64,000 bases of DNA. Origin: an uncultured Verrucomicrobiae bacterium. Its GTDB lineage: Bacteria > Verrucomicrobiota > Verrucomicrobiia > Chthoniobacterales > UBA10450. The notes under the pieces were generated by a model that searched no databases, was not told the origin of the DNA, and was given only the letters and a program-made list of their open reading frames with translations. The number at the start of each line of letters is the position of its first letter. Within the stretch, counting starts at the first letter, position 1. The stretch spans positions 64,001 through 128,000 of the forward strand of contig CAVYXA010000003.1 of the NCBI GenBank assembly GCA_963772365.1, read 5' to 3'. The translations under genes were made by a program, and so were the position numbers. Shown one piece after another: positions 1-64,000 of the stretch.

Positions 1-1335
1 GAGATGGCACGATTTGCAATCGCTGGCTTGGATCGAGTTTTTCCCATCAGTAGCAACGTGTTTGCCATCGTGGCAACGGAAGCACCCATTCCAATTTTTG
101 TGACCGACAAAATCGGGGTGTGTGCGCCAATCGACTTTGACCTCCGGGAAAAAATTCGCGCGATAGATCTCCAGCGTTTCGTTGATGATGGGTCCGGACT
201 GGTCCGGATTGGGATAGGCGGCGCGAAGGGATCGCGCGATCCCGTGTTCGGCCTCTGCAGTGGTCGAATAAGATTTTACCAATGCCTCAACCACTTTGGC
301 TTTGACCCACGGGATTTTTGGATCGAGTCGCCCCGTGGAGAGGGCAAGATCGACAGCATCATTGGGTGTATGGACGTTATGTGCCGGCCTGCTGTGACAA
401 TCCATGCAATCCATTCGTCGGATGTGATACTTGGACGGGTCGCCGGTGAATTCCGGAGTGTGATAAACCGTAACAACGCCATTCGAATCCGTCATTCGCA
501 CCCAGGGAATATCGAGAAGCTGATTGTCTGTCGCAATGTACTCGATTTTCTTCGAAATGTTCATGTGCCAGTGAATGCCGCCAACAGGCCCATTGGCCGG
601 ATCGCCACCGCCGACATTTAGCAAAAGTCGCACAGCAAAGGGCGTGTTGTGTTCATCCGAAAGGTAATGCTGAAATGTACGATCGACATACCCGACATAT
701 CTCTTAGGCCAGTGGCATTGCTCGCAAATCGCTTGGGTCGGGCGCGGATTGGCGGCGGTCATGTGGATGGGGCGCTCGAAATCGTTGCGAACAGTATGAT
801 AGAGCTGTTTGACGCCGTTTACTTTTGTCCTGAAGTAGGCGGTTGCGCCAGGACCGACATGGCAGGCCACGCATTCCACTCTGGCATGCGCCGTGTGCTG
901 CGAAGCGACGAACTCCGGCTGCATCGGAAGGTGACAAGCCTTACCGCAAAATTCCACCGATTCGCTGAATTGATATGTTTGATAACTGCCGAACGCGCTC
1001 AGAAATAAAAATCCAGTGCTGGCGGCGGCGAAGATCATCAGGATTCTGCGGTCTCGCGGCCGGGAGAGATCGATGGTGATAGCAAAAGGAGCCGCGGCCT
1101 TTTCCGCTCGACGTTCCTTACGTGACTGCCAAAAAGCGCCAATTAGTGCGAGTAGGATACCGAGAACAAAAAATCCCGGCGCGACAACATAAGCGAGAAT
1201 GCCAACGTAGGGACTGCGGCGGGCCGCAAAAACATCGATGGCAAAAAGCAGAACAAATGAGAAGAGCGCACCGACAGCAAGGACAAGCCCAGCCCAACTA
1301 ATCCAATTCCGGAAGTGGCGCCTCAGGGAAGGCAT
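1..1335 (-). CDS. NapC/NirT-family membrane-anchored multiheme cytochrome c (3' end runs off the window)
   Basis: Not in the ORF track. Manual minus-strand translation from ATG 1335 (MPSLRRHFRNWISWAGLVLAVG...) gives three hydrophobic segments, then SVEFCGKACH, HARVECVACH, ICEQCHWP, GGIHWHM, MDCMDCHSRPAH, GCFRCH and DCKSCH. The start and positions 1-21 share one frame. Confidence 0.88.
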   Translation of the reverse strand, partial: MPSLRRHFRNWISWAGLVLAVGALFSFVLLFAIDVFAARRSPYVGILAYVVAPGFFVLGILLALIGAFWQSRKERRAEKAAAPFAITIDLSRPRDRRILMIFAAASTGFLFLSAFGSYQTYQFSESVEFCGKACHLPMQPEFVASQHTAHARVECVACHVGPGATAYFRTKVNGVKQLYHTVRNDFERPIHMTAANPRPTQAICEQCHWPKRYVGYVDRTFQHYLSDEHNTPFAVRLLLNVGGGDPANGPVGGIHWHMNISKKIEYIATDNQLLDIPWVRMTDSNGVVTVYHTPEFTGDPSKYHIRRMDCMDCHSRPAHNVHTPNDAVDLALSTGRLDPKIPWVKAKVVEALVKSYSTTAEAEHGIARSLRAAYPNPDQSGPIINETLEIYRANFFPEVKVDWRTHPDFVGHKNWNGCFRCHDGKHVATDGKNSIQASDCKSCHL

Positions 1336-1356
1336 CGTGCGATCTTCTCAGGCGAT

Positions 1357-1424
1357 TTGTAGCCACGGCCCGGTGGGCCGTCATCGCTTGGGAAACGCAT
1401 CACGCGGAGATGTACCGGCTACAA
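1357..1424. repeat. REP-like palindrome
   Basis: TTGTAGCC...GGCTACAA terminal inverted repeat with an internal GC hairpin, intergenic. Confidence 0.55.
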
Positions 1425-1426
1425 CT

Positions 1427-1756
1427 CTATTTCTTGAATGAACGAATGTAGGCGACGAGCGCCTTGATGTCGGCATCAGAAAGCTTGCTGCCAAACGGCT
1501 TCATCGTCTCCTTGCCGTTGGTCTTTACGCCTTCCTTGATCGCCCTTTCGGCCTCTGCATCGGTGAATGCTGCCTGAACTTTTGGATCGCGATAATCCTT
1601 AATGTTCAATTTTTTGCCCATCATGGTGCTCCCGCTGCCGTCTTTCCCGTGGCACGATGCGCAGTTTTGTGTCCAGAGCGCGCCAGCATCCGCCGCAAAA
1701 TCAACGCCAGCTGATGCAATGACGACCGTCATTACGAGGAATATTTTTTGTTTCAT
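1427..1756 (-). CDS. Class I monoheme cytochrome c (c553/c6-like)
   Basis: Signal peptide, CASCH motif, distal Met (TMKPF), C-terminal LSDADIKALVAYIR helix. Confidence 0.92.
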   Translation of the reverse strand: MKQKIFLVMTVVIASAGVDFAADAGALWTQNCASCHGKDGSGSTMMGKKLNIKDYRDPKVQAAFTDAEAERAIKEGVKTNGKETMKPFGSKLSDADIKALVAYIRSFKK

Positions 1757-1836
1757 AAGTTAGAGGCCTTTCTTAAACAGGAGCTTCGAAGCGCAAGATT
1801 CAATTTTTCTTCGAATAGTAGGTTGGACCCGGCTGC

Positions 1837-2166
1837 CTATTTCTTCAGCGTCCGCACGTAAGCGACCAGCGCTTTAATTTCGTCGTCGCTTAATTTCCCG
1901 CCAAAAGCTTTCATCTTCATCTTGCCCTTTTCCTTCACGCCGTCCTTAATCGCCGTCGCCGCTTCGGCATCGGTAAATCCGGCCTGGACCTTCGGATCGG
2001 TCAGATCCTTTGCATTCAATATCTTGCCCATTTTTGTGTCGGCGCTCCCGTTCTTGCCATGACATTGCACACAGTTGGTGTCCCAATTGGTCTTTGCATC
2101 TGCGGCAAAACTCACGGTTGGAAACACGAGAACGCTGACGCTGAAAATTGCGAGGACTGTTTTCAT
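1837..2166 (-). CDS. Class I monoheme cytochrome c, paralog of 1427-1756
   Basis: Start reassigned to MKTVLAIF (ATG 2166). Signal peptide, CVQCH, KMKAF, LSDDEIKALVAYVR. Confidence 0.92.
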   Translation of the reverse strand: MKTVLAIFSVSVLVFPTVSFAADAKTNWDTNCVQCHGKNGSADTKMGKILNAKDLTDPKVQAGFTDAEAATAIKDGVKEKGKMKMKAFGGKLSDDEIKALVAYVRTLKK

Positions 2167-2197
2167 CTGGATATCACCCCTGGAGTTTGACTTGGCT

Positions 2198-4369
2198 TTA
2201 GAAACGAAATTGCAAACCGGAATAAATCGAATGCGCTTCGTAATTATTGTGCCCGCCCGAAGCGTCATCGGTATAGTTAAAATACGCGTATCTCACTACG
2301 AGGCGCATCTGCTTGGTGAGCTCGCGACTGATACTCGCCGAGACAGTGTGTTCAGTCGCGCCCATGCCGTAGGGCACTGAGGCCTCGATGTTATTCACGT
2401 AATCGTTTGCCCGGTAATAGGTATACTCGGCATGCAGTTCCGTTTTATTGTCGATGACGAAACCGGCGCCGCTGGTCACGGTCCAATAATCGTTTTGGAA
2501 ATTCAGAACAGTAGGAGCGTCATCCGTCACGATGATATTGCTCGCGGGAGTTTTAGTTTCGTCGAGGACATAGGAAAGTGTGCCTTGCAGGTAAAGGCGC
2601 GGCAGAGGGTTCCACGTCAGCGTTTCACCAATGACATGACGGGTAATCCAGGCACTGTCCGTTTGGTCTAGCCAGATCCCGGCAGGATCGATCCCCCACC
2701 TGCCGCTCACGTCAGTCTTCATAAAATCGTAGCGGGTTGTCAGGGAAAGCGTTCCCAGCCAAGACGGGATGTTCGGCCGGTAAGTCATTCGAATATTGAA
2801 ATCATTCGTCCTCCAGTCCTGGCTGAGGAGTCTCTGGTTTGAACCAGTCAGGTCCGTCTTGATATCGTTGTCGTACTCTGCTGCCTTGTAATAGTACTGG
2901 CCCGACAGGCTGAGTCCCGGCAGAGCATACCAGTTTGAGCCGATGGTGTATTTTTGACCCAACAGAGAGGTATCCTTGTTCAGCACTCCCTCGTCATCTC
3001 CGTCGGAAATTGCATGCTCGTGCACGGTCCCGTTTTCCTCGGTCCATTCGCCTTCAGCCCAGAAAAGCCAGTTGTTGATTCCCGTATAACGGGCCTCAAA
3101 CCGCTCCGCGAAGTTGTCGAAGTCTTGCGAAGTATCGGCCGACTCCAAGGTCGGCGGGAGAAGATTTCTGGACATATCTGTGTTCGTGCTCAAGAAAGTG
3201 GACCAGCTATCCTCGTCCTCGCGAGTATAACGGAACCCGCTGAGCAACGTAAGATCCTTTACAGGCATCCAGTAAAAATTGGCATTGAAAACATGCTCAT
3301 CCACCTGGGAGGTACCGGCCAGGGTGAGAAAGCCTTCATCGCGAAATTGGATATTGGGAAAGGGCCCGAACATGGAATTGTAATCGGATCCATAAATACG
3401 ACTGCCTGAAATGTCGCTTCCGAGTGTTGTATAAGAGTAACCTGCAGTGAACAAGAGCCTATCGCTCAGGCGTGTCTCCGTCATCGCGTGCCCGCTGAAT
3501 AGATCGAGATCGGTCTGATCGCGCTGAGTGACAAATCGATGAGCCATTGGGTTACCGACACCGCGCTGGAGCTGCAGTCGATCATCGTTGTTGTTATGTT
3601 CATAGCGCATCCCAAGATCGATGTCGGTGTTACCAAATGTCTTGGACGCGTCGAATGAGAAAATATCGCGCGTCTCGTCGATGTTGCGAAACGCCGGTGC
3701 GATCTTGCGTGGCGAGCCAATTCCGGGCACTGTCGTGTCGCCCCAGCTCGTCGACTCCTTGTCCCCATTTCGAAACTCGTGCGAATAATGAATCGTGATC
3801 TCGGGCCACTCGGGCATGCGCAAACCAAGTTCCACCCAGGCAATGCCGCGATCGAGCGTAAGTTCGGGATCGGGCGGCGGGATAAATGCTCCGCCGTCAG
3901 CCGGAGAAAAACCGCCATTGCCGTCATACCAGCTCCGAAACTCGGTGTATCCGCCGCGGATGTACCCCAGGCCCGGCTGAGACAAATCGATCGTCACATC
4001 GTAATCGTCGTTGTCAAAAATGGCGTGGCCGTCGACCGTTAACGTTGCGTTCTTGCCGAGGGTCCGTTCCAAATGGAGATCTTGGATGCCGCCAAAAACA
4101 TCACCCGAGATGCGGTGTTCTTGTTTAAATTGCGCCGCGTCGCCATTGATAATATTTCCCCCGACCCCCAGCTCAATCCAATCGTTGTACTCGGGCGTTT
4201 CTTCCTCTGCTGTTGCGTTGCTCGCAGTGGATTTTCCGTCCGCTGTCGCTGTTCCATCGGGTGTCATTCCAGCGCGCAACGAATAATTTGCGCAAACAAG
4301 GACACACATGAAGACCGCAAGCTTGCGCGCGAACCGAGGCCCGCCAGCTGAGAAGCAAATCTCGCTCAT
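2198..4369 (-). CDS. MtrB/PioB-like outer-membrane beta-barrel porin
   Basis: About 720 aa with a signal-like N-terminus, alternating amphipathic beta-strand pattern and terminal Phe (GLQFRF). Lies directly downstream of the multiheme cytochrome. Confidence 0.82.
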   Translation of the reverse strand: MSEICFSAGGPRFARKLAVFMCVLVCANYSLRAGMTPDGTATADGKSTASNATAEEETPEYNDWIELGVGGNIINGDAAQFKQEHRISGDVFGGIQDLHLERTLGKNATLTVDGHAIFDNDDYDVTIDLSQPGLGYIRGGYTEFRSWYDGNGGFSPADGGAFIPPPDPELTLDRGIAWVELGLRMPEWPEITIHYSHEFRNGDKESTSWGDTTVPGIGSPRKIAPAFRNIDETRDIFSFDASKTFGNTDIDLGMRYEHNNNDDRLQLQRGVGNPMAHRFVTQRDQTDLDLFSGHAMTETRLSDRLLFTAGYSYTTLGSDISGSRIYGSDYNSMFGPFPNIQFRDEGFLTLAGTSQVDEHVFNANFYWMPVKDLTLLSGFRYTREDEDSWSTFLSTNTDMSRNLLPPTLESADTSQDFDNFAERFEARYTGINNWLFWAEGEWTEENGTVHEHAISDGDDEGVLNKDTSLLGQKYTIGSNWYALPGLSLSGQYYYKAAEYDNDIKTDLTGSNQRLLSQDWRTNDFNIRMTYRPNIPSWLGTLSLTTRYDFMKTDVSGRWGIDPAGIWLDQTDSAWITRHVIGETLTWNPLPRLYLQGTLSYVLDETKTPASNIIVTDDAPTVLNFQNDYWTVTSGAGFVIDNKTELHAEYTYYRANDYVNNIEASVPYGMGATEHTVSASISRELTKQMRLVVRYAYFNYTDDASGGHNNYEAHSIYSGLQFRF

Positions 4370-4377
4370 AACATTAA

Positions 4378-5217
4378 TCAAAATCTGAGATGCTCACTGA
4401 CTTGAGAGCCATGAACCGCTTCGTGGCAGCCGGCCGACCAGCAGGTTCCTTGCTGCAGGAAACTGGAATGGTCGCGCTCTCCGATCAGAATTTGGCCGGA
4501 AGAAGTCTGCTGCTCGAAATGACATTTCAGACAGAGCGTCTGGTTCCGTTCGTTTAACATTCGTTGATTCACCGAGCCGTGCGGCGAGTGACAAACCGTG
4601 CACCCGTCGCGTAATGCTTCGTGCTCCCAAACAAACGGGCCGCGTTGCGCTGTGTGGCATTGAAAGCAGGTCTCGTTTTCGCCCAGGAAGGCAATACCGC
4701 CGCCCTTGAGGGTTTGTTGCATGCTGGTCCCGCCACCTTTAATGGCCCTTCCCTGATGGGGATTGTGGCAATCGACGCAGCTCATTTTGCCTTCCAGCAC
4801 CGGGTGATGATGTGGCAATTCAAAACTCGCGCGCACTTCGAGGTGACATTGGAAACACGTTTGGGGATCGCGGCGTGGATTTACGATCGTGTGCGCTGCG
4901 CCTCCGCTCTGGACATGCAGGCTTCCAGGGCCGTGGCAGGATTCGCAGCCCATTTCTTTAGCGTTGTCGCCTTTCGCTAAAAGGCGGGCGTGAGTAGCCG
5001 TCTTAAAGTCGCGGGTGATTTCACCGTGGCATGCGTCACACGCATCGGAACCGACGAACTCCGCACCGGGAATACTAGGAGGTGCCAGAATCGTGCGATT
5101 TGTCTCGAAGCTGCTGCAAGAAAGCAGAACGACGGTAAGCACGGCTGCTCCCCCCGCGCCCCAGAACAGTTTTTCGCGCTTACCGTGCGTCCATCGAATT
5201 AGCCTCGAATGCCACAC
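4378..5217 (-). CDS. MtrA/DmsE-like multiheme cytochrome c (7 CxxCH + 1 CX4CH), probable lipoprotein
   Basis: CDACH, CESCHGPGS, CFQCH, CVDCHNPH, CFQCH, CTVCHSPHGS, CLKCH and CWSAGCHEAVHGS; GPFVWEH motif; lipobox-like LLSC. Confidence 0.9.
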   Translation of the reverse strand: MWHSRLIRWTHGKREKLFWGAGGAAVLTVVLLSCSSFETNRTILAPPSIPGAEFVGSDACDACHGEITRDFKTATHARLLAKGDNAKEMGCESCHGPGSLHVQSGGAAHTIVNPRRDPQTCFQCHLEVRASFELPHHHPVLEGKMSCVDCHNPHQGRAIKGGGTSMQQTLKGGGIAFLGENETCFQCHTAQRGPFVWEHEALRDGCTVCHSPHGSVNQRMLNERNQTLCLKCHFEQQTSSGQILIGERDHSSFLQQGTCWSAGCHEAVHGSQVSEHLRF

Positions 5218-5232
5218 GAGAATGGAGTGTTG

Positions 5233-5275
5233 CGGAAAATATGAGACGGCGACTACGCATTTTTACGGAAAATAT
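5233..5275. promoter_or_regulatory. Direct repeat CGGAAAATAT x2 (33 bp period), candidate regulator site
   Basis: Identical decamers at 5233-5242 and 5266-5275, just upstream of the cytochrome operon. Confidence 0.35.
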
Positions 5276-5296
5276 TCGGCACTGAGTTTTGGCAAT

Positions 5297-5686
5297 TTAT
5301 CCGGGACTGCTTCGAGCGCTGCCCGCACGGTATTCAGTCGGCGATTTTCCTGACAACTTTCTGAACACACGGTTGAATTGTGAGAGCGATTGGAATCCGA
5401 CTGCAAACGCGATTTCGCTGATGCGAAGATCGACTTCGTGCAGGAGAAGATTGCACGCTCTTTCAAATCGCGTTCGGGCGACGTACTCGACAAAGTTTAT
5501 GCCAGTCACCTGTTTGAACTTTTCACTTAGATAATTTGCGCTGATGTTGACCGCCTTTGCGACTTGAGTCAGCGATAGCTCTTCGCCGGAATGCGCGTGG
5601 ACAAAATTACGCGCTTTCCAAATTTCCACCGGCTCGGCCCGATTTTGATTCTCCGTAACCGACTTGAATTGATTTGCGGAACTCAT
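5297..5686 (-). CDS. AraC-family regulator, DNA-binding domain only
   Basis: LSLTQVAKAVNISANYLSEKFK and ISEIAFAVGFQSLSQFNRVFRK; GGAGG upstream of ATG 5686. Confidence 0.9.
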   Translation of the reverse strand: MSSANQFKSVTENQNRAEPVEIWKARNFVHAHSGEELSLTQVAKAVNISANYLSEKFKQVTGINFVEYVARTRFERACNLLLHEVDLRISEIAFAVGFQSLSQFNRVFRKLSGKSPTEYRAGSARSSPG

Positions 5687-5886
5687 CACCACTACCTCCA
5701 CAAATCACTTTGGCTTGGGTTCGGGCGTTCACGCTGGTCGTTGCTTGGCAATTACCCGCCGAATCTTGGGCCGGTCGGCAAACAGCTGTTTTTGGCCTGC
5801 GCAATTTTTGCAAAGCAAAACGCAAGCGAGCGATAGCGGGGGCTGATCGGCCCGCATTGATCTGGGCGCACTAAGAGGGGGCAAAT

Positions 5887-5976
5887 ATGGAATACCTGAT
5901 AGTAGTTGCAGTCGTTTCGATGATGGCGCTCCACACCGTGATCATTGCACGCTGCCTGAAACAGTCAGAATGTTAG
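5887..5976 (+). CDS. Putative 29-aa single-TM small protein MEYLIVVAVVSMMALHTVIIARCLKQSEC
   Basis: ATG 5887 to TAG 5976, purine-rich AAGAGGGGG upstream, hydrophobic core, fills an intergenic gap. Confidence 0.4.
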   Translation: MEYLIVVAVVSMMALHTVIIARCLKQSEC

Positions 5977-6007
5977 CGCCACCCGGCCCGCACTAACGTC
6001 GCGGAAG

Positions 6008-6931
6008 CTAGGCGGTTTTGCTTTTGTGCTTGCTCGAAGATAGGTGCGCCCGGAAATCGCTCGGCGATTGTCCGAACACGCGTTTGAAGGTGCGATTGAA
6101 TTGGGTGAGCGATTGAAATCCCACATCATAGGCAATCTCGCTGATACGCAAGCTAGGGTTGAGTAATCGCGTGCGCGCCTCTTCCACTCGCACGCGCGCG
6201 ACGTAATCGGTAAACTTCAGGCCGGTAGCTTTGTGGAAAATTTTACAGAAATGAAAAACGCTCGCGCCTGCTGCCTTCGCGACATCCGCCAGCGACAGTT
6301 CTTCGGCCTTGTGCTTGTCGATGTAATCGCGGGCCCTAAGCACGAGCGGCGGTTCCGAGTTGTTCTTCTCTGTTACCAATTGATTGCATAGGGCAGAGAG
6401 TTGAGCGGCAAAAAAAGCCAGGAGCCGGACCACGGCATTATATCTATCGGGCGGGATGAACGGATTTTTTTCCCACGCTTTGCGAAGGTCACTGCGAAAG
6501 CGGAGTCCACATCGCTCCAGCTCTCGCGTCACTTTGGTTGCATCGGTTTTGGCCGGGGTGTGACGCAAAACCTGGCCGATTCGAAGGTATCCGATCGTCT
6601 CTGCGCCCAGTTTCACCGGTACAGCCGTTTCGGTTAGGCCGAAAGGACAGGTGACAGTGCGCGGCAGGTCGCCAGTGTGCTGGATCATGTCCTCGTGCGC
6701 TTGCAAGCAAACCGCCAGGGTCTTTGGTTGTTCGGCAAGTAAGGCGCAGAACGGGTTCTCGTGTTTTTTCCCACGATGTGCCAGTTGCCAAAATTCCAGC
6801 GGACGCAGAGTCAACGGCAAGCCGGTCGCTTTCGTAAAAACGTTTTCGTAATCGCGAAACAATCGCGACCGTCGCAACATGTCGATCAGTTGCTTGTTTG
6901 AATCGGCGTAGTTGTTCGTGAGCTCAGCCAT
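6008..6931 (-). CDS. AraC-family regulator with PocR-type sensor domain
   Basis: FTKATGLP, ENPFC, TCPFGLTETAVPV and GYLRIGQV in the N-terminal domain; AraC double HTH at the C-terminus. Confidence 0.88.
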   Translation of the reverse strand: MAELTNNYADSNKQLIDMLRRSRLFRDYENVFTKATGLPLTLRPLEFWQLAHRGKKHENPFCALLAEQPKTLAVCLQAHEDMIQHTGDLPRTVTCPFGLTETAVPVKLGAETIGYLRIGQVLRHTPAKTDATKVTRELERCGLRFRSDLRKAWEKNPFIPPDRYNAVVRLLAFFAAQLSALCNQLVTEKNNSEPPLVLRARDYIDKHKAEELSLADVAKAAGASVFHFCKIFHKATGLKFTDYVARVRVEEARTRLLNPSLRISEIAYDVGFQSLTQFNRTFKRVFGQSPSDFRAHLSSSKHKSKTA

Positions 6932-6984
6932 GCATGCTGTCGAAATGTTCTTCCAGCCGAAATTTAGCGTCAATCCGTATCTTG

Positions 6985-7519
6985 TTACTGGTCGCAAAAT
7001 CGGGGCTCGAGAACGACCGGCTCAAGAGTCGCACCGTGAATGTAGAGCGACAGCATTTTTCGGCGCGCAGCCTGCAAGCGTTTTACCATCACGGGGCTCA
7101 TCCGTTTTAGGAGTTCGTAACCAAGTGAGTGGTCTCGCTCGCAGTACCTCGCGCAGGATTGTCCCATAAAAGAAGATCGCGCGAGTCGGTTCGACTGCGC
7201 GCGCGGTGAAATGCCAGACGTAAGGCGGAAACATCCAGGACCAGCCCAGCAAATCACCCGGACCAATCATCTCGACGATTTTCGCATCGCCAAATCCTTC
7301 TCCTGACTCGAGGACGACTTTACCGCTTTCGATCAAGTAGAACCGGTTTGCCAACTCGCCCTGACGCAAAATGGTTTGCCCTTTCTTGGAGTGGACAGGA
7401 ATTGCGCATTCGGCCAACAGCGCCAGTTGTGTCGAGTTCATTCCCGCCAAAAATGGATGCAGCGCCACCCGTATCCCGATCGGTTCCCGCTGTGTTGTCG
7501 TTTCGATTTTTGTCAGCAT
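6985..7519 (-). pseudogene. Cyclic-nucleotide-binding (Crp/Fnr-type) domain protein, frameshifted at ~7147 (possibly a sequencing error)
   Basis: GQTILRQGELANRFYLIESGKV and GPGDLLGWSW. Removing one base gives LREYCERDHSLGYELLKRM, continuing in ORF 6985-7266. Confidence 0.8.
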
Positions 7520-7538
7520 ATTTTCTCCCGGTCTTTAG

Positions 7539-8036
7539 TTAGGCGAATTCGTGCTCCTTCTCGCGCACGATCAGCACCGGACAAGGTGCTGCGCGAGCGA
7601 CGCGTTCGGCCGTGCTCCCGATCGCAAAATGTTTCCAGCCGGTGTAACCGTGCGTGGCGATTACAATTAAATCGACATCGTGGTCTTTGGCCGCTTCGAC
7701 GATTTCGTAAGCAGGCAGACCGGTTCGAATGCCTTACTCGACGCGCTGGACTCCGGCTGTGCGGGCCGAGCTCGCCAGCTTATTCAATCGATTCGTGCAC
7801 TTCGCGTCGATCCAGTGGGAAATTGGTGGCGACGCGATCATGAAACCATCAAAAGCCTGCGGTATCTCCGGCTCGACTACGTGAAACAGATGCACCGCGG
7901 CATTAAACTCTCGCGCAAGTTTGATTGCGTACTGGAGCGCCTTTCTTGATAGCGGAGAAAAATCCACCGGCACCAGAATTCGTTTTAATGCGATTCCGGC
8001 GGCGCTCGTTCGGGACAGCGTTTCCTGCGTTTTCAT
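7539..8036 (-). pseudogene. Universal stress protein with in-frame TAA at 7734-7736
   Basis: KRILVPVDFS before the stop. The same frame continues IRTGLPAYEIVEAAKDHDVDLIVIATHGYTGWKHFAIGSTAERVARAAPCPVLIVR to TAA 7539. Confidence 0.85.
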
Positions 8037-8192
8037 ACGGTCATTGTGCGTTTGAGTCTCGATGTCCGCTTATCCGCGCTTGCCAAATCGTATGCATTTC
8101 TTGCGGTGACGACCCCGGGCTGGCCGCAAAAAATGGTCGGTAAATCGCAAGTGCCGCAAAGTTTCTGCCTCCTGCTCGAAGATGATTGCGTC

Positions 8193-9410
8193 ATGAAGAA
8201 CAGCATCACGTCCGGCCGAGCCGGCGCATTTTCTCGAAAAAAGCTTCGATCTCAGACAAATGGGACACGAAAACAAACGCGAGCACGCGATCATATTTTT
8301 ACCCTCGGCATTGAAGAAGAATTTCAGATCGTTGATCCGAAGACGCGCGAGCTGCGGTCGCATATTCAACAGATTCTTGCTGATGGGAAAATGTTCTTGA
8401 AGGAACACGTGAAAGCCGAGATGCATCAGTCCATGGTCGAGCTCGGTACCGAAATTTGCACCGACACAGCGGAGGCGCGGCGACAAGTAACTGAGCTTCG
8501 GAGCGAGCTGGCCAGAATTGCCGAACTCGAAAGACTCAAGATTGCTTCGGCTGGCACGCATCCGTTTTCGCATTGGATGAATCAACGGATCACGGCCGAT
8601 GAACGCTACACCACCATCGTCCAGGACATGCAACAAATCGCTCGCGCGAATCTGATCTTCGGTCTGCACGTGCACGTGGGCATTCCCGACCGTGAAGAAG
8701 CGATCGACATTATGAACCAGGCGCGTTACTTCCTGCCGCACCTTTACGCGCTCTCCGTCAACTCGCCGTTTTGGTTGGGCCAGGACACAGGATTGAAGGC
8801 TTATCGGCAGATGATTTTCGAGCGTTTCCCGCGGACGGGCATTCCCGACGCGTTCGAAAGTCTCGGCGAATACGAAGACTACTTGAAGCTGCTCGTTTCG
8901 ACCAATTGCATCGACAACGCGAAGAAGATCTGGTGGGACATCCGGCTCCATCCATTTTTTGACACGATCGAGTTTCGGATTTGCGATGCCCAATCGCGAG
9001 TGAACGACACGATCGCGCTCGCGGCGGTGATGCAGGCCATCGTGGTCAAATTACACAAGCTTCGTCGGCAGAACGTCACCTTCCGCAATTACCCTCGACG
9101 GCTAATCGATGAGAACCGGTGGCGAGCCGGGCGTTACGGTCTCGATGGCAAACTGATCGATTTCGGACGCAAATGCGAAATGGACGAGCGCGAACTGCTG
9201 CACGAGATGCTCGAGTTTATTGCATTGGAGGTGGATGAGCTCGGCACCTGCTCCGAGATGGCGCACATCGAACGGATCATGCGCGAAGGCACCGGAGCCG
9301 ATCGGCAATTAGCGGTCTGGAAAAAGACACACGACGTGAGGGCGGTGGTCGATCATATCGTAGGCGAGACCTACCAAGGGCTACAACTGACGGCAGCGAA
9401 ACCTGCCTAG
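8193..9410 (+). CDS. YbdK/GCS2-family carboxylate-amine ligase
   Basis: FTLGIEEEFQIVD, AGTHPFS, FGLHVHVG, NSPFW, IWWDIR, TIEFRICD, ENRWRAGRYG. Confidence 0.92.
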   Translation: MKNSITSGRAGAFSRKKLRSQTNGTRKQTRARDHIFTLGIEEEFQIVDPKTRELRSHIQQILADGKMFLKEHVKAEMHQSMVELGTEICTDTAEARRQVTELRSELARIAELERLKIASAGTHPFSHWMNQRITADERYTTIVQDMQQIARANLIFGLHVHVGIPDREEAIDIMNQARYFLPHLYALSVNSPFWLGQDTGLKAYRQMIFERFPRTGIPDAFESLGEYEDYLKLLVSTNCIDNAKKIWWDIRLHPFFDTIEFRICDAQSRVNDTIALAAVMQAIVVKLHKLRRQNVTFRNYPRRLIDENRWRAGRYGLDGKLIDFGRKCEMDERELLHEMLEFIALEVDELGTCSEMAHIERIMREGTGADRQLAVWKKTHDVRAVVDHIVGETYQGLQLTAAKPA

Positions 9411-9467
9411 CCGGGCGCTCCCGCGAGTTGCCCGGCGTCGACTTCCACGCCAAAATGACGACTTTCC

Positions 9468-10487
9468 ATGCCCGATAAGATCTACCTCCATCCGATCGAT
9501 CCGGAGTTGATGCCCGGAGCGCGCAACGCAGTCGAAGTGTGTCTTCGATTAAAACCAGAGGAACGGATGACTATCATTACCGACACTTTCACCCGCGAAA
9601 TTGCAGCGGCTCTACAGAAGGAAGTCGAGCGGATTGGGTCGGACTACAGTCTCTTTGTGCTTGAACATCATGCTCGACGGCCGTTGCAATTCATGCCGGA
9701 AAATATCCTCGACGATCTAGCGCTGTCCCAAGTGTCGATCTTCGCCGCACAAAGCCAGGTGGGCGAGCTGATCGCGCGCACGCAAATGACCGCCGTAGTG
9801 AACCATCACCACATTCGCCACGGTCACATGGTCAACATCAACCGCGAGATCATGCTCGAAGGAATGCGCGCGGATTTTCATGAAGTCGATTCTTTGAGTC
9901 AGCGTTTGGTCGAACGCGCTCGACAGGCTGGGAAGATTACCTGCAAAACCCCGCACGGCACAGAATTCGAAGCGGAGCTTTCTCCGAAACTAAAATGGCT
10001 CAAGACCAGCGGGATCATTCAAAAAGACAAATGGGGCAATCTTCCCGGGGGCGAAATTTTCACCGCTCCTATGAATACCAACGGCACATTCGTAGTGGAT
10101 GGCGTGGTGGGAGATTACCTTTGCGAGCGCTACGGCGATTTACAGGAGAGCCCGTTGACGATCGAGGTCGAAGACAATCGGATTGTCGATCTTCGCTCGG
10201 AGAACAAGGACCTGCGCGACGATTTTCGCGCCTACACCAGCACGGATGAAAACAGTAATCGCGTGGGCGAATTTGCCATCGGCACGAACATCGCCTGCAC
10301 TCATGTCATCGGACACATTTTGCAGGACGAAAAGATTCCCGGCGTCCACATCGCCTTTGGACATCCCTATGCCGAGCACACCGGCGCAAATTGGGCTTCC
10401 AAGACCCACATCGATTGCGTAGGTCGCGATTTCGACATCTGGTTCGATGGCGAGAAGGTGATGGAGCACGGAAAATTTTTGCTGTAA
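9468..10487 (+). CDS. M29-like (thermophilic metalloprotease) aminopeptidase
   Basis: NLPGGEIFTAP, VGEFAIGTN, LQDEK, HIAFG, HIDCV. Confidence 0.85.
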   Translation: MPDKIYLHPIDPELMPGARNAVEVCLRLKPEERMTIITDTFTREIAAALQKEVERIGSDYSLFVLEHHARRPLQFMPENILDDLALSQVSIFAAQSQVGELIARTQMTAVVNHHHIRHGHMVNINREIMLEGMRADFHEVDSLSQRLVERARQAGKITCKTPHGTEFEAELSPKLKWLKTSGIIQKDKWGNLPGGEIFTAPMNTNGTFVVDGVVGDYLCERYGDLQESPLTIEVEDNRIVDLRSENKDLRDDFRAYTSTDENSNRVGEFAIGTNIACTHVIGHILQDEKIPGVHIAFGHPYAEHTGANWASKTHIDCVGRDFDIWFDGEKVMEHGKFLL

Positions 10488-10496
10488 GATCGACAT

Positions 10497-10715
10497 ATGA
10501 TTGGTGATGTTCGTCAGCGACTCGACAAGGTGCCGTTTGAACCGTTCGCAATCCGATCGTCTGACGGGCGCGAGTATCCTGTTTCCACTCGAGGTCACGC
10601 GCATATTTCACCACGCGGGGATCGTATCGTGGTTTTTCTGGACGAAGGCCCGGCCATTACTCTCGGCCCGGTGCATGTGAACAGCATCGTTGACCTGAGG
10701 CAAACCGCCGAGTAG
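10497..10715 (+). CDS. Small hypothetical protein
   Basis: 72-aa ORF fitting tightly (9-bp gaps) between operon genes; PFEPFAIRSSDGREYPV. Confidence 0.65.
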   Translation: MIGDVRQRLDKVPFEPFAIRSSDGREYPVSTRGHAHISPRGDRIVVFLDEGPAITLGPVHVNSIVDLRQTAE

Positions 10716-10724
10716 CGCGGCGTT

Positions 10725-11915
10725 GTGGATCCGAAACTCCGCGCACAGTTCAATGCCGATTTCACGCCTGAGAAGTATGCCGCTCTCGTGCGCTGTATTA
10801 ATGAAGCGGAGAAATGGCCGGCCGATTTTCGCATCTCGGAAACGCCGATCTTCTTGACTCGCGAGTTCACTGACGAACTTGTGCGGGCGGCCAAGGAGAT
10901 TGTCGATCTTACCCGGACAGAGAAATTCCAGAAGCACTCGGCCAACGCGATCCCGAAGGAATTGGAAGTGCCAAACGAATCGGCGCACCCGAATTTTCTC
11001 GTGGTCGACTTCGGGATTTGCGCCGAGGACGGGCGATTAGTGCCGCGCCTGATCGAGCTCCAGGCATTTCCCAGTTTGTTCGGCTTCCAATTGCTGGTGC
11101 TTCACTGCCTGCGAAAAACATTTCCCATCATTCCGCGAAATTGGACGTCCTCGTTCGGCGGAATCAAAGATGACGACTATCTCGCATTGCAGCGTCGAAC
11201 AATTTTGGGGGATGTCGATCCGAGAAGCGTCATTCTGCTCGAGATTGAACCCGACAAACAAAAAACCAGGATCGATTTCGCCGCGACGGAACGAATATTG
11301 GGAATCCGTCCAGTTTGTGTGACGAAAGTCAAAAAGCGCGGACGCGAATTATTTTATGATCGCGATGGACGCGAGACACGGATCGAGCGCATTTATAATC
11401 GCGTCATCTTCGACGAACTGATTCGCCGACCCGATCTCGATCTTCCATTCCGATTCCAGAATGATCTCGATGTTGTTTGGGTTGGACATCCGAATTGGTA
11501 CTTTCGCATCAGCAAGCATTCTCTGCCGTTTTTGAAAACCGAATACACGTCCCCGGCATTTTTCGCCGACGACTTTCCACGAAGTGAGAAGATCGGCAAT
11601 TACGTGTTGAAACCGCTTTATTCATTCGCAGGTCTAGGCGTGGATATGGAACCGACCCGCGAAAAAATCGCCGCTTTGGAAAAACCGCGGGAATGGATTT
11701 TGCAAAAGAAAGTCGAATACGCCGCATTTGTTCCCACGGTCGATGGAAACAAATCGAAGGCGGAGATCCGGATGATGTTTCTCTGGCCGGAAGAAGATCG
11801 AGATCCGATATTGGTGAATAATCTCGTCCGGATGAGTCAGGGGAAAATGATGGGAGTCGATTTCAATAAGGACAAGACCTGGGTCGGCTCGTCCATCGCC
11901 TTGCACGAGACTTAA
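10725..11915 (+). CDS. ATP-grasp-like protein (circularly permuted / glutathionylspermidine-synthase-like)
   Basis: PRLIELQ, RIYNRV, YVLKPLYSFAGLGV, WILQKKVEY and EIRM motifs. Confidence 0.68.
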   Translation: MDPKLRAQFNADFTPEKYAALVRCINEAEKWPADFRISETPIFLTREFTDELVRAAKEIVDLTRTEKFQKHSANAIPKELEVPNESAHPNFLVVDFGICAEDGRLVPRLIELQAFPSLFGFQLLVLHCLRKTFPIIPRNWTSSFGGIKDDDYLALQRRTILGDVDPRSVILLEIEPDKQKTRIDFAATERILGIRPVCVTKVKKRGRELFYDRDGRETRIERIYNRVIFDELIRRPDLDLPFRFQNDLDVVWVGHPNWYFRISKHSLPFLKTEYTSPAFFADDFPRSEKIGNYVLKPLYSFAGLGVDMEPTREKIAALEKPREWILQKKVEYAAFVPTVDGNKSKAEIRMMFLWPEEDRDPILVNNLVRMSQGKMMGVDFNKDKTWVGSSIALHET

Positions 11916-11930
11916 TCGAGGGGAACGGAC

Positions 11931-13113
11931 TTACTTGAGTTCGTCGTTAACCTCGGCAAAGGCTTTAACCGCGAATTTCAGATCTTTCCTCGAATGCGCT
12001 GCACTGACTTGAGTACCGAACCCGGGCCGTCCCGTGAGGCACGACCGGGTAAAAGAAGCCGATCACGTAAACCCCTTTGTCTAGCATCCTCGCGGCGAAT
12101 TTTTGTGACTTCGCTGCATCGCCGATCATGATCGGCACGATCGGATGCGTGCCGGGTTTGATCGTTAGGCCGCGTTCGATAAGAGCCGCTCGAAAGTATT
12201 TTGTATTCTCTTCGAGTTTATCCCGCAGCTCAGTCGAGTCGCTGAGTAATTCCAGCGCTTTTAACGAAGCCGCCACGATGTGCGGCGCAATGCTGTTCGA
12301 AAACAAATACGGACGCGATCGTTGGCGTAAAAGATCGACAATCTCTTTGCGACCGCTGGTGAATCCGCCGCTCGCGCCGCCGAGCGCTTTGCCGAGCGTG
12401 CCGGTGATAATGTCGATCTTACCCATTACGCCGCGATACTCGTGCGTGCCGCGTCCGGTGTTTCCGAGAAATCCGGTGGCATGCGCGTCATCGATCATCG
12501 TGAGCGCGTCGTATTTTTGGGCAAGATCGACAATCGCTTCGAGGTTCGCGATCGTTCCGTCCATTGAGAAACAGCCATCGGTTGCGACCAATCGGAACCG
12601 CGCATCTTTTGCTGCGAGCAATTGCGCTTCGAGATCGGCCGTGTCGTTGTGCTTGTAACGGAACCGCTGCGCCTTGCAGAGCCGGATGCCGTCGATAATC
12701 GATGCGTGGTTTAATTCATCGCTGATGATTGCGTCCTTTTCAGTGAGGAGGGTCTCGAAAAGGCCGCCATTCGCGTCGAAGCACGACGGATAAAGAATAG
12801 TTGCCTCTGTCCCGAGAAATTTCGTGAGGGCATCTTCTAGCTGCTTGTGAATGTCTTGAGTGCCACAGATGAAACGAACACTGGCCATGCCGAAGCCGTG
12901 GGTATCGAGCGCTTCTTTTGCCGCGGCGATCAATGCAGGATGATCGGCCAGCCCAAGATAATTGTTAGCGCACATGTTGAGGACGCGCTGGCCGCCAGTA
13001 ATCGCGATGTGTGCATCCTGCGGACTGGTGATAATCCGCTCGGTTTTGAACAGGCCTTGCGCCTTAATTTCTTCAAGCGTTTGCGAAACCTGCTTTTCGA
13101 ATTGCGCCATCAT
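11931..13113 (-). CDS. kbl: Glycine C-acetyltransferase (2-amino-3-ketobutyrate CoA ligase), apparent frameshift at ~12016
   Basis: [48 protein letters not shown]. Removing one base restores ARVRTQVSAAH...NDELK* (stop 11931). Confidence 0.92.
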
Positions 13114-13218
13114 AATGACGGCAGGTTACGCGGAAGGGGTGCGCCTTGCGAAAAAATTCTCCGCAAAAAACGCTTGCGACGTGATGTGAATAACTGTTAA
13201 TAACTCCGTCGATCAGCT

Positions 13219-13890
13219 TTGCTCCCCCAGAACACAGCCTTAGCCCTGATTGCAATCGCGGCGCTGTTGCTCAGTGCCTGCGGAACGACCCAGCGCGCTC
13301 TGCCGCCATACGAAACTCCCGTGGCCAGAGCAGATTTTGAAAGCGTGCGCACGACTGCCTACACGCACACTGAATCGGATCATCGGGAATTCACCAATCA
13401 CAATGCGCTGGGCGGCGTGCTTCATGCCGCGGTGCCTGCGATTCGGCGGGCGGAGAATGTCGCTCGTGCAATTTCGGTTTCGGATACAGCGCCTTTGCAG
13501 CCTTTTTCGTTAGAGCGGGTGGAGTCGGAGCGAATAACAACATCGACAAAAACGTACCGGTTGGGACGATCGACAATCTGCGGCAGTGCCGCAGCCGATT
13601 GGTCGCGCTGGCCGGCTGGCACGGTCTTTCGGCTCCTTTCAACCGGTCAAGTATATCGCGTGGACGATTACGGCTGGGCGCTCGCCGGGCGAAATACAAT
13701 CGATCTCTACATGGCTAATGTACGTGACATGAACAATTGGGGTGCGCGGCAGGAGTCGATCGAGATTTTGCAATGGGGCAATCCACAGGAAAGCCTTCGT
13801 TTGTTATCGGCGCACACGAACTATAAACATATCAGGCGAATGGTTCTCGAATTGGAAGGCCGCGATCGAGAAGCGGCCGCGTTACGCTAA
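13219..13890 (+). CDS. 3D-domain lipoprotein (lytic-transglycosylase-like)
   Basis: Lipobox LSAC; RTTAY, AAAD, VDDYG and TIDLYM. Confidence 0.75.
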   Translation: MLPQNTALALIAIAALLLSACGTTQRALPPYETPVARADFESVRTTAYTHTESDHREFTNHNALGGVLHAAVPAIRRAENVARAISVSDTAPLQPFSLERVESERITTSTKTYRLGRSTICGSAAADWSRWPAGTVFRLLSTGQVYRVDDYGWALAGRNTIDLYMANVRDMNNWGARQESIEILQWGNPQESLRLLSAHTNYKHIRRMVLELEGRDREAAALR

Positions 13891-13923
13891 ACCAGAAATT
13901 TCGGGCGCTGGCTTCGGACCCTT

Positions 13924-14289
13924 CTACTGGATCGTGCGCGTCACTATCACGGAAGCATGCTGAGCATTCGGCAGAACGAACTTGCGCAGCTCGATTCGGA
14001 CTTGTCGAACCGGGAAATTTTTTAGGAGATGTCCGGCCAATCCTGACGCCAGAGTCTCGATGAGCTTGTCGATGCGTTTATCAACGTAATCCCTGGCAGT
14101 GGCGCACACGGCTGAATAATCAACGGTGCGATGAATTTCATCGCGTAAGCTTTCGAAGTCCACAGCTGGCCAAAGAGTGATGGATACTGTGAGTCGCTGT
14201 GGTTCCGACCGTTCACTGTCGGTGACTCCTAGGCGGGCGAAGAGTTCGAGCTGCTCAATGTGAATGGCGTCCCTCTCGTTGTCTTGCAC
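13924..14289 (-). CDS. folB: Dihydroneopterin aldolase
   Basis: Start GTG 14289; IHIEQLELFARLGV..ER..PQ, TVDY, LIETLA. Confidence 0.88.
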   Translation of the reverse strand: MQDNERDAIHIEQLELFARLGVTDSERSEPQRLTVSITLWPAVDFESLRDEIHRTVDYSAVCATARDYVDKRIDKLIETLASGLAGHLLKNFPVRQVRIELRKFVLPNAQHASVIVTRTIQ

Positions 14290-14474
14290 ATTGTAGGAGT
14301 TGCACGCGCCATTTATTTGGCAACTCGCAAAAGGTGGAACGCGATCTCCGAGCGCGTGGTATTGAATGTGGCTTCGCCGATTGACATCGCATCCCTTTCG
14401 GAGAAATCGATCCGCCCGCCAAAAACTTATTGCCGCTTTCCAACGCTGATTGCTGTGGCATTGTCTATACAGCG

Positions 14475-14768
14475 ATGAAACCGACGTTTCACTCCGCTCC
14501 CGGGAAACGGCGATTCCCGCAGACCGATTATAGTTTTCACTCTGGAATGGGCGACTGGCGCGGTTATTCGTCGCACGATGACGATGAACGCTCCGAGTTC
14601 CGGCACTTCCACAGCCTGAGCCGAGAACTGATGATGGTCTGCGCCCGCGAACGAGCACGGGAAATGGCAGTGTTCGGTCTGGTCGTCCTGGCCGCGGCCT
14701 GGCCGGTGATGTATATGATCGTCACGGTGGTGAAGCTTCTTCTCAAAGGTCACCCGCTCGACCAATAA
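14475..14768 (+). CDS. Hypothetical protein with C-terminal TM helix
   Basis: ATG 14475; hydrophobic stretch VFGLVVLAAAWPVMYMIVTVV. Confidence 0.6.
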   Translation: MKPTFHSAPGKRRFPQTDYSFHSGMGDWRGYSSHDDDERSEFRHFHSLSRELMMVCARERAREMAVFGLVVLAAAWPVMYMIVTVVKLLLKGHPLDQ

Positions 14769-14821
14769 CGCCGGGAATAGCCAGGTTGCCGCCCTCGTTG
14801 CGGGCGGGTATTGTGAATCGA

Positions 14822-16603
14822 ATGCAGTCGTTTTGCAAAAATCCCCTGGTTTACGAGCGCCGCAAGACGCGTGAAGTGAAGGTGGGCAACGTCGGAATCG
14901 GCGGTGACAACCCGATTCGCGTCCAGTCGATGATCACCTGCGACACGATGGATACTGAGATGTCGATCCAGCAAACTATCGAGCTCGCCAATGTCGGTTG
15001 TGAAATTGTTCGAATCACTGCGCCCACGGTGAAAGATGCGCGGAACCTCGAAAACATCGTGAAGGGTTTGCGCGAGCGCGGATGTGACGTGCCCATCGTA
15101 GCCGATATCCATTTTAAACCGGAAGCGGCAATGGAAGCAGCCAAATGGGTCGAGAAAGTGCGAATCAATCCCGGTAATTACGCCGACTCGAAAAAGTTCG
15201 TCATTCGCGAATACACCGACGAGCAATACACAGCGGAGCTAAATCGAATCCGCGAGCGGTTCACGCCACTGGTGGATCTTTGTAAACAGCGTGGGATCGC
15301 GATGCGAATCGGCACAAACCACGGATCATTGTCGGACCGAATTCTCAACCGCTACGGCGATACGCCTCTTGGAATGGTGGAGAGCGCCCTCGAATTCGCC
15401 CGGATCGCGCGTGATCTCGATTATCACGATTTCGTTTTCTCAATGAAAGCGAGTAACCCGAAGGTGATGATCGAAGCGTATCGTTTACTCGTTGCCCGAC
15501 TGAACGAGCTCGGGCCGGATTGGAATTACCCAGTCCACCTCGGTGTAACTGAAGCTGGTGAGGGGGAAGACGCGCGGATCAAAAGCGCGATCGGGATTGG
15601 CTCGCTGCTCGCAGATGGCATTGGCGATACGATTCGTGTGTCATTGACGGAGGACAGTCCCCACGAGATCCCGGTGGCCAAGGCGCTGGTTGCAATGGTT
15701 CAGAAGAAAGCGCCGAACACCGAACGTCCAACGCCTGATCTGGAACTTTCATTCGACCCGTTTTCTTATCAGCGCCGTTCCACCGAGGCTATCGAGCGCA
15801 ACGGGGTAAAACTTGGGGGAGAGGAACTGGTACGTGTCGTTGTGCGGCAGGCGAACTATGACAAGGTCGCGCACAAGATCGACAAGATGGGCGATTACGT
15901 GCCGGAGATCGTTTACGAAAACGCGAGGATCGTTGAAGTCGATCCGCGCGATGACGCGGCCTTCGATCAATTAAATCAGGATCAACAAACGCAACTGATA
16001 ACGGTGCGGGACGATGTCGATCTCCCGGTCATTTCAGCGTTTCGATTATTGGCGGCGAAGCTGGAACCGCGGCATCCAATCTTGCTGAAGGATGAAGGAA
16101 GAAGGATGAGCGATGACAGCAGGGACTTTCTCGAAACGCTATTAATTGCATCGACAAACATCGGTTCACTACTTTGCGATGGAATTGGCGATGCTATCCT
16201 GGTCCAGGGCGAAGAGGCGCCGGGCCAGGCATTGCGTTTGTCCTACAACATTTTGCAGGCGGCAGGCACGCGAATTTTCAAAACCGATTACGTGGCTTGT
16301 CCATCCTGCGGCCGGACACTTTTTAACCTGCAAACGACAACGGCGAAAATCAAAGCGGCCACAGAACATCTCAAAGGCGTCAAGATTGCCATCATGGGCT
16401 GTATCGTGAATGGACCCGGAGAAATGGCCGATGCCGATTTCGGCTACGTCGGGGGCGCGCCTGGGAAAGTGAATCTCTACGTCGGTAAAACCGCGGTAAA
16501 ATTCAATATTCCCGAAGGAGAAGCCGTGGACCGGCTGAAAGATTTGATTCGCGAACACGGGAAATGGGTTGAGCCTGCCGAGGCCGCCGCAGCCGTGGCA
16601 TGA
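14822..16603 (+). CDS. ispG: (E)-4-hydroxy-3-methylbut-2-enyl-diphosphate synthase (long form)
   Basis: PIRVQSM, VADIHF, RINPGN, RIGTNHGS, HLGVTEAG, CPSCGR, MGCIVNGPGE. Confidence 0.96.
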   Translation: MQSFCKNPLVYERRKTREVKVGNVGIGGDNPIRVQSMITCDTMDTEMSIQQTIELANVGCEIVRITAPTVKDARNLENIVKGLRERGCDVPIVADIHFKPEAAMEAAKWVEKVRINPGNYADSKKFVIREYTDEQYTAELNRIRERFTPLVDLCKQRGIAMRIGTNHGSLSDRILNRYGDTPLGMVESALEFARIARDLDYHDFVFSMKASNPKVMIEAYRLLVARLNELGPDWNYPVHLGVTEAGEGEDARIKSAIGIGSLLADGIGDTIRVSLTEDSPHEIPVAKALVAMVQKKAPNTERPTPDLELSFDPFSYQRRSTEAIERNGVKLGGEELVRVVVRQANYDKVAHKIDKMGDYVPEIVYENARIVEVDPRDDAAFDQLNQDQQTQLITVRDDVDLPVISAFRLLAAKLEPRHPILLKDEGRRMSDDSRDFLETLLIASTNIGSLLCDGIGDAILVQGEEAPGQALRLSYNILQAAGTRIFKTDYVACPSCGRTLFNLQTTTAKIKAATEHLKGVKIAIMGCIVNGPGEMADADFGYVGGAPGKVNLYVGKTAVKFNIPEGEAVDRLKDLIREHGKWVEPAEAAAAVA

Positions 16604-16622
16604 GTCTCGGCTCGCTCGGCAA

Positions 16623-16679
16623 GAAGCTTGGCGCCTGCGGCGCATTATTTGCCAACGCGCCCGGAGGTCGCGTTCTACC
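16623..16679. repeat. REP-like element, copy upstream of typA
   Basis: Shares GAAGCTTGGCG and CAACGCGC.CGGAG.TCGC.TTC.ACC with 18678-18756. Confidence 0.55.
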
Positions 16680-16869
16680 AAGGTGGATCGTGATCTCCGA
16701 GCACGATGTTAAACCAATGGCGTAGCCGCATTCTTCACATCGAGCCAAAAGTCCGCGCCTCGGCTTGACGCGACGACTAACCTGATCGAAGTTTATGTCC
16801 TCAATTCCCCAGGACGAACTGCTCGACGCGGCGAGTTCGTCGGTAGTTTTTCAGGTACGCACTCTTTAC

Positions 16870-18678
16870 ATGGATAAAATCCGCAACATAGCCATCATTG
16901 CGCACGTCGATCACGGCAAGACCACCCTTGTCGATCAACTACTGCGGCAATCTGGAACGTTCCGTTCTAACCAAAAAGTCGAGGAGCGCGTCATGGATTC
17001 GATGGATCTCGAACGGGAAAAGGGGATCACGATTCGCGCCAAGAATGCCGCGTTTCAATGGAACGGGTACCGCATCAACATTGTGGATACGCCGGGGCAT
17101 GCTGATTTCGGCGGCGAAGTGGAGCGGATCATGAAAATGGTCGATGGCGTATTGCTGGTTGTCGATGCTCACGATGGCCCGCAGGCCCAAACTCGCTTTG
17201 TCCTCCGCAAGGCGCTGGAGAATCAGCTCAAGCCGATTGTGGTCATTAACAAAATCGACCGCGAGAACGCCGAGCCGCACCAGGTTCTCGATAAAGTGTT
17301 CGATCTTTTTGTCGAATTAAAGGCGACTGACCAACAGCTCGATTTCCCGATCGTTTACGCCAGCGCGAAGAACGGTTATGCCACGCGCGATCTGAATCAG
17401 CGGAGCGAGGACATGACGCCACTGTTTCAAGCGATCGTTCAACAGGTGCCGCCGCCGCGCACTTCTGAAGAGCCATTTTTCCAAATGCTGGTGTCGAATC
17501 TCGACTATAGCGATTATCTTGGGCGCGTTGCCCTTGGTCGAATCGTTAGCGGCCAAGTGGCCGTGGGCGATTCGATCGTATGTATTCATCGTGACGGCCG
17601 CCCGGAACGTAATGCCGTGACAGCGTTGTTCACTTACGAGGGTTTGGAGCAGGTCCAGATCAAACAAGCGAGTGCCGGCGACATCGTCGGCCTCACCGGT
17701 TTCGAGGAGGTTTATATCGGGGAAACGTTGACCGATTCGGAGGATCGACAATCACTGGAGTTTGTCGATATCGATCCGCCGACGATTCGGATGCGGATTC
17801 TGGTGAACGATTCGCCTTTTGCCGGGCGCGAAGGAAAATTCGTGACGGCGCGGCATGTTCGCGATCGCTTGACGCGCGAAACGCGCGGGAATGTTTCGCT
17901 CCAAGTCAACGACACCGAGGCGGCGGGAGCCTTCGAAATCAACGCCCGCGGCGAAATGCAAATCGCGATCCTCGTCGAGCAAATGCGTCGGGAAGGTTAC
18001 GAAGTGATGGTCTCGCGGCCGGAGGTCATTTTTCATCGCTCTGAGGATGGGAGCCTGCTCGAGCCGCTGGAGAATCTCTATGTCGATCTTCCTAATGAAA
18101 AGCTGGGCGATATTTTGCAATCAATTGCCAATCGCAAAGGCGAAGTCACCGGGATGTCTCATCATGAGACTCGCGTTTCAATCGAAGCGATCATCCCGAC
18201 CCGCGGCTTGATCGGCTTCGAGACCGACCTGGTGAATCTGACCCGCGGCGAAGGTTTGATGAGTCATCTCTTTCGCGAGTATGCCCCGTTCCGTGGGGAA
18301 ATCGATGGACGTGGTCGCGGCGTGATGGTCTCGATGGAACCCGGAATTAGCACCGCTTACGCGCTCAATAATATTCAGGAGCGCGGGCGGTTGTTCATCG
18401 GTCCGCAGGAGGATGTTTACGAAGGCATGATCGTGGGCGAGAACGCCCGGCCCGAGGATTTACCCGTCAACCCCTGCAAAGCGAAACATCTTACGAACAT
18501 GCGGAGCCAGGGCGATGGCAAAGGCATCCAGCTCGAAGCGCCGCTGCGGATGACTCTTGAGCGCGCGATCGAGTACATCGACATCGACGAATATGTCGAA
18601 GCGACGCCGAAATCGTTGCGACTCCGCAAACGGATTCTCGATGCCACCGCGCGCAAGCGCGCTGCTGCAGCCGCGTAG
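16870..18678 (+). CDS. typA: Translational GTPase TypA/BipA
   Basis: [44 protein letters not shown]-type C-terminus (LRLRKR). Confidence 0.97.
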
Positions 18679-18756
18679 GTGGGATCGGCTTTTTCAAAGA
18701 CGAAGCTTGGCGGCAAGCCGCTCGGCTAACAACGCGCTCGGAGATCGCATTCCACC
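18678..18756. repeat. REP-like element between convergent typA and ribF
   Basis: GGTGGGATCG...CGCATTCCACC imperfect inverted ends; similar to 16623-16679. Confidence 0.55.
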
Positions 18757-18758
18757 AT

Positions 18759-19688
18759 TTAGCGTCCCGTTAACTCCCGCGCCCTCTGAACATCGGCTGC
18801 GATCTGTTTTACCAGAGCATCGACATCCTCAAATTTCTTTTCGGCTCTGAGGTACTCTCGAAATCGGACCTCGATCTCTTTCCCGTAAAGGTCGTCCGAA
18901 AAATCGAGCAAATGAATCTCTAATATGCGCTCCGACTTGCCGCTGCTTACGGTGGGGCGACAGCCGAGATTGATCACACCCGGGTGCTTCTCTCCGTCGA
19001 AAATCGCTTCGGCGAAATAGACTCCGTTGGGCGGAAATTGTTCGCTGTGCGCGCTGAGGTTTGCCGTGGGGAAGCCAAATTTCTTTCCCAGATTATCTCC
19101 CGGTACGACCGTTCCAAGAATCGTGTAATCTCGGCCGAGCATTTCTTTGGCCGTTGTAAAATCACCCGCTTCAACTGCCTGGCGAATGGCTGTGCTACTC
19201 ACGACCGAACCATTGATCGTCACCGGCCGAATCCCGACCACATTGAAATCGAAACGCGCCCCCAGTTTCTCGAGAAGATCGAGGTCGCCGCGTCTATTTT
19301 TGCCGAAAGACCATTCGTGTCCGACACAGATTTCGCGCAGCGGCCTCGAAGACTTCACGAGTTGCTCGACAAACTCCTCCGGCTCGGTGGCGGCAAATTG
19401 TTTATCGAAGTGAATCAGAAGAAGATGGCGGACACCGAAATCGCGGATTAACGCGATCTTGTGTTGTGTCGCGGTAAGCAGATGTGGCGCCTTGTCTGGC
19501 CGAAGCACTTTCATCGGATGAGGATCGAACGTGACTACGACCGCGGTGCCATCTCCCGCTCGAGCGTGCTGGGCGGATATAGAAATCACCGCTTGATGAC
19601 CACGATGAACTCCATCGAAAACACCAATGGCGAGGAACAATGGGCCATCGAGCTGGGCCAATTCCGGAATCGATCGCAAAATCTCCAT
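18759..19688 (-). CDS. ribF: Bifunctional riboflavin kinase/FAD synthetase
   Basis: IGVFDGVHRGHQ, TFDPHP, VSSTAIR, GFPTAN, EIHLLDF. Confidence 0.96.
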   Translation of the reverse strand: MEILRSIPELAQLDGPLFLAIGVFDGVHRGHQAVISISAQHARAGDGTAVVVTFDPHPMKVLRPDKAPHLLTATQHKIALIRDFGVRHLLLIHFDKQFAATEPEEFVEQLVKSSRPLREICVGHEWSFGKNRRGDLDLLEKLGARFDFNVVGIRPVTINGSVVSSTAIRQAVEAGDFTTAKEMLGRDYTILGTVVPGDNLGKKFGFPTANLSAHSEQFPPNGVYFAEAIFDGEKHPGVINLGCRPTVSSGKSERILEIHLLDFSDDLYGKEIEVRFREYLRAEKKFEDVDALVKQIAADVQRARELTGR

Positions 19689-19708
19689 TAGAACAAAATC
19701 CGAATCCT

Positions 19709-20425
19709 CTAAGCTCCTCTCATCCGCGAAACCTCGGGAAGAGTAAGAAGCCGTTTTAGGGTCTCTTCGCGCGGCCAATTTTTGATTTCATCGACGGTGA
19801 TCGCATTCGCGACATCGAACCGGCCGGATTTGGTTCGGCGCAACGTTTTCAAATGCGCGCCACAACCGAGAATCTCGCCAATATCGTGCACATAAGTGCG
19901 CACATAAAAACCCTTGCTGCAAAGCACGCTGAAATCGATTTCGGGAAGAGCGATTCGGTCAATCGTGTGGCGATACACGTGAACGAGCCGCGGCTCGCGC
20001 TCGACCACTTTGCCCTGACGCGCCAGCTTGTAGAGCGGTACGCCGCCATGTTTCTTGGCAGAGACCATGGGCGGCGTTTGATAGAAATCGCCGCGAAATT
20101 TTTCAAACGCGGCCCGAATCTGATCTTCGCTCAACTCGGGAACCGCTCGCTCCTGCATCACTTTACCTTCTCGATCCTGCGTGTCGGTTGCGATCCCGAG
20201 GACAAACGTGCCGGCATACTCCTTGTCCTCGCTCATGAGCAGGTCCTGAATTTTCGTCCCGCGGCCAATGGTCAGAATCAGCAGGCCCGTGGCGATGGGA
20301 TCTAGCGTCCCGCAATGACCGACCTTCTTCGTGCCGAGCTGCCGGCGAACCACCGCAACGACATCGTGCGAGGTCATGCCTTCGGCTTTGTCCACGAGGA
20401 GGACACCATCAATTGTTGGAAGCAT
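19709..20425 (-). CDS. truB: tRNA pseudouridine(55) synthase
   Basis: KVGHCGTLDPIATG, KEY, PPMVSAKK, CSKGFYVR; start ATG 20425. Confidence 0.96.
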   Translation of the reverse strand: MLPTIDGVLLVDKAEGMTSHDVVAVVRRQLGTKKVGHCGTLDPIATGLLILTIGRGTKIQDLLMSEDKEYAGTFVLGIATDTQDREGKVMQERAVPELSEDQIRAAFEKFRGDFYQTPPMVSAKKHGGVPLYKLARQGKVVEREPRLVHVYRHTIDRIALPEIDFSVLCSKGFYVRTYVHDIGEILGCGAHLKTLRRTKSGRFDVANAITVDEIKNWPREETLKRLLTLPEVSRMRGA

Positions 20426-20439
20426 GGTTGAAGCGTTCG

Positions 20440-20585
20440 GTAGCGCACGCGTCCCGCGTGCTGGTTTCGGCGTCGCGCCGAAACAGGCTCTTATTGTAAT
20501 TTCCTTACCTGCGGGCTCGGAGATGTCGAAGAGAAAGTTCGCGATCGCGAGACGCGCTCGCCCGCACGCGAGACGCATGCGCTAC
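20440..20585. repeat. Long palindromic REP-like element between nrnA and truB
   Basis: GTAGCGCACGCGTCCCGCGTGC (20440) pairs with GCACGCGAGACGCATGCGCTAC (ending 20585); internal hairpin GTTTCGGCG..CGCCGAAAC. Confidence 0.75.
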
Positions 20586-20615
20586 GCAATCCGAATGCAC
20601 GCGCGCGCATAGCCT

Positions 20616-21599
20616 TCAACGCCCTAATTCTTCAACTCTCTCGCGCACTTCTCTCAACACGCGCTCCTGTACGTCGCGCAATGTGCCAAGAATGCGTGCG
20701 CCGGCGGCAAGAACGTGACCGCCGCCGCCGAATTTCTTACAAATCGCGCAAACATCGACAGCTTCATCCTTCGATCGCATGCTCACGCGCACCTTGCCGT
20801 CGTTTAGTTCCTCGAAAAATACGGCCACGATCACGCCACGAATTGCGCGAAGGTGATCGATCAGGCCTTCGTTATCCTCAGGAAGGACATTCAACTCCGC
20901 CGCTGTCTTCAGGCTGAGACTGAAACTTGCAACCTGGCCCTCGAGCTCAAATTGCATCGTCCGCAAAAGCTCGCGCAACAGTTCGAGCCGGCGGTGGGGA
21001 TAGTTCTCGTAGGTTAAACGGCTGATCCGGCCAACATCGACACCGCACCGGACCAGCTCGGCGGCGATCTCGAATGTGCGCGCTGTCGTGTTGGGATATT
21101 GAAACGAGCCGGTGTCGGTCGATATGGCGACGTAAAGATTCTCAGCGATCTCGTTGTCGATAGGTAATTTTTGATCCTTGATCAATTCGAACAGAATCTG
21201 GGCCGTAGCCGGCGCGTTCGGATCGATGCAAACCAAATCGCCATAACCGGGATTGCTGGGATGATGATCGATATTGATCCAGAGCTTGGCCGATCCAATT
21301 GCCTTTAGCGTTGTGCCCAGGCGATTTTGAATTGCTGTATCGAGAGCGAGAACAACATCGACATCTTCAGCTACGCCCGGTGGTTGAGTCAGCAATTCTG
21401 CCCGCGCGAGATAGGAATATTTCTCCAGCACTCCGTCTTCGTTCCAAACCCGAACATCCTTTCCCAGTTTTTTCAAAGAAAGAGCAAGAGCCAACTGGCT
21501 GCCGAGGGCGTCGCCATCGGGACGAACATGGCTCAAGATCGCAAAGCGCTGATGCTCGCGTAAGGCCCGGCCTATTTCAGAGAATTTGGACGTGCTCAC
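20616..21599 (-). CDS. nrnA: DHH-DHHA1 bifunctional oligoribonuclease/PAP phosphatase
   Basis: HVRPDGDALGS, IDHH, TDTGSF, GGGGH. Confidence 0.92.
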   Translation of the reverse strand: MSTSKFSEIGRALREHQRFAILSHVRPDGDALGSQLALALSLKKLGKDVRVWNEDGVLEKYSYLARAELLTQPPGVAEDVDVVLALDTAIQNRLGTTLKAIGSAKLWINIDHHPSNPGYGDLVCIDPNAPATAQILFELIKDQKLPIDNEIAENLYVAISTDTGSFQYPNTTARTFEIAAELVRCGVDVGRISRLTYENYPHRRLELLRELLRTMQFELEGQVASFSLSLKTAAELNVLPEDNEGLIDHLRAIRGVIVAVFFEELNDGKVRVSMRSKDEAVDVCAICKKFGGGGHVLAAGARILGTLRDVQERVLREVRERVEELGR

Positions 21600-21608
21600 G
21601 TTAGGCGA

Positions 21609-21947
21609 TCAATTCTCGTTGTCGATCTTGTCCATGATCTCGATCACGCGCGCGCCCCGCTCGATGGATTTATCGAGATGGAAAATAAGATGCGGTGTGT
21701 ATTTCAAGACTACCTTGCGCGAGAGGGTGGATTGAAGCACCGCGCGATTTTCTTCCAGCTTGTTCATGACATCTTCTTTCTTGCTCGAACCGAGAACACT
21801 AACAAAAACGTGTGCGCTTTTCAGGTCAGGCGCAACATCGACAGCGTTAATGCTGACCAGAGCACCTTCGAAGTTGATCTCGCGCACAATGATCCCGCTC
21901 AGCTCTCGCTTTACCATTTCGTTTACGCGCAATTGTCGATGTTTCAT
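21609..21947 (-). CDS. rbfA: Ribosome-binding factor A
   Basis: DLKSAHVFVS, LKYTPHLIFHLDKSIE; follows infB. Confidence 0.93.
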   Translation of the reverse strand: MKHRQLRVNEMVKRELSGIIVREINFEGALVSINAVDVAPDLKSAHVFVSVLGSSKKEDVMNKLEENRAVLQSTLSRKVVLKYTPHLIFHLDKSIERGARVIEIMDKIDNEN

Positions 21948-21958
21948 GTGATTCCGCC

Positions 21959-22041
21959 TATCATCCTGAGCGACAGCGAAGGATCCCGTGATTTTCCCTT
22001 AAAGGTTTCGCCTCGGGATTCCTTGACTTCGCTCGGAACGG
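21959..22041. repeat. REP-like element (TCATCCTGAGC...GAAGGATC family), copy 1
   Basis: TCATCCTGAGCGACAGCGAAGGATCCC...GGGATTCCTTGACTTCGCTCGGAA; related to the copies at 39228 and 60934. Confidence 0.7.
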
Positions 22042-24243
22042 CTAAAGTTTCTGCGCCACCTGCTCGAGTTGATAACACTCGATGATATCGCCTACCTGAT
22101 ATTCGCTGAAGTCACCCAGCTTGATGCCACACTCCAAACCGGACCGGACTTCTTTCACATCGTCCTGGAAACGTCGCAGTGTGGAAAGGCCGCCATCATA
22201 AACGGGCTGACGTTTTCGCAGCACACGAGCACGAGCAGTTCGGGCAATTCGTCCATCGGTGACCAGACATCCGGCCACGATTCCTTTGGTCAACTTGAAG
22301 ATTTGTTTTACCTCCGCATGACCAATGACTGTTTCGCGATGCTCCGGTTCGAGCAGTCCGGCCATGGCGTCTTTGATCTGGTCGATTAACTCGTAGATGA
22401 TGCTGTAGAGTTTGACCTGCACACCTTCGCGTTTTGCGGCCGGAACAGCCATCGATTCCACTTTGACGTTGAATCCGACGACGACTGCATCCGACGCGCT
22501 GGCCAGCAAAATGTCCGACTCGGAAATCGGGCCCGCGGCGGCGTGAATGATTTCCAGATCGATTTTCTTGCTCTCAATTTGATTGAGCGCGCCCGTGATC
22601 GCTTCCACGGATCCCTGGGCATCACACTTCAACACGATGCGCAAAGTTTTCTTTCCATCCGCAGCTTGAAGCAGGCTTTCCAAGGTGGCCCGCTGCGGTG
22701 TACTCAGTTTGTTCGCGCGTTTGGCTTCCAATCGCTCGTCGCTTAATTGCTTTGCCGCGCGCTCCGATTCCATCACCAGAAGTTCGTCACCGGCATTCGG
22801 TAGGCCGGTAAAACCGAGCACCTTTACCGCTGTCGATGGGCCGACTTCCTTGACCGGCTTGCCTTGGTCGTCGAGAAGTGATTTCACCTTCCCGCCGTAG
22901 TCTCCGCAAATGAATGGGTCGCCGATTTTCAATGTGCCCATTTGGACAATCACGGTAGCAGTCGGGCCGCGTCCGGCCTCGACTTGCGCTTCAATCACCG
23001 TCCCGCGTGGCGTCGCAGTGGGCGATGCTTTCAATTCCATCACCTCGGATTGAAGAATCATCATCTCCAGCAGATGATCGATGCCGGTGCCCTTCGTAGC
23101 GGAGACTGGACAAACAATGGTTTCGCCGCCCCAATCTTCCGGGGTGAGCTCATGCTCTTGAAGCTGCTTTTTTGCTCTGTCGATGTTGGCGCCGGGAAGA
23201 TCGATCTTGTTGAGCGCGACAATAATTTTCACATGTGGCGCCGCTTTGGCGTGATTGATAGCTTCGATCGTTTGCGGCATGACGCCGTCATCGGCCGCAA
23301 CCACGAGCACCACGATGTCTGTAACGTTGGCGCCTCGTGCCCGCATCGCAGTGAACGCGGCATGGCCTGGTGTATCAATAAATGTTATCTGGTGTCCCTG
23401 GTGCTCGACACTATATGCCCCAATATGTTGGGTGATTCCGCCCGCTTCACCCGCTGCCACTCGCGTCTTCCGGATGGCATCCATGAGCGAAGTCTTTCCA
23501 TGATCGACATGTCCCATGAACGTAATCACCGGACCCCGTGTCTCGAGCTCCTCTTCTTTTTCAATGACCGGCGGCGGCGGTGCAACGACCGCCTGTTCCA
23601 CCTTATGCACACCCCCACCTTTCTCGCGTCGCTCTTTTTCAAGAAAAAACCCGTGGTTCTCTGCGATCTTCGAAGCGATATCCGGCTCGACGGTTTGATT
23701 GATATTGGCGAATACGTTGTAGCTCATCAGCTCAGCGATGAGCTGATGCGGCTTGAGTTCTAGCTGAACCGCCAGTTCCTTGACGATGATCGGCGGCTTG
23801 AAGTGGATGACCTTCTGTGTTCCTGCCTCAGCTTCTGCGGCAGGCGCGCCATTTGGTTTGACTACTGACTCAGCGTCCTCAGTCGGCTCCGGCACGGGAG
23901 TTGGCGCTCGTGGTGCAGGAACTGGCGCCGGCGCTTCTATCTTGGGCAAAATTTTCGAAATTGGCGGCAGGATCGGAGGCTTGCTCTTTACCTGACCATC
24001 CTTTGGCTCCTTGGCGGATTTCCCCTTATCAATTAGCGAAACCGGCTTAGATGCGTCGGATTTCGCAGGAGTCTTGGCGGCTGGCGTTCGGGCGGTTTTC
24101 GCAGCCGCCATCGCAGCGGATTTTTTTTCCGGCTCAGCTTTCTTCTTGGCAGCAGCGACCTTTGTCTTGGGAGCGGGCTTGGATGCAGTGGTAGCTTTCG
24201 CTGTTTTGCGCGTCGCAGTCTTGCTGGTCGTCTTTGCTGGCAT
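22042..24243 (-). CDS. infB: Translation initiation factor IF-2
   Basis: [30 protein letters not shown]. Confidence 0.97.
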
Positions 24244-24273
24244 TGTCGAAATTTTCTTTCATGGCTCGTGCCT

Positions 24274-25539
24274 TTAAGCAGAGCCGGCTTTTTGCGGTTC
24301 CTCTTGTTGATGAACGGCGTCGTGGATCTCCTGCGCCTTCTGTTCGTCGACGGTCAAAATGTCCACCAAGTCCTTCACATCGGCCTGACGCAGACCTTCC
24401 AAATTCGTGAAGCCCGATTTAACGAGCGCAACAGCTTGCTCCTCAGTGACCGGGAGCGCGCCCGCGAGCGTTTGGGCCGCGTGCGCGACTTTCTGTTCGA
24501 CTACCGTCGTAGCCGACGTGTCCTTGTCGATGTTAATTTCCCAACCAGTAAGGCGGGAAGTCAGCCGCGCATTTTGGCCTTTCTTTCCGATGGCGAGCGA
24601 AAGCTGATCTTCGTCCACTGAGATTTGCACGCTCTTCTTTTCGGTATCGAAGGTCAAATTCTTGACCTTAGCTGGCTTGAGCGCTTCGAGAATGTATTCC
24701 CGCGGATCGGAGCTCCAGCGGATGATGTCCACCTTTTCGTTGTTCAGCTCGCGGACGATGTTCTTAACGCGTGAGCCGCGCATTCCAACACATGCGCCCA
24801 CTGGATCGACTTTATCGTTTGCACTCGAGACCGCGATCTTGGTTCGATAGCCGGCCTCGCGGGCAATACCGCGAATCTCGACGGTTCCATCGGCGATTTC
24901 ACTCACTTCCAATTCAAAAAGTCGGCGAACAAAATTCGGATGACTTCGCGACACGATGATTTCCGGGCCGCGAACTCCGTTCTCGACCGCGACCACGTAT
25001 GCGCGGAGCCGGTCACCGACGTTGTAATCTTCCACCGCGACGCGTTCCCGTTGCGGCATTACTGCCTCAAACTTCCCAAGATCGAGAATTACATCGGACC
25101 GATCGAACCGTCGCACCGTGCCGCTCACAATCTCACCTGCGCGGTCTTTAAACTCCTCGTAAATCATCTCCTTCTCGACTTGGCGGATACGCTGCATCAT
25201 TGCCTGCTTGGCGGTCTGAGCGGCGATGCGACCAAAGTTTTTCGGTGTTACTTCGATCTCGACCGACTCGCCCAGTTTTGCGTCGGGCTTGAGCTTGCGC
25301 GCTTTGCTCAGATCGATCTCGTCCTGTGGATTCGCGACCTGATCCACGACGAGCAGATTGGCGAGCGCCCGGATTTCGCCTGTCTTTGGATTGATATCGA
25401 TGTGCAAATCGCGCGAAGCGCCCACACTCTTCTTGGAAGCGGAGAGGAGCGCATTGGAAACCGCCTCGATCAGGATTTCGCGTTTGATCCCGCGCTCCCG
25501 TTCCAGGTATTCCAACATGGCGATAAATTCCGCGTTCAT
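24274..25539 (-). CDS. nusA: Transcription termination/antitermination factor NusA
   Basis: FGRIAAQTAKQ, AREAGYRTKIAV, DPVGACVG, LSLAIGKKGQNARL. Confidence 0.97.
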   Translation of the reverse strand: MNAEFIAMLEYLERERGIKREILIEAVSNALLSASKKSVGASRDLHIDINPKTGEIRALANLLVVDQVANPQDEIDLSKARKLKPDAKLGESVEIEVTPKNFGRIAAQTAKQAMMQRIRQVEKEMIYEEFKDRAGEIVSGTVRRFDRSDVILDLGKFEAVMPQRERVAVEDYNVGDRLRAYVVAVENGVRGPEIIVSRSHPNFVRRLFELEVSEIADGTVEIRGIAREAGYRTKIAVSSANDKVDPVGACVGMRGSRVKNIVRELNNEKVDIIRWSSDPREYILEALKPAKVKNLTFDTEKKSVQISVDEDQLSLAIGKKGQNARLTSRLTGWEINIDKDTSATTVVEQKVAHAAQTLAGALPVTEEQAVALVKSGFTNLEGLRQADVKDLVDILTVDEQKAQEIHDAVHQQEEPQKAGSA

Positions 25540-25560
25540 AAAACACACAGCCCGCAGACG

Positions 25561-25589
25561 AAAAAGAGTGGGACACCAGTTCCCACTCC
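25561..25589 (-). terminator. Leader terminator hairpin upstream of nusA (rimP-leader-like attenuator)
   Basis: Minus strand GAGUGGGA-ACUGGUG-UCCCACUC-UUUUU, ending ~21 nt before the nusA ATG. Confidence 0.7.
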
Positions 25590-25702
25590 ATGCAGCGTGC
25601 GCGGACTAGAGTCTCAACTTAATTTTCAACTCCTACCTCGTCAAGGGTGCGGCTTTGATTCTGTTTGAACCCGCAGGCTCGACTGTCCAATCTCAACACC
25701 GA

Positions 25703-27118
25703 ATGATCACTCGGGGACAGGGGTTCTTGACGGTCCTGCTGATTTGGGCGGCGATTTATCTGCCAGCGCTCGGTTCGCTCGAAATCAAAGGCGAAGAAGG
25801 CCGCCGGATTCTGCCGGCGATCCGAATGCTCGATACCGGAGACTACCTTGTGCCGCGAGTGGGCAGCGAACCATATCTGCGAAAGCCGCCCCTGATTAAC
25901 TGGCTGGTCGCTGCTTCATTCAGGGTTTTCCGTCAACGAAATGAATGGACGGCGCGGCTCCCATCTGTCCTCTGTGTGCTCGGCGCGGCATTTTGTTTTA
26001 TCACAATCGCCCGGACGAGCCTCGGCAATATTGGATCGTTGGTCGCCGCGCTGATTTGGCTGACGAATGCGGGCTTGATCGAGAAAGGTCGCTTGATCGA
26101 AATTGAGGCACTTTACGTTTCCTTGTTTGCTGCTGCTTTTATTTGCTGGTTAAGCTGGTGGAAACAGCGGCGATCTCCGTGGCTGACGTGGATAGTGCCC
26201 TGGATTTTTCTCGGTTTGGGTTGGCTCGCAAAAGGTCCGCTTCACCTCTTTTTCTTTTACGCGATTCTGGTTGCCATTCTGTGGCAAGCCCGAGAAGGCC
26301 GAGCGCTCTGGAGCGTTCCGCATCTGATCGGCGTAATTGTGATGTTGTCGATCTTCGCCGCCTGGGCGATCCCATTCGAGCAGGCGACCGGCGGACTACA
26401 CACTGCCGAGGTTTGGTCCCGACAATTCTCCGGGCGACTGTCCCCCGAGGCGTTTCACTGGAAAACCTGGTTAATAAATATTCCCAAGAGTCTCGCCTAC
26501 TTTTTACCCTGGCTGATTTTTGTTCCGCTAATTGGATTTCATCGAGGCCGGTTCCGAGAAGAACACCGCGCTTTGATCTGGGGCATGGCGATTTCGTTAG
26601 TGATTGTCGATCTTGTTCCCGGAGCGTTGCCGCGTTACACGATGCCGTTGATCGCGCCGTTTGCATGGTTAACCGCATCGGTTTTGTGCGATGACAATTA
26701 TGTCTGGCCGCAATTCCTGGGCGGCGAATCGTTGAAGAAGCGATGGAGGGTTATCGGTCTTGTTGTGGTACTGATGTGTGTGGGCGTGTGGATTTATGCC
26801 TTCGGAATTGTTCCGCGTTTGCGACCGAAATTGAAGCCAATCGCCGCGAAAATTGAAGCCGTTATACCTCGAGGGGAACGGCTTTACGCTGTTGATCCAG
26901 ACTATGAGCCGTTTCTGTTTTATGTTCATCGACCGATCTCATATGTAAGCCGCGTGGAAGATCTGCCGCGCGACACGCATTATTTTTTGGTGCGCCCGGA
27001 GAATGAAGACCGGGCATCGCGAGCGGGGGAATGGCTCTCAGGACCTGCGCAGCGGGTTTTGTCGATACGGGATTATCGGCAATGGAGAACCTCGCTTTTC
27101 ATTGTGCAGCGGCGGTAA
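25703..27118 (+). CDS. ArnT/PMT-family (GT-C) glycosyltransferase
   Basis: GEEGRR, YLRKPPLINW, EWTARLPS, LAKGP, RYTMP; many TM helices. Confidence 0.85.
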   Translation: MITRGQGFLTVLLIWAAIYLPALGSLEIKGEEGRRILPAIRMLDTGDYLVPRVGSEPYLRKPPLINWLVAASFRVFRQRNEWTARLPSVLCVLGAAFCFITIARTSLGNIGSLVAALIWLTNAGLIEKGRLIEIEALYVSLFAAAFICWLSWWKQRRSPWLTWIVPWIFLGLGWLAKGPLHLFFFYAILVAILWQAREGRALWSVPHLIGVIVMLSIFAAWAIPFEQATGGLHTAEVWSRQFSGRLSPEAFHWKTWLINIPKSLAYFLPWLIFVPLIGFHRGRFREEHRALIWGMAISLVIVDLVPGALPRYTMPLIAPFAWLTASVLCDDNYVWPQFLGGESLKKRWRVIGLVVVLMCVGVWIYAFGIVPRLRPKLKPIAAKIEAVIPRGERLYAVDPDYEPFLFYVHRPISYVSRVEDLPRDTHYFLVRPENEDRASRAGEWLSGPAQRVLSIRDYRQWRTSLFIVQRR

Positions 27119-27187
27119 GGGAAAATGGTCAGCCCGAGTTTGACAGCCCCATCCTTCGGCAATAGTTAGCATGCGAACGATCTGGAT

Positions 27188-27738
27188 ATGCCGAAACTCG
27201 ATGAGGAAGCTTTTGGCCCTCTGCTGCACGGAACCGCGCGGGCATGGCGCCTGAAGCTGGACGAACGGCTCAAGCCGATGGGCCTCAGCCAGGCCAAATG
27301 GCGAACTCTGCTGCACTTATCAGTTGCTTCCGAAACGCTGACTCAGGCGGAAATCGCAGCGCGGCTTGGAATCGAAGAGCCATCTCTTGTCACCTTATTG
27401 CATCGCTTGGAAAACGAGGGCTGGGTCAGGCGCAGAAACGCGCCGCATGATCGACGATGTAAGACCGTACAACTTAGCGGCGTGCGCAACGTGTGATTAC
27501 CCAGATCACTACGACAGCCGGTCAACTTCGGCAGGAACTCCTCGCCGAAATTCCGGCTGCAGAGTTGCAGACTTGCATGCGGGTACTCGCGCAGATCCGC
27601 CAAAAGGCAGAAGCGGGAAGAAACGCGAGCGCGCGAACTCTTTCCAAACAAGAGTCGAGGCAGAACGGTCAAAAGCGAAACGGGCAGCGAATAAACAATC
27701 GGGCGGTGTCGCATCGCCAGCCCGCAAGGGGAGAATGA
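27188..27738 (+). CDS. MarR-family regulator, apparent one-base loss at ~27479
   Basis: GLSQAKWRTL, LTQAEIA, LLHRLENEGWV, DRR. The C-terminal helices continue in ORF 27493-27738. Confidence 0.85.
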
Positions 27739-28877
27739 AGATGCCGGCCAAATCAAATCACGCAATCCCATGGTGGGGCTACGTCATTTTTATGGTGCTC
27801 GGGGCGTTCGTTGTAACTCGCATCGTGCAACATCATGTCGCCGCATCCAAAGCGGAGCAGCCTCAGCCGCGCCCGGTGCTCGCGACAAAAGCGATCAGCA
27901 AGAATGTTCCTCTGTACCTGGACGAAATTGGAACGTGCGCGGCCTACGAGACGGTCCAGGTGCAGGCGCAGGTGAGCGGCGTAATCATCTCGCGCGATTT
28001 CCAGGATGGTTCGGATGTGAAGAAAGGCGATTTGCTTTTTACGATTGATCTCCGCCCGTATCAGGCTGCTCTTGACCAGGCGAAAGCGCAGGCCGCACTC
28101 GACCAGCTGACGCTGAAACGACAGGAGGACCTTCGCGCGAGGAAAGTCATATCGCCCCAGGATTACGACACCGCCGTGGCCAATGCGGAAAAATCGAAGG
28201 CAGCCGCGGAAGCCGCGCAAGTGAATCTCGATTTTTGCTACATCAAATCGCCGATCGATGGCCGGGTCGGGTTGCGCAATGTTGATATTGGCAATCTTGT
28301 CGGCCCGTCGAGTCCTCCTTTGGTCACAATTCAGCGGCTCGATCCGATTTACACCGATTTCACTGTGGCCGAGAACGATCTTCCGCTCGTGAGGCAGTAC
28401 CTCGGCGGCCCTCAAGTCAAAGTGCAAACCTACCCGCCCGACAACTCAATCGCGCTGCGAACCGGCGATCTTTATTTCATCGACAATGCCGTCCAGCCCG
28501 GCACCGGCACCGTGAAAGCCCGCGCTGTCACGCCGAATCCGGATCGCGCACTCTGGCCGTCGCAGTTTGTTCGGGTGCGATTCATTCTCGATATGCTCGA
28601 GAATGCGACGCTGGTGCCTTCACCGGCGGTGCAAGTCAGTCAAAGTGGTCCGTTCGTTTTTGTAGTGAAACCGGATAACACTGTCGATCTTCGGCCGGTC
28701 AAACCGGGGCAGCGGCAGGAGGGCGATCTCACAGTGATCAGTAATGGGTTGCACCCAGGGGAAACAGTCGTTGTCACCGGCCAACTAGCACTTGCGCCCG
28801 GAACAAAGGTCGAAGCGAAACCGTATGCCGCTTCCGCAGCTGGCGAGGAAAAGAAAATCGCGGCCGAGAGTCCCTGA
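27735..28877 (+). CDS. RND efflux periplasmic adaptor (MdtA-like)
   Basis: VQAQVSG, VKKGDLLFTID, IKSPIDGRVG, TGTVKARA. Confidence 0.92.
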   Translation: MKMPAKSNHAIPWWGYVIFMVLGAFVVTRIVQHHVAASKAEQPQPRPVLATKAISKNVPLYLDEIGTCAAYETVQVQAQVSGVIISRDFQDGSDVKKGDLLFTIDLRPYQAALDQAKAQAALDQLTLKRQEDLRARKVISPQDYDTAVANAEKSKAAAEAAQVNLDFCYIKSPIDGRVGLRNVDIGNLVGPSSPPLVTIQRLDPIYTDFTVAENDLPLVRQYLGGPQVKVQTYPPDNSIALRTGDLYFIDNAVQPGTGTVKARAVTPNPDRALWPSQFVRVRFILDMLENATLVPSPAVQVSQSGPFVFVVKPDNTVDLRPVKPGQRQEGDLTVISNGLHPGETVVVTGQLALAPGTKVEAKPYAASAAGEEKKIAAESP

Positions 28878-28882
28878 TTTCT

Positions 28883-31800
28883 ATGTCGGAACGCGACGAT
28901 CACGACGGGGAAACACACAACGGCGAGCCGCCGCTTCCCGCGCCGAATCGACAACAGCCGGCGCGGCCGTTTACTGCGGGAGTTCCACCTAACGAGACTC
29001 CCGGTGGTAAATTGATTCAGGTCAAGGGCTCGGGGCTTTCCGGGCCATTCATTCGGCGGCCGGTAATGACAGTCCTGCTCACGATCTCGGTCATTGTGGC
29101 GGGAATTACCACTTACAACAAACTGGCGGTAAACGATCTGCCCGCAGTCGATTATCCCGTGATCGAGGTTCGTGTCTCGTATCCCGGGGCCAACCCCACG
29201 ACGATGGCCAATACCATTGCCACGCCGCTCGAAAAACAGTTCATGCAGATTCCCGGGCTCGACATTGTGACCAGCTCGAGCACTCAGGGAAATACGCAGC
29301 TGACGCTTCAATTCGATCTGAGCAAGAGCATTGTCGATGCTGCTACGGATGTGCAGGCGGCAATCCAGCGGGCGAGCGGAAAACTACCCGTCGATTTACC
29401 CAGCCCGCCCACGTTTACCAAAACTAATCCGAACGATCAATCGGTCTATTTGCTGGCCTTAATGTCGGATACGCTCACGGATGCCGATCTTTACAAATAC
29501 GCCTCGACTGCTGTGGCCCAACGAATTGCCATTCTGCCGGGCGTATCTCAGGTAAACATCTACGGTGTTCAAGGCGCGATTCGGATCAAGGCTGACCCGG
29601 CCAGGCTAGCCGTTCGCGGGCTCACCATGGACGATTTGGCCACGGCGATTAAAGCCGGAACTGTGTATTCCGGCGCCGGCCAATTCGATGGGGCGCATCG
29701 GACTTTCATACTTTTGCCTAACGGACAGATCGACCGGGCCGAAGGTTATCGCAATCTGATCATCGCCAGAAATAAAGAGGGCTTGCCAATTTATCTGCGC
29801 GATGTGGCCGATGTATATCAAGGTGTGCAGGACGAACGGCTTTCCCGGTTTTTCTGGATGCGCGGATTCAATCCACCCGGGTCGGTGGTTGTACTGGCGG
29901 TGTCGCGTCAGGCGGGAGCGAACGCTGTCGAAGTGGCGAACTCGGTCAAAGCGTTGTTTCCCGAGCTCAGGGCAAGTTTGCCCGGGTCAATTGCATTCGC
30001 GCCAGTTTTCGATCGCTCCCAGAGCATCGTGAACTCGGTTCATGAAGTGCGATTTACTTTGATCATCGCTTTCCTCCTGGTTTGCATGGTGATCTTCGTC
30101 TTTCTCGGCCGCGCCACTGACACCCTGATTCCTGTCGTAGCCTTGCCGCTCTCTCTGCTGATCACGTTCGCGGCGATGTACATGCTGAATTTCTCGATCA
30201 ACAATTTAACGCTAATGGCGTTGACGCTGGCGATCGGGTTTCTTGTCGATGATGCCATTGTGTTCCTCGAAAATGTGGTGCGCCGGGCCGAGCACGGCGA
30301 ATCGATTGTGCGGGCTGCTTATAACACAGCTGGCGAAATTTCGTTCACGATCCTTTCGATGACGCTGTCGCTGGCTGCGGTATTTATCCCGCTGGTGTTA
30401 CTGCCGGGATTGTTAGGCCGCATTTTCCGCGAGTTTTCTGTGACGATCATTGTCGCGATCCTGGCATCCGGCCTGGTTTCGTTGACGCTCACGCCGCTGA
30501 TGTGTGCCCGGATGCTTCGCGAACACACACCAGGTCACAAGCGGACACGGATGGAAAAATGGACGGGCGATTTCATTCAGCGCGTGATCGCTGGATATGG
30601 CCGTGCGTTGGATAAGTTTCTCGATCGCGCATGGCTGGCAGTCCCCATTCTGATTGGCTGTTTCATCGCCGTTTGGTTCTTCTTCACTCATTTGCCCTTC
30701 ACTCTCCTTCCACCAGGCGACAGCGGTTTCGTGCGCGGGATTTTTATCGCCCAGGAGGGTTCGTCCCCAGCGCAAATGCGCGCCTATCAAAAACAGGTCA
30801 ATGAAAAGATCAAGGAAGACCCGAATGTGGCGCAGTTTTTTACTCTCGCTGGTCTGTCCAGTCGCAGCTCGTCGTCGCAGGGATTAATGTTTTTGTTTTT
30901 GAAGCCGCGCAGCCAGCGACCGTCCATTGATCAGTGCGTTCTCCAATTGCAGAAGTCGATCGGTTCTTTGCCGGGGGTGAGCGCAGTCATGAATCCGAGC
31001 CCCGTGCTCCAGATCAATGTGGGCGCGACGAATCAGACGCAGGGCCAATACGCCTACACCCTCAACGGCATCGTTCCGGATGATGTTTACGCTGCGGCCG
31101 ACGCGCTCATGAACAAACTGAAGCAATTTCAAGGCTTTGCTTCGGTGCGATCCGATTACTATCACAGCACGCCGAATCTCACCATGGACATTGACCGCGA
31201 GCGCGCGGCCAGTTACGGGGTTTCGACTTCGGCTGTGCAGAGTCTTTTGCGGAACGCTTACTCGCAAAACTATGTCTATTTGATCAAAGAACCGGACGAT
31301 CAATATCAGGTCATCCTGGAAGTAAAGGATAGCGAGCGCGAGCATCCCTCCGACCTCAAGGATCTTTATGTGCGTAGTAACGCCAGTGGGGTGGGAAATC
31401 CAAGCGGAACGAGCGGAGGCACCATCGCAACGACCGGCAATGGTTCCAATCTCGTGCCACTTCAATCCGTGATTACTACAAAGCAGACCCTTGGGCCGTT
31501 GGCAGTGAATCATTTAAACCAGTTCACCAGCGTGACCATCAATTTCAATCTGCTCCCGGGTATAGCGATCGGTGGTGCGACAAAATTCATCGAGGACAGT
31601 TTCGCTCAGGTTCATCGTCAGTTCCCGACGGTCCAATCGACCTTTCAGGGCGAGGCTCTCGTCTTTCGGCAACTGTTTCGATCGTTACCGCTGCTGCTGA
31701 TTGGCGCCATTTTTGTCATGTATGTGATTCTCGGGATTCTTTATGAGAGTTACGTCCATCCGATCACGGTGCTTTTCCCGGCGATCGTGCCCGCAGTCGT

Positions 31801-32284
31801 GGGCGGCCTGTTCACGCTCTGGATTTTTGGATCGACATTGTCGCTCTACAGCGTAATCGGCTTGTTCCTTCTTCTCGGCATCGTCAAAAAGAACGGCATT
31901 CTCGTTGTCGATTTCGCGCTCAAACGAATCGACGAAGGCTTGGGGCTGCGTGAGGCGATTCACGAAGCAAGCCTGGAACGGTTTCGCCCGATCATGATGA
32001 CAACGTTCGCCGCGTTGATGGGCGCGATCCCGATTGCGCTTGGGTTTGGTCAGGATGCATCCTCGCGCCGCCCGTTAGGCTTGGTCATCGTGGGCGGCCT
32101 GATCTTCTCCCAGATGGTCACGCTTTTCGTTACTCCGGTAATTTATCTCTGGCTCGAATGGTTTCAGGAACACGTCCTGGACAAAGTGCCATTTTTGCGG
32201 AGCGCGCATACGCATCATGAAGGCGAAGCGGGCGCAAGGAATGACGGCGAAGTGCGCGAGCCAGTGCCTGCGGAAGCGGGCTAA
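28883..32284 (+). CDS. RND efflux permease (MdtB/MdtC-like, AcrB family)
   Basis: FIRRPV, GFLVDDAIVFLEN, GIVKKNGIL, RFRPIMMTT. Confidence 0.95.
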   Translation: MSERDDHDGETHNGEPPLPAPNRQQPARPFTAGVPPNETPGGKLIQVKGSGLSGPFIRRPVMTVLLTISVIVAGITTYNKLAVNDLPAVDYPVIEVRVSYPGANPTTMANTIATPLEKQFMQIPGLDIVTSSSTQGNTQLTLQFDLSKSIVDAATDVQAAIQRASGKLPVDLPSPPTFTKTNPNDQSVYLLALMSDTLTDADLYKYASTAVAQRIAILPGVSQVNIYGVQGAIRIKADPARLAVRGLTMDDLATAIKAGTVYSGAGQFDGAHRTFILLPNGQIDRAEGYRNLIIARNKEGLPIYLRDVADVYQGVQDERLSRFFWMRGFNPPGSVVVLAVSRQAGANAVEVANSVKALFPELRASLPGSIAFAPVFDRSQSIVNSVHEVRFTLIIAFLLVCMVIFVFLGRATDTLIPVVALPLSLLITFAAMYMLNFSINNLTLMALTLAIGFLVDDAIVFLENVVRRAEHGESIVRAAYNTAGEISFTILSMTLSLAAVFIPLVLLPGLLGRIFREFSVTIIVAILASGLVSLTLTPLMCARMLREHTPGHKRTRMEKWTGDFIQRVIAGYGRALDKFLDRAWLAVPILIGCFIAVWFFFTHLPFTLLPPGDSGFVRGIFIAQEGSSPAQMRAYQKQVNEKIKEDPNVAQFFTLAGLSSRSSSSQGLMFLFLKPRSQRPSIDQCVLQLQKSIGSLPGVSAVMNPSPVLQINVGATNQTQGQYAYTLNGIVPDDVYAAADALMNKLKQFQGFASVRSDYYHSTPNLTMDIDRERAASYGVSTSAVQSLLRNAYSQNYVYLIKEPDDQYQVILEVKDSEREHPSDLKDLYVRSNASGVGNPSGTSGGTIATTGNGSNLVPLQSVITTKQTLGPLAVNHLNQFTSVTINFNLLPGIAIGGATKFIEDSFAQVHRQFPTVQSTFQGEALVFRQLFRSLPLLLIGAIFVMYVILGILYESYVHPITVLFPAIVPAVVGGLFTLWIFGSTLSLYSVIGLFLLLGIVKKNGILVVDFALKRIDEGLGLREAIHEASLERFRPIMMTTFAALMGAIPIALGFGQDASSRRPLGLVIVGGLIFSQMVTLFVTPVIYLWLEWFQEHVLDKVPFLRSAHTHHEGEAGARNDGEVREPVPAEAG

Positions 32285-32337
32285 TGCGCCTTTCCGCATT
32301 GTCCTAAAAAGAATAATTCAGTAGGAGACCAAGCGCT

Positions 32338-32955
32338 TCAGGGCTTGCGGCGGCGATATGCCATCACAGCAGAACCGACTGCAGCCAGACCCAGTAATGC
32401 AAGAGTGCTGGGCTCGGGAACAATAGTGAACACGAACGAGGCGGCGGGAATGTTGTTAGGTTGGAACTCGGTGTCAGTCACCTCGGATATACGAGGGCTG
32501 TTCGAGGTCGAATACAACGTGTAAGTGCCGCCGGGAGCACCCGCGAGGATGTTTACCGGAATGTCCGTGATGTGATAATCGGTCCCCGGAGGCACTGGGA
32601 TCATTTGTGAAGTGGCGCCGAGATCGTTGCCTTCACTCATGTAACCAGCGCGCGCACCCACTCCCGAATTGAATGCAGCCGGCCAGGGATTGACGTTGTT
32701 TGGATCGGTAAACGTGAAGTAGGTCGGCATGTTCAACGTGAGGAACGGCGCAATCGCATTTGGCACTTCGAGCCAATAGGAGAGGCCGTAGGAGCTGTAG
32801 CCGCTGTACGCCAAGGTAGTTGAAAGAGTGATTGTTGTCCCCGGAGTCCAAACTGATGGCCCGCTAAAGTCTAAGGATTGAGTGTGAGTCTGCGCAAAAG
32901 CAGAACTCATCGCCATCATGGCGTCAATAACTGCGATTAATAGCGTCCTTTTCAT
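32338..32955 (-). CDS. PEP-CTERM sorting-domain surface protein, copy A
   Basis: Signal peptide; C-terminus VPEPSTLALLGLAAVGSAVMAYRRRKP. Confidence 0.92.
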   Translation of the reverse strand: MKRTLLIAVIDAMMAMSSAFAQTHTQSLDFSGPSVWTPGTTITLSTTLAYSGYSSYGLSYWLEVPNAIAPFLTLNMPTYFTFTDPNNVNPWPAAFNSGVGARAGYMSEGNDLGATSQMIPVPPGTDYHITDIPVNILAGAPGGTYTLYSTSNSPRISEVTDTEFQPNNIPAASFVFTIVPEPSTLALLGLAAVGSAVMAYRRRKP

Positions 32956-32978
32956 TCCGCTATCTCCTGATTTGGTTT

Positions 32979-33088
32979 ATAGGGAAATTTTCCGGCTGCT
33001 ACAAGGATTATCCATCATCCGAATCTGCCGCAAGCCCGGTGTTGCAATGCTTTCGGAAGCCAGCTTCTGGTCAGTTTGTGCAGATTCA
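32979..33088 (-). promoter_or_regulatory. Conserved upstream element of PEP-CTERM gene A
   Basis: Aligns in blocks with 40147-40252; GAATCTGC/GCAGATTC inverted ends. Confidence 0.5.
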
Positions 33089-33153
33089 CACCTGGCAAAG
33101 CTTGCCACGAGCCCGCGCTGCGGCGTCGCCTGCGTATCGATCTTCTGGCCTAC

Positions 33154-33219
33154 AAAAACAAAGCAGCTCCCACCCGTCTTCGGATGGAGCTGCCCGAAAA
33201 TACTAATCTTTTATCGAGG
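33154..33219 (-). terminator. Rho-independent terminator, homologous to 39399-39463
   Basis: GCAGCUCCAUCCG-AAGA-CGGGUGGGAGCUGC-UUUGUUUUU downstream of the gene ending at 33240. Confidence 0.75.
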
Positions 33220-33239
33220 AGTGGCTGACTGTATCACCA

Positions 33240-34661
33240 TCAATTATCCAACCGTACCCACGAACTACCGTTCCAGCCGTAGATATGACTATCACCTGTG
33301 TTGCGGAAAAACTGATAAGTGTTGCCATCCGCCGGGTATGTCGATCCGACGCCATAGCCGGGCGCTATGGCTACCACGGGATCGCCCTGCGAAATTGTGC
33401 CGCTTGTTTTAGAGAGATTATATCCGCAGCCCAAAACCGTCAGCGTGCCACCCGATTGCACCAGATCGCGCGCTCCGCTTTGGGTTATTATTCCAACACC
33501 GTTGATAGTGAATGCACCGCCACTAACCACTATGCCGTCACCGGACGTGCCACGGGCAAGTGAACTGCCGCGGAGATAATGTATGCCGCCTGAAACCACG
33601 ACTGCGGCAGGCGAACCTGTGAGTCCTGCATCATCTAGCTGCAAAATATTGCACCAAGAACTTCCGCCGCTGAGAGCGATCAGGTTGCTGTTGAGTCCAT
33701 CGTCAGAAATCTTCTGCGCCTCGACATACAGTGTTCCCGCATTGTGGTTAATTTGTCCGAAAACTTTTTCAGCTCGGACGTACGTGAGTCCTGGGGAACC
33801 ATTTGTTGCGGCAGCCATGTAAATTGCGATCGGCGCCTCTATTTGAAGCGCTTGAATCCATTCACGTGCTGACGCTTCACTATCTTTTATGAAAATCGCC
33901 TTGCCCGCAGTGTTCTTGATCAAGTTGGCCTGAACCCACAAATAGTATCCGGGGAGTTCGCCAGAAGGCGCGGTGGAGTAGATCGCAGCGTTACTGCTAC
34001 CGAGAATTTCATGTGCTTCGACGTGCATTGGCCCGCTGAACCACCAAACTACTGCTCCAGCGGCATATGTGGAGCTTATGATATTGGCCTTAATGTGCAG
34101 TGTGGCGGCGCGGCTGTAGATCGTCGTAGATGCGCTGGCGATAGTATCGGCAGTCATGTCGATGTTCGAACCAAAGCCTCCGCCCGTGTACTTTAAAAAA
34201 ATGACTCCTCCAGTCGTGCCGTCGAATTTCCCCTGTCCGCTAATAATACAGTTGACAGGTCCGTTAGTTCCACTCGCATAATCGTCGAAAATCGCAGCGT
34301 TCGACGAGGTTGGCCGCACGATGGTTGAGCCCGCTACGAAGTGCCAGTTCACGCCATTTTTCAACAGATTACTAACCTGTGCTGTTCCTGCACCGACGAT
34401 AATCGTGTCGCCGGATGTTGCATCATTTTTGGCTGCCGTTAGAACTGCCCCGCGATCAGTTTCGGTCGGAGTTGGGCCCGGTAGCGGATACGTACACCGG
34501 TCTCCATTCGGGTGCACAAGCGTCACATAAACGTTTTCGCAATCTGCCCACGCCACCGCGCTTAGCATCATGAACATGCAAATCACTGCCGCGAAGACTC
34601 CGGTTTTGTGCCGGACAATACGGTGCATTTCGCCGCAAGGAACATTCTTAGTAGTTTTCAT
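33240..34661 (-). CDS. Secreted Gly/Ser/Thr/Ala-rich hypothetical protein (possible beta-helix)
   Basis: Signal-like segment (AVICMFMMLSAVAWA), repetitive short beta-strand pattern; start uncertain. Confidence 0.65.
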   Translation of the reverse strand: MKTTKNVPCGEMHRIVRHKTGVFAAVICMFMMLSAVAWADCENVYVTLVHPNGDRCTYPLPGPTPTETDRGAVLTAAKNDATSGDTIIVGAGTAQVSNLLKNGVNWHFVAGSTIVRPTSSNAAIFDDYASGTNGPVNCIISGQGKFDGTTGGVIFLKYTGGGFGSNIDMTADTIASASTTIYSRAATLHIKANIISSTYAAGAVVWWFSGPMHVEAHEILGSSNAAIYSTAPSGELPGYYLWVQANLIKNTAGKAIFIKDSEASAREWIQALQIEAPIAIYMAAATNGSPGLTYVRAEKVFGQINHNAGTLYVEAQKISDDGLNSNLIALSGGSSWCNILQLDDAGLTGSPAAVVVSGGIHYLRGSSLARGTSGDGIVVSGGAFTINGVGIITQSGARDLVQSGGTLTVLGCGYNLSKTSGTISQGDPVVAIAPGYGVGSTYPADGNTYQFFRNTGDSHIYGWNGSSWVRLDN

Positions 34662-35009
34662 GCTCTCGTACGCAGCAGTGTCCGTACCGGAGATCGTTTC
34701 CTCGTGACCCGACAATAATCAAACGACTCGGCATCTTTCCCGGTTACGATGTTTGTGAAGCCATTATTGTAGTGGTTACAAATTCTTATTTACGATCTGA
34801 ACACCGAAGGATTTTTGCTTTCCCAAGCGCGTCAGAATACAAGAACGAGCGAGATTACTCGCGTTGAGCAAAGAAACTCCGAAGCTGCATCAAGCGCTCA
34901 TCTTCGGCTCGCAGTAGGAGAGGCTTGCGATCTGATGCGGGCGTGTGCATCGACTCCGCAGGATCACACTACCTGCCGGCGCGTATGCGGAGGTCTGCAC
35001 GTTTGATGA

Positions 35010-36893
35010 TCATCTCGCGGTAAACGGGTAAAACAGTCGGTAGGTTGGCGCTGATCCCGGATCAATAGCTCTCGCCCGCTGATACCACATCCGCGCTTCA
35101 GCTTGATCTCCCTTGCCTTGGTAGCGCGTTCCAATCTGCCAGGAAGCGAATGAATAGGCGAACAGAATTTCTCGTTCGAATGTGTTCGCTCTGATAGTGC
35201 CCGGAGCTGGCGGATGATAACGTCTCATTAATTGTTCGTTGTCGCTCGCCCACTCCTCCACGTCCATCCATTTTGTGTTCGATTCGAGTATTTGGACCAG
35301 GCCGTGTGGACGCGGCCAATAATCTTGCATTGCGCTCGCGTCCGGCGGGAGCCAAACATAAGCGATCTGGCGGCCCAGGTTGGCCTCGATTAACATCTTA
35401 AAATTGTTCCGATCCCAATCATAGGTTTCGAACGGGATGTTCAACTCGGGATGACGCGCTCGCAATTGGGCAACGTACCAGCGAAAGGGCAGAAGCGTTG
35501 TCGCGACCAGTGTAACGTCCGGTCGCATTTTCTCTGCGGTCGTCAGATAGAGCAACGGGAACAGGAGCGCATCACTCCCGGCGAAGAGGATGGTTCCCGG
35601 TTGGAGCGAACTCGGTACGCCTTTGCCGTAATTGCGAGCAATATGATTCCGGCTTTGATCGATCCGGCGATAGTTCGTCAGCAGGCTGATCACCAGCACG
35701 AGCCCAATCGCTCCAGCCACAACGGGCACACTTTTGCCACGCAACGTCCGTACAGAAGAAGCCACTATCTCGGCGATCATCACGACGGCGAACGCAATTA
35801 GCGGCGCCACCGCGACTTCCGGGAGCAGGAAAAAATGCTCCAGAACCCACGCTGCGGACGGAATGTTTAGATTCGTGTTGCTGATGATGGCGAAGAACAA
35901 ACCGGTGAAACTGAAGGCGAGCAGGCTAAACCAGAAATACCATCGGCAATGGCGGTAAGCGCGGATCAATCCGAGGAGCGTTAACAACCCCATCAGCGCC
36001 CCAAAGGAAAAAAAGAGCTTTGCGACTCGAAGCCATATGGAGCCGCCGCTGTAAGCCTGGGGGACGAGACGGAAGCTGCCATAAGTCTCGCGGCGGGTGA
36101 CGAGGGTGATGAAATCGCTGAAGGACGAGATGCCGCCCCAATTTTGAGCCGGGTGGCGCGCCGCTGCCCACGGCACGTATGCGTATGGCACCAGCCCAAC
36201 AAGGAATGCCGCCGCACAAATGATAACAATTCGGGGCCGCGCCAGCAAAATGGCACGGTGCCGCCACAAGAGAAAACAAACAGCCGGACCCAGCAGAACA
36301 ATCGTGTGTAGGTTCGTTAACGCCAATCCAGCGGTGAAAGCTGCGCCCACCAGGGCGCCGTAGCGTTGCGGGTGATCATTCCAGATTACGAGCAGGTAAA
36401 TCAAAAGAGCCGCCAATAAATTATTCAGGGGAAAAACTTCCGCGAATAACGACCATGACCAGAACAGCGGGTTGAGCGTGAGAATCAGCGCAGCGATGGC
36501 CGAGGCCAGACGGGAATGGCTTAACCGAAACGCAGTGAGAAAAACAATGCCGACCGTCAAGGCATCGCACACCGCCGACAACAGGTTCACGCGAAAGGGG
36601 ATTGGACCGAGAGGTAACCGACTGAAAAAATTCCCTAACATGGTGAAGAGCGGATAGCCGGGAGCGTGCGCCACACCCAGGGTCACCGCGGCAGTGATCA
36701 GCTCCGGACAATCGCCAACGACAATATCTCGAGGCGCAGTCAGGAAATACAGGAGACCCGCAAAGGCCGTCACACCAGTTGCAAGCAGGGACACTGATGG
36801 GAAAAGCCGAATCGGCGTAGGCAAAACGTTATTTGAGCCGATTGAGCGCGCAACGCGCTTCGGGACGACTTTCTTCTGCCGCAATGGATGCAC
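35010..36893 (-). CDS. DUF2723 / TMEM260-like GT-C membrane protein with C-terminal TPR-like helix
   Basis: GDCPELITAAVTLGVAHAPGYPLF, FRVNLLS, AEVFPLN; multiple TM helices. Confidence 0.8.
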   Translation of the reverse strand: MHPLRQKKVVPKRVARSIGSNNVLPTPIRLFPSVSLLATGVTAFAGLLYFLTAPRDIVVGDCPELITAAVTLGVAHAPGYPLFTMLGNFFSRLPLGPIPFRVNLLSAVCDALTVGIVFLTAFRLSHSRLASAIAALILTLNPLFWSWSLFAEVFPLNNLLAALLIYLLVIWNDHPQRYGALVGAAFTAGLALTNLHTIVLLGPAVCFLLWRHRAILLARPRIVIICAAAFLVGLVPYAYVPWAAARHPAQNWGGISSFSDFITLVTRRETYGSFRLVPQAYSGGSIWLRVAKLFFSFGALMGLLTLLGLIRAYRHCRWYFWFSLLAFSFTGLFFAIISNTNLNIPSAAWVLEHFFLLPEVAVAPLIAFAVVMIAEIVASSVRTLRGKSVPVVAGAIGLVLVISLLTNYRRIDQSRNHIARNYGKGVPSSLQPGTILFAGSDALLFPLLYLTTAEKMRPDVTLVATTLLPFRWYVAQLRARHPELNIPFETYDWDRNNFKMLIEANLGRQIAYVWLPPDASAMQDYWPRPHGLVQILESNTKWMDVEEWASDNEQLMRRYHPPAPGTIRANTFEREILFAYSFASWQIGTRYQGKGDQAEARMWYQRARAIDPGSAPTYRLFYPFTAR

Positions 36894-37065
36894 AAAACAA
36901 ATTAAAACAGAACAGAATGAAGAGAAACGCGGATTTTTTAGAGTATGCGTTGGATACCCAAAGCATACTTCGGATGTTTATACTCATTTTGTTTAGAACA
37001 AAGCAAGCAGAGTGGTGGCGCAACTAATCTCGCAAGAGGAGCAATGTCTTCGATTGCACTGCGGT

Positions 37066-39138
37066 TTAGAGGCCGCCATTCGCACTAATCAGATTGAAAT
37101 CGCGCAATGCAGATCGTGTTCGATAAAGATCGACATCTCTCTTGAGTTGATCTGCCAACGAATATTGGCCCATCATGTCGGCGAGTGCTCTGGCGCGCTC
37201 TGCGGTTTCAATCGCTTGTTCGTACCGGCCCGACTCGGCGTAAGCCGCCGCCAATGTTCGGCCCACAATTGGATTCTTGCCATTGGAATACTGATACGCT
37301 TTCCGCGCCAGTTCGATCGCTCGTGGGGCGTCACGCGATGAGGAATCAGGAGCAGTGGCTAAAATCCAGGCAAGTTTATTTAGCGCTGCCACGGAACGCT
37401 TGTTCGCCTGCAATGCCGCTTCGTAGTGCGAACGCGCTTCCCTGATCCGGTGTTCTTGGGCGAGCGCGTCGGCGAGGTTTACATGTGCTTCCGCATCATT
37501 CGGGTGAATTAAGACCGTTCTTTGCAATTGCTGAATCGCCTCATCCAACTGGCCTTCCTCCAATTGGGCGCTGCCGAGATTGAAATAGGCATCTGCGTAA
37601 TCCGGACGCAGTTCGATTGCCTGTTGGTAGTGTGCGATCGCGTCATCGAGCCGCCCCTTCCGTACGAGTGCGGCTCCCAGGTTGTTGTGAACCAAAGCGC
37701 TCGTGATCCGGTAACGAGCTTCTTTAGCGCCAGCACGTATTCTCAAAGCGCTTTGATACTGTGAAATCGCCTCGTCGATCCGCCCGCGTCCCATCAAAAA
37801 AAGGCCAAAATCGTGATGCGCGATGTCATTGTTCGATGTCACAGCCAGGGTATGCGTCCAGAGCGTCTCGCTGTTTTTCCAATACCGTGTTTGATTCCAT
37901 GCCTGCCACGCGAGAACAGCAATGATGCCGATCCCGAAGACAGCGGCCAGCCGTGAAGTCATGCCGCTGAAGTGCATCTCTGTTCGCGATCCATCCCGGT
38001 TGAAAACCGAAAATCGAGATTGAAGGCTCTTCAGAATGTCCGCGGCAGTCCATGTGATCAGCAGATAGATACCGATCTGCGGCAAATACGTGTATCGATC
38101 GGCATGGCTTTGCCACCCGATTTGGAACAGGCCAATCACGGGGATGAGCATTCCCAAATACCAAAACCAGCCGACAAAAACATACGGACGCGTTCGGCGT
38201 AGGGCGATTGCCAAAATGGTAACTGCGAGCAAAAATGCGATCGCCAAAACGCCTTCCCAAACTGGTACAGGATTGGTCGGGTATAAAACGGCAAGCCTGA
38301 AGGGCCATATCATTTGCCGGAGATAGATGACATAGCTCAGTGCTGCGTTGTTGATTCGCCACATCAGGGGAAATGGATCCCACTCACCGGCCGCGCCGCT
38401 ATGCGCAGCTACCGTTGCCATGCACGAGGCTGCGGAAAGTAGAAACAAGGGAATCTTTTCCAGGATGAGGCGGTTGAGCGCTGGCCGTTGGTCGCTCATT
38501 CTGCCAAGCGGCCAGTAGTCGAGTAAAAGCAAGACAAAGGGCACCGTGACGAGCATGCCTTTGGACATCAGCCCCAGGGCGAACAGGATCGACATCGTCA
38601 CATATCGCCCGATGGTCCGTCTGCGTAAGTACCAAACATATGCGCCAAGCGTGGGCATGAAAAACACAGCGCTGAGCACGTCCTTGCGTTCGGCAATCCA
38701 TGCGACGGATTCGACCCGCAACGGATGTATCGCGAATACCGCCGATACAAATGCGCTCTGCCAGAGCTTGCCGGTCATTGCGCGAAACAGAAAAAAGAGC
38801 AGGAGCACCGCAATTGAATGAAGCAAGACGTTCGTGAAATGATGTCCGCCTGCCTTCAATCCGTACAATTGGCAATCTACCATGTGCGACATGGTAGTGA
38901 GCGGATGCCAGTTTAGCGCATGACTGTGGGTGAACGCCCACACGATGCCGGACACCGTCACGCCGTGTGTAATTGCGGGATTTCCGTAAACGTAGGTTTT
39001 ATCGTCAAAATTAACGAAGTTATGTGCGAGCGTTTGCCCGAACACGGCCCAGGTGATTGCGACCAGGAAGACGCAGATCCACAGAATCGGCTTGCGATCA
39101 GCAGCAACTTTCCCCTGGGCCCTGTCTAAGGAAGCCAT
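37066..39138 (-). CDS. TMTC-like GT-C membrane protein with TPR repeats
   Basis: FVNFDD, NWHPLT, HPLRVESVAWIAERKD, ADRYTYLP, WKNSETLW, then TPR repeats. Confidence 0.85.
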   Translation of the reverse strand: MASLDRAQGKVAADRKPILWICVFLVAITWAVFGQTLAHNFVNFDDKTYVYGNPAITHGVTVSGIVWAFTHSHALNWHPLTTMSHMVDCQLYGLKAGGHHFTNVLLHSIAVLLLFFLFRAMTGKLWQSAFVSAVFAIHPLRVESVAWIAERKDVLSAVFFMPTLGAYVWYLRRRTIGRYVTMSILFALGLMSKGMLVTVPFVLLLLDYWPLGRMSDQRPALNRLILEKIPLFLLSAASCMATVAAHSGAAGEWDPFPLMWRINNAALSYVIYLRQMIWPFRLAVLYPTNPVPVWEGVLAIAFLLAVTILAIALRRTRPYVFVGWFWYLGMLIPVIGLFQIGWQSHADRYTYLPQIGIYLLITWTAADILKSLQSRFSVFNRDGSRTEMHFSGMTSRLAAVFGIGIIAVLAWQAWNQTRYWKNSETLWTHTLAVTSNNDIAHHDFGLFLMGRGRIDEAISQYQSALRIRAGAKEARYRITSALVHNNLGAALVRKGRLDDAIAHYQQAIELRPDYADAYFNLGSAQLEEGQLDEAIQQLQRTVLIHPNDAEAHVNLADALAQEHRIREARSHYEAALQANKRSVAALNKLAWILATAPDSSSRDAPRAIELARKAYQYSNGKNPIVGRTLAAAYAESGRYEQAIETAERARALADMMGQYSLADQLKRDVDLYRTRSALRDFNLISANGGL

Positions 39139-39227
39139 CGCGCGAATGAGAATTGATATTTTTAAACCATCTTAGATGGCGATCAATCGCCTCTGAGATA
39201 TTGACAAGCCATCTCGTAAAACAACTT

Positions 39228-39327
39228 TGTCATTCTGAGCCGAGCGAAGAATCTCCAATTGTTTCCGCTTCATCTGCCACAGCCCAGACAAAATAGTCAG
39301 AGATGTTTCGCTCCGCTCAACATGACA
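39228..39327. repeat. REP-like element, copy 2
   Basis: TGTCATTCTGAGCCGAGCGAAGAATCTC...GAGATGTTTCGCTCCGCTCAACATGACA. Confidence 0.75.
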
Positions 39328-39398
39328 GCCTATTAACATTTATGAGATTCGTTCCAGTGTTCGGTCGGACGAACCAATCAGCAGGTTGTATCTGCGAT

Positions 39399-39463
39399 AA
39401 AAACAAAGCAGCTCCATCCGTTTCCGGATGGAGCTGCCCGAAAAGAACAGTTCTTTACCGAGG
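39399..39463 (-). terminator. Rho-independent terminator after PEP-CTERM gene B
   Basis: Perfect 13-bp stem GCAGCUCCAUCCG-GAAA-CGGAUGGAGCUGC followed by UUUGUUUUU. Confidence 0.85.
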
Positions 39464-39470
39464 AAGCGCC

Positions 39471-40089
39471 TTAGGACTTGCGGCGGCGATATGCCACCAC
39501 GGCGGAACCAACTGCGGCCAGACCGAGCAGTGCTAGTGTGCTTGGCTCTGGAATAGGAATGTTGAACACGAACGAGGCGGCCGGAATGTTGTTATCCATG
39601 AAGTCACTATCGGTCACTTCGGAAGCACGAGGAAGCATGGAGGTTGAGTACCAACGTATAAGTGCCGCCCGGAGCACCCGCCAACACATTGATGGGAATG
39701 TCCGTGATGTGATACGAACTAGGATCCACCAACGCCAGCGGCTGAGTGGTTGCACCAAGGTCGTTATTGTCGCTCATGTAACCAGCGCGAGCACCGGTCG
39801 TGGACCATGTTGCCGGCCATGCGTTGACATTGTTGGGATCGTTAAACACGAAGTAGGTCGGCATTTGGATTTGGAGAAATGGCGCAAGAGCGCTTGGCAC
39901 TTCCAGCCAGTAGGACAAGCCGTAGGATGGATAGCCGCTGTAGGTCAGCGTCGTTGAAAGCGTTACCTGTGTCCCCGGATTCCAGACCATTGGACCGGAA
40001 AACGACAATGATTGCACGTGCGTCTGGGCGAACAGAGAACTCATTGCCGCCATGGCGCCGATAACTGCGATTAATAGGGTCTTTTTCAT
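39471..40089 (-). CDS. PEP-CTERM surface protein, copy B, apparent frameshift at ~39651
   Basis: N-terminal part closely matches copy A. Removing one base gives GTYTLYSTSMLPRASEVTD...IPEPSTLALLGLAAVGSAVVAYRRRKS. Confidence 0.88.
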
Positions 40090-40146
40090 ATTGCTGTTTC
40101 TTAGTTTGTTGTTCTTTTCGTTTTTGGTTTTTCCTCGGTTGGTGAT

Positions 40147-40252
40147 TAGGAAATTTTATCCAAAAGGTTGTTTCACTTTTTGAATCAGACGCGGACAGGG
40201 TTTTGCATGGTTTCGGGGGCCAGCATGTGGTGCCTTGTTTGCGGCAGATTCA
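40147..40252 (-). promoter_or_regulatory. Conserved upstream element of PEP-CTERM gene B
   Basis: Homologous blocks to 32979-33088. Confidence 0.5.
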
Positions 40253-40426
40253 TGTTCGAGGTCGGTTATACGGGATTTGGTCAAAAAAAAGCAAGCATAA
40301 ATTTCGAAAAATTTTTAGACCCTCCAGACCTGTCATATGGCGCGGGTTCGACCTGTCTTGGACGAAATCCAGAGGGGAACTGGCGAGCTAGGCAGGCGTG
40401 CCTCCAGAAACAGTCCGCCGCCTCCA

Positions 40427-42232
40427 TTAATTCGCTTTGGTCGCTTTCGCCGGGCTTTCATCTTGCCCGGGCTCTCTATTCAAGATTCCGGCTGAGTTTA
40501 CGAGAGCCACGTGCGAAAAAGCCTGCGGGAAATTGCCCAGCATTCGTTTGGCGCGGGGATCGTATTCTTCGGAGAGAAGACCGAGATCGTTGCGCACGCC
40601 GAGCAATCGATCGAACAGCTTGCGCGCATCGCTGGCTCGGCCCAACAAATGAAGGCAATCCACCAGCCAGAACGAACAGGGTAGAAAAACGCCCTCGTTG
40701 CCGGGCAATCCATCGACATGTTCTTGTTCCGGCCGATAACGCAGGACGAATCCATCTTCCATCAACTCGCGTTCAATCGCCTCGATTGTCTGCCGCACGC
40801 GCGAATCATCCGCAGGCAGGAATCCGACCAACGGCATCATCAATAGGCTCGCATCCAGCGCGTCCGATCCGAAGAATTGCGTAAACGCTTTCTTTTTTGA
40901 ATTATAGCCGCGTTCGCAAACCTCGCAGTGGATCTGGTCGCGAATTTTTTGCCAGCGCTCGACATGCTCCGCTGCCGCGCATCCGCAGTTTTCCACGAGT
41001 TTGACGGCGCGATCGAACGCCACCCAAGCCATCATATTAGAATGGGTGAAGTGTTTTCGTCTGCCGCGCACTTCCCAAATGCCGTTATCTGCCTGGTTCC
41101 AATTGGACTCCAAAAACTTCATAAGCTCGGCTTGCAAAGCCCAATCGGCTTCGGTGGTTTCGATTCCGGAAAGGTGCGCCTGATGCATCGCGGCAAGTAC
41201 TTCGCCGTAAACATCGAGTTGAAATTGGTTTGACGCGGCGTTTCCCACCCGCACCGGTTTTGAAGCTTCGTAACCCGCCAGCCATGGAAGCTCGTACTCA
41301 TCGAGGCGCCGCTCTCCGCGAACGCCATACATAATTTGCATCTGGGCAGGACTGCCGGCTACTGCTCGCAGCAACCATTCGCGCCACGCTTTGGCTTCTT
41401 CGCGATAGCCCGCCCGCATCAGGGCGATGAGTGTGTAAGTCGCATCCCGCAGCCAGCAAAATCGATAATCCCAATTGCGCACGCCTCCGATTTGCTCGGG
41501 CAACGAAGTTGTCGCAGCGGCGACGATCCCGCCCGTCGGGGCATAAGTGAGTCCCTTCAACGTGATGAGCGAACGCACGACCGCGTCATGGTCTGGCCCG
41601 ACTCGCCGGCACTGCCTTGCCCAATCACCCCAATAATTCTCGGTGTCGCGCAGCGCATGCTCGGGATGGATCGCTCGCGGCGGCTCGAGATGCGAGGCGA
41701 ACCAGCTCAGCACAAATGGAATTCGATCGCTTTTGTTAACTGTGAAGTCGGCCACCGTGGTCAGATTTTTCCCGCGCGTTTCCACCGGCGTTCTCAAAAT
41801 CAAACCATCTGGCCCCGCGATCGCTTCCAGTCCTCCATGCGCTTTTCGCACCCACGGCACGATCTCGCCGTATTCAAAGCGGATGATCAGTTCCATCTGC
41901 ATCCGGACGCTTCCCTCGAGGCCTTCTACGAGTCGCACCATGTCGGGATATTGACCGCGCGGCGGCATGAAATCGATCAGACGCACCGCTCCGGTTTTGG
42001 TTTCCATTTCCGTCTCCAGAACCAGCGTGTTGCCGCGATAACGTCGCCGCGTTTTGTTGATCTTCTCTTTCGGGCACAGCCGCCAGCACCCATTTTTCTC
42101 GTTGCCAACGAGCGCGGCGAAGCAGGCAGAGGAATCGAACCGCGGAAAACAAAGCCAATCTACAGAGCCCTCGCGGCTAACGAGTGCTCCGGTCTCAGTG
42201 TCGCTGAGAAAGGCGTAGTCTTCGATTCTCAC
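40427..42232 (-). CDS. Glycoside hydrolase family 15 (trehalase/glucoamylase-like)
   Basis: IEDYA, DWLCFPRFDS, RNWDYRFCWLRD, GIWEVRG, LLSEE, GNFPQAFSH. Confidence 0.93.
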   Translation of the reverse strand: MRIEDYAFLSDTETGALVSREGSVDWLCFPRFDSSACFAALVGNEKNGCWRLCPKEKINKTRRRYRGNTLVLETEMETKTGAVRLIDFMPPRGQYPDMVRLVEGLEGSVRMQMELIIRFEYGEIVPWVRKAHGGLEAIAGPDGLILRTPVETRGKNLTTVADFTVNKSDRIPFVLSWFASHLEPPRAIHPEHALRDTENYWGDWARQCRRVGPDHDAVVRSLITLKGLTYAPTGGIVAAATTSLPEQIGGVRNWDYRFCWLRDATYTLIALMRAGYREEAKAWREWLLRAVAGSPAQMQIMYGVRGERRLDEYELPWLAGYEASKPVRVGNAASNQFQLDVYGEVLAAMHQAHLSGIETTEADWALQAELMKFLESNWNQADNGIWEVRGRRKHFTHSNMMAWVAFDRAVKLVENCGCAAAEHVERWQKIRDQIHCEVCERGYNSKKKAFTQFFGSDALDASLLMMPLVGFLPADDSRVRQTIEAIERELMEDGFVLRYRPEQEHVDGLPGNEGVFLPCSFWLVDCLHLLGRASDARKLFDRLLGVRNDLGLLSEEYDPRAKRMLGNFPQAFSHVALVNSAGILNREPGQDESPAKATKAN

Positions 42233-42269
42233 TTCTTTTATTCATTCGTCTCGACAAGGAATGAGTCGC

Positions 42270-42743
42270 TTACGATTCCGCGAGTTGGGCGATTTCTTCG
42301 CCAGTCAACCGGAACACAGTCCATTCATTCATCGGTTTCGCGCCGAGAGCACGATAGAATTGAATAGCCGGCTCGTTCCAATTCAGCACGGCCCACTCCA
42401 TCCGGCCACACCCCCGATCACGCGCAATCTTTGCCAGTTGTATTAGTAAGGCGCGTCCGTATCCTTTGCCGCGCAGTTCTGGTTTAACAAACAAATCCTC
42501 CAGATAAAGACCGGGCCGTCCCAGCCAGGTGGAGAAATTGAAAAAGTAAACGGCGAATCCTGCCGGTTCATCGCCTTCAAAGACGAGAATCACTTCCGCC
42601 GCAGGCCGATCGCCGAAAAGAACATCGACAAGTTGTTGCTCGGTGGCGGTCACTTCATTCGGAGCGCGTTCGTAGGTGGCCAGATCGCGAATGAGCTGCA
42701 AAATGATCGGCACGTCTTCTCGCGTAGCGGCTCTGATTTTCAT
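42270..42743 (-). CDS. GNAT acetyltransferase (diamine/SSAT-like)
   Basis: FSTWLG, LYLEDLFV, RGKGYG, WAVLNWN, FY. Confidence 0.9.
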   Translation of the reverse strand: MKIRAATREDVPIILQLIRDLATYERAPNEVTATEQQLVDVLFGDRPAAEVILVFEGDEPAGFAVYFFNFSTWLGRPGLYLEDLFVKPELRGKGYGRALLIQLAKIARDRGCGRMEWAVLNWNEPAIQFYRALGAKPMNEWTVFRLTGEEIAQLAES

Positions 42744-42869
42744 TCGAGTTTTATTCTACAACTGAAGCCGAACTAAACCTGGAGGGGAAGCTGACAGTTT
42801 CCCGACTCTGTATCATCGAACCGCGTCTTGACAAAGCGCTCCTGCAAAGTGAATCGAGTACCCGACTCG

Positions 42870-43397
42870 ATGAAGACGGCCGCTCTCCAGATATTCATCG
42901 CCCTCGTATTGGCTACGTTGTCGCAGGCTCAGGATGAACCGCGGCTCGTGCCGGACGTCGTCGATTACACGAAATTGCTGCCGATTTTGCCGGAAGCGCC
43001 GCCAGGTTGGACTGCCGACAAACCGGAGGGATCGACTGAGGATGCCGGCGGATTCCAGATCACAAACGTTCATCGCGATTATCACAGAGGCGAAGGCAAT
43101 AAAGCGCCGACTGCAGCGATCAGCATTCTCGATTCAATCGCGAATCCCGATTACGTCACGGCGACCAGCGCCAGTTGGAACAAAAAAACCGAAACGCCGG
43201 AAGGCTACAGCAAACCGGTCACCATCGGCGGTAATCCCGGCTTCGAAGCCTACGAGAAAGATCAAGAGCACGCTTCGCTCTGGATCATGATAGCCGGCCG
43301 CTATTTCGTTGAGATTGAGCTCCAGTATCAGGATTCCAAGGAATTGCAGGAATGGATCAAACGCGTCGATCTGAAAAAACTGGCCGGGATTAAATAG
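42870..43397 (+). CDS. Secreted hypothetical protein
   Basis: Signal peptide MKTAALQIFIALVLATLSQA. Confidence 0.7.
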   Translation: MKTAALQIFIALVLATLSQAQDEPRLVPDVVDYTKLLPILPEAPPGWTADKPEGSTEDAGGFQITNVHRDYHRGEGNKAPTAAISILDSIANPDYVTATSASWNKKTETPEGYSKPVTIGGNPGFEAYEKDQEHASLWIMIAGRYFVEIELQYQDSKELQEWIKRVDLKKLAGIK

Positions 43398-43398
43398 G

Positions 43399-43474
43399 CT
43401 GTAGTGTCCGCTGTCCTCAGCGGATGCCGAAAGCGACGCTACCGCCTTGTGCGCTGAGACAGCGCACACTACAG
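43399..43474. repeat. REP-like palindrome
   Basis: CTGTAGTGTCCGCTGTCCTCAGCG...CGCTGAGACAGCGCACACTACAG. Confidence 0.7.
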
Positions 43475-43478
43475 CATC

Positions 43479-43630
43479 TCACTTCTGCTCCCTCACCATC
43501 GGCACAAATCGAACCGCAATACCGCGCTCCGCAGCTCGCAATTTCGTTTTGGAAAAGAGACAGCTCCTGCGCGGTATATCCGCCCACGGGAACGACCATT
43601 CGTTCACATTCCTTAGTTGATCGAGAAGCG
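43479..43630 (-). pseudogene. 3' remnant of protein-L-isoaspartate O-methyltransferase (pcm-like)
   Basis: Across frameshifts reads LLDQLRN..RMVVPVGGYTAQEL...AVRFVPMVREQK*, matching the Pcm C-terminal pattern QL..GGR.V.PVG...QQL...VRFVP. Confidence 0.7.
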
Positions 43631-43634
43631 ACGT

Positions 43635-44627
43635 TTACGGCCTCGAACGTTTCAGACTTTGATAGGCTGCTTCGACAAATGCCAGATCGCGCCGACCAAT
43701 ATCGCCATTGGCGAGACAGCGTTCCGGATTTCCATTGGCAAAGCCGAGTAAGAAGTCACGCCACATCGCTTCGTAGCCCTGCCAGTCGTGAAACGGAAAA
43801 AGCAGCGGCCATATCCACCGGCGTTTGAACAGGCCGAATCGCCCGGCGTTCGATGAATAAACCGAGGCTTTAGAGCCATGGACGGAAAAAAAACTCACCG
43901 GCAGCGCACCTTGGACCGCCCATGAGTAAACGAGCACGCCCACGGCGCCGTTTTCGAACTGGCATGTAACCACGATCGAATCCTCCTGCGGGCTGGATTG
44001 ATTGGAGACAGGTGGTTGATAGGCCGTGATCGAAACCGGCGCGCCCTGGCCGAGAGTCATGAGGACGTTGGCCCAGTGGATGCCGCCGTCGATCAAAATG
44101 CCACCGCCCATACGGTCGAGACTGGCACGCCATTCATCTTTTTTGAATTGATGCGTTCGCATGATGTGAATGCGAATCAACTTGATCACGCCCAGCGCTC
44201 CCGAGCGCACGATCCGGTCGACCTTCAAAACGTTGGGGCGATAACGATGATTTTCCGCCACCAGTACATGTCGATCCATTCGTTTGGCTGTCGCCAGAAT
44301 TTCGTCGGCCTCGGCAACGGTGCACGCGATCGGCTTCTCGATGATCACGTGCTTGCCATAGTCGAGCGCGGTCAGCGCCAGACCGCGATGGCTGTCGTTT
44401 GGTGTGCAAATCACGACGGTGTCGATCTTGTCGTGAAAAAAAGCGGCTTCGTACGAATCGAAAGCCAGTTCGCCATCGAATTGGGAGCGATACTTTTCGG
44501 CTTTGGCTTCATCGCGGCTGGCAAAGGAAATTTGCACATGATTGGCCGGGACAAATCCTTCGAGCTTTTTCAGAACACGCGCGTGAGTGAGCGCAATCTT
44601 ACCACAGCCAATCAGGCAATAATGCAT
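43635..44627 (-). CDS. Gfo/Idh/MocA oxidoreductase
   Basis: IGCGKI, ICTPNDSH, HVIIEKP, GGGILIDGGIH. Confidence 0.9.
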   Translation of the reverse strand: MHYCLIGCGKIALTHARVLKKLEGFVPANHVQISFASRDEAKAEKYRSQFDGELAFDSYEAAFFHDKIDTVVICTPNDSHRGLALTALDYGKHVIIEKPIACTVAEADEILATAKRMDRHVLVAENHRYRPNVLKVDRIVRSGALGVIKLIRIHIMRTHQFKKDEWRASLDRMGGGILIDGGIHWANVLMTLGQGAPVSITAYQPPVSNQSSPQEDSIVVTCQFENGAVGVLVYSWAVQGALPVSFFSVHGSKASVYSSNAGRFGLFKRRWIWPLLFPFHDWQGYEAMWRDFLLGFANGNPERCLANGDIGRRDLAFVEAAYQSLKRSRP

Positions 44628-44630
44628 GCG

Positions 44631-45734
44631 TTAGACCGATGCCAGCGGGCCGGCCGGAAGTGGATCGACAGCCAAAGGCAGTGAGACACTGCGTCCTTCG
44701 GCGTTTGCGGTCAAAATCGCGAGCACTGCTTCCAGCGAGTTGCGACCGGCTTCGCCTGGAATTGCGGCCGCGGTTTTCGCCGTTAACGCATTTAGAATCG
44801 AATCGATCTCGACGTAGAAATCGTCGAGATACGGATTGATCTCTAAAGTCGGAATCGTCCAGGAATTGTCCTGCGAATGGCGATAACGCAATCCGCCGTC
44901 GATCCAGACTTCGATCACTCCTTTTTCGCCTAGCAAAATCAGTTTGGCGTCGAGCGAGCTGCGTTCATCCACCCGCAGCGTCGCTTGCAAACCATTCTGG
45001 AATTCCAGAAAGATCCAGCTGTCGCGATCGCGCGATTGCGTGGATAACGAAGCTTCCTCCGGCGATCTCGCTCTGCCGCCGCGGCCGTCGCTCAGCGATG
45101 CCGTCACCCGCTCGAGTGGCCCGAGAAGATCGAGCAATAAATCGAGGCAATGAATCCCGGCTCGCAAAATATCCGGTGGACATTCCGCTATCACATGACG
45201 CAACTCGCCGATCGTTCCCCCTGCGAGTAGTTGCCTCGCGCATCGGTGTTGTGGTGCGAAACGCCGTTGGTGACCAATGGCGAGGAGCACGCCGCGGTCG
45301 CGGCAGACCTGAATCATTTCGTCAGCTTCATTCAGATCGAGCGCGATCGGTTTTTCACATAGCACCGCTCGCACTCCTGCGTTCGCCGCTGCCAGAACCG
45401 CCTGCGAATGAAACCTTGGCGGCGCGCAAATACTCACCATGTCGAGCTGTTCTTGGTTCAGCATCTCGCGGAAGTCGGCATAAGCATTTGGGATTTTCCA
45501 AGTCCGTTGCGCCCGCGTTCGTTGTTTGGAATCGGGATCTGCCGCGGCAACTACGTTGGCCTTCCCGGTTTTCAGATATCCGTAAAGATGTCGCCAGGCG
45601 ACACGGCCTGTTCCAATAATGCCAATACGAAACGTATCCGCCGCCGCAATTCTGCGGCCTCGTCGAACTGTGAGTTCGCACAAAAGTTCGCGCCACCAAC
45701 GATGCCACGTCGGCTGACGAAGCATGTTCCTCAT
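44631..45734 (-). CDS. Gfo/Idh/MocA oxidoreductase
   Basis: IGIIGTG, VLCEKP, GHQRRF; start uncertain. Confidence 0.88.
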   Translation of the reverse strand: MRNMLRQPTWHRWWRELLCELTVRRGRRIAAADTFRIGIIGTGRVAWRHLYGYLKTGKANVVAAADPDSKQRTRAQRTWKIPNAYADFREMLNQEQLDMVSICAPPRFHSQAVLAAANAGVRAVLCEKPIALDLNEADEMIQVCRDRGVLLAIGHQRRFAPQHRCARQLLAGGTIGELRHVIAECPPDILRAGIHCLDLLLDLLGPLERVTASLSDGRGGRARSPEEASLSTQSRDRDSWIFLEFQNGLQATLRVDERSSLDAKLILLGEKGVIEVWIDGGLRYRHSQDNSWTIPTLEINPYLDDFYVEIDSILNALTAKTAAAIPGEAGRNSLEAVLAILTANAEGRSVSLPLAVDPLPAGPLASV

Positions 45735-45810
45735 CAAACCTTTGTAGTGGGTCGCCGGAGAAACCGCAAGCAGAGCGCCGCTCTCATTGCTGCGTCTCGC
45801 AGACAAATTT

Positions 45811-45837
45811 TTCGTGTCCTTCGCGACCTTCGTGGTT
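45811..45837. repeat. Short 9-nt tandem repeat (TTCGTGTCC TTCGCGACC TTCGTGGTT)
   Basis: Three degenerate units just upstream of thrS. Confidence 0.5.
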
Positions 45838-45850
45838 AATTGCCCCGTTC

Positions 45851-47746
45851 ATGCAGGAAGAACGGAAAACTTTGGAACAACGCGCGCAGATGACGGACAT
45901 CGAACGTCTCCGGCATTCGGCGTCGCATGTCCTGGCCACGGCGATTCTGCGCCTCTGGCCGGAAGCGCAGTTTGCCGCCGGCCCTCCGGTCGAGAACGGC
46001 TTTTATTACGATGTCGATCTTCCCCATCGGATTTCGCCTGAGGATTTCGAGAAGATCGAGGCGGAGATGAAAAAGGAGATCAAAGCGAATCATCCGTTCG
46101 AGAAAATGGAGGTCTCGCGCGACGAAGCGCTCGAGCTTGGAAAAAAAGGCCGGCTTGCGGCGTTGAGCGATCGCAACGAGCCGAGCAAATTTAAGATCGA
46201 CATCATCGAGAACATTCCAGCTGACGAAAAGATTTCGCTCTATCGGAACGGCGACTTCATCGATCTCTGCGCCGGCCCGCACGTGATGCGCACGGGAAAC
46301 ATCGGCGCGTTCAAGCTCACCAGCGTCGCCAGCGCCTATTATAAAGGCGACGAAAAGAACCCACAGCTCCAGCGCATTTACGGCACCGCCTTCAAAACCA
46401 AGAAAGAGCTCGACGAATACTTCGCCATGCTCGAGGAAGCGAAAAAGCGCGATCATCGCAAGCTCGGCAAGGAACTCGAGATTTACATCATCGACGAAGA
46501 TGTCGGGCCGGGTTTGCCGCTCTGGTTACCGCGCGGCGCGGCAATCATCGAAGAACTCGAGAAGCTTGCGAAAGAAACGGAATTCGCCGCCGGTTATCAA
46601 CGCGTCCGCACCGTCAACATCGCGCGCGAACAGCTCTATAAAAAAAGCGGTCATTTGCCTTACTACGCTGAGTCGATGTTTCCGCCGATGGAGCTGAGAG
46701 AGGAGCGTGAATCGTTAAATCGAGAATCGTTAAATCGTGACGAAAATGCCGATGCAACGATTCACGATTCACGAATTACGTCTACGAAGTACTACCTCAA
46801 AGCGATGAACTGTCCGCACCATCACAAGTTGTATGCGGCGATTCCTCGGAGTTATCGCGATCTGCCGTTGCGGCTGGCGGAGTACGGATTTTGTCATCGT
46901 TACGAGCAGAGCGGCGAGTTGTTCGGATTGATGCGGGTGCGCTCGATGCAGATGAACGACGCCCACCTTTACATGACGCCGGAGCAGTTCGAGGCCGAGT
47001 TCAACGCCGTGAACGAGATGTATCTGAATTACTTCAAGCTATTTGGGCTCGAGAAATATCTGATGCGTTTCTCGACTCACGATCCGTCGAAACTCGGACA
47101 AAAATTTGTCGATGAACCGAAGCTTTGGAAACAGACCGAGGAGATGACGAGAAACGTGCTCAAGAATTCCGGAATCAATTATGTCGAAGTGCCGAACGAA
47201 GCCGCATTTTACGGCCCGAAGATCGACGTGCAGGTTTGGAGCGTGATTGGGCGCGAGTTTTCAATCGCAACGAACCAGGTCGATTTCGCCCAGCCGCGCC
47301 GGTTCGATCTCAAATACAAAGATCGTGACAACACGGAGAAGACGCCGATCTGCATTCATCGGGCGCCGCTTGGCACGCACGAACGGTTTATCGGTTTCCT
47401 GCTCGAACATTACGCAGGCAACTTTCCGCTCTGGCTATCGCCGGAACAGGTGCGCATCTTCACCATCGGCGACGACGCGAAGCTCGTGGAATATTCGATG
47501 TCGATCCTGAACGAGCTGCGTGGTCAATACGTTCGCGCCGAGATTGACAAGAGCACCGATCAGATCAACGGCAAAATCCAGCGCGCGGAACAAATGAAAG
47601 TCCACACCATGTTCGTGATCGGAAAACGCGACATGGACGCGAATGCGGTCAGCGTTCGCGTTCACGGAAAAGGCAATCTCGGCGCGAAACCGCGCGCCGA
47701 AGCGGTCGCTGATATTTTATTGTCGATCAAGGAACGGCGCGGATGA
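45851..47746 (+). CDS. thrS: Threonine--tRNA ligase (lacks the N-terminal TGS domain)
   Basis: RHSASH, DLCAGPH, RDHRKLG, KAMNCPHH, RYEQSGEL, AFYGPKID, HRAPLG. Confidence 0.97.
   Translation: MQEERKTLEQRAQMTDIERLRHSASHVLATAILRLWPEAQFAAGPPVENGFYYDVDLPHRISPEDFEKIEAEMKKEIKANHPFEKMEVSRDEALELGKKGRLAALSDRNEPSKFKIDIIENIPADEKISLYRNGDFIDLCAGPHVMRTGNIGAFKLTSVASAYYKGDEKNPQLQRIYGTAFKTKKELDEYFAMLEEAKKRDHRKLGKELEIYIIDEDVGPGLPLWLPRGAAIIEELEKLAKETEFAAGYQRVRTVNIAREQLYKKSGHLPYYAESMFPPMELREERESLNRESLNRDENADATIHDSRITSTKYYLKAMNCPHHHKLYAAIPRSYRDLPLRLAEYGFCHRYEQSGELFGLMRVRSMQMNDAHLYMTPEQFEAEFNAVNEMYLNYFKLFGLEKYLMRFSTHDPSKLGQKFVDEPKLWKQTEEMTRNVLKNSGINYVEVPNEAAFYGPKIDVQVWSVIGREFSIATNQVDFAQPRRFDLKYKDRDNTEKTPICIHRAPLGTHERFIGFLLEHYAGNFPLWLSPEQVRIFTIGDDAKLVEYSMSILNELRGQYVRAEIDKSTDQINGKIQRAEQMKVHTMFVIGKRDMDANAVSVRVHGKGNLGAKPRAEAVADILLSIKERRG
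47568..47746 (+). repeat. Direct repeat copy 1: last 179 bp of thrS
   Basis: Colinear with 48203-48381; 87-bp identical core at 47623-47709. Confidence 0.92.
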
Positions 47747-47986
47747 GCCGACATGAAAAGCTACTGGAACGCTTGCGCGACCGGCAGCGCGACGCGACCT
47801 GGGACTTCGACGAACTCTGTCAATTGCTCCAACGACTGGGGTTCGAAATGCGCATCGGTGGGAGCCATCACTTCTTCCGCAAGTCGGGCGTGGCCGAAGC
47901 GATTAACTTGCAACCACAGAAAGGAAAAGAAGGGTTACCAGGTTCGCCAAGCGCGCAAGGTGCTCCAAAATAATCAGCTGTTATGA
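47743..47986 (+). CDS. hicA: HicA-family toxin, frameshifted at ~47929
   Basis: LLQRLGF..R..GSHHFF..INLQP; the KGYQVRQ tail lies in another frame ending at 47986. Confidence 0.8.
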
Positions 47987-48195
47987 ACAACAAATTTGAG
48001 GTGGTCGTTTACTGGAGCGAACAGGACGGCCATTTCCTGGCCGAGGTGCCTGAGCTTCCCAGCATAATTACTGACGGTGCGACGCGAGTCGAAGCGTTGC
48101 GCAATGCCGAGGAAATGATCGACGCTTATTTGAAAACTGCACGCGAAGCATCGTGGCCGATTCCAGAACCCAAGGGCCGCCTCGCCTTTGCATAA
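47983..48195 (+). CDS. hicB: HicB-family antitoxin (short)
   Basis: YWSEQDGHFLAEVPELP...DGAT..EAL......PIPEP. Confidence 0.9.
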   Translation: MNNKFEVVVYWSEQDGHFLAEVPELPSIITDGATRVEALRNAEEMIDAYLKTAREASWPIPEPKGRLAFA

Positions 48196-48202
48196 ATATT
48201 CG

Positions 48203-48381
48203 ACGGCAAGATCCAGCGGGCCGAACAAATGAAAGTCCACAGCATGTTCGTGATCGAAAAACGCGACATGGACGCGAATGCGGTCAGCGTTCGCGTTCAC
48301 GGAAAAGGCAATCTCGGCGCGAAACCGCGCGCCGAAGCGGTCGCGGAAATTTTGCAATCAATAAGAGAGCGCCGGGCGTGA
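48203..48381 (+). repeat. Direct repeat copy 2: orphan thrS 3' end
   Basis: Translates GKIQRAEQMKVHSMFVIEKRDMDANAVSVRVHGKGNLGAKPRAEAVAEILQSIRERRA*. Confidence 0.92.
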
Positions 48382-49436
48382 AAAGCTTTCGAGTGTTTTT
48401 GGCTATGACGCTCGGTGGTTGTTACGCGGCTGTCCCGCTTAGCGCCGGCGAGGTCGTTACTTGCAAATCGCCCGACGGAAAGTTTGCGCTCCGCTGCGTT
48501 TATGCCAACGCGCAGCCTTACAACGGGAAGGCAGCGATTGTGGAGATGCCCGCGCACAAGGCCGTTTTCGTTCTCGATCCCAACTGGACTCTCGGACACG
48601 TCAAGCTTGTCTGGTCGCCAGATTCGCAACGCGTCGCTTATTTTTCAGAGAAGGGAAATAACTATGCGACGCGTCTGTTCTTTCGCAACGGTTCTTCGTT
48701 CAGCGAAATTGCGCTGCCCGATTTTCCCTCACCCAAACTTCCGTCGAATGCGACAGCTGCGTCGGACGCAGACACGACCACGAGAATAGAAGCGATGAGC
48801 TGGAGCGGATCGGGGGATTTGTTACTTGAAAAAGAATTGCTCAATCCCGCCTGGGGCCGGGCTGCTCTCAGAATCACGCTCGGATTCGATCTCGAGAATC
48901 AGCCTTCGTTGCGGAGTGTGGAACAGGAGAAGGTATCGATCATCGATTACTTTCTGCTTTTGCCGCCGGAAAATTTCGAAGCGCCGCCTTCGGCCTGGCT
49001 GAGCCAGATGCGCGGACACAATCATTTTTTCCCTTGTGACAGCAAGCCTGAGCACAACATCGATGAGAAAAACGGCTACCTGAGTTGCTCGGGCGATGGC
49101 GCTCAGTCAAACTTTGATGTCGCGCTTTTTCGTCATCGCGACGGACGACCGCTCCTTGCATTTTGTTCCGCCCAAGTCGAACCGGATGATTCGTTCGGAG
49201 ACTCGGTTTATCTCAAGTTTTTCGAGCTCGGCCCAGACGGCAAGATGCAGGAAATCAAACACTCGATGTTCCCCGGCGCGGGGAACAATTACGATTCTGA
49301 ATTAGGCGAAGGGAAAGGGAGCTGGGAATTTGTGTTACCGAGACAAGGCCGGACGATTCTGGTGCGTTCGCTGAAAAGCCAAAAAGTTCTCCACAAGTTC
49401 GCGTGGGATGGGGAAAAATTTGTCGAGCAAAAATAA
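48378..49436 (+). CDS. Secreted two-domain hypothetical protein (SPDG/WSPDS motifs)
   Basis: GTG 48378 overlaps the stop of the repeat copy; signal-like N-terminus. Confidence 0.7.
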   Translation: MKSFRVFLAMTLGGCYAAVPLSAGEVVTCKSPDGKFALRCVYANAQPYNGKAAIVEMPAHKAVFVLDPNWTLGHVKLVWSPDSQRVAYFSEKGNNYATRLFFRNGSSFSEIALPDFPSPKLPSNATAASDADTTTRIEAMSWSGSGDLLLEKELLNPAWGRAALRITLGFDLENQPSLRSVEQEKVSIIDYFLLLPPENFEAPPSAWLSQMRGHNHFFPCDSKPEHNIDEKNGYLSCSGDGAQSNFDVALFRHRDGRPLLAFCSAQVEPDDSFGDSVYLKFFELGPDGKMQEIKHSMFPGAGNNYDSELGEGKGSWEFVLPRQGRTILVRSLKSQKVLHKFAWDGEKFVEQK

Positions 49437-49511
49437 CCTGCCGCTTTCCGTTTCCAACTGCGACAATCAAAGAGCTGAATGCTCACGCCTAATAGATGAC
49501 CTTCGCGTCTC

Positions 49512-49985
49512 TCATTCGTTAACGTTGTCGAGGCCGGTGAATTTCCAGCCGCTTTTGGTTACTTCAAAAATGAAACGAATTGGTGCGTTTTCTTTATCGG
49601 CCGGGGTTTCTTTAAACGGGCAATAGACAGCATACCGTCGCTTAGATTCTTTTTGAGGTTCGGCGCTGGCAAAACATTGCGCAGCATTGGCCTCCCCTTT
49701 AAAGACTTCGTCATAACGGCGTAAGAACTCCTGCCTGTTCTTTACGGCTTTTACTAAATAGGGCATCGACAACGGGAATTTCGTCATCTCCGCGACCGTC
49801 GATTTATCACCAGCGATAACTGCGGATCGGAATTTGTTCCAGAATGTCGAAAAGTCGGGCTGCGCAAAAGCGTTTGGAAATGACAACAGAATCAAAACCC
49901 CGGCTAACCAAGTCTGGGCGCGAATCACCCGCCACGGCCGGCAGGCGCGAATAGACGCCAAGAAATTCAGCCTAGATGGTCTCAT
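49512..49985 (-). CDS. Secreted hypothetical protein, paralog of 58361-58777
   Basis: FWNKFRSAVIAGDK..VAEMTKFPLSMPY...GEANAAQCF...ENAPIRFIFE...LDNVNE. Confidence 0.78.
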   Translation of the reverse strand: MRPSRLNFLASIRACRPWRVIRAQTWLAGVLILLSFPNAFAQPDFSTFWNKFRSAVIAGDKSTVAEMTKFPLSMPYLVKAVKNRQEFLRRYDEVFKGEANAAQCFASAEPQKESKRRYAVYCPFKETPADKENAPIRFIFEVTKSGWKFTGLDNVNE

Positions 49986-50638
49986 TGTTCCTTCTGCCTC
50001 TTTTCTACTTCTTTCTCCGACATCCGATGGGTCTTAACGATTTTCCAGTTGCCCGCGTCGTCGAACTTGAAAGTAAGAAGAAGATCGGCGCCGAAACCGG
50101 GGCCTGCATAATCGCCATCATCCTTGTGCACTACTTCCGCCATGGACCCATACACAATCAGATTGCTCGAATCGAGCCACCGGTCCGGCTCCACCGTCCA
50201 CCACTGCATATGGAGAAATGTTCCCTTAGGCAGGCCTTTTTTCTTTGCTTGTGCATCAATAATGTTACCAGCCCGCTCGAAAAGATCGTCGCCGTCGCCG
50301 GGCGTCTTTAGTGTTAACCAGTGCTCGCCGCGCAGTTGGTAGAGCAAGGTGAGATGCTCCTTCCCCGCGCCACAGCTATAAAATGCCAGCCGTCTTGAAT
50401 CCGGCGCCCAAAGCGGTGCCGAATGCTCACCTACGGCGCCCAGGTCACATTGCTCTAGGAACTCCAATGCTACTTCGTTTGTGCCAGCCTTAACAAGCTT
50501 CGGTGCCTCTCCGCCAACGTATTCCCATTTCTTGTCTGGAGAGACGGAACTTGGCGACGGCGAAGGCTCTTGGCCAGTAGTCGGCTGGTTTAGAGCGAGA
50601 AAGCAGCAAAGACAACCCAGAGCAACTGACCTGTGCAT
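49982..50638 (-). CDS. Secreted hypothetical protein (SPDKKWEY/WAPDS family)
   Basis: Signal peptide; homologous to the C-terminal part of 53334-54369. Confidence 0.75.
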   Translation of the reverse strand: MHRSVALGCLCCFLALNQPTTGQEPSPSPSSVSPDKKWEYVGGEAPKLVKAGTNEVALEFLEQCDLGAVGEHSAPLWAPDSRRLAFYSCGAGKEHLTLLYQLRGEHWLTLKTPGDGDDLFERAGNIIDAQAKKKGLPKGTFLHMQWWTVEPDRWLDSSNLIVYGSMAEVVHKDDGDYAGPGFGADLLLTFKFDDAGNWKIVKTHRMSEKEVEKRQKEQ

Positions 50639-50847
50639 CGTTCAAGATTGCGAAATTCAAGCGCGCATTGTCAATGCTGTGGCAGGCCTGTGTTTCCCTC
50701 CATCTTGCGCGCCCAACTGACAATTGACCCCGAAAGGGTTCGCGAGTTGACCAACACTACCAGCATAACGACAGCGCCGCTTTTGTATCTCGACAATGCC
50801 GCTCATCTCTGCAAGCTACGCGACACAGTCACGGAAGGAATCATCTT

Positions 50848-51453
50848 ATGAATGTAATTAAATTACCCAGTGTCATCCTGTTGTTCGCCCTGGCTCTTCT
50901 GTTTAACCCCGCCATGATCAAGGCTGGCCTCTATGCGGATGAGGCGAAAAATGCCACGAACGGCGAACTGAACGACCAGGACTACTGGTGGACCCGGTTC
51001 GACGTTATGATGCTCGATCTTGCCTTGAAACAGCATCAACCGGAGGGCCGCATCGGCATCAACGTGGCGGTGGCATTACGCCGCCTCGATGATCTCGCAA
51101 AGCGGTATCCCAAGCATGAGGAAATCCAGAAATGGAAAACGCGCTTTGCGGATGTGCAGGCGAAGATCGACCCCGATACCAATCGCGCCGTGTACTTCGG
51201 TCCGGAATGTCCGTGGGACGAATCCAATTTCGCGCAGCTTTGGGTAAATCTGCATTGGGCCACGCTGGCTGCGGGACAGAAGGACTGGAACACCGCGCTC
51301 TCCTGCCTGCAGAATGTCGAGCAGAACTACCAGTTCATGCTCAAGCCGGACCGCATGAAGGACTATCCCGAGGATTTGCGGAAATGGGTGGTCGAAAACA
51401 AGCCCGAGGCCGACAAGCTCTATGCTGAAGCGAAGGCCAAGACCGGCGGTTGA
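50848..51453 (+). CDS. Secreted helical hypothetical protein
   Basis: Signal peptide; strong GC3 codon bias; GGAAGGA upstream. Confidence 0.75.
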   Translation: MNVIKLPSVILLFALALLFNPAMIKAGLYADEAKNATNGELNDQDYWWTRFDVMMLDLALKQHQPEGRIGINVAVALRRLDDLAKRYPKHEEIQKWKTRFADVQAKIDPDTNRAVYFGPECPWDESNFAQLWVNLHWATLAAGQKDWNTALSCLQNVEQNYQFMLKPDRMKDYPEDLRKWVVENKPEADKLYAEAKAKTGG

Positions 51454-51496
51454 GATTGCCCGACCGCTGCCGAATTCCGCTCGCGCGATCACCGCT

Positions 51497-51904
51497 ATGA
51501 AGCGCACTCGACACGCGGCCAAACTTGGCGCAGCGATTACGGTCGCCTTGGTGACTCTCCATGGACTGGCGCTGGCCCAATCCGGGCGCAGTGTCATGCG
51601 GGGATACGTGGCATTCGAAAATGTGGCGTGGGTTGATAAGCAGCCTACGGCCAAGGTCACCTTGCGCTCCATCACGGAAAACAATTCGAACACCTACACC
51701 GGCGAGACGAGCGAACACGGTATGTATGAAGTCCCGGTGCCCATGGGCGAATATGAGCTGACTATCGGTGCGCCCGGCTTCGTGTCCTACAAGACCACGC
51801 TCTACATGCCCTCCGACTTCATCGCCAATCTCGCCGTGATGTTGAAGAAGGCTGATGCCAAAGGGTCGATGCCAAAGGGCACCGGGAGAAAACCAAAAGC
51901 GTAG
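51497..51904 (+). CDS. Secreted carboxypeptidase-regulatory-like (prealbumin-fold) domain protein
   Basis: AKVTL, GETSEHGMY, GEYELTIGAPGF. Confidence 0.7.
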   Translation: MKRTRHAAKLGAAITVALVTLHGLALAQSGRSVMRGYVAFENVAWVDKQPTAKVTLRSITENNSNTYTGETSEHGMYEVPVPMGEYELTIGAPGFVSYKTTLYMPSDFIANLAVMLKKADAKGSMPKGTGRKPKA

Positions 51905-51957
51905 CGGCCCAAGCGTGCCCAAAATCCTACTGAGAACGGGAGACAGCTTCGACGCTT

Positions 51958-52035
51958 CCCAACGCATACAAAGTGATTGCGGCGCTGGATATGGACGGTG
52001 ACAGGAAGATGAAAGTTATAGTTCGAACTCACTGA
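51958..52035 (+). pseudogene. Fragment paralogous to the C-terminus of 61098-61910
   Basis: PNAYKVIAALDMDGDRKMKVIVR versus PNMYEISAVLDLNGDGKFEIVIH. Confidence 0.55.
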
Positions 52036-52164
52036 TGGGCTTCGAAAGTGAACAAAAACGCGAGCAAACGCTGGATGGCATCCGACATAGTGCCATCTCA
52101 TTGATGCGCGCCGGTATTGGCTGCCTATTTACGAGCAATTCAAGGTCAGCAAAGAAGTTTCCTC

Positions 52165-53214
52165 TTAGCGTTTTTGCAATTCGACGACGCGTTTCTCCGT
52201 CATCTCGCGCAGTGATCGATCCAGGACGATTCTGCGATTCTCCATTTCCGTTGAGATGTCGAATGTTTGCTCAAAGTTTTCGACGAAAGCTTCTCGATCT
52301 TTCAGCCATCCGCGCTGTTGCTCTCGCAGTTGTTCCTTTGCCGCAGGGTCAAGTTTGCGCATGAGCGCGGTGTAAACCTCGTTTAGTTCTCGCTCGATTT
52401 TGCCGTTGCGGGCATCGCCAGTAAACTTGTCATCGCTATCCAGACCGCCGCCGAGCTCTTCCGTTATTTTCGTCACGACGACTGTTATTCCTTTTTCAGC
52501 ACGCGACAATTTAAACGTGACGTATCCCCCGACATCAGGGGTTCCACTCTTCGTTTCGTCCATAGTCGAAAAACTCAAACGCACGGTTGTAGCATCCAGG
52601 AACCCAATATTGCGGCCAATTTCCGGCAGCTCCGAAATTCCATAGCTAAAGGAAATACCGGGCGACTTAATGTGGGCATTGGCGTAACAACGCTGGATTG
52701 CCGACACCACCGCCTTGCCAAAAAGCGGATCGGGTTCGGTCTTGCGAATGCCGTCCGGGCCGACATCAAGAACATCAAAGAGCGCCGGCTCCCATTTTGC
52801 CGTCACTTCCACCAAGGCAAAGCGGCGGCCATTTTGCTCCGGTCCCCAGGCAACAACGAGAACGGCGTGGTTTTTATGCGGGCGATAACATACATCGTCT
52901 CCCTGCGCGAATTTGCCGATCACTTTCTTCGCGCGAAGATCGACAACCAGATTGGCCGGCTCATACTGCGCATCGACGAGATAATCTTCATCCAGGTAGC
53001 GCTTTTCGAATTCCCCGGTGTCAAGGATTGACCAATCCACCGGTTCGGCGTTTTTCTTCTGGAGCACCGTCCAGGCGAGCGCGTAATGGCCATCACTGGT
53101 CTGCGTTCCCGGGACCAACACCGCCTTTTCCGTGGTCGAATCGAGCAGCTTGTAATCGTCTGCGACAAGCGACGAGCAAAGAAAAACGCCAATAAGAAGA
53201 AATACTCGCGTCAT
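52165..53214 (-). CDS. Secreted protein with C-terminal LprI/DUF1311-like domain
   Basis: Signal peptide; ERELNEVYTALM....LREQQRGWLKDRE. Confidence 0.78.
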   Translation of the reverse strand: MTRVFLLIGVFLCSSLVADDYKLLDSTTEKAVLVPGTQTSDGHYALAWTVLQKKNAEPVDWSILDTGEFEKRYLDEDYLVDAQYEPANLVVDLRAKKVIGKFAQGDDVCYRPHKNHAVLVVAWGPEQNGRRFALVEVTAKWEPALFDVLDVGPDGIRKTEPDPLFGKAVVSAIQRCYANAHIKSPGISFSYGISELPEIGRNIGFLDATTVRLSFSTMDETKSGTPDVGGYVTFKLSRAEKGITVVVTKITEELGGGLDSDDKFTGDARNGKIERELNEVYTALMRKLDPAAKEQLREQQRGWLKDREAFVENFEQTFDISTEMENRRIVLDRSLREMTEKRVVELQKR

Positions 53215-53333
53215 CTTAAAAAATCGCTTTTCAACTGTTTATGCCTGCTCGTCGACCGAAGGCACAGTCGCGACATTTATTACCGGCACGATCAGCACAA
53301 CAAGCGGGAACGGCAAAACAAGAATCTGCCTTC

Positions 53334-54369
53334 TCATTGTTCCGCCCCAAGCTCCTTTTTAGACATTCGATGCGCGTCCACGATCTTCCACTTACTAGCG
53401 TCGTCGAATTTCAACGTGAAAAGGAAGCCGGCTTCGAGGTCGCCCGACGTGCGCCCATAACAAGGCGCATAAAGAATTGCGGTATTCGCATCAGTCCACT
53501 TGCGCACCTTCGTCATTGTCCGGCGCGCAACGACGCGGGTTAAAATCCTTTGGCAAACGGCCCTTGCCAAGTTGTGCTAACTGCAAATCCTCCGTCTTTA
53601 TGTCCGACGGTGAATGCAGCGCGGCCCATTCGCCGTCACGTAGTTGATAAAATGCGACGAATTCAACTCTCGTATGGTGCGCGTGCCCCGGGGCGTAATT
53701 GCAGGCGAACCGCTTTGAATCGGGCGCCCATATCACCTCCGTCTGATTCGCCTCCGGATTGTACACCCCAAGGTCTTGATCCAGATCCACAACAACGTCT
53801 GTCGTCCCGGGCTTAACAATTTCCGGCGCACACTGATCGAGACCGTATTTATCGCATCTATATTCCCATTGGTTGTCCGGAGAAACGGAGCTTGCGCTCG
53901 ATGACGAAGCACGGCCGGTTTCGGAAACCGATTGCGCTTGTTCGCTCGTCGATTCAGGCGTTGATGGCGGTGATGCTGTTACGCTACTCGTCGCGAGCTT
54001 GCCCGCGTTTTGAGTTCCGTGATCGACCATGTTGTTCAGTTCGTTAATGCGCTCTCGAGTCAGATGCGTCATCGTTTCATAGCGGAGTGTCGGCGCCATC
54101 GAGCCGCCATCTGCCTCCTTAGCCGCTCGCGCTGCCTCGGCATCGCGGGATACAACCCATGTTCGTTGTGCCTCCCTTAGCTTTTGCTTGCTCTCAACGG
54201 TCGGAAGTTTTGCCAAAACCGATTGATAAGTTTTGTTGAGATCAGTATCAGCTCGCTGAAACTCCGCGCGCGCCTGCGCGTTCATGGCCGCCTGCGTCTG
54301 CGCGCTCGCCGTGAAAGCAAGCAATGACGACGCGGCCAAAAGGGTGTTCGTCAGGCGAGTTAGCTTCAT
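53334..54369 (-). CDS. Secreted protein with N-terminal LprI/DUF1311-like domain plus WAPDS domain, frameshift at ~53511
   Basis: QTQAAMN...ADTDLNKTYQ...LREAQRTWVVSRDAE. The tail FTLKFDDASKWKIVDAHRMSKKE lies in ORF 53334-53570 and matches 49982-50638. Confidence 0.78.
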
Positions 54370-55574
54370 TGCTCGTTAGGCAAGCGACGCATATTCACGA
54401 ACTCAACCTGCAAACCGCCGGGCGTTTCGCGCAAACGCAAATGCTCGCGCACCGCGAATATCGTTTCGCCCCTATGTTCGCCCAGTCCTGAGTTAGTCAT
54501 TGACGCGTTTAGATCGATCAGGCCGTCATCACTTACTTTATTGATGTAGATGGAAAGGCCGCCGCCGATCTTGGGATCGAGCCGTTTTCTGACAAAGGCG
54601 TAAGTTTTCTTTTCGATGGCTTTGTCCAGATCCACTGCGCCGGCAAACTTCGGCCCTGGTTTAATCTTTCCCGCGACGCAGGCGGTGGACGCCCATTTGT
54701 CATCCCACAGTTGCACAAACTCAAGCGAGTCCGGCGACCATGCGACGACACATTGTCGATGATTGTAACGCCGACTGGTGCCGAAATAATTGCAGCCTGT
54801 TTCCCCGAGAATCGTCTTACTCGCAAGGTCAACAACGTAGTTGCGTAAACCCTCCTCTCCCTCTGTCAGCCCCTCGCCCATTCGCTGGAGAAAATCGTTC
54901 CAATCAACGTCCTTTTGGGCGAATCCCAGCGCAATGGCATAGCGTCCATCCAGCGACGCCGTGCCATGGATCACACGATACTTGCCTGAGTCGCCTTGAA
55001 CGTTCGCGAACGGGTCGAAAAATTGAGGCGGACCGACTTTCCTCAGTGCGGGGTCGAGTTCGTGCGATTCATCTAAAAAATCTTCCGTGTCGCTATCCGG
55101 GTTGGTCTGCTTGGAAACATCGACCACCGCATTTGGAAAATGGACAGTGTCAGTCGGTTCACCGGGCTTGAATCGCGCGCTCTTTCTCGATTCGCGAATC
55201 AGTCCGTAGTAGCCTCGCTCGGTTCGGCCGAAATATTTTCGGGATTCTTCCACTTGCGTACCGCCGTCAGGCAATGGCGTGTCCTTGCGCGTGAGTTTGA
55301 ACAGACCGCTCCAGGCGACGTCACTATGCAAATCGTACGGGATGTATTCCGTGAGCTCGCGTCCAGAGGCATCGTTGCGTTCCATCGCGACTTTGATCAG
55401 GTCCTCCGCACCGTTGTACCATTCTTGTTTAACGGTTGTCGCGCCGCCAGATTCGCTCTTGCTGACGCAATGAATTGAACGAGCGAGTTGCTCTTCGACC
55501 TGGCGGTAACGCTCCGCCAACATTTTCACCTGCTCCTCCACTGAGAGCGCGCCTGATGCGCTGCACGCGATCAC
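54366..55574 (-). CDS. Hypothetical secreted protein (GT.S.DG.YA/NH/WSPDS/KW family); start unresolved
   Basis: Long ORF overlapping the next gene by 4 nt. The hydrophobic leader extends upstream of the GTG without an ATG. Confidence 0.7.
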   Translation of the reverse strand: MIACSASGALSVEEQVKMLAERYRQVEEQLARSIHCVSKSESGGATTVKQEWYNGAEDLIKVAMERNDASGRELTEYIPYDLHSDVAWSGLFKLTRKDTPLPDGGTQVEESRKYFGRTERGYYGLIRESRKSARFKPGEPTDTVHFPNAVVDVSKQTNPDSDTEDFLDESHELDPALRKVGPPQFFDPFANVQGDSGKYRVIHGTASLDGRYAIALGFAQKDVDWNDFLQRMGEGLTEGEEGLRNYVVDLASKTILGETGCNYFGTSRRYNHRQCVVAWSPDSLEFVQLWDDKWASTACVAGKIKPGPKFAGAVDLDKAIEKKTYAFVRKRLDPKIGGGLSIYINKVSDDGLIDLNASMTNSGLGEHRGETIFAVREHLRLRETPGGLQVEFVNMRRLPNEQ

Positions 55575-55660
55575 GAGAACTCCAATGACGACGGACAGCC
55601 GAATCAGACCCGAACGCGCGCCGCTAATGGGGAATCCCGCTGGGAGTTCGACTTCGGCTG

Positions 55661-57049
55661 CTACTTCTTCTTCAGTTTTCGTAACGCTTCCTTTGCTGTC
55701 TCTGAGTATTGGCCGTTCGGCTCCAGTTTTAGAGCGTCTTCGTAGTATTTTCGTGCGCTTACTAAGTCTTTCATCTCAGCGCTGATCTGTCCGAGGGCAA
55801 TCAACGCGGCAGCGGATTTCGGATCGAGTTGGTGCGCTTTTTCGAGAAACTCGCGCGCCTTCTGCCATTCGCCAAGGTCAGCGTAATAACCGGCTGCATC
55901 AGTGAAGCCTTCCGCACGATTTGGATATTGCTGTGTCGCCAGGCGCGAAATCTCGAACCAGCGTTTATCGTCCTCAGCGTTCTCCTTTTTCTCGTAATAC
56001 AAACCATATTCATGCAGCTTTTCCGGGACGAATTTGTCGGCCGGCTCTTTGACCGGTTCGCCTTGCCACTTGAGCTGCGCCGGATGCTCACGCGAGTAAG
56101 CGACCATCTTCTTCAACGTCGCCAACTCATTGTCGAAATCTCCGCTCTCTTGATAAATGAACGCGAGGCCGCACCAGATATCGAGGCGATCGGGAAATTT
56201 CGTCGTTGCTTCCTGAAGAAGATCGGCCGCCCGCGTCATATTCCCTTTATCTTGCTCGAACGAAATGCTCCCCGTCTGCTTTCCCGTCTTCTTATCAGTC
56301 AACTTAAAATCGCCTGGGCCCGGTTTCTTTGTCGAGATGACTACCTGGCCTTGATTAAAATAATAATTCGCGCTTGTGATCCACGCGTCGGGATCGTCAG
56401 GCGCCTTCTTGCGCCATTCGGTCAGCAACGGCTCGATTTCCGCTTCCGCATGCTGATCTTTTAGCTTGTCGTAACGAGCGGCATAATCGTTGCCACTTGC
56501 CATCGCGGACTTCGGTTCGAGATAAACGAGGGTTTTCAGGACTTTCTCGAGTTCATCGGAATCTTTTTGGTAGCTAGCCTTATCGCGCGAGGTGAGAACA
56601 ATGAGAGCGACCCCACGCGGAAGTTGGATGTAGCCCACGCGCTCCCACTGCGAGTAAGTCTTCGTCGCAGGATATTCGTTAATAAAATAATCGTGGCCGT
56701 CCCTGGTTTTGCCGGACGCGATCTTCTCCTTCGGTCGTCCATGGATCTTCTCCATGTCTTTGATCGCCATTGCCACAAACGCGTTTACTCCTTCAAATTC
56801 CGTGCCAGCAATGTTGGCATACATCACCGTCTTCGCGTCCGACCACGACGAACCTTTCGGATATAGCACACAGGGCATGCTCTGTTCTTTTCCTGCCTCA
56901 TTGTCGACAACCCAGCCTTCGGGTGCACTGATATTAAACCCCGCTTTGGGGCCGTAAACGGTTCCGCCCGGCGACGTCTCCTGAGCGAGCATAGACGGAC
57001 AGATGGCACCGAGCGCGAGGGACGCGAGAATGCATATTTTGCTTTTCAT
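55661..57049 (-). CDS. Secreted TPR-containing protein
   Basis: Signal peptide MKSKICILASLALG...; C-terminal TPRs (KAHQLDP, ALKLEPN). Confidence 0.8.
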   Translation of the reverse strand: MKSKICILASLALGAICPSMLAQETSPGGTVYGPKAGFNISAPEGWVVDNEAGKEQSMPCVLYPKGSSWSDAKTVMYANIAGTEFEGVNAFVAMAIKDMEKIHGRPKEKIASGKTRDGHDYFINEYPATKTYSQWERVGYIQLPRGVALIVLTSRDKASYQKDSDELEKVLKTLVYLEPKSAMASGNDYAARYDKLKDQHAEAEIEPLLTEWRKKAPDDPDAWITSANYYFNQGQVVISTKKPGPGDFKLTDKKTGKQTGSISFEQDKGNMTRAADLLQEATTKFPDRLDIWCGLAFIYQESGDFDNELATLKKMVAYSREHPAQLKWQGEPVKEPADKFVPEKLHEYGLYYEKKENAEDDKRWFEISRLATQQYPNRAEGFTDAAGYYADLGEWQKAREFLEKAHQLDPKSAAALIALGQISAEMKDLVSARKYYEDALKLEPNGQYSETAKEALRKLKKK

Positions 57050-57062
57050 GTCAGAATGATGA

Positions 57063-58055
57063 TTACTCCTTGGTCTTTTCCGAGCTGCTCTTACTTCTCT
57101 TGCGGAGCCTGCCCGAAACGTTATTCGAAATAAACTTCGCCTGCGGAATGTCCCAAACCGCCTCGACGTGGCCACGCCATGCGCGATCGGAAGAGCGCAA
57201 CACATCATCCGTTATATTCGGGCTGGTTTCGGCCGATGCATCGATCAGGACCCGGCCGGTGCCCTCGAGTTTGAATGTAGTGTCTTCGACGAAAACGAAA
57301 TCAAAGAGATCATTGTATCGAGCAGCTCTGGCTTTCCGATAATTCGGAACTAACAGGTCGTGCGCTTTGCGCGCGATGTTTGTCATTCGACCAAGCTTAC
57401 CATCGTGGAACTCGACGAGGAAAACGTCGCGCGGACCCCACTTTGCATCGAGCGTGATCAACGCGATCGAGCTATCGCCCGACCACTCCACGCTAAGGTT
57501 GCCGTGGTTTTCGTGCTCGAAATACGGAAACTTCGTTGGCAGCTCGCCAACAATTTGGAACGGATGTAACGAGACGAGATAGTCTTTGATGCGCTCAGGC
57601 TGGTTCGCCTCCTCGGCAGCTTCTTCAGCTTCTAACCTTGGACAAATGACGGCGAACTTTTTGTCGAGCGAAATCGTGCTGGCTACGACGAGATATTTTT
57701 TTGAAAATTTATCCGGCAGCCCAGTGGATGAATCTTTCTCTTCTTCTTCTGCGACGCTTTTGGTCCCGTCGGGAGTGAATTTGACGATTGAACTCGAATC
57801 CCCATCCAGAGCAAAAAGATCATCCGCTTTACCGAAGGCTAACCCGCTGGAGCCGAAGGCGCCGCTAGCGAAGATGCTTTTGGTTCCATCGGCATCGAAT
57901 TTGAGAATCGTGTTAGGGTAACTCGCGACAAACAGGTTATCCGAACTGTCGAACGGCAAAGCCGTAGGATTACTAGGGTTAGAATCCTGCTGCTGCGCAC
58001 AGATAAGAACCGAGAAGGCACAGCTAACCGCGCATGCCCCGATCGGTACCGACAT
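57063..58055 (-). CDS. Secreted protein: short NHL-like repeats fused to an NH/WS.DS/KW-family domain
   Basis: FDSSDNLFVA..ILKFDADGTKS and GLAF..DLF..IVKFTPDGTKS, then YFEHENHGNLSVEWSGDS...DAKW. Confidence 0.7.
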   Translation of the reverse strand: MSVPIGACAVSCAFSVLICAQQQDSNPSNPTALPFDSSDNLFVASYPNTILKFDADGTKSIFASGAFGSSGLAFGKADDLFALDGDSSSIVKFTPDGTKSVAEEEEKDSSTGLPDKFSKKYLVVASTISLDKKFAVICPRLEAEEAAEEANQPERIKDYLVSLHPFQIVGELPTKFPYFEHENHGNLSVEWSGDSSIALITLDAKWGPRDVFLVEFHDGKLGRMTNIARKAHDLLVPNYRKARAARYNDLFDFVFVEDTTFKLEGTGRVLIDASAETSPNITDDVLRSSDRAWRGHVEAVWDIPQAKFISNNVSGRLRKRSKSSSEKTKE

Positions 58056-58360
58056 GAAAGATGATCTCAGGGGACGTAGCCGTGCGTGCCGAGAGATGCG
58101 GGATTGACAAGCCGTATTCATCGCTGCGATTCCAGCGCTCGCGGAGTCATCTTCCTTAATTTCACAACAGAGGCTTTGTGGTTCTCGTTGAAGTCGGTAG
58201 TAATCTCGGAAGCGCCGCGACTACTGGTTTCCACTAGGTAGATCGATGTCAGCACAATTGAGATCCCGTAGCGGCCAGGCGCATAAGACCCGATTCAGTT
58301 ATTGGATTATTCAGTGTGAATTCGTGAAAAGCTGTCGAAACGTTTGGCGTTAATCCGCGA

Positions 58361-58777
58361 TCATTCATTGATGTTATCGAGCCCGACAAGTCTCCAATCG
58401 CCTTTGGTCAATTCAAAAATGAAGCGAATCGGCGCATTTTCCCAGTCGTTCGGTGTTTCTTTAAAAGGGCAATAGATCTCACACCGCTGCGCGGATTCTT
58501 TTCTCGGTTTGCCGCTTCCGAAACATTGCGCGGCATTGGCCTCGCCTTTGAAAATCTCGTTATAACGTCGCGAAAAATCTTCTTTGTTCTTTACGGCTTT
58601 TATCCCATATGGCATCGACAGCGGAAATTTCGTCATCTCCGCGACCTTCGCTTTATCGCCAGCAATAACAGCCGATTTAAATTTGTTCCAAAATGCCGGA
58701 AACTCGCTCTGCGCAAAAGCGTACGGCAGCAATAACAAAATTAGAATTGCCGCCACCAAAATCCTAAAACATTTCAT
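58361..58777 (-). CDS. Secreted hypothetical protein, paralog of 49512-49985
   Basis: Near-colinear mature sequence; signal peptide. Confidence 0.8.
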   Translation of the reverse strand: MKCFRILVAAILILLLLPYAFAQSEFPAFWNKFKSAVIAGDKAKVAEMTKFPLSMPYGIKAVKNKEDFSRRYNEIFKGEANAAQCFGSGKPRKESAQRCEIYCPFKETPNDWENAPIRFIFELTKGDWRLVGLDNINE

Positions 58778-60855
58778 TCTTCGAGATGCACCGAGTCCAT
58801 GATGTGATCGATTTCCTCTTTCAACGCGGGCTCGGTGTTCAGATTCGACGTGAACGTGATCTCCAAGAGCTGACCTTTGTAGGAAGTCGTTAGGACACGC
58901 GTGTAAACCGGGCTATTCCGGTAATCCTTCTTTCGCTTTAATATCGGGACGTAACGCCAGTCGGCCCACTTGCGGCCGTCGATCGTGACGATTTCCTTCT
59001 TCAGCCATTGCAGGTGCGCATCTTTCGGCAGCCAGTTGAAACCTTTGGAATATTCGGCGACGCGCATTTTCAAATAACCGTCGAGCTTGTCCGGGGTGAG
59101 CCCGTGCGTTCCGCGCAAGACTTCGCCCCAAGCTGCGCCTTCACCTTTATGCACAAATTTCGCGACGGTTTTTGGTTCTTTGGGATCTTCCGGCTCGCGG
59201 ACAAAATCCGGCGGGATGTCGATCTTGAGTTTGCCACCGAGCAGACGCACCGCGCCTTCGGATTTTCCCGGCACAGGCGGGGGCGTTTTCTCGCTGACGT
59301 CCTGAATGTTCACCGCCATCAAATAGCTAAACGTGATTTTGACTTTGGCGTCGCGCGCGCCCAGATGCATCGGCCCGGAAAATTCGTCGAGCAAAACCTG
59401 CTCGTCTTTGGCGTTCTTGTATCGTCCGAAGCTGATGTGCGGATACGATTTGGATTTCGGTTTCTCTCGTGATTCTTCGAAAACGAATTCCTCTCGCTCC
59501 TTATCCGTTTCTTTACCCAGGAATTTCATGACCGTCGCGCCTTCGCTCGGGTCCTTCGAAACCGGTTCGCCATTCAAGCGCGCATCGATTAAGCCGACCC
59601 AATTGTTCAATCGCTTGGCTGTTTGCGCGTCCACCAGCCTGCCGGTTTCGCCCCAATCGTTCGACTTGCGCCACGTCTTTCCATCCTTGCGCGCGAACTC
59701 GCCGTCGCCGGCCTGAATTCTTTCCGGCCCACCGTTTGGATAACGATCGTACTTAAATTCCGCGGTGCCTCCTGGACCGAAATCGAGATTCGCGATCGCA
59801 ACGAAATGGACCTTCGAATAAAAATCGCGGCTGTATTTTAAATTGTCGGCAGCGAACTTCGCATCCGGCGTAGCCGATGGTGCGCTGTTCTGTTCCGACA
59901 AGGCCTCGGCGCCCGATGGCGGCTCGATCGTTTTGCCGTTCGCGGGCTGATAAGTCGCCACGCAATGCAGCGGTTCTTTCTCGTGGCCCGGTTCCGTCAC
60001 CGGACCTTCGTAACGGCGGACGCCATTGCGCTTGGAGTCCTGACTTCTCGCAATCCAATATTCCATCTGCTGAAGCTTGCCCTTTTTCTTATCAGAGACT
60101 CTGGGTCCAAGATGCATCCATGTTTCGCCATCGCGTCTCTCCTGCTCGACCACTTCGAGCGTGGGCAACGCGATCTCGGATCGAAGAGGGTTATGCACGA
60201 AGGCGTACACGCGTCGAAACGGTGTCTGCTCACCTCCGGACTCCAGCTTCCAGGTTTTGCTTCCGTCAAAGCTTGCCCATACTTGATCTTTGATTGCGAT
60301 TTGGCGGACGGCGTTTCGACCCTCCGGTTCGAGCGTGAGATCGAAGTCTTTTCCGGCCAGCAGCCCATGCACTCGCATTTTCGTTCCACGGCTGAGGGTT
60401 GCATCGACTTCCCAAGTTCCGCGTTCCATTAGGTTCAAATTCGACGCGAAAATTCTCGGAGCGTTCTCCGGGCTGAGGTTGATCGACAATTGCACTGGCC
60501 AACCGGCGCGCGGAGGAGCAAGCAAATGCAGATCACGCAACTTTTCCCCGACACATGCCGCGGCCGGCACATCGCTGGGCGTCAGCACCTGTTGCACGCG
60601 TCCATCGAGCGCAAAAACAAAAACAACTTCGAAGTTGATCTTGGGCCCAAGATTCCTGGTGCATCCGCTAACGATATCGCTCAGTCGGGGCGCGACGACT
60701 TTGGCAAACTCGCCGTCATACGCTTTTCCCGCGTCGGTGTCGGCGAGGCGTTTTGCTTCGGCCAGCGCTTCGTTAAAAGCTTTGTCGCCCTTGGCATCCG
60801 CCGAGGCTTGGAGGCCAAACAGCAATAAACCTGCAAACGCATGTGTCCACTTCAT
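58774..60855 (-). CDS. Large modular secreted hypothetical protein
   Basis: Signal peptide MKWTHAFAGLLLFGLQASA; Pro/Ser-rich linkers separate about four segments. Confidence 0.72.
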   Translation of the reverse strand: MKWTHAFAGLLLFGLQASADAKGDKAFNEALAEAKRLADTDAGKAYDGEFAKVVAPRLSDIVSGCTRNLGPKINFEVVFVFALDGRVQQVLTPSDVPAAACVGEKLRDLHLLAPPRAGWPVQLSINLSPENAPRIFASNLNLMERGTWEVDATLSRGTKMRVHGLLAGKDFDLTLEPEGRNAVRQIAIKDQVWASFDGSKTWKLESGGEQTPFRRVYAFVHNPLRSEIALPTLEVVEQERRDGETWMHLGPRVSDKKKGKLQQMEYWIARSQDSKRNGVRRYEGPVTEPGHEKEPLHCVATYQPANGKTIEPPSGAEALSEQNSAPSATPDAKFAADNLKYSRDFYSKVHFVAIANLDFGPGGTAEFKYDRYPNGGPERIQAGDGEFARKDGKTWRKSNDWGETGRLVDAQTAKRLNNWVGLIDARLNGEPVSKDPSEGATVMKFLGKETDKEREEFVFEESREKPKSKSYPHISFGRYKNAKDEQVLLDEFSGPMHLGARDAKVKITFSYLMAVNIQDVSEKTPPPVPGKSEGAVRLLGGKLKIDIPPDFVREPEDPKEPKTVAKFVHKGEGAAWGEVLRGTHGLTPDKLDGYLKMRVAEYSKGFNWLPKDAHLQWLKKEIVTIDGRKWADWRYVPILKRKKDYRNSPVYTRVLTTSYKGQLLEITFTSNLNTEPALKEEIDHIMDSVHLEE

Positions 60856-60933
60856 AGAATCTGACCTTCTGCATTGTTTTTGCGCTGACGACAAGACATC
60901 TTGGAAAATTATGAGCGGTCTCATAAATCACTC

Positions 60934-61068
60934 TGTCATGTCGAGCGAAGTCGCCTGGCACGCCGTAGCTTCATGCGAAGGCTGGGGAGACATCCCGCAA
61001 AATTACCGTGAGGTGCGCCACGGAATTCCTCGGTCCGAGCCGGACTGGCATTTTCGCTCGGAAGTACA
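60934..61068. repeat. REP-like element, copy 3 (composite/degenerate)
   Basis: TGTCATGTCGAGCGAAG...GAGACATCCC...TTCGCTCGGAAGTACA. Confidence 0.6.
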
Positions 61069-61097
61069 GTTTATGAGACGCTCTCTATTGAAACTTC

Positions 61098-61910
61098 ATG
61101 AACAAGAAAACTCTCATCCGTCTTGTTAGGCCAGCCGCATTCTTGATTTGCGCGGCGACGGCAGCGGCCGCCGACCTTCATCCGGTTGTCGAAGTACAGA
61201 CGGGTTACTTCTTCGGAGCGACTCGGGACGGCAAATGGATCAAGGCGGCACAGGCGGCGAAGTCTGTTCAGGATGGAACGGTTTACCGCGTGTACGACCT
61301 GACCAAGCAGGTGGGCGAAACAAAGGGCGGAATACCGAAAGCCGATGAAGACGTCTGCCCGGATAATTTCGCCGTTGAACTCAAACCAACACCTGAGCAC
61401 GGAGCCATCGCTTTGGCGGCGACGTGGAATCCGTTCCCGCGCAAGGTGCGAAGCGCGGATGTGACTCAGCAGGTTTACATCGATGTGGTTCGCGATTTTT
61501 TGATTCAACGCGGGATTCGCGATCCTAAAATGAGAATAACGAAGATCGTGCGGGTCGATCTCGACGGCGATGGTGAAGACGAAGTCTTGATCAGCGCGAC
61601 AAACTATTTCGCCAAAGACGACGAAGTCCTGTTGCAGGCGCCGCGCGCAGGGAGTTATTCGATGGTGCTGCTTCGACGCGTCGTCGCCGGCAAGGTGCGA
61701 ACAAAACTATTGGCCGGCGAATTCTATCCCAAACCGGATTCCCCGAGCACGCCGAACATGTACGAGATCAGTGCCGTGCTGGATCTGAACGGTGACGGGA
61801 AGTTCGAGATTGTGATCCACTCGATGTATTACGAAGGCGGAGAAACAACGATCTATCAATGCGAGCCGGAGAAGATAACGCCGTTGCTGAACGTGGCCTG
61901 CGGAGTTTGA
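61098..61910 (+). CDS. Secreted protein with DxDxDG calcium-binding-type motifs
   Basis: Signal peptide; DLDGDGEDE and DLNGDGKFE. Confidence 0.75.
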   Translation: MNKKTLIRLVRPAAFLICAATAAAADLHPVVEVQTGYFFGATRDGKWIKAAQAAKSVQDGTVYRVYDLTKQVGETKGGIPKADEDVCPDNFAVELKPTPEHGAIALAATWNPFPRKVRSADVTQQVYIDVVRDFLIQRGIRDPKMRITKIVRVDLDGDGEDEVLISATNYFAKDDEVLLQAPRAGSYSMVLLRRVVAGKVRTKLLAGEFYPKPDSPSTPNMYEISAVLDLNGDGKFEIVIHSMYYEGGETTIYQCEPEKITPLLNVACGV

Positions 61911-61917
61911 TTAAGTC

Positions 61918-62406
61918 ATGAATGAGCCTGCCAAACTAATTCATTTGGGCCCGGGCGAAGGTCCGGCCTTTTCCGCCGTGGGCGACGTTTATCGGGTACT
62001 TGCTTCCGGAGAACAGACCGGCGGAGTTTACGCGCTTTCCGAGATCCGGGTCTCACCGAACAACGGTCCGCCGCCCCATGTTCATTCTCGCGAGGATGAA
62101 TTCTTTTTTGTCTTGGAAGGGGAAGTCACGTTTCAGGTTGGTGACAAGACGATCGTGGCCACGCCAGGGACGTTTATTCAGGGGCCGCGCGGAATTCCCC
62201 ACACGTTCAAGAACAGTGGCAAGTCTCCGGCGCGGATTCTGGGCTACGTCGCGCCGCCGGTGTTTGAGAATTTTTTGAAAGAGGTCTCTCATCCAGTGCC
62301 ATCTTTCGATTCCCCGGCCATTCCAGTTACACCAGCAGATATCGACAAGTTAATGGCAGCAGCGCCAAAATACGGACTCAAGATTTCGCCACCGCCGTCG
62401 GCGTGA
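61918..62406 (+). CDS. Cupin domain protein (quercetinase-like)
   Basis: GPPPHVHSREDEFFFVLEG, PRGIPH. Confidence 0.88.
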   Translation: MNEPAKLIHLGPGEGPAFSAVGDVYRVLASGEQTGGVYALSEIRVSPNNGPPPHVHSREDEFFFVLEGEVTFQVGDKTIVATPGTFIQGPRGIPHTFKNSGKSPARILGYVAPPVFENFLKEVSHPVPSFDSPAIPVTPADIDKLMAAAPKYGLKISPPPSA

Positions 62407-62416
62407 ATCCGGCTGA

Positions 62417-62938
62417 TTAACGTTTCTTCGAAGAACGCTCGACCGGTTCCACCACAGTCGGATCTCGTTCCCAGCCTTCGTTTTCCAGCTTGATGTGTTC
62501 GATCGCGACAGCAGTCGCGTTCGCATTCAGGTCAGCTAGAACCTGGTATTCGGAAACCCAGCAGCGATAAATCTTGTAAGCGAGAACAACTTGCCCGGCC
62601 TCATTGGACAACTCGAGAACAACATCTTTGCGAAAATCTTTTAGCGAAACTTCCGCGCCCGGCCCGGCACCAAGTCTCCAGATCTTGTTGGCCCAGTTCT
62701 CGAATTCCGGGTCGTGAGTCACACCGCGCTCAAGTGTGATTGCCTCGTACTGCGTCCGACCGGGAGACTTGCGACTGGTGCTCGGATCGCCTCCTTCGCG
62801 ATGTTCGATCACTTCGATCGTCCGCCGCAGCCCGCTGATCTTGCTCACGCCGGCGACGTAATGGCCGTCCCATTTGACGCGAAACTTGAAATTTTTGTAC
62901 GGATCAAAGCGGGTTGGGTTGATTGGAAATTCCGCCAT
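62417..62938 (-). CDS. Contractile tail tube protein (T4 gp19-like, eCIS Afp1/5-type)
   Basis: DPYKNFKFRV, SGL, REGG, KSPG....ITLERG, W, RKD, CWVSEY, L.A....VAIE...L.NEG. Confidence 0.88.
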   Translation of the reverse strand: MAEFPINPTRFDPYKNFKFRVKWDGHYVAGVSKISGLRRTIEVIEHREGGDPSTSRKSPGRTQYEAITLERGVTHDPEFENWANKIWRLGAGPGAEVSLKDFRKDVVLELSNEAGQVVLAYKIYRCWVSEYQVLADLNANATAVAIEHIKLENEGWERDPTVVEPVERSSKKR

Positions 62939-63008
62939 TAGGATTCCTATACAATGTTTTACGAACGTTTGGAAGATTCGAATTTTTATCTGCTCGCGCG
63001 CATAGCGA

Positions 63009-63230
63009 TTAGTTACGAATTCCGTTTTTCAGCTCCCAGATCCGGAGCGCAGCCAACAGCAGCGCCTTGGTTCGTCCCAGTCGGCTAGTCTCAAACACCT
63101 CGCGAACATCCTCTTTGCGCGACGCGGATGTGATTTCATTCCTGCGGGTGCGGTCGAGCACGCGCTGATGCGCGTGCGCATTTTTCGTCCAGCGGGCGGC
63201 TGGCGCTTCTACCGGGAAATTGCCAGGCAT
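63009..63230 (-). CDS. Possible small hypothetical protein
   Basis: 73-aa ATG ORF co-oriented with neighbours; no recognised motif. Confidence 0.3.
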   Translation of the reverse strand: MPGNFPVEAPAARWTKNAHAHQRVLDRTRRNEITSASRKEDVREVFETSRLGRTKALLLAALRIWELKNGIRN

Positions 63231-63356
63231 AAGGTTGCGATCGGAACGAATCGCGAGATCAAGTCTGGCTCACCGTTGTTACAAACAGATGACCAGGGCG
63301 TGACATTTCGGCAAACTCTTGCCTCCGGGTAAATTCGCATCGCTCCGTCGAAACCG

Positions 63357-63896
63357 CTATGACTCCTGGCCGAAATCCCGCGCAATGACGAAGACAAAAT
63401 TCGTTGTAGTAGTGCCATCGCGACCCGGACGTTTGGCTTTTTTTAGAAATCTCGCTCCAATCTTTTGGAGCGCTTTTTGTGATCGAATATTGTTTTCGCC
63501 CACGACGAAATTCACGCGATCCACAAACTGGAAGGCGTGTTTGAGCATGAGCGATTTCAGCTCGGCATTGTAAGTGCCGCCCCAGAAAGCGCGCGTCAGG
63601 AACGTCCAGCCGATCTCAACTTCGTTTTTGTTGATGTCGAGGTTGCAGTAGCGCGAACTGCCGATAATTCTGCCGGACTTTCTCTCGACGATCGCGAATG
63701 CGCCTTTCGATTCGATCGCGCTGTCGAAATAATTCTGAAATACGTTTCGTTTGTAGCGATTGCTTTCGGGATGTTGTTCCCAAATGAGCGGATCGCTCGC
63801 CGCGGCAAAGAGGGCATCGAAGTCCGCCGGGGTAAGCGGGCGCAGCTCGATCAGTTTTCCGGTTAATGTAGGCTGAAGCTGGAATTTTCTTTTCAT
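63357..63896 (-). CDS. GNAT acetyltransferase (RimJ/RimL-like)
   Basis: IELRPL, IIGSSRY, VEIGWTFL, NIRSQKALQKIGA. Confidence 0.88.
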   Translation of the reverse strand: MKRKFQLQPTLTGKLIELRPLTPADFDALFAAASDPLIWEQHPESNRYKRNVFQNYFDSAIESKGAFAIVERKSGRIIGSSRYCNLDINKNEVEIGWTFLTRAFWGGTYNAELKSLMLKHAFQFVDRVNFVVGENNIRSQKALQKIGARFLKKAKRPGRDGTTTTNFVFVIARDFGQES

Positions 63897-64000
63897 GCTC
63901 GGTTCCGCCCGAACTGGCATTCTTTGTGCGACATCAGATAAACTTATCCATTGAACATTCTGTGCGAGGAGATCGTCGAAGTTTCGAGTGAATACATTGC

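What the first reader, a model, noticed from the sequence alone, without database searches (positions are those of the whole stretch)
1..5217. Five-gene trans-envelope electron conduit (Mto-like architecture) in a probable soil verrucomicrobium
Seen: co-oriented MtrA-like multiheme cytochrome, beta-barrel, two monoheme cytochromes and a membrane-anchored cytochrome with at least 6 heme motifs that the ORF track missed. Known: MtrAB/PioAB/MtoAB porin-cytochrome pairs move electrons across the outer membrane, and the Sideroxydans mto locus adds monoheme MtoD and a NapC/NirT quinone-interacting protein. Inference: a complete quinone-pool-to-surface wire. No MtrC-like surface cytochrome is visible, so it may serve electron uptake (Fe(II), reduced humics) or reduction of soluble acceptors. 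The direction cannot be read from sequence.
Basis: partly seen in the sequence, partly recalled or inferred. Interest (0 to 1): 0.82.

Follow-up and report, generated by a model that had tools for sequence, protein, structure and literature searches.

The report
Quinone-to-surface electron wire, soil Verrucomicrobia
Five neighbouring genes in a soil-type verrucomicrobium encode an eight-heme cytochrome predicted to thread an MtrB-shaped outer-membrane barrel, two small cytochromes and a Geobacter-type ImcH protein; they likely pass respiratory electrons out to iron or humic matter when oxygen runs short, and they likely share a regulator with the adjacent quinol-oxidising complex and oxygen reductase.

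Summary
All five genes are real and intact. The conduit reading holds: the barrel models as a 26-strand, plug-less fold whose best match is MtrB (Z 21.8), and the cytochrome is predicted inside it (0.90, best control 0.00). The 'Mto-like' label fails. The cytochrome is an octaheme lipoprotein, the monohemes cannot be bis-His like MtoD, and the membrane cytochrome has the published hallmarks of Geobacter ImcH, a menaquinol oxidase, so outward flow is likelier (about 0.55) but not shown. Beyond position 1 follow a Rieske/cytochrome b/nonaheme complex and a ba3-type oxidase. In 146 family genomes these occur almost only with the barrel (27 of 27; 26 of 28). One 16-bp site precedes both the conduit and the Rieske gene. 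The porin-octaheme pair was predicted for Verrucomicrobia, including Ca. Udaeobacter, by He et al. 2017, and this scan found the four-gene ImcH core before on other DNA (e1-7597938). I found no paper on the ImcH link or on the co-inherited oxidase module. Verdict: new variant of a known kind; reversible use as a 'humic battery' remains open.

The parts
6008..6997 (-). AraC-family regulator with a PocR sensory domain (candidate partner regulator; seen beside the cluster in only some relatives)
   Evidence: Pfam PocR E 1.5e-16 and HTH_18; also present in L054
5297..5701 (-). Small AraC-family regulator directly upstream of the conduit; likely activator (inferred)
   Evidence: HTH_18 E 5.8e-25; same position in most own-family loci, not found in 10 loci from other families
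5253..5268 (-). Conserved 16-bp upstream site (consensus CCGwAAAAATGCGTAG) about 50 bases before the octaheme start; a second copy precedes the Rieske gene outside the window
   Evidence: A matrix built from 10 relatives ranks this site (38.9 bits) and the Rieske site (30.9) first and second of 6.69 million genome positions, next 17.4; column-shuffled matrices reach at most 20.0 on this contig
4378..5217 (-). MtrA-related octaheme lipoprotein (7 CxxCH + terminal CX4CH; 8 further conserved His for bis-His ligation)
   Evidence: phmmer to MtrA 6R2Q_A E 2.4e-25; DmsE model 165.5 bits, below the 192.2 cut-off; 7+1 motifs in 113 of 115 homologs
2198..4381 (-). Outer-membrane barrel, 26 long strands, no plug domain, MtrB fold
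   Evidence: AlphaFold pLDDT 84.4; best match 6R2Q_B Z 21.8, rmsd 3.6, 574 aligned, 14% identity; Foldseek E 2e-15; no Pfam or NCBIfam hit at 0.001
1837..2166 (-). Class I monoheme cytochrome c, single His, C-terminal Met (His/Met inferred); periplasmic shuttle 1
   Evidence: Cytochrom_C E 6.9e-12; residue census
1427..1756 (-). Paralogous class I monoheme cytochrome c (about 60% identical); periplasmic shuttle 2
   Evidence: closest solved relative Kuenenia c-552 Ks_3358 E 5.5e-11; paralogy
1..1335 (-). ImcH-type heptaheme inner-membrane cytochrome (488 aa; the last 132 bases lie before window position 1)
   Evidence: Motif starts 130, 155, 204, 310, 418, 440, 478 against 132, 156, 205, 311, 428, 448, 486 in GSU3259; 3 helices at matching places; E125, H135, K171, Q177 invariant in 17 of 17 homologs and matching ImcH E127, H137, K173, Q179

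Best explanation
The five genes encode a likely quinone-to-surface electron wire that is predicted to run mainly outward when oxygen is scarce: an ImcH-type cytochrome would oxidise menaquinol, two small cytochromes c would ferry electrons across the periplasm, and an eight-heme lipoprotein predicted to sit inside an MtrB-shaped barrel would hand them to Fe(III), humic quinones or similar acceptors that reach the barrel mouth. In this family the wire is one branch of a low-oxygen respiratory module. A Rieske/cytochrome b/nonaheme complex and a ba3-type oxidase next door probably draw on the same cytochrome c pool, and the adjacent AraC protein probably switches on both operons through a shared 16-bp site. 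Shown: genes, motifs, synteny, co-occurrence, the shared site. Predicted: barrel fold and cytochrome placement. Inferred: quinol oxidation, partners, direction, substrate, regulator and signal.
For: Conduit: 26-strand plug-less model, top match MtrB. Complex prediction scores 0.90 against a best control of 0.00; the mark was reached by 116 of 157 solved and 2 of 215 mismatched pairs; runs agree in at least 85% of contacts, partner pLDDT at least 84. The solved MtrAB complex is similar, so this shows likeness, not binding. Contacts fall on 22 of 26 strands, largely at alternating residues, and the last heme motif touches a long-loop hairpin, as expected for the outer face. ImcH identity; NrfH is the best solved match (E 0.0011). 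Geobacter ImcH passes electrons from menaquinol to periplasmic cytochromes (10.1101/2023.05.03.539133) and among EET bacteria was found only in Fe(III) reducers (PMC6295460). ImcH tracks the barrel: 38 of 41 ImcH-positive family genomes carry it; in family f19 the same 20 of 35 genomes have both. CbcL-like proteins sit in the cluster in L061, L062, L064, L065. None of 26 barrel-positive genomes of other families has a close ba3 ortholog (best 32% identity), so the widespread core is the ImcH one. Menaquinone pathway genes are present, RuBisCO was not found. Fe(III) respiration is now reported in the phylum (PMC13608581).
Against: No MtrC-like surface cytochrome. 13 of 51 barrel-positive family genomes gave no ImcH match, and G335 and L009 hold conduit + cytochrome c + bc complex + ba3-type oxidase without ImcH, an arrangement that suits uptake. 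His/Met monohemes are usually more positive than bis-His multihemes (recalled), which makes cytochrome c to octaheme transfer uphill. A quinol-oxidising NapC protein (ImoA) also exists in the Fe(II) oxidiser Sideroxydans (10.1101/2022.01.10.475773 abstract), so a quinol oxidase does not fix direction. One ImcH residue, Y188, corresponds by offset to F186 here. The host looks aerobic: two A-type oxidases and an alternative complex III. The locus is rearranged in this genome, with the maturation genes elsewhere.
Confidence: 0.55

Rival explanations
1. Reversible 'redox battery': the same wire dumps electrons on humics or Fe(III) during anoxic spells and, when traces of oxygen return, takes them back through the cytochrome c pool to the ba3-type oxidase.
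For: All four modules (barrel, ImcH, nonaheme, ba3) co-occur in 23 of 146 family genomes, and the oxidase lies under 20 kb from the barrel in 15 of the 26 genomes with both. One site precedes both operons here and in five other loci. Mtr-type conduits conduct both ways (PMC6295460 passage).
Against: Co-inheritance and co-regulation are equally explained by two independent low-oxygen branches. No potentials or physiology are known. The site was not found directly upstream of CoxB (0 of 17).
Confidence: 0.2
2. Electron uptake only (the Mto-like reading): Fe(II) or reduced humics feed the octaheme, cytochromes c and the ba3-type oxidase as an energy supplement for a heterotroph, with ImcH or the bc complex run uphill.
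For: No surface decaheme; ba3-type oxidase almost confined to barrel-positive genomes (26 of 28); ImcH-less versions keep cytochrome c, a bc complex and in two genomes the oxidase; an NAD(P)-type oxidoreductase gene sits before Rieske in 6 loci.
Against: The most widely conserved core is octaheme-barrel-cytochrome c-ImcH without the oxidase; 25 of 51 barrel-positive family genomes gave no ba3 match; RuBisCO not found (genome 90% complete); decaheme and bis-His MtoD features not met.
Confidence: 0.18
3. Not energy-conserving: the wire serves as an overflow valve for redox balance, for reductive iron acquisition or for sensing, or is decaying in this genome.
For: Patchy distribution (51 of 146 family genomes); ImcH is electroneutral by itself; this genome shows a 1397-bp duplication and a split oxidoreductase gene at the locus.
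Against: All five frames are intact with every heme ligand conserved; no Fur-like box within 6 mismatches in seven intergenic regions (consensus recalled); neighbours are respiratory, not iron-uptake genes.
Confidence: 0.07

Closest known systems
[quoted passage not shown] 2017, PMC5615132)
   Same: Porin of at least 20 strands beside an eight-heme cytochrome, not matching MtrB by sequence; homologs listed in Opitutus and Ca. Udaeobacter; proposed outward transfer to humics (section read).
   Different: The text read names no ImcH, monoheme shuttle, bc complex, oxidase or regulator; some of their clusters have an extracellular cytochrome. Their Fig. 7 and supplements were not seen, and their sequences could not be fetched.
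MtrAB of Shewanella (PDB 6R2Q)
   Same: Barrel fold (Z 21.8); cytochrome homology (E 2.4e-25); predicted cytochrome-in-barrel assembly.
   Different: 8 hemes instead of 10 (alignments place motifs 1-2 on MtrA hemes 1-2 and 3-8 on hemes 5-10); lipid anchor; CX4CH terminal motif; barrel 12-14% identical and below Pfam MtrB_PioB detection; no MtrC; ImcH in place of CymA.
MtoABD-CymA/ImoA of Sideroxydans and PioAB
   Same: Porin-cytochrome pair without MtrC, monoheme cytochrome and NapC-family protein in one cluster.
   Different: Octaheme not decaheme; monohemes single-His, MtoD bis-His; heptaheme 3-helix ImcH, not tetraheme ImoA; host without detected RuBisCO.
ImcH (GSU3259) and CbcL of Geobacter sulfurreducens
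   Same: Three helices, CX3CH plus six CxxCH at matching spacing, His/Gln heme 1, conserved Glu and Lys; CbcL-like neighbours in some relatives.
   Different: Geobacter pairs ImcH with triheme Ppc shuttles and Pcc/Omc conduits; Zhong and Shi 2018 found no mtrAB or mtoAB next to imcH, whereas here it is co-encoded with an MtrAB-fold pair and monohemes.
EET3/EET4 clusters of peat Verrucomicrobiota (10.64898/2026.05.27.727921) and Limisphaera porin-MHC loci (PMC13608581)
   Same: Sequence-divergent Mtr-like porin-cytochrome clusters in the same phylum, transcribed in peat; Limisphaera reduces Fe(III) and lists a lipoprotein cytochrome beside a one-heme porin and a 3-helix six-heme membrane cytochrome.
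   Different: Other orders; the peat clusters were selected for extracellular cytochromes; ImcH, NapC and Chthoniobacter do not occur in the preprint's main text. Homology to this locus was not tested.

Membership tests
MtrAB/MtoAB/PioAB | Decaheme cytochrome of the DmsE/MtrA family | tested here: not met
   8 motifs; TIGR03508 165.5 bits, cut-off 192.2; homologous to MtrA all the same
MtrAB/MtoAB/PioAB | Barrel in the MtrB/PioB sequence family | tested here: not met
   No PF11854 hit for this protein or genome; 1 of 34 homologs at E 0.005; 8 of 34 hit the GSU2204 model, best 4.6e-6
MtrAB/MtoAB/PioAB | MtrB fold: large plug-less barrel | tested here: met
   26 long strands, no plug; 6R2Q_B top in both fold searches
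MtrAB/MtoAB/PioAB | Cytochrome inserted in the barrel | tested here: inconclusive
   Predicted: 0.90 against 0.00, mark reached by 116 of 157 solved and 2 of 215 mismatched pairs; may reflect likeness to solved MtrAB
MtrCAB | Surface decaheme MtrC gene | tested here: not met
   Genome-wide CxxCH census shows no candidate (genome 90% complete)
Mto pathway | Bis-His monoheme MtoD | tested here: not met
   Each monoheme has one His and C-terminal Met residues; MtoD is bis-His (abstract)
Mto pathway | Fe(II) oxidation | not testable with these tools
   Needs physiology
ImcH | Three N-terminal helices, CX3CH then six CxxCH, about 500 aa | tested here: met
ImcH | Gln as heme 1 distal residue; conserved Glu and Lys at the quinol site | tested here: met
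   Q177, E125, K171 invariant in 17 of 17, offset -2 from ImcH Q179, E127, K173; matched by position, as no Geobacter sequence was in hand
ImcH | Conserved Tyr188 | tested here: inconclusive
   Position by offset is F186; no direct alignment to GSU3259 was possible
ImcH | Menaquinol oxidase activity | not testable with these tools
   Menaquinone pathway family PF02621 present; activity needs an assay
Verrucomicrobial porin-octaheme complex (He 2017) | Porin of 20 or more strands next to an eight-heme cytochrome in Verrucomicrobia | tested here: met
Verrucomicrobial porin-octaheme complex (He 2017) | Sequence homology to the published loci | not testable with these tools
   Published as IMG locus tags in a figure; sequences not retrievable here
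TonB-dependent receptor | 22 strands and an N-terminal plug | tested here: not met
   26 strands, first strand at residue 30 of the mature model; receptors score Z 17.3 or less with rmsd 5 or more
B-family (ba3-type) heme-copper oxidase (gene outside the window) | Subunit I closest to ba3-type structures | tested here: met
   7DEG E 2e-177, Thermus ba3 E 5e-109, A-type at best 1e-11

The most novel reading that the evidence does not exclude
Common aerobic soil verrucomicrobia (Chthoniobacterales) carry one co-regulated module that uses soil humics or iron as a rechargeable battery: ImcH and an octaheme-MtrB-fold wire discharge electrons outside during anoxic spells, and the same wire recovers them to a high-affinity ba3-type oxidase when oxygen returns.
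Probability: 0.2. Interest if true: 0.85.

Novelty: new variant of a known kind. Interest (0 to 1): 0.6.

Why it matters
Chthoniobacterales are regarded as aerobic heterotrophs and are among the abundant soil bacteria (recalled). A third of the family genomes searched (51 of 146) carry this barrel, which standard MtrB models miss, so surveys would undercount electron exchange with minerals and humics in soil. The cluster joins a Shewanella-type outer module to a Geobacter-type inner module, a pairing a 2018 survey did not find. It supplies every predicted part from quinone to surface plus a regulator and its site, so direction can be tested by heterologous expression. It also shows that a wire two hemes shorter, lipid-anchored and ending in a CX4CH heme may span the outer membrane.

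Tried and rejected
No RNA holder was listed for window 1-5300, so expression is untested. Sigma-70 promoter and terminator scans gave no excess over shuffles (6 against 10.0; 17 against 18.4). No Fur or FNR box was found in seven intergenic regions, and only a 2-mismatch CRP-like match before imcH (consensus boxes recalled). Profile searches of the barrel against PDB sequences found nothing significant; the MtrB link rests on fold. The ImcH structure prediction and the wide profile search for the barrel had not finished, so the ImcH fold and the barrel's range outside the phylum stay open. The four genomes with ImcH or ba3 but no barrel also gave no octaheme match (0 of 4); three are fragmented. 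RuBisCO, NiFe hydrogenase and bd oxidase were not found in this 90% complete genome. TonB receptor rejected. CymA/ImoA and MtoD assignments rejected. Fisher tests overstate because genomes are kin; I rely on counts and within-genus contrasts. The 390-aa ORF has no Pfam or NCBIfam family; PsbP/DcrB-like is a lead only (score 0.90, 108-121 shared features). Look-ups of earlier scan notes by place and by sequence returned nothing.
Full report
OBSERVATION. The five minus-strand ORFs exist as described. The window is G000:C3:64001-128000, so I read past position 1. The membrane cytochrome ends 132 bases outside the window and has 488 aa. It is followed on the same strand by a 390-aa ORF with a lipoprotein-like start, a Rieske protein, a fused cytochrome b with the PEWY motif, a nonaheme cytochrome c, a small membrane ORF, oxidase subunit II with a cytochrome c domain, oxidase subunit I and SCO. 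Relatives are titled Verrucomicrobiae or Chthoniobacterales.

OUTER-MEMBRANE MODULE. The 279-aa cytochrome has 7 CxxCH and one CX4CH motif; 113 of 115 homologs keep this pattern, and eight further histidines are conserved in 114-115 of 115, enough for bis-His ligation of all hemes. The cysteine after the signal peptide is invariant, so it is likely a lipoprotein. It matches MtrA (E 2.4e-25); the two alignments put motifs 1-2 on MtrA hemes 1-2 and motifs 3-8 on hemes 5-10, which suggests loss of a two-heme unit. It scores below the DmsE and GSU2203 cut-offs. The 727-aa protein has no Pfam or NCBIfam hit. AlphaFold gives 26 long strands and no plug (pLDDT 84.4). The best structural match is MtrB (Z 21.8, rmsd 3.6, 574 aligned, 14% identity); TonB receptors follow at Z 17.3 or less; Foldseek agrees. 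The pair scores 0.90 in complex prediction against a best control of 0.00; that mark was reached by 116 of 157 solved and 2 of 215 mismatched pairs, runs agreed in at least 85% of contacts and partner pLDDT was at least 84. Since MtrAB is solved, this shows likeness rather than binding. Contacts lie on 22 of 26 strands, and the last heme motif touches the long hairpin at residues 173-188, which by loop lengths is the outer side (inference).

INNER-MEMBRANE PARTNER. Zhong and Shi 2018 (PMC6295460; passages and supplement rows seen) define ImcH by three helices, one CX3CH and six CxxCH. This protein has that anatomy, with motif starts within 1-2 residues of GSU3259 for the first four and 8-10 for the last three. 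The ImcH study (10.1101/2023.05.03.539133; passages and section 6 seen) names H137, Q179, E127, K173 and Y188. H135, Q177, E125 and K171 here are invariant in 17 of 17 homologs; Y188 corresponds by offset to F186. No Geobacter sequence was in hand, so the match is by position. NrfH is the best solved relative of the profile. The two monohemes have one histidine each and C-terminal methionines, unlike bis-His MtoD (PMC4412085, abstract seen); their closest solved relative is a Kuenenia c-552.

CONSERVATION. Octaheme and barrel are adjacent in 8 of 8 and 30 of 30 loci. In 401 phylum genomes the barrel profile matches 29, and 24 of these have ImcH; in family f19 the same 20 of 35 genomes have both. 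Of 20 regions of up to 20 kb that I chose from barrel-positive genomes, 16 hold ImcH, 4 a CbcL-like protein, and L060 from another genus repeats the whole order through SCO. In 146 family genomes at least 90% complete: barrel 51, ImcH 41 (38 with barrel), nonaheme 27 (27 with barrel), ba3-type subunit I 28 (26 with barrel); all four in 23. Within seven genera that vary for the barrel and hold the oxidase, 21 of 22 oxidase matches fall in barrel-positive genomes. The oxidase lies under 20 kb from the barrel in 15 of 26. It is B-family; high oxygen affinity of that family is recalled. Against a single fixed design: 13 of 51 barrel-positive genomes gave no ImcH match and 25 no oxidase match, and 26 barrel-positive genomes of other families have no close oxidase ortholog (6 matches at 29-32% identity).

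SHARED SITE. The same 16-bp sequence precedes the octaheme and the Rieske gene. A matrix built only from 10 relatives ranks these two sites first and second in the genome (38.9 and 30.9 bits, next 17.4; shuffled matrices at most 20.0). With the 16-bp core, scores of 14 or more occur before the octaheme in 28 of 44 rows (11 rows are training sites or their duplicates; 17 of 23 other own-family rows; 0 of 10 rows from other families, where no AraC neighbour was found). They also occur before the first Rieske type in 6 of 18 rows, inverted before a second Rieske type in 7 of 8, and before CoxB, ImcH and ResB in 0 of 17, 0 of 27 and 0 of 34; background 0.37%. That the neighbouring AraC protein binds it is inference.

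MECHANISM. Menaquinone genes are present. The best reading is menaquinol to ImcH to monoheme cytochromes to octaheme to an outside acceptor, used when oxygen is short, beside a bc-to-ba3 branch that scavenges the last oxygen. The widest-spread core is the ImcH one, and Geobacter uses ImcH and CbcL outward. RuBisCO was not found. Limisphaera, in the same phylum, respires Fe(III) (PMC13608581; passages and the last supplement part seen), though homology to its loci is untested. Uptake is not excluded: there is no MtrC, the oxidase is tied to the conduit, ImcH-less versions exist, His/Met monohemes may be too positive to reduce the octaheme (recalled), and ImoA of an Fe(II) oxidiser also oxidises quinol (10.1101/2022.01.10.475773, abstract seen). 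I give outward 0.55, reversible 0.20, uptake only 0.18, other 0.07. The conduit itself I put near 0.9.

WHAT IS KNOWN. He et al. 2017 (PMC5615132; passages and section 12 seen, figure and supplements not) predicted a porin-octaheme complex in Verrucomicrobia with homologs in Opitutus and Ca. Udaeobacter. This locus very probably belongs to it, untested by sequence. He et al. 2019 (PMC6344600, passages) repeats this. A 2026 peat preprint (parts 1-4 of 8 and a term search seen; supplements not seen and they may bear on novelty) reports transcribed Mtr-like clusters in two other orders and does not mention ImcH in its main text. Searches listed no paper whose title or abstract joins ImcH, this porin and an oxidase in Verrucomicrobia; the library lacks most subscription papers.

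VERDICT. Observation confirmed; interpretation partly supported. It works like MtrAB, fails MtrAB and Mto membership, and has an ImcH-type inner module. New variant of a known kind; interest 0.6. The added value lies in the ImcH pairing, the co-inherited bc and ba3 module and the shared site.

Noticed in passing
L001:5667-12390 (G000:C3:55667-62390, 1.6-8.3 kb before window position 1): Rieske, fused cytochrome b, membrane-anchored nonaheme cytochrome c, small subunit, CoxB with a cytochrome c domain, ba3-type CoxA and SCO. The Rieske second box reads CPCHDGRF, lacking the Ser and Tyr that raise potential (signature recalled), as in menaquinol-oxidising complexes.
   Followed up: yes
G000:C3:339404-340800 and C3:62783-64179: A 1397-bp, 97.8% identical duplicate of the imcH 3' end and the 390-aa gene lies 275 kb away and is followed there by ResB and CcsA, which sit inside the cluster in relatives. 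Real rearrangement or assembly effect not resolved.
   Followed up: partly
L001:12557-12849; G000:C3:331686-332063; intact in L078:7407-8834: The gap before Rieske holds the 3' remnant of a GltD/SudA-like Fe-S flavoprotein gene whose 5' part lies beyond ccsA at the second site; the gene sits before Rieske in 6 related loci. It recalls anammox bc complexes with NAD(P) oxidoreductase subunits (recalled).
   Followed up: partly
L001:12785-13957: Unknown protein with a lipoprotein-like start that travels with ResB/CcsA in most loci; nearest named clusters are PsbP/DcrB-like (lead only). Possible cytochrome c maturation or assembly factor.
   Followed up: partly
L048, L049, L050: In three distant relatives the barrel carries an N-terminal planctomycete-type monoheme domain (PSCyt1, best E 6e-16), and these genomes gave no ImcH match.
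   Followed up: partly
L008, L009, L054, L086, L087, L089, L091, L092: An ImcH-less variant carries a second bc complex type (cytochrome b fused to a monoheme c) on the opposite strand, with the shared site inverted before its Rieske gene in 7 of 8.
   Followed up: partly
L061, L062, L064, L065: CbcL-like proteins (11-13 heme motifs plus a cytochrome b561 domain, split in two genes in L061 and L062) lie next to imcH.
   Followed up: partly
G000:C3:530276-542403, C3:557858-559618, C1:60565-62304, C1:153038-158282: Alternative complex III, a cbb3-like subunit I in several frames, two A-type oxidases, and a formate dehydrogenase-like gene with an in-frame TGA (possible selenocysteine).
   Followed up: no
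window 7022-8036: A cyclic-nucleotide-binding (CRP/FNR-like) ORF and a universal stress protein ORF lie upstream of the regulators; similar genes recur near the cluster in relatives, consistent with a low-oxygen gene island.
   Followed up: no
window 8298-9374 and G000:C3:54501-55577: Two paralogous glutamate-cysteine ligase (GCS2) genes, 68.5% identical in DNA, flank the respiratory cluster on both sides.
   Followed up: no
G000:C1:287069-288646: A further multiheme cytochrome-like gene appears broken across several frames.
   Followed up: no
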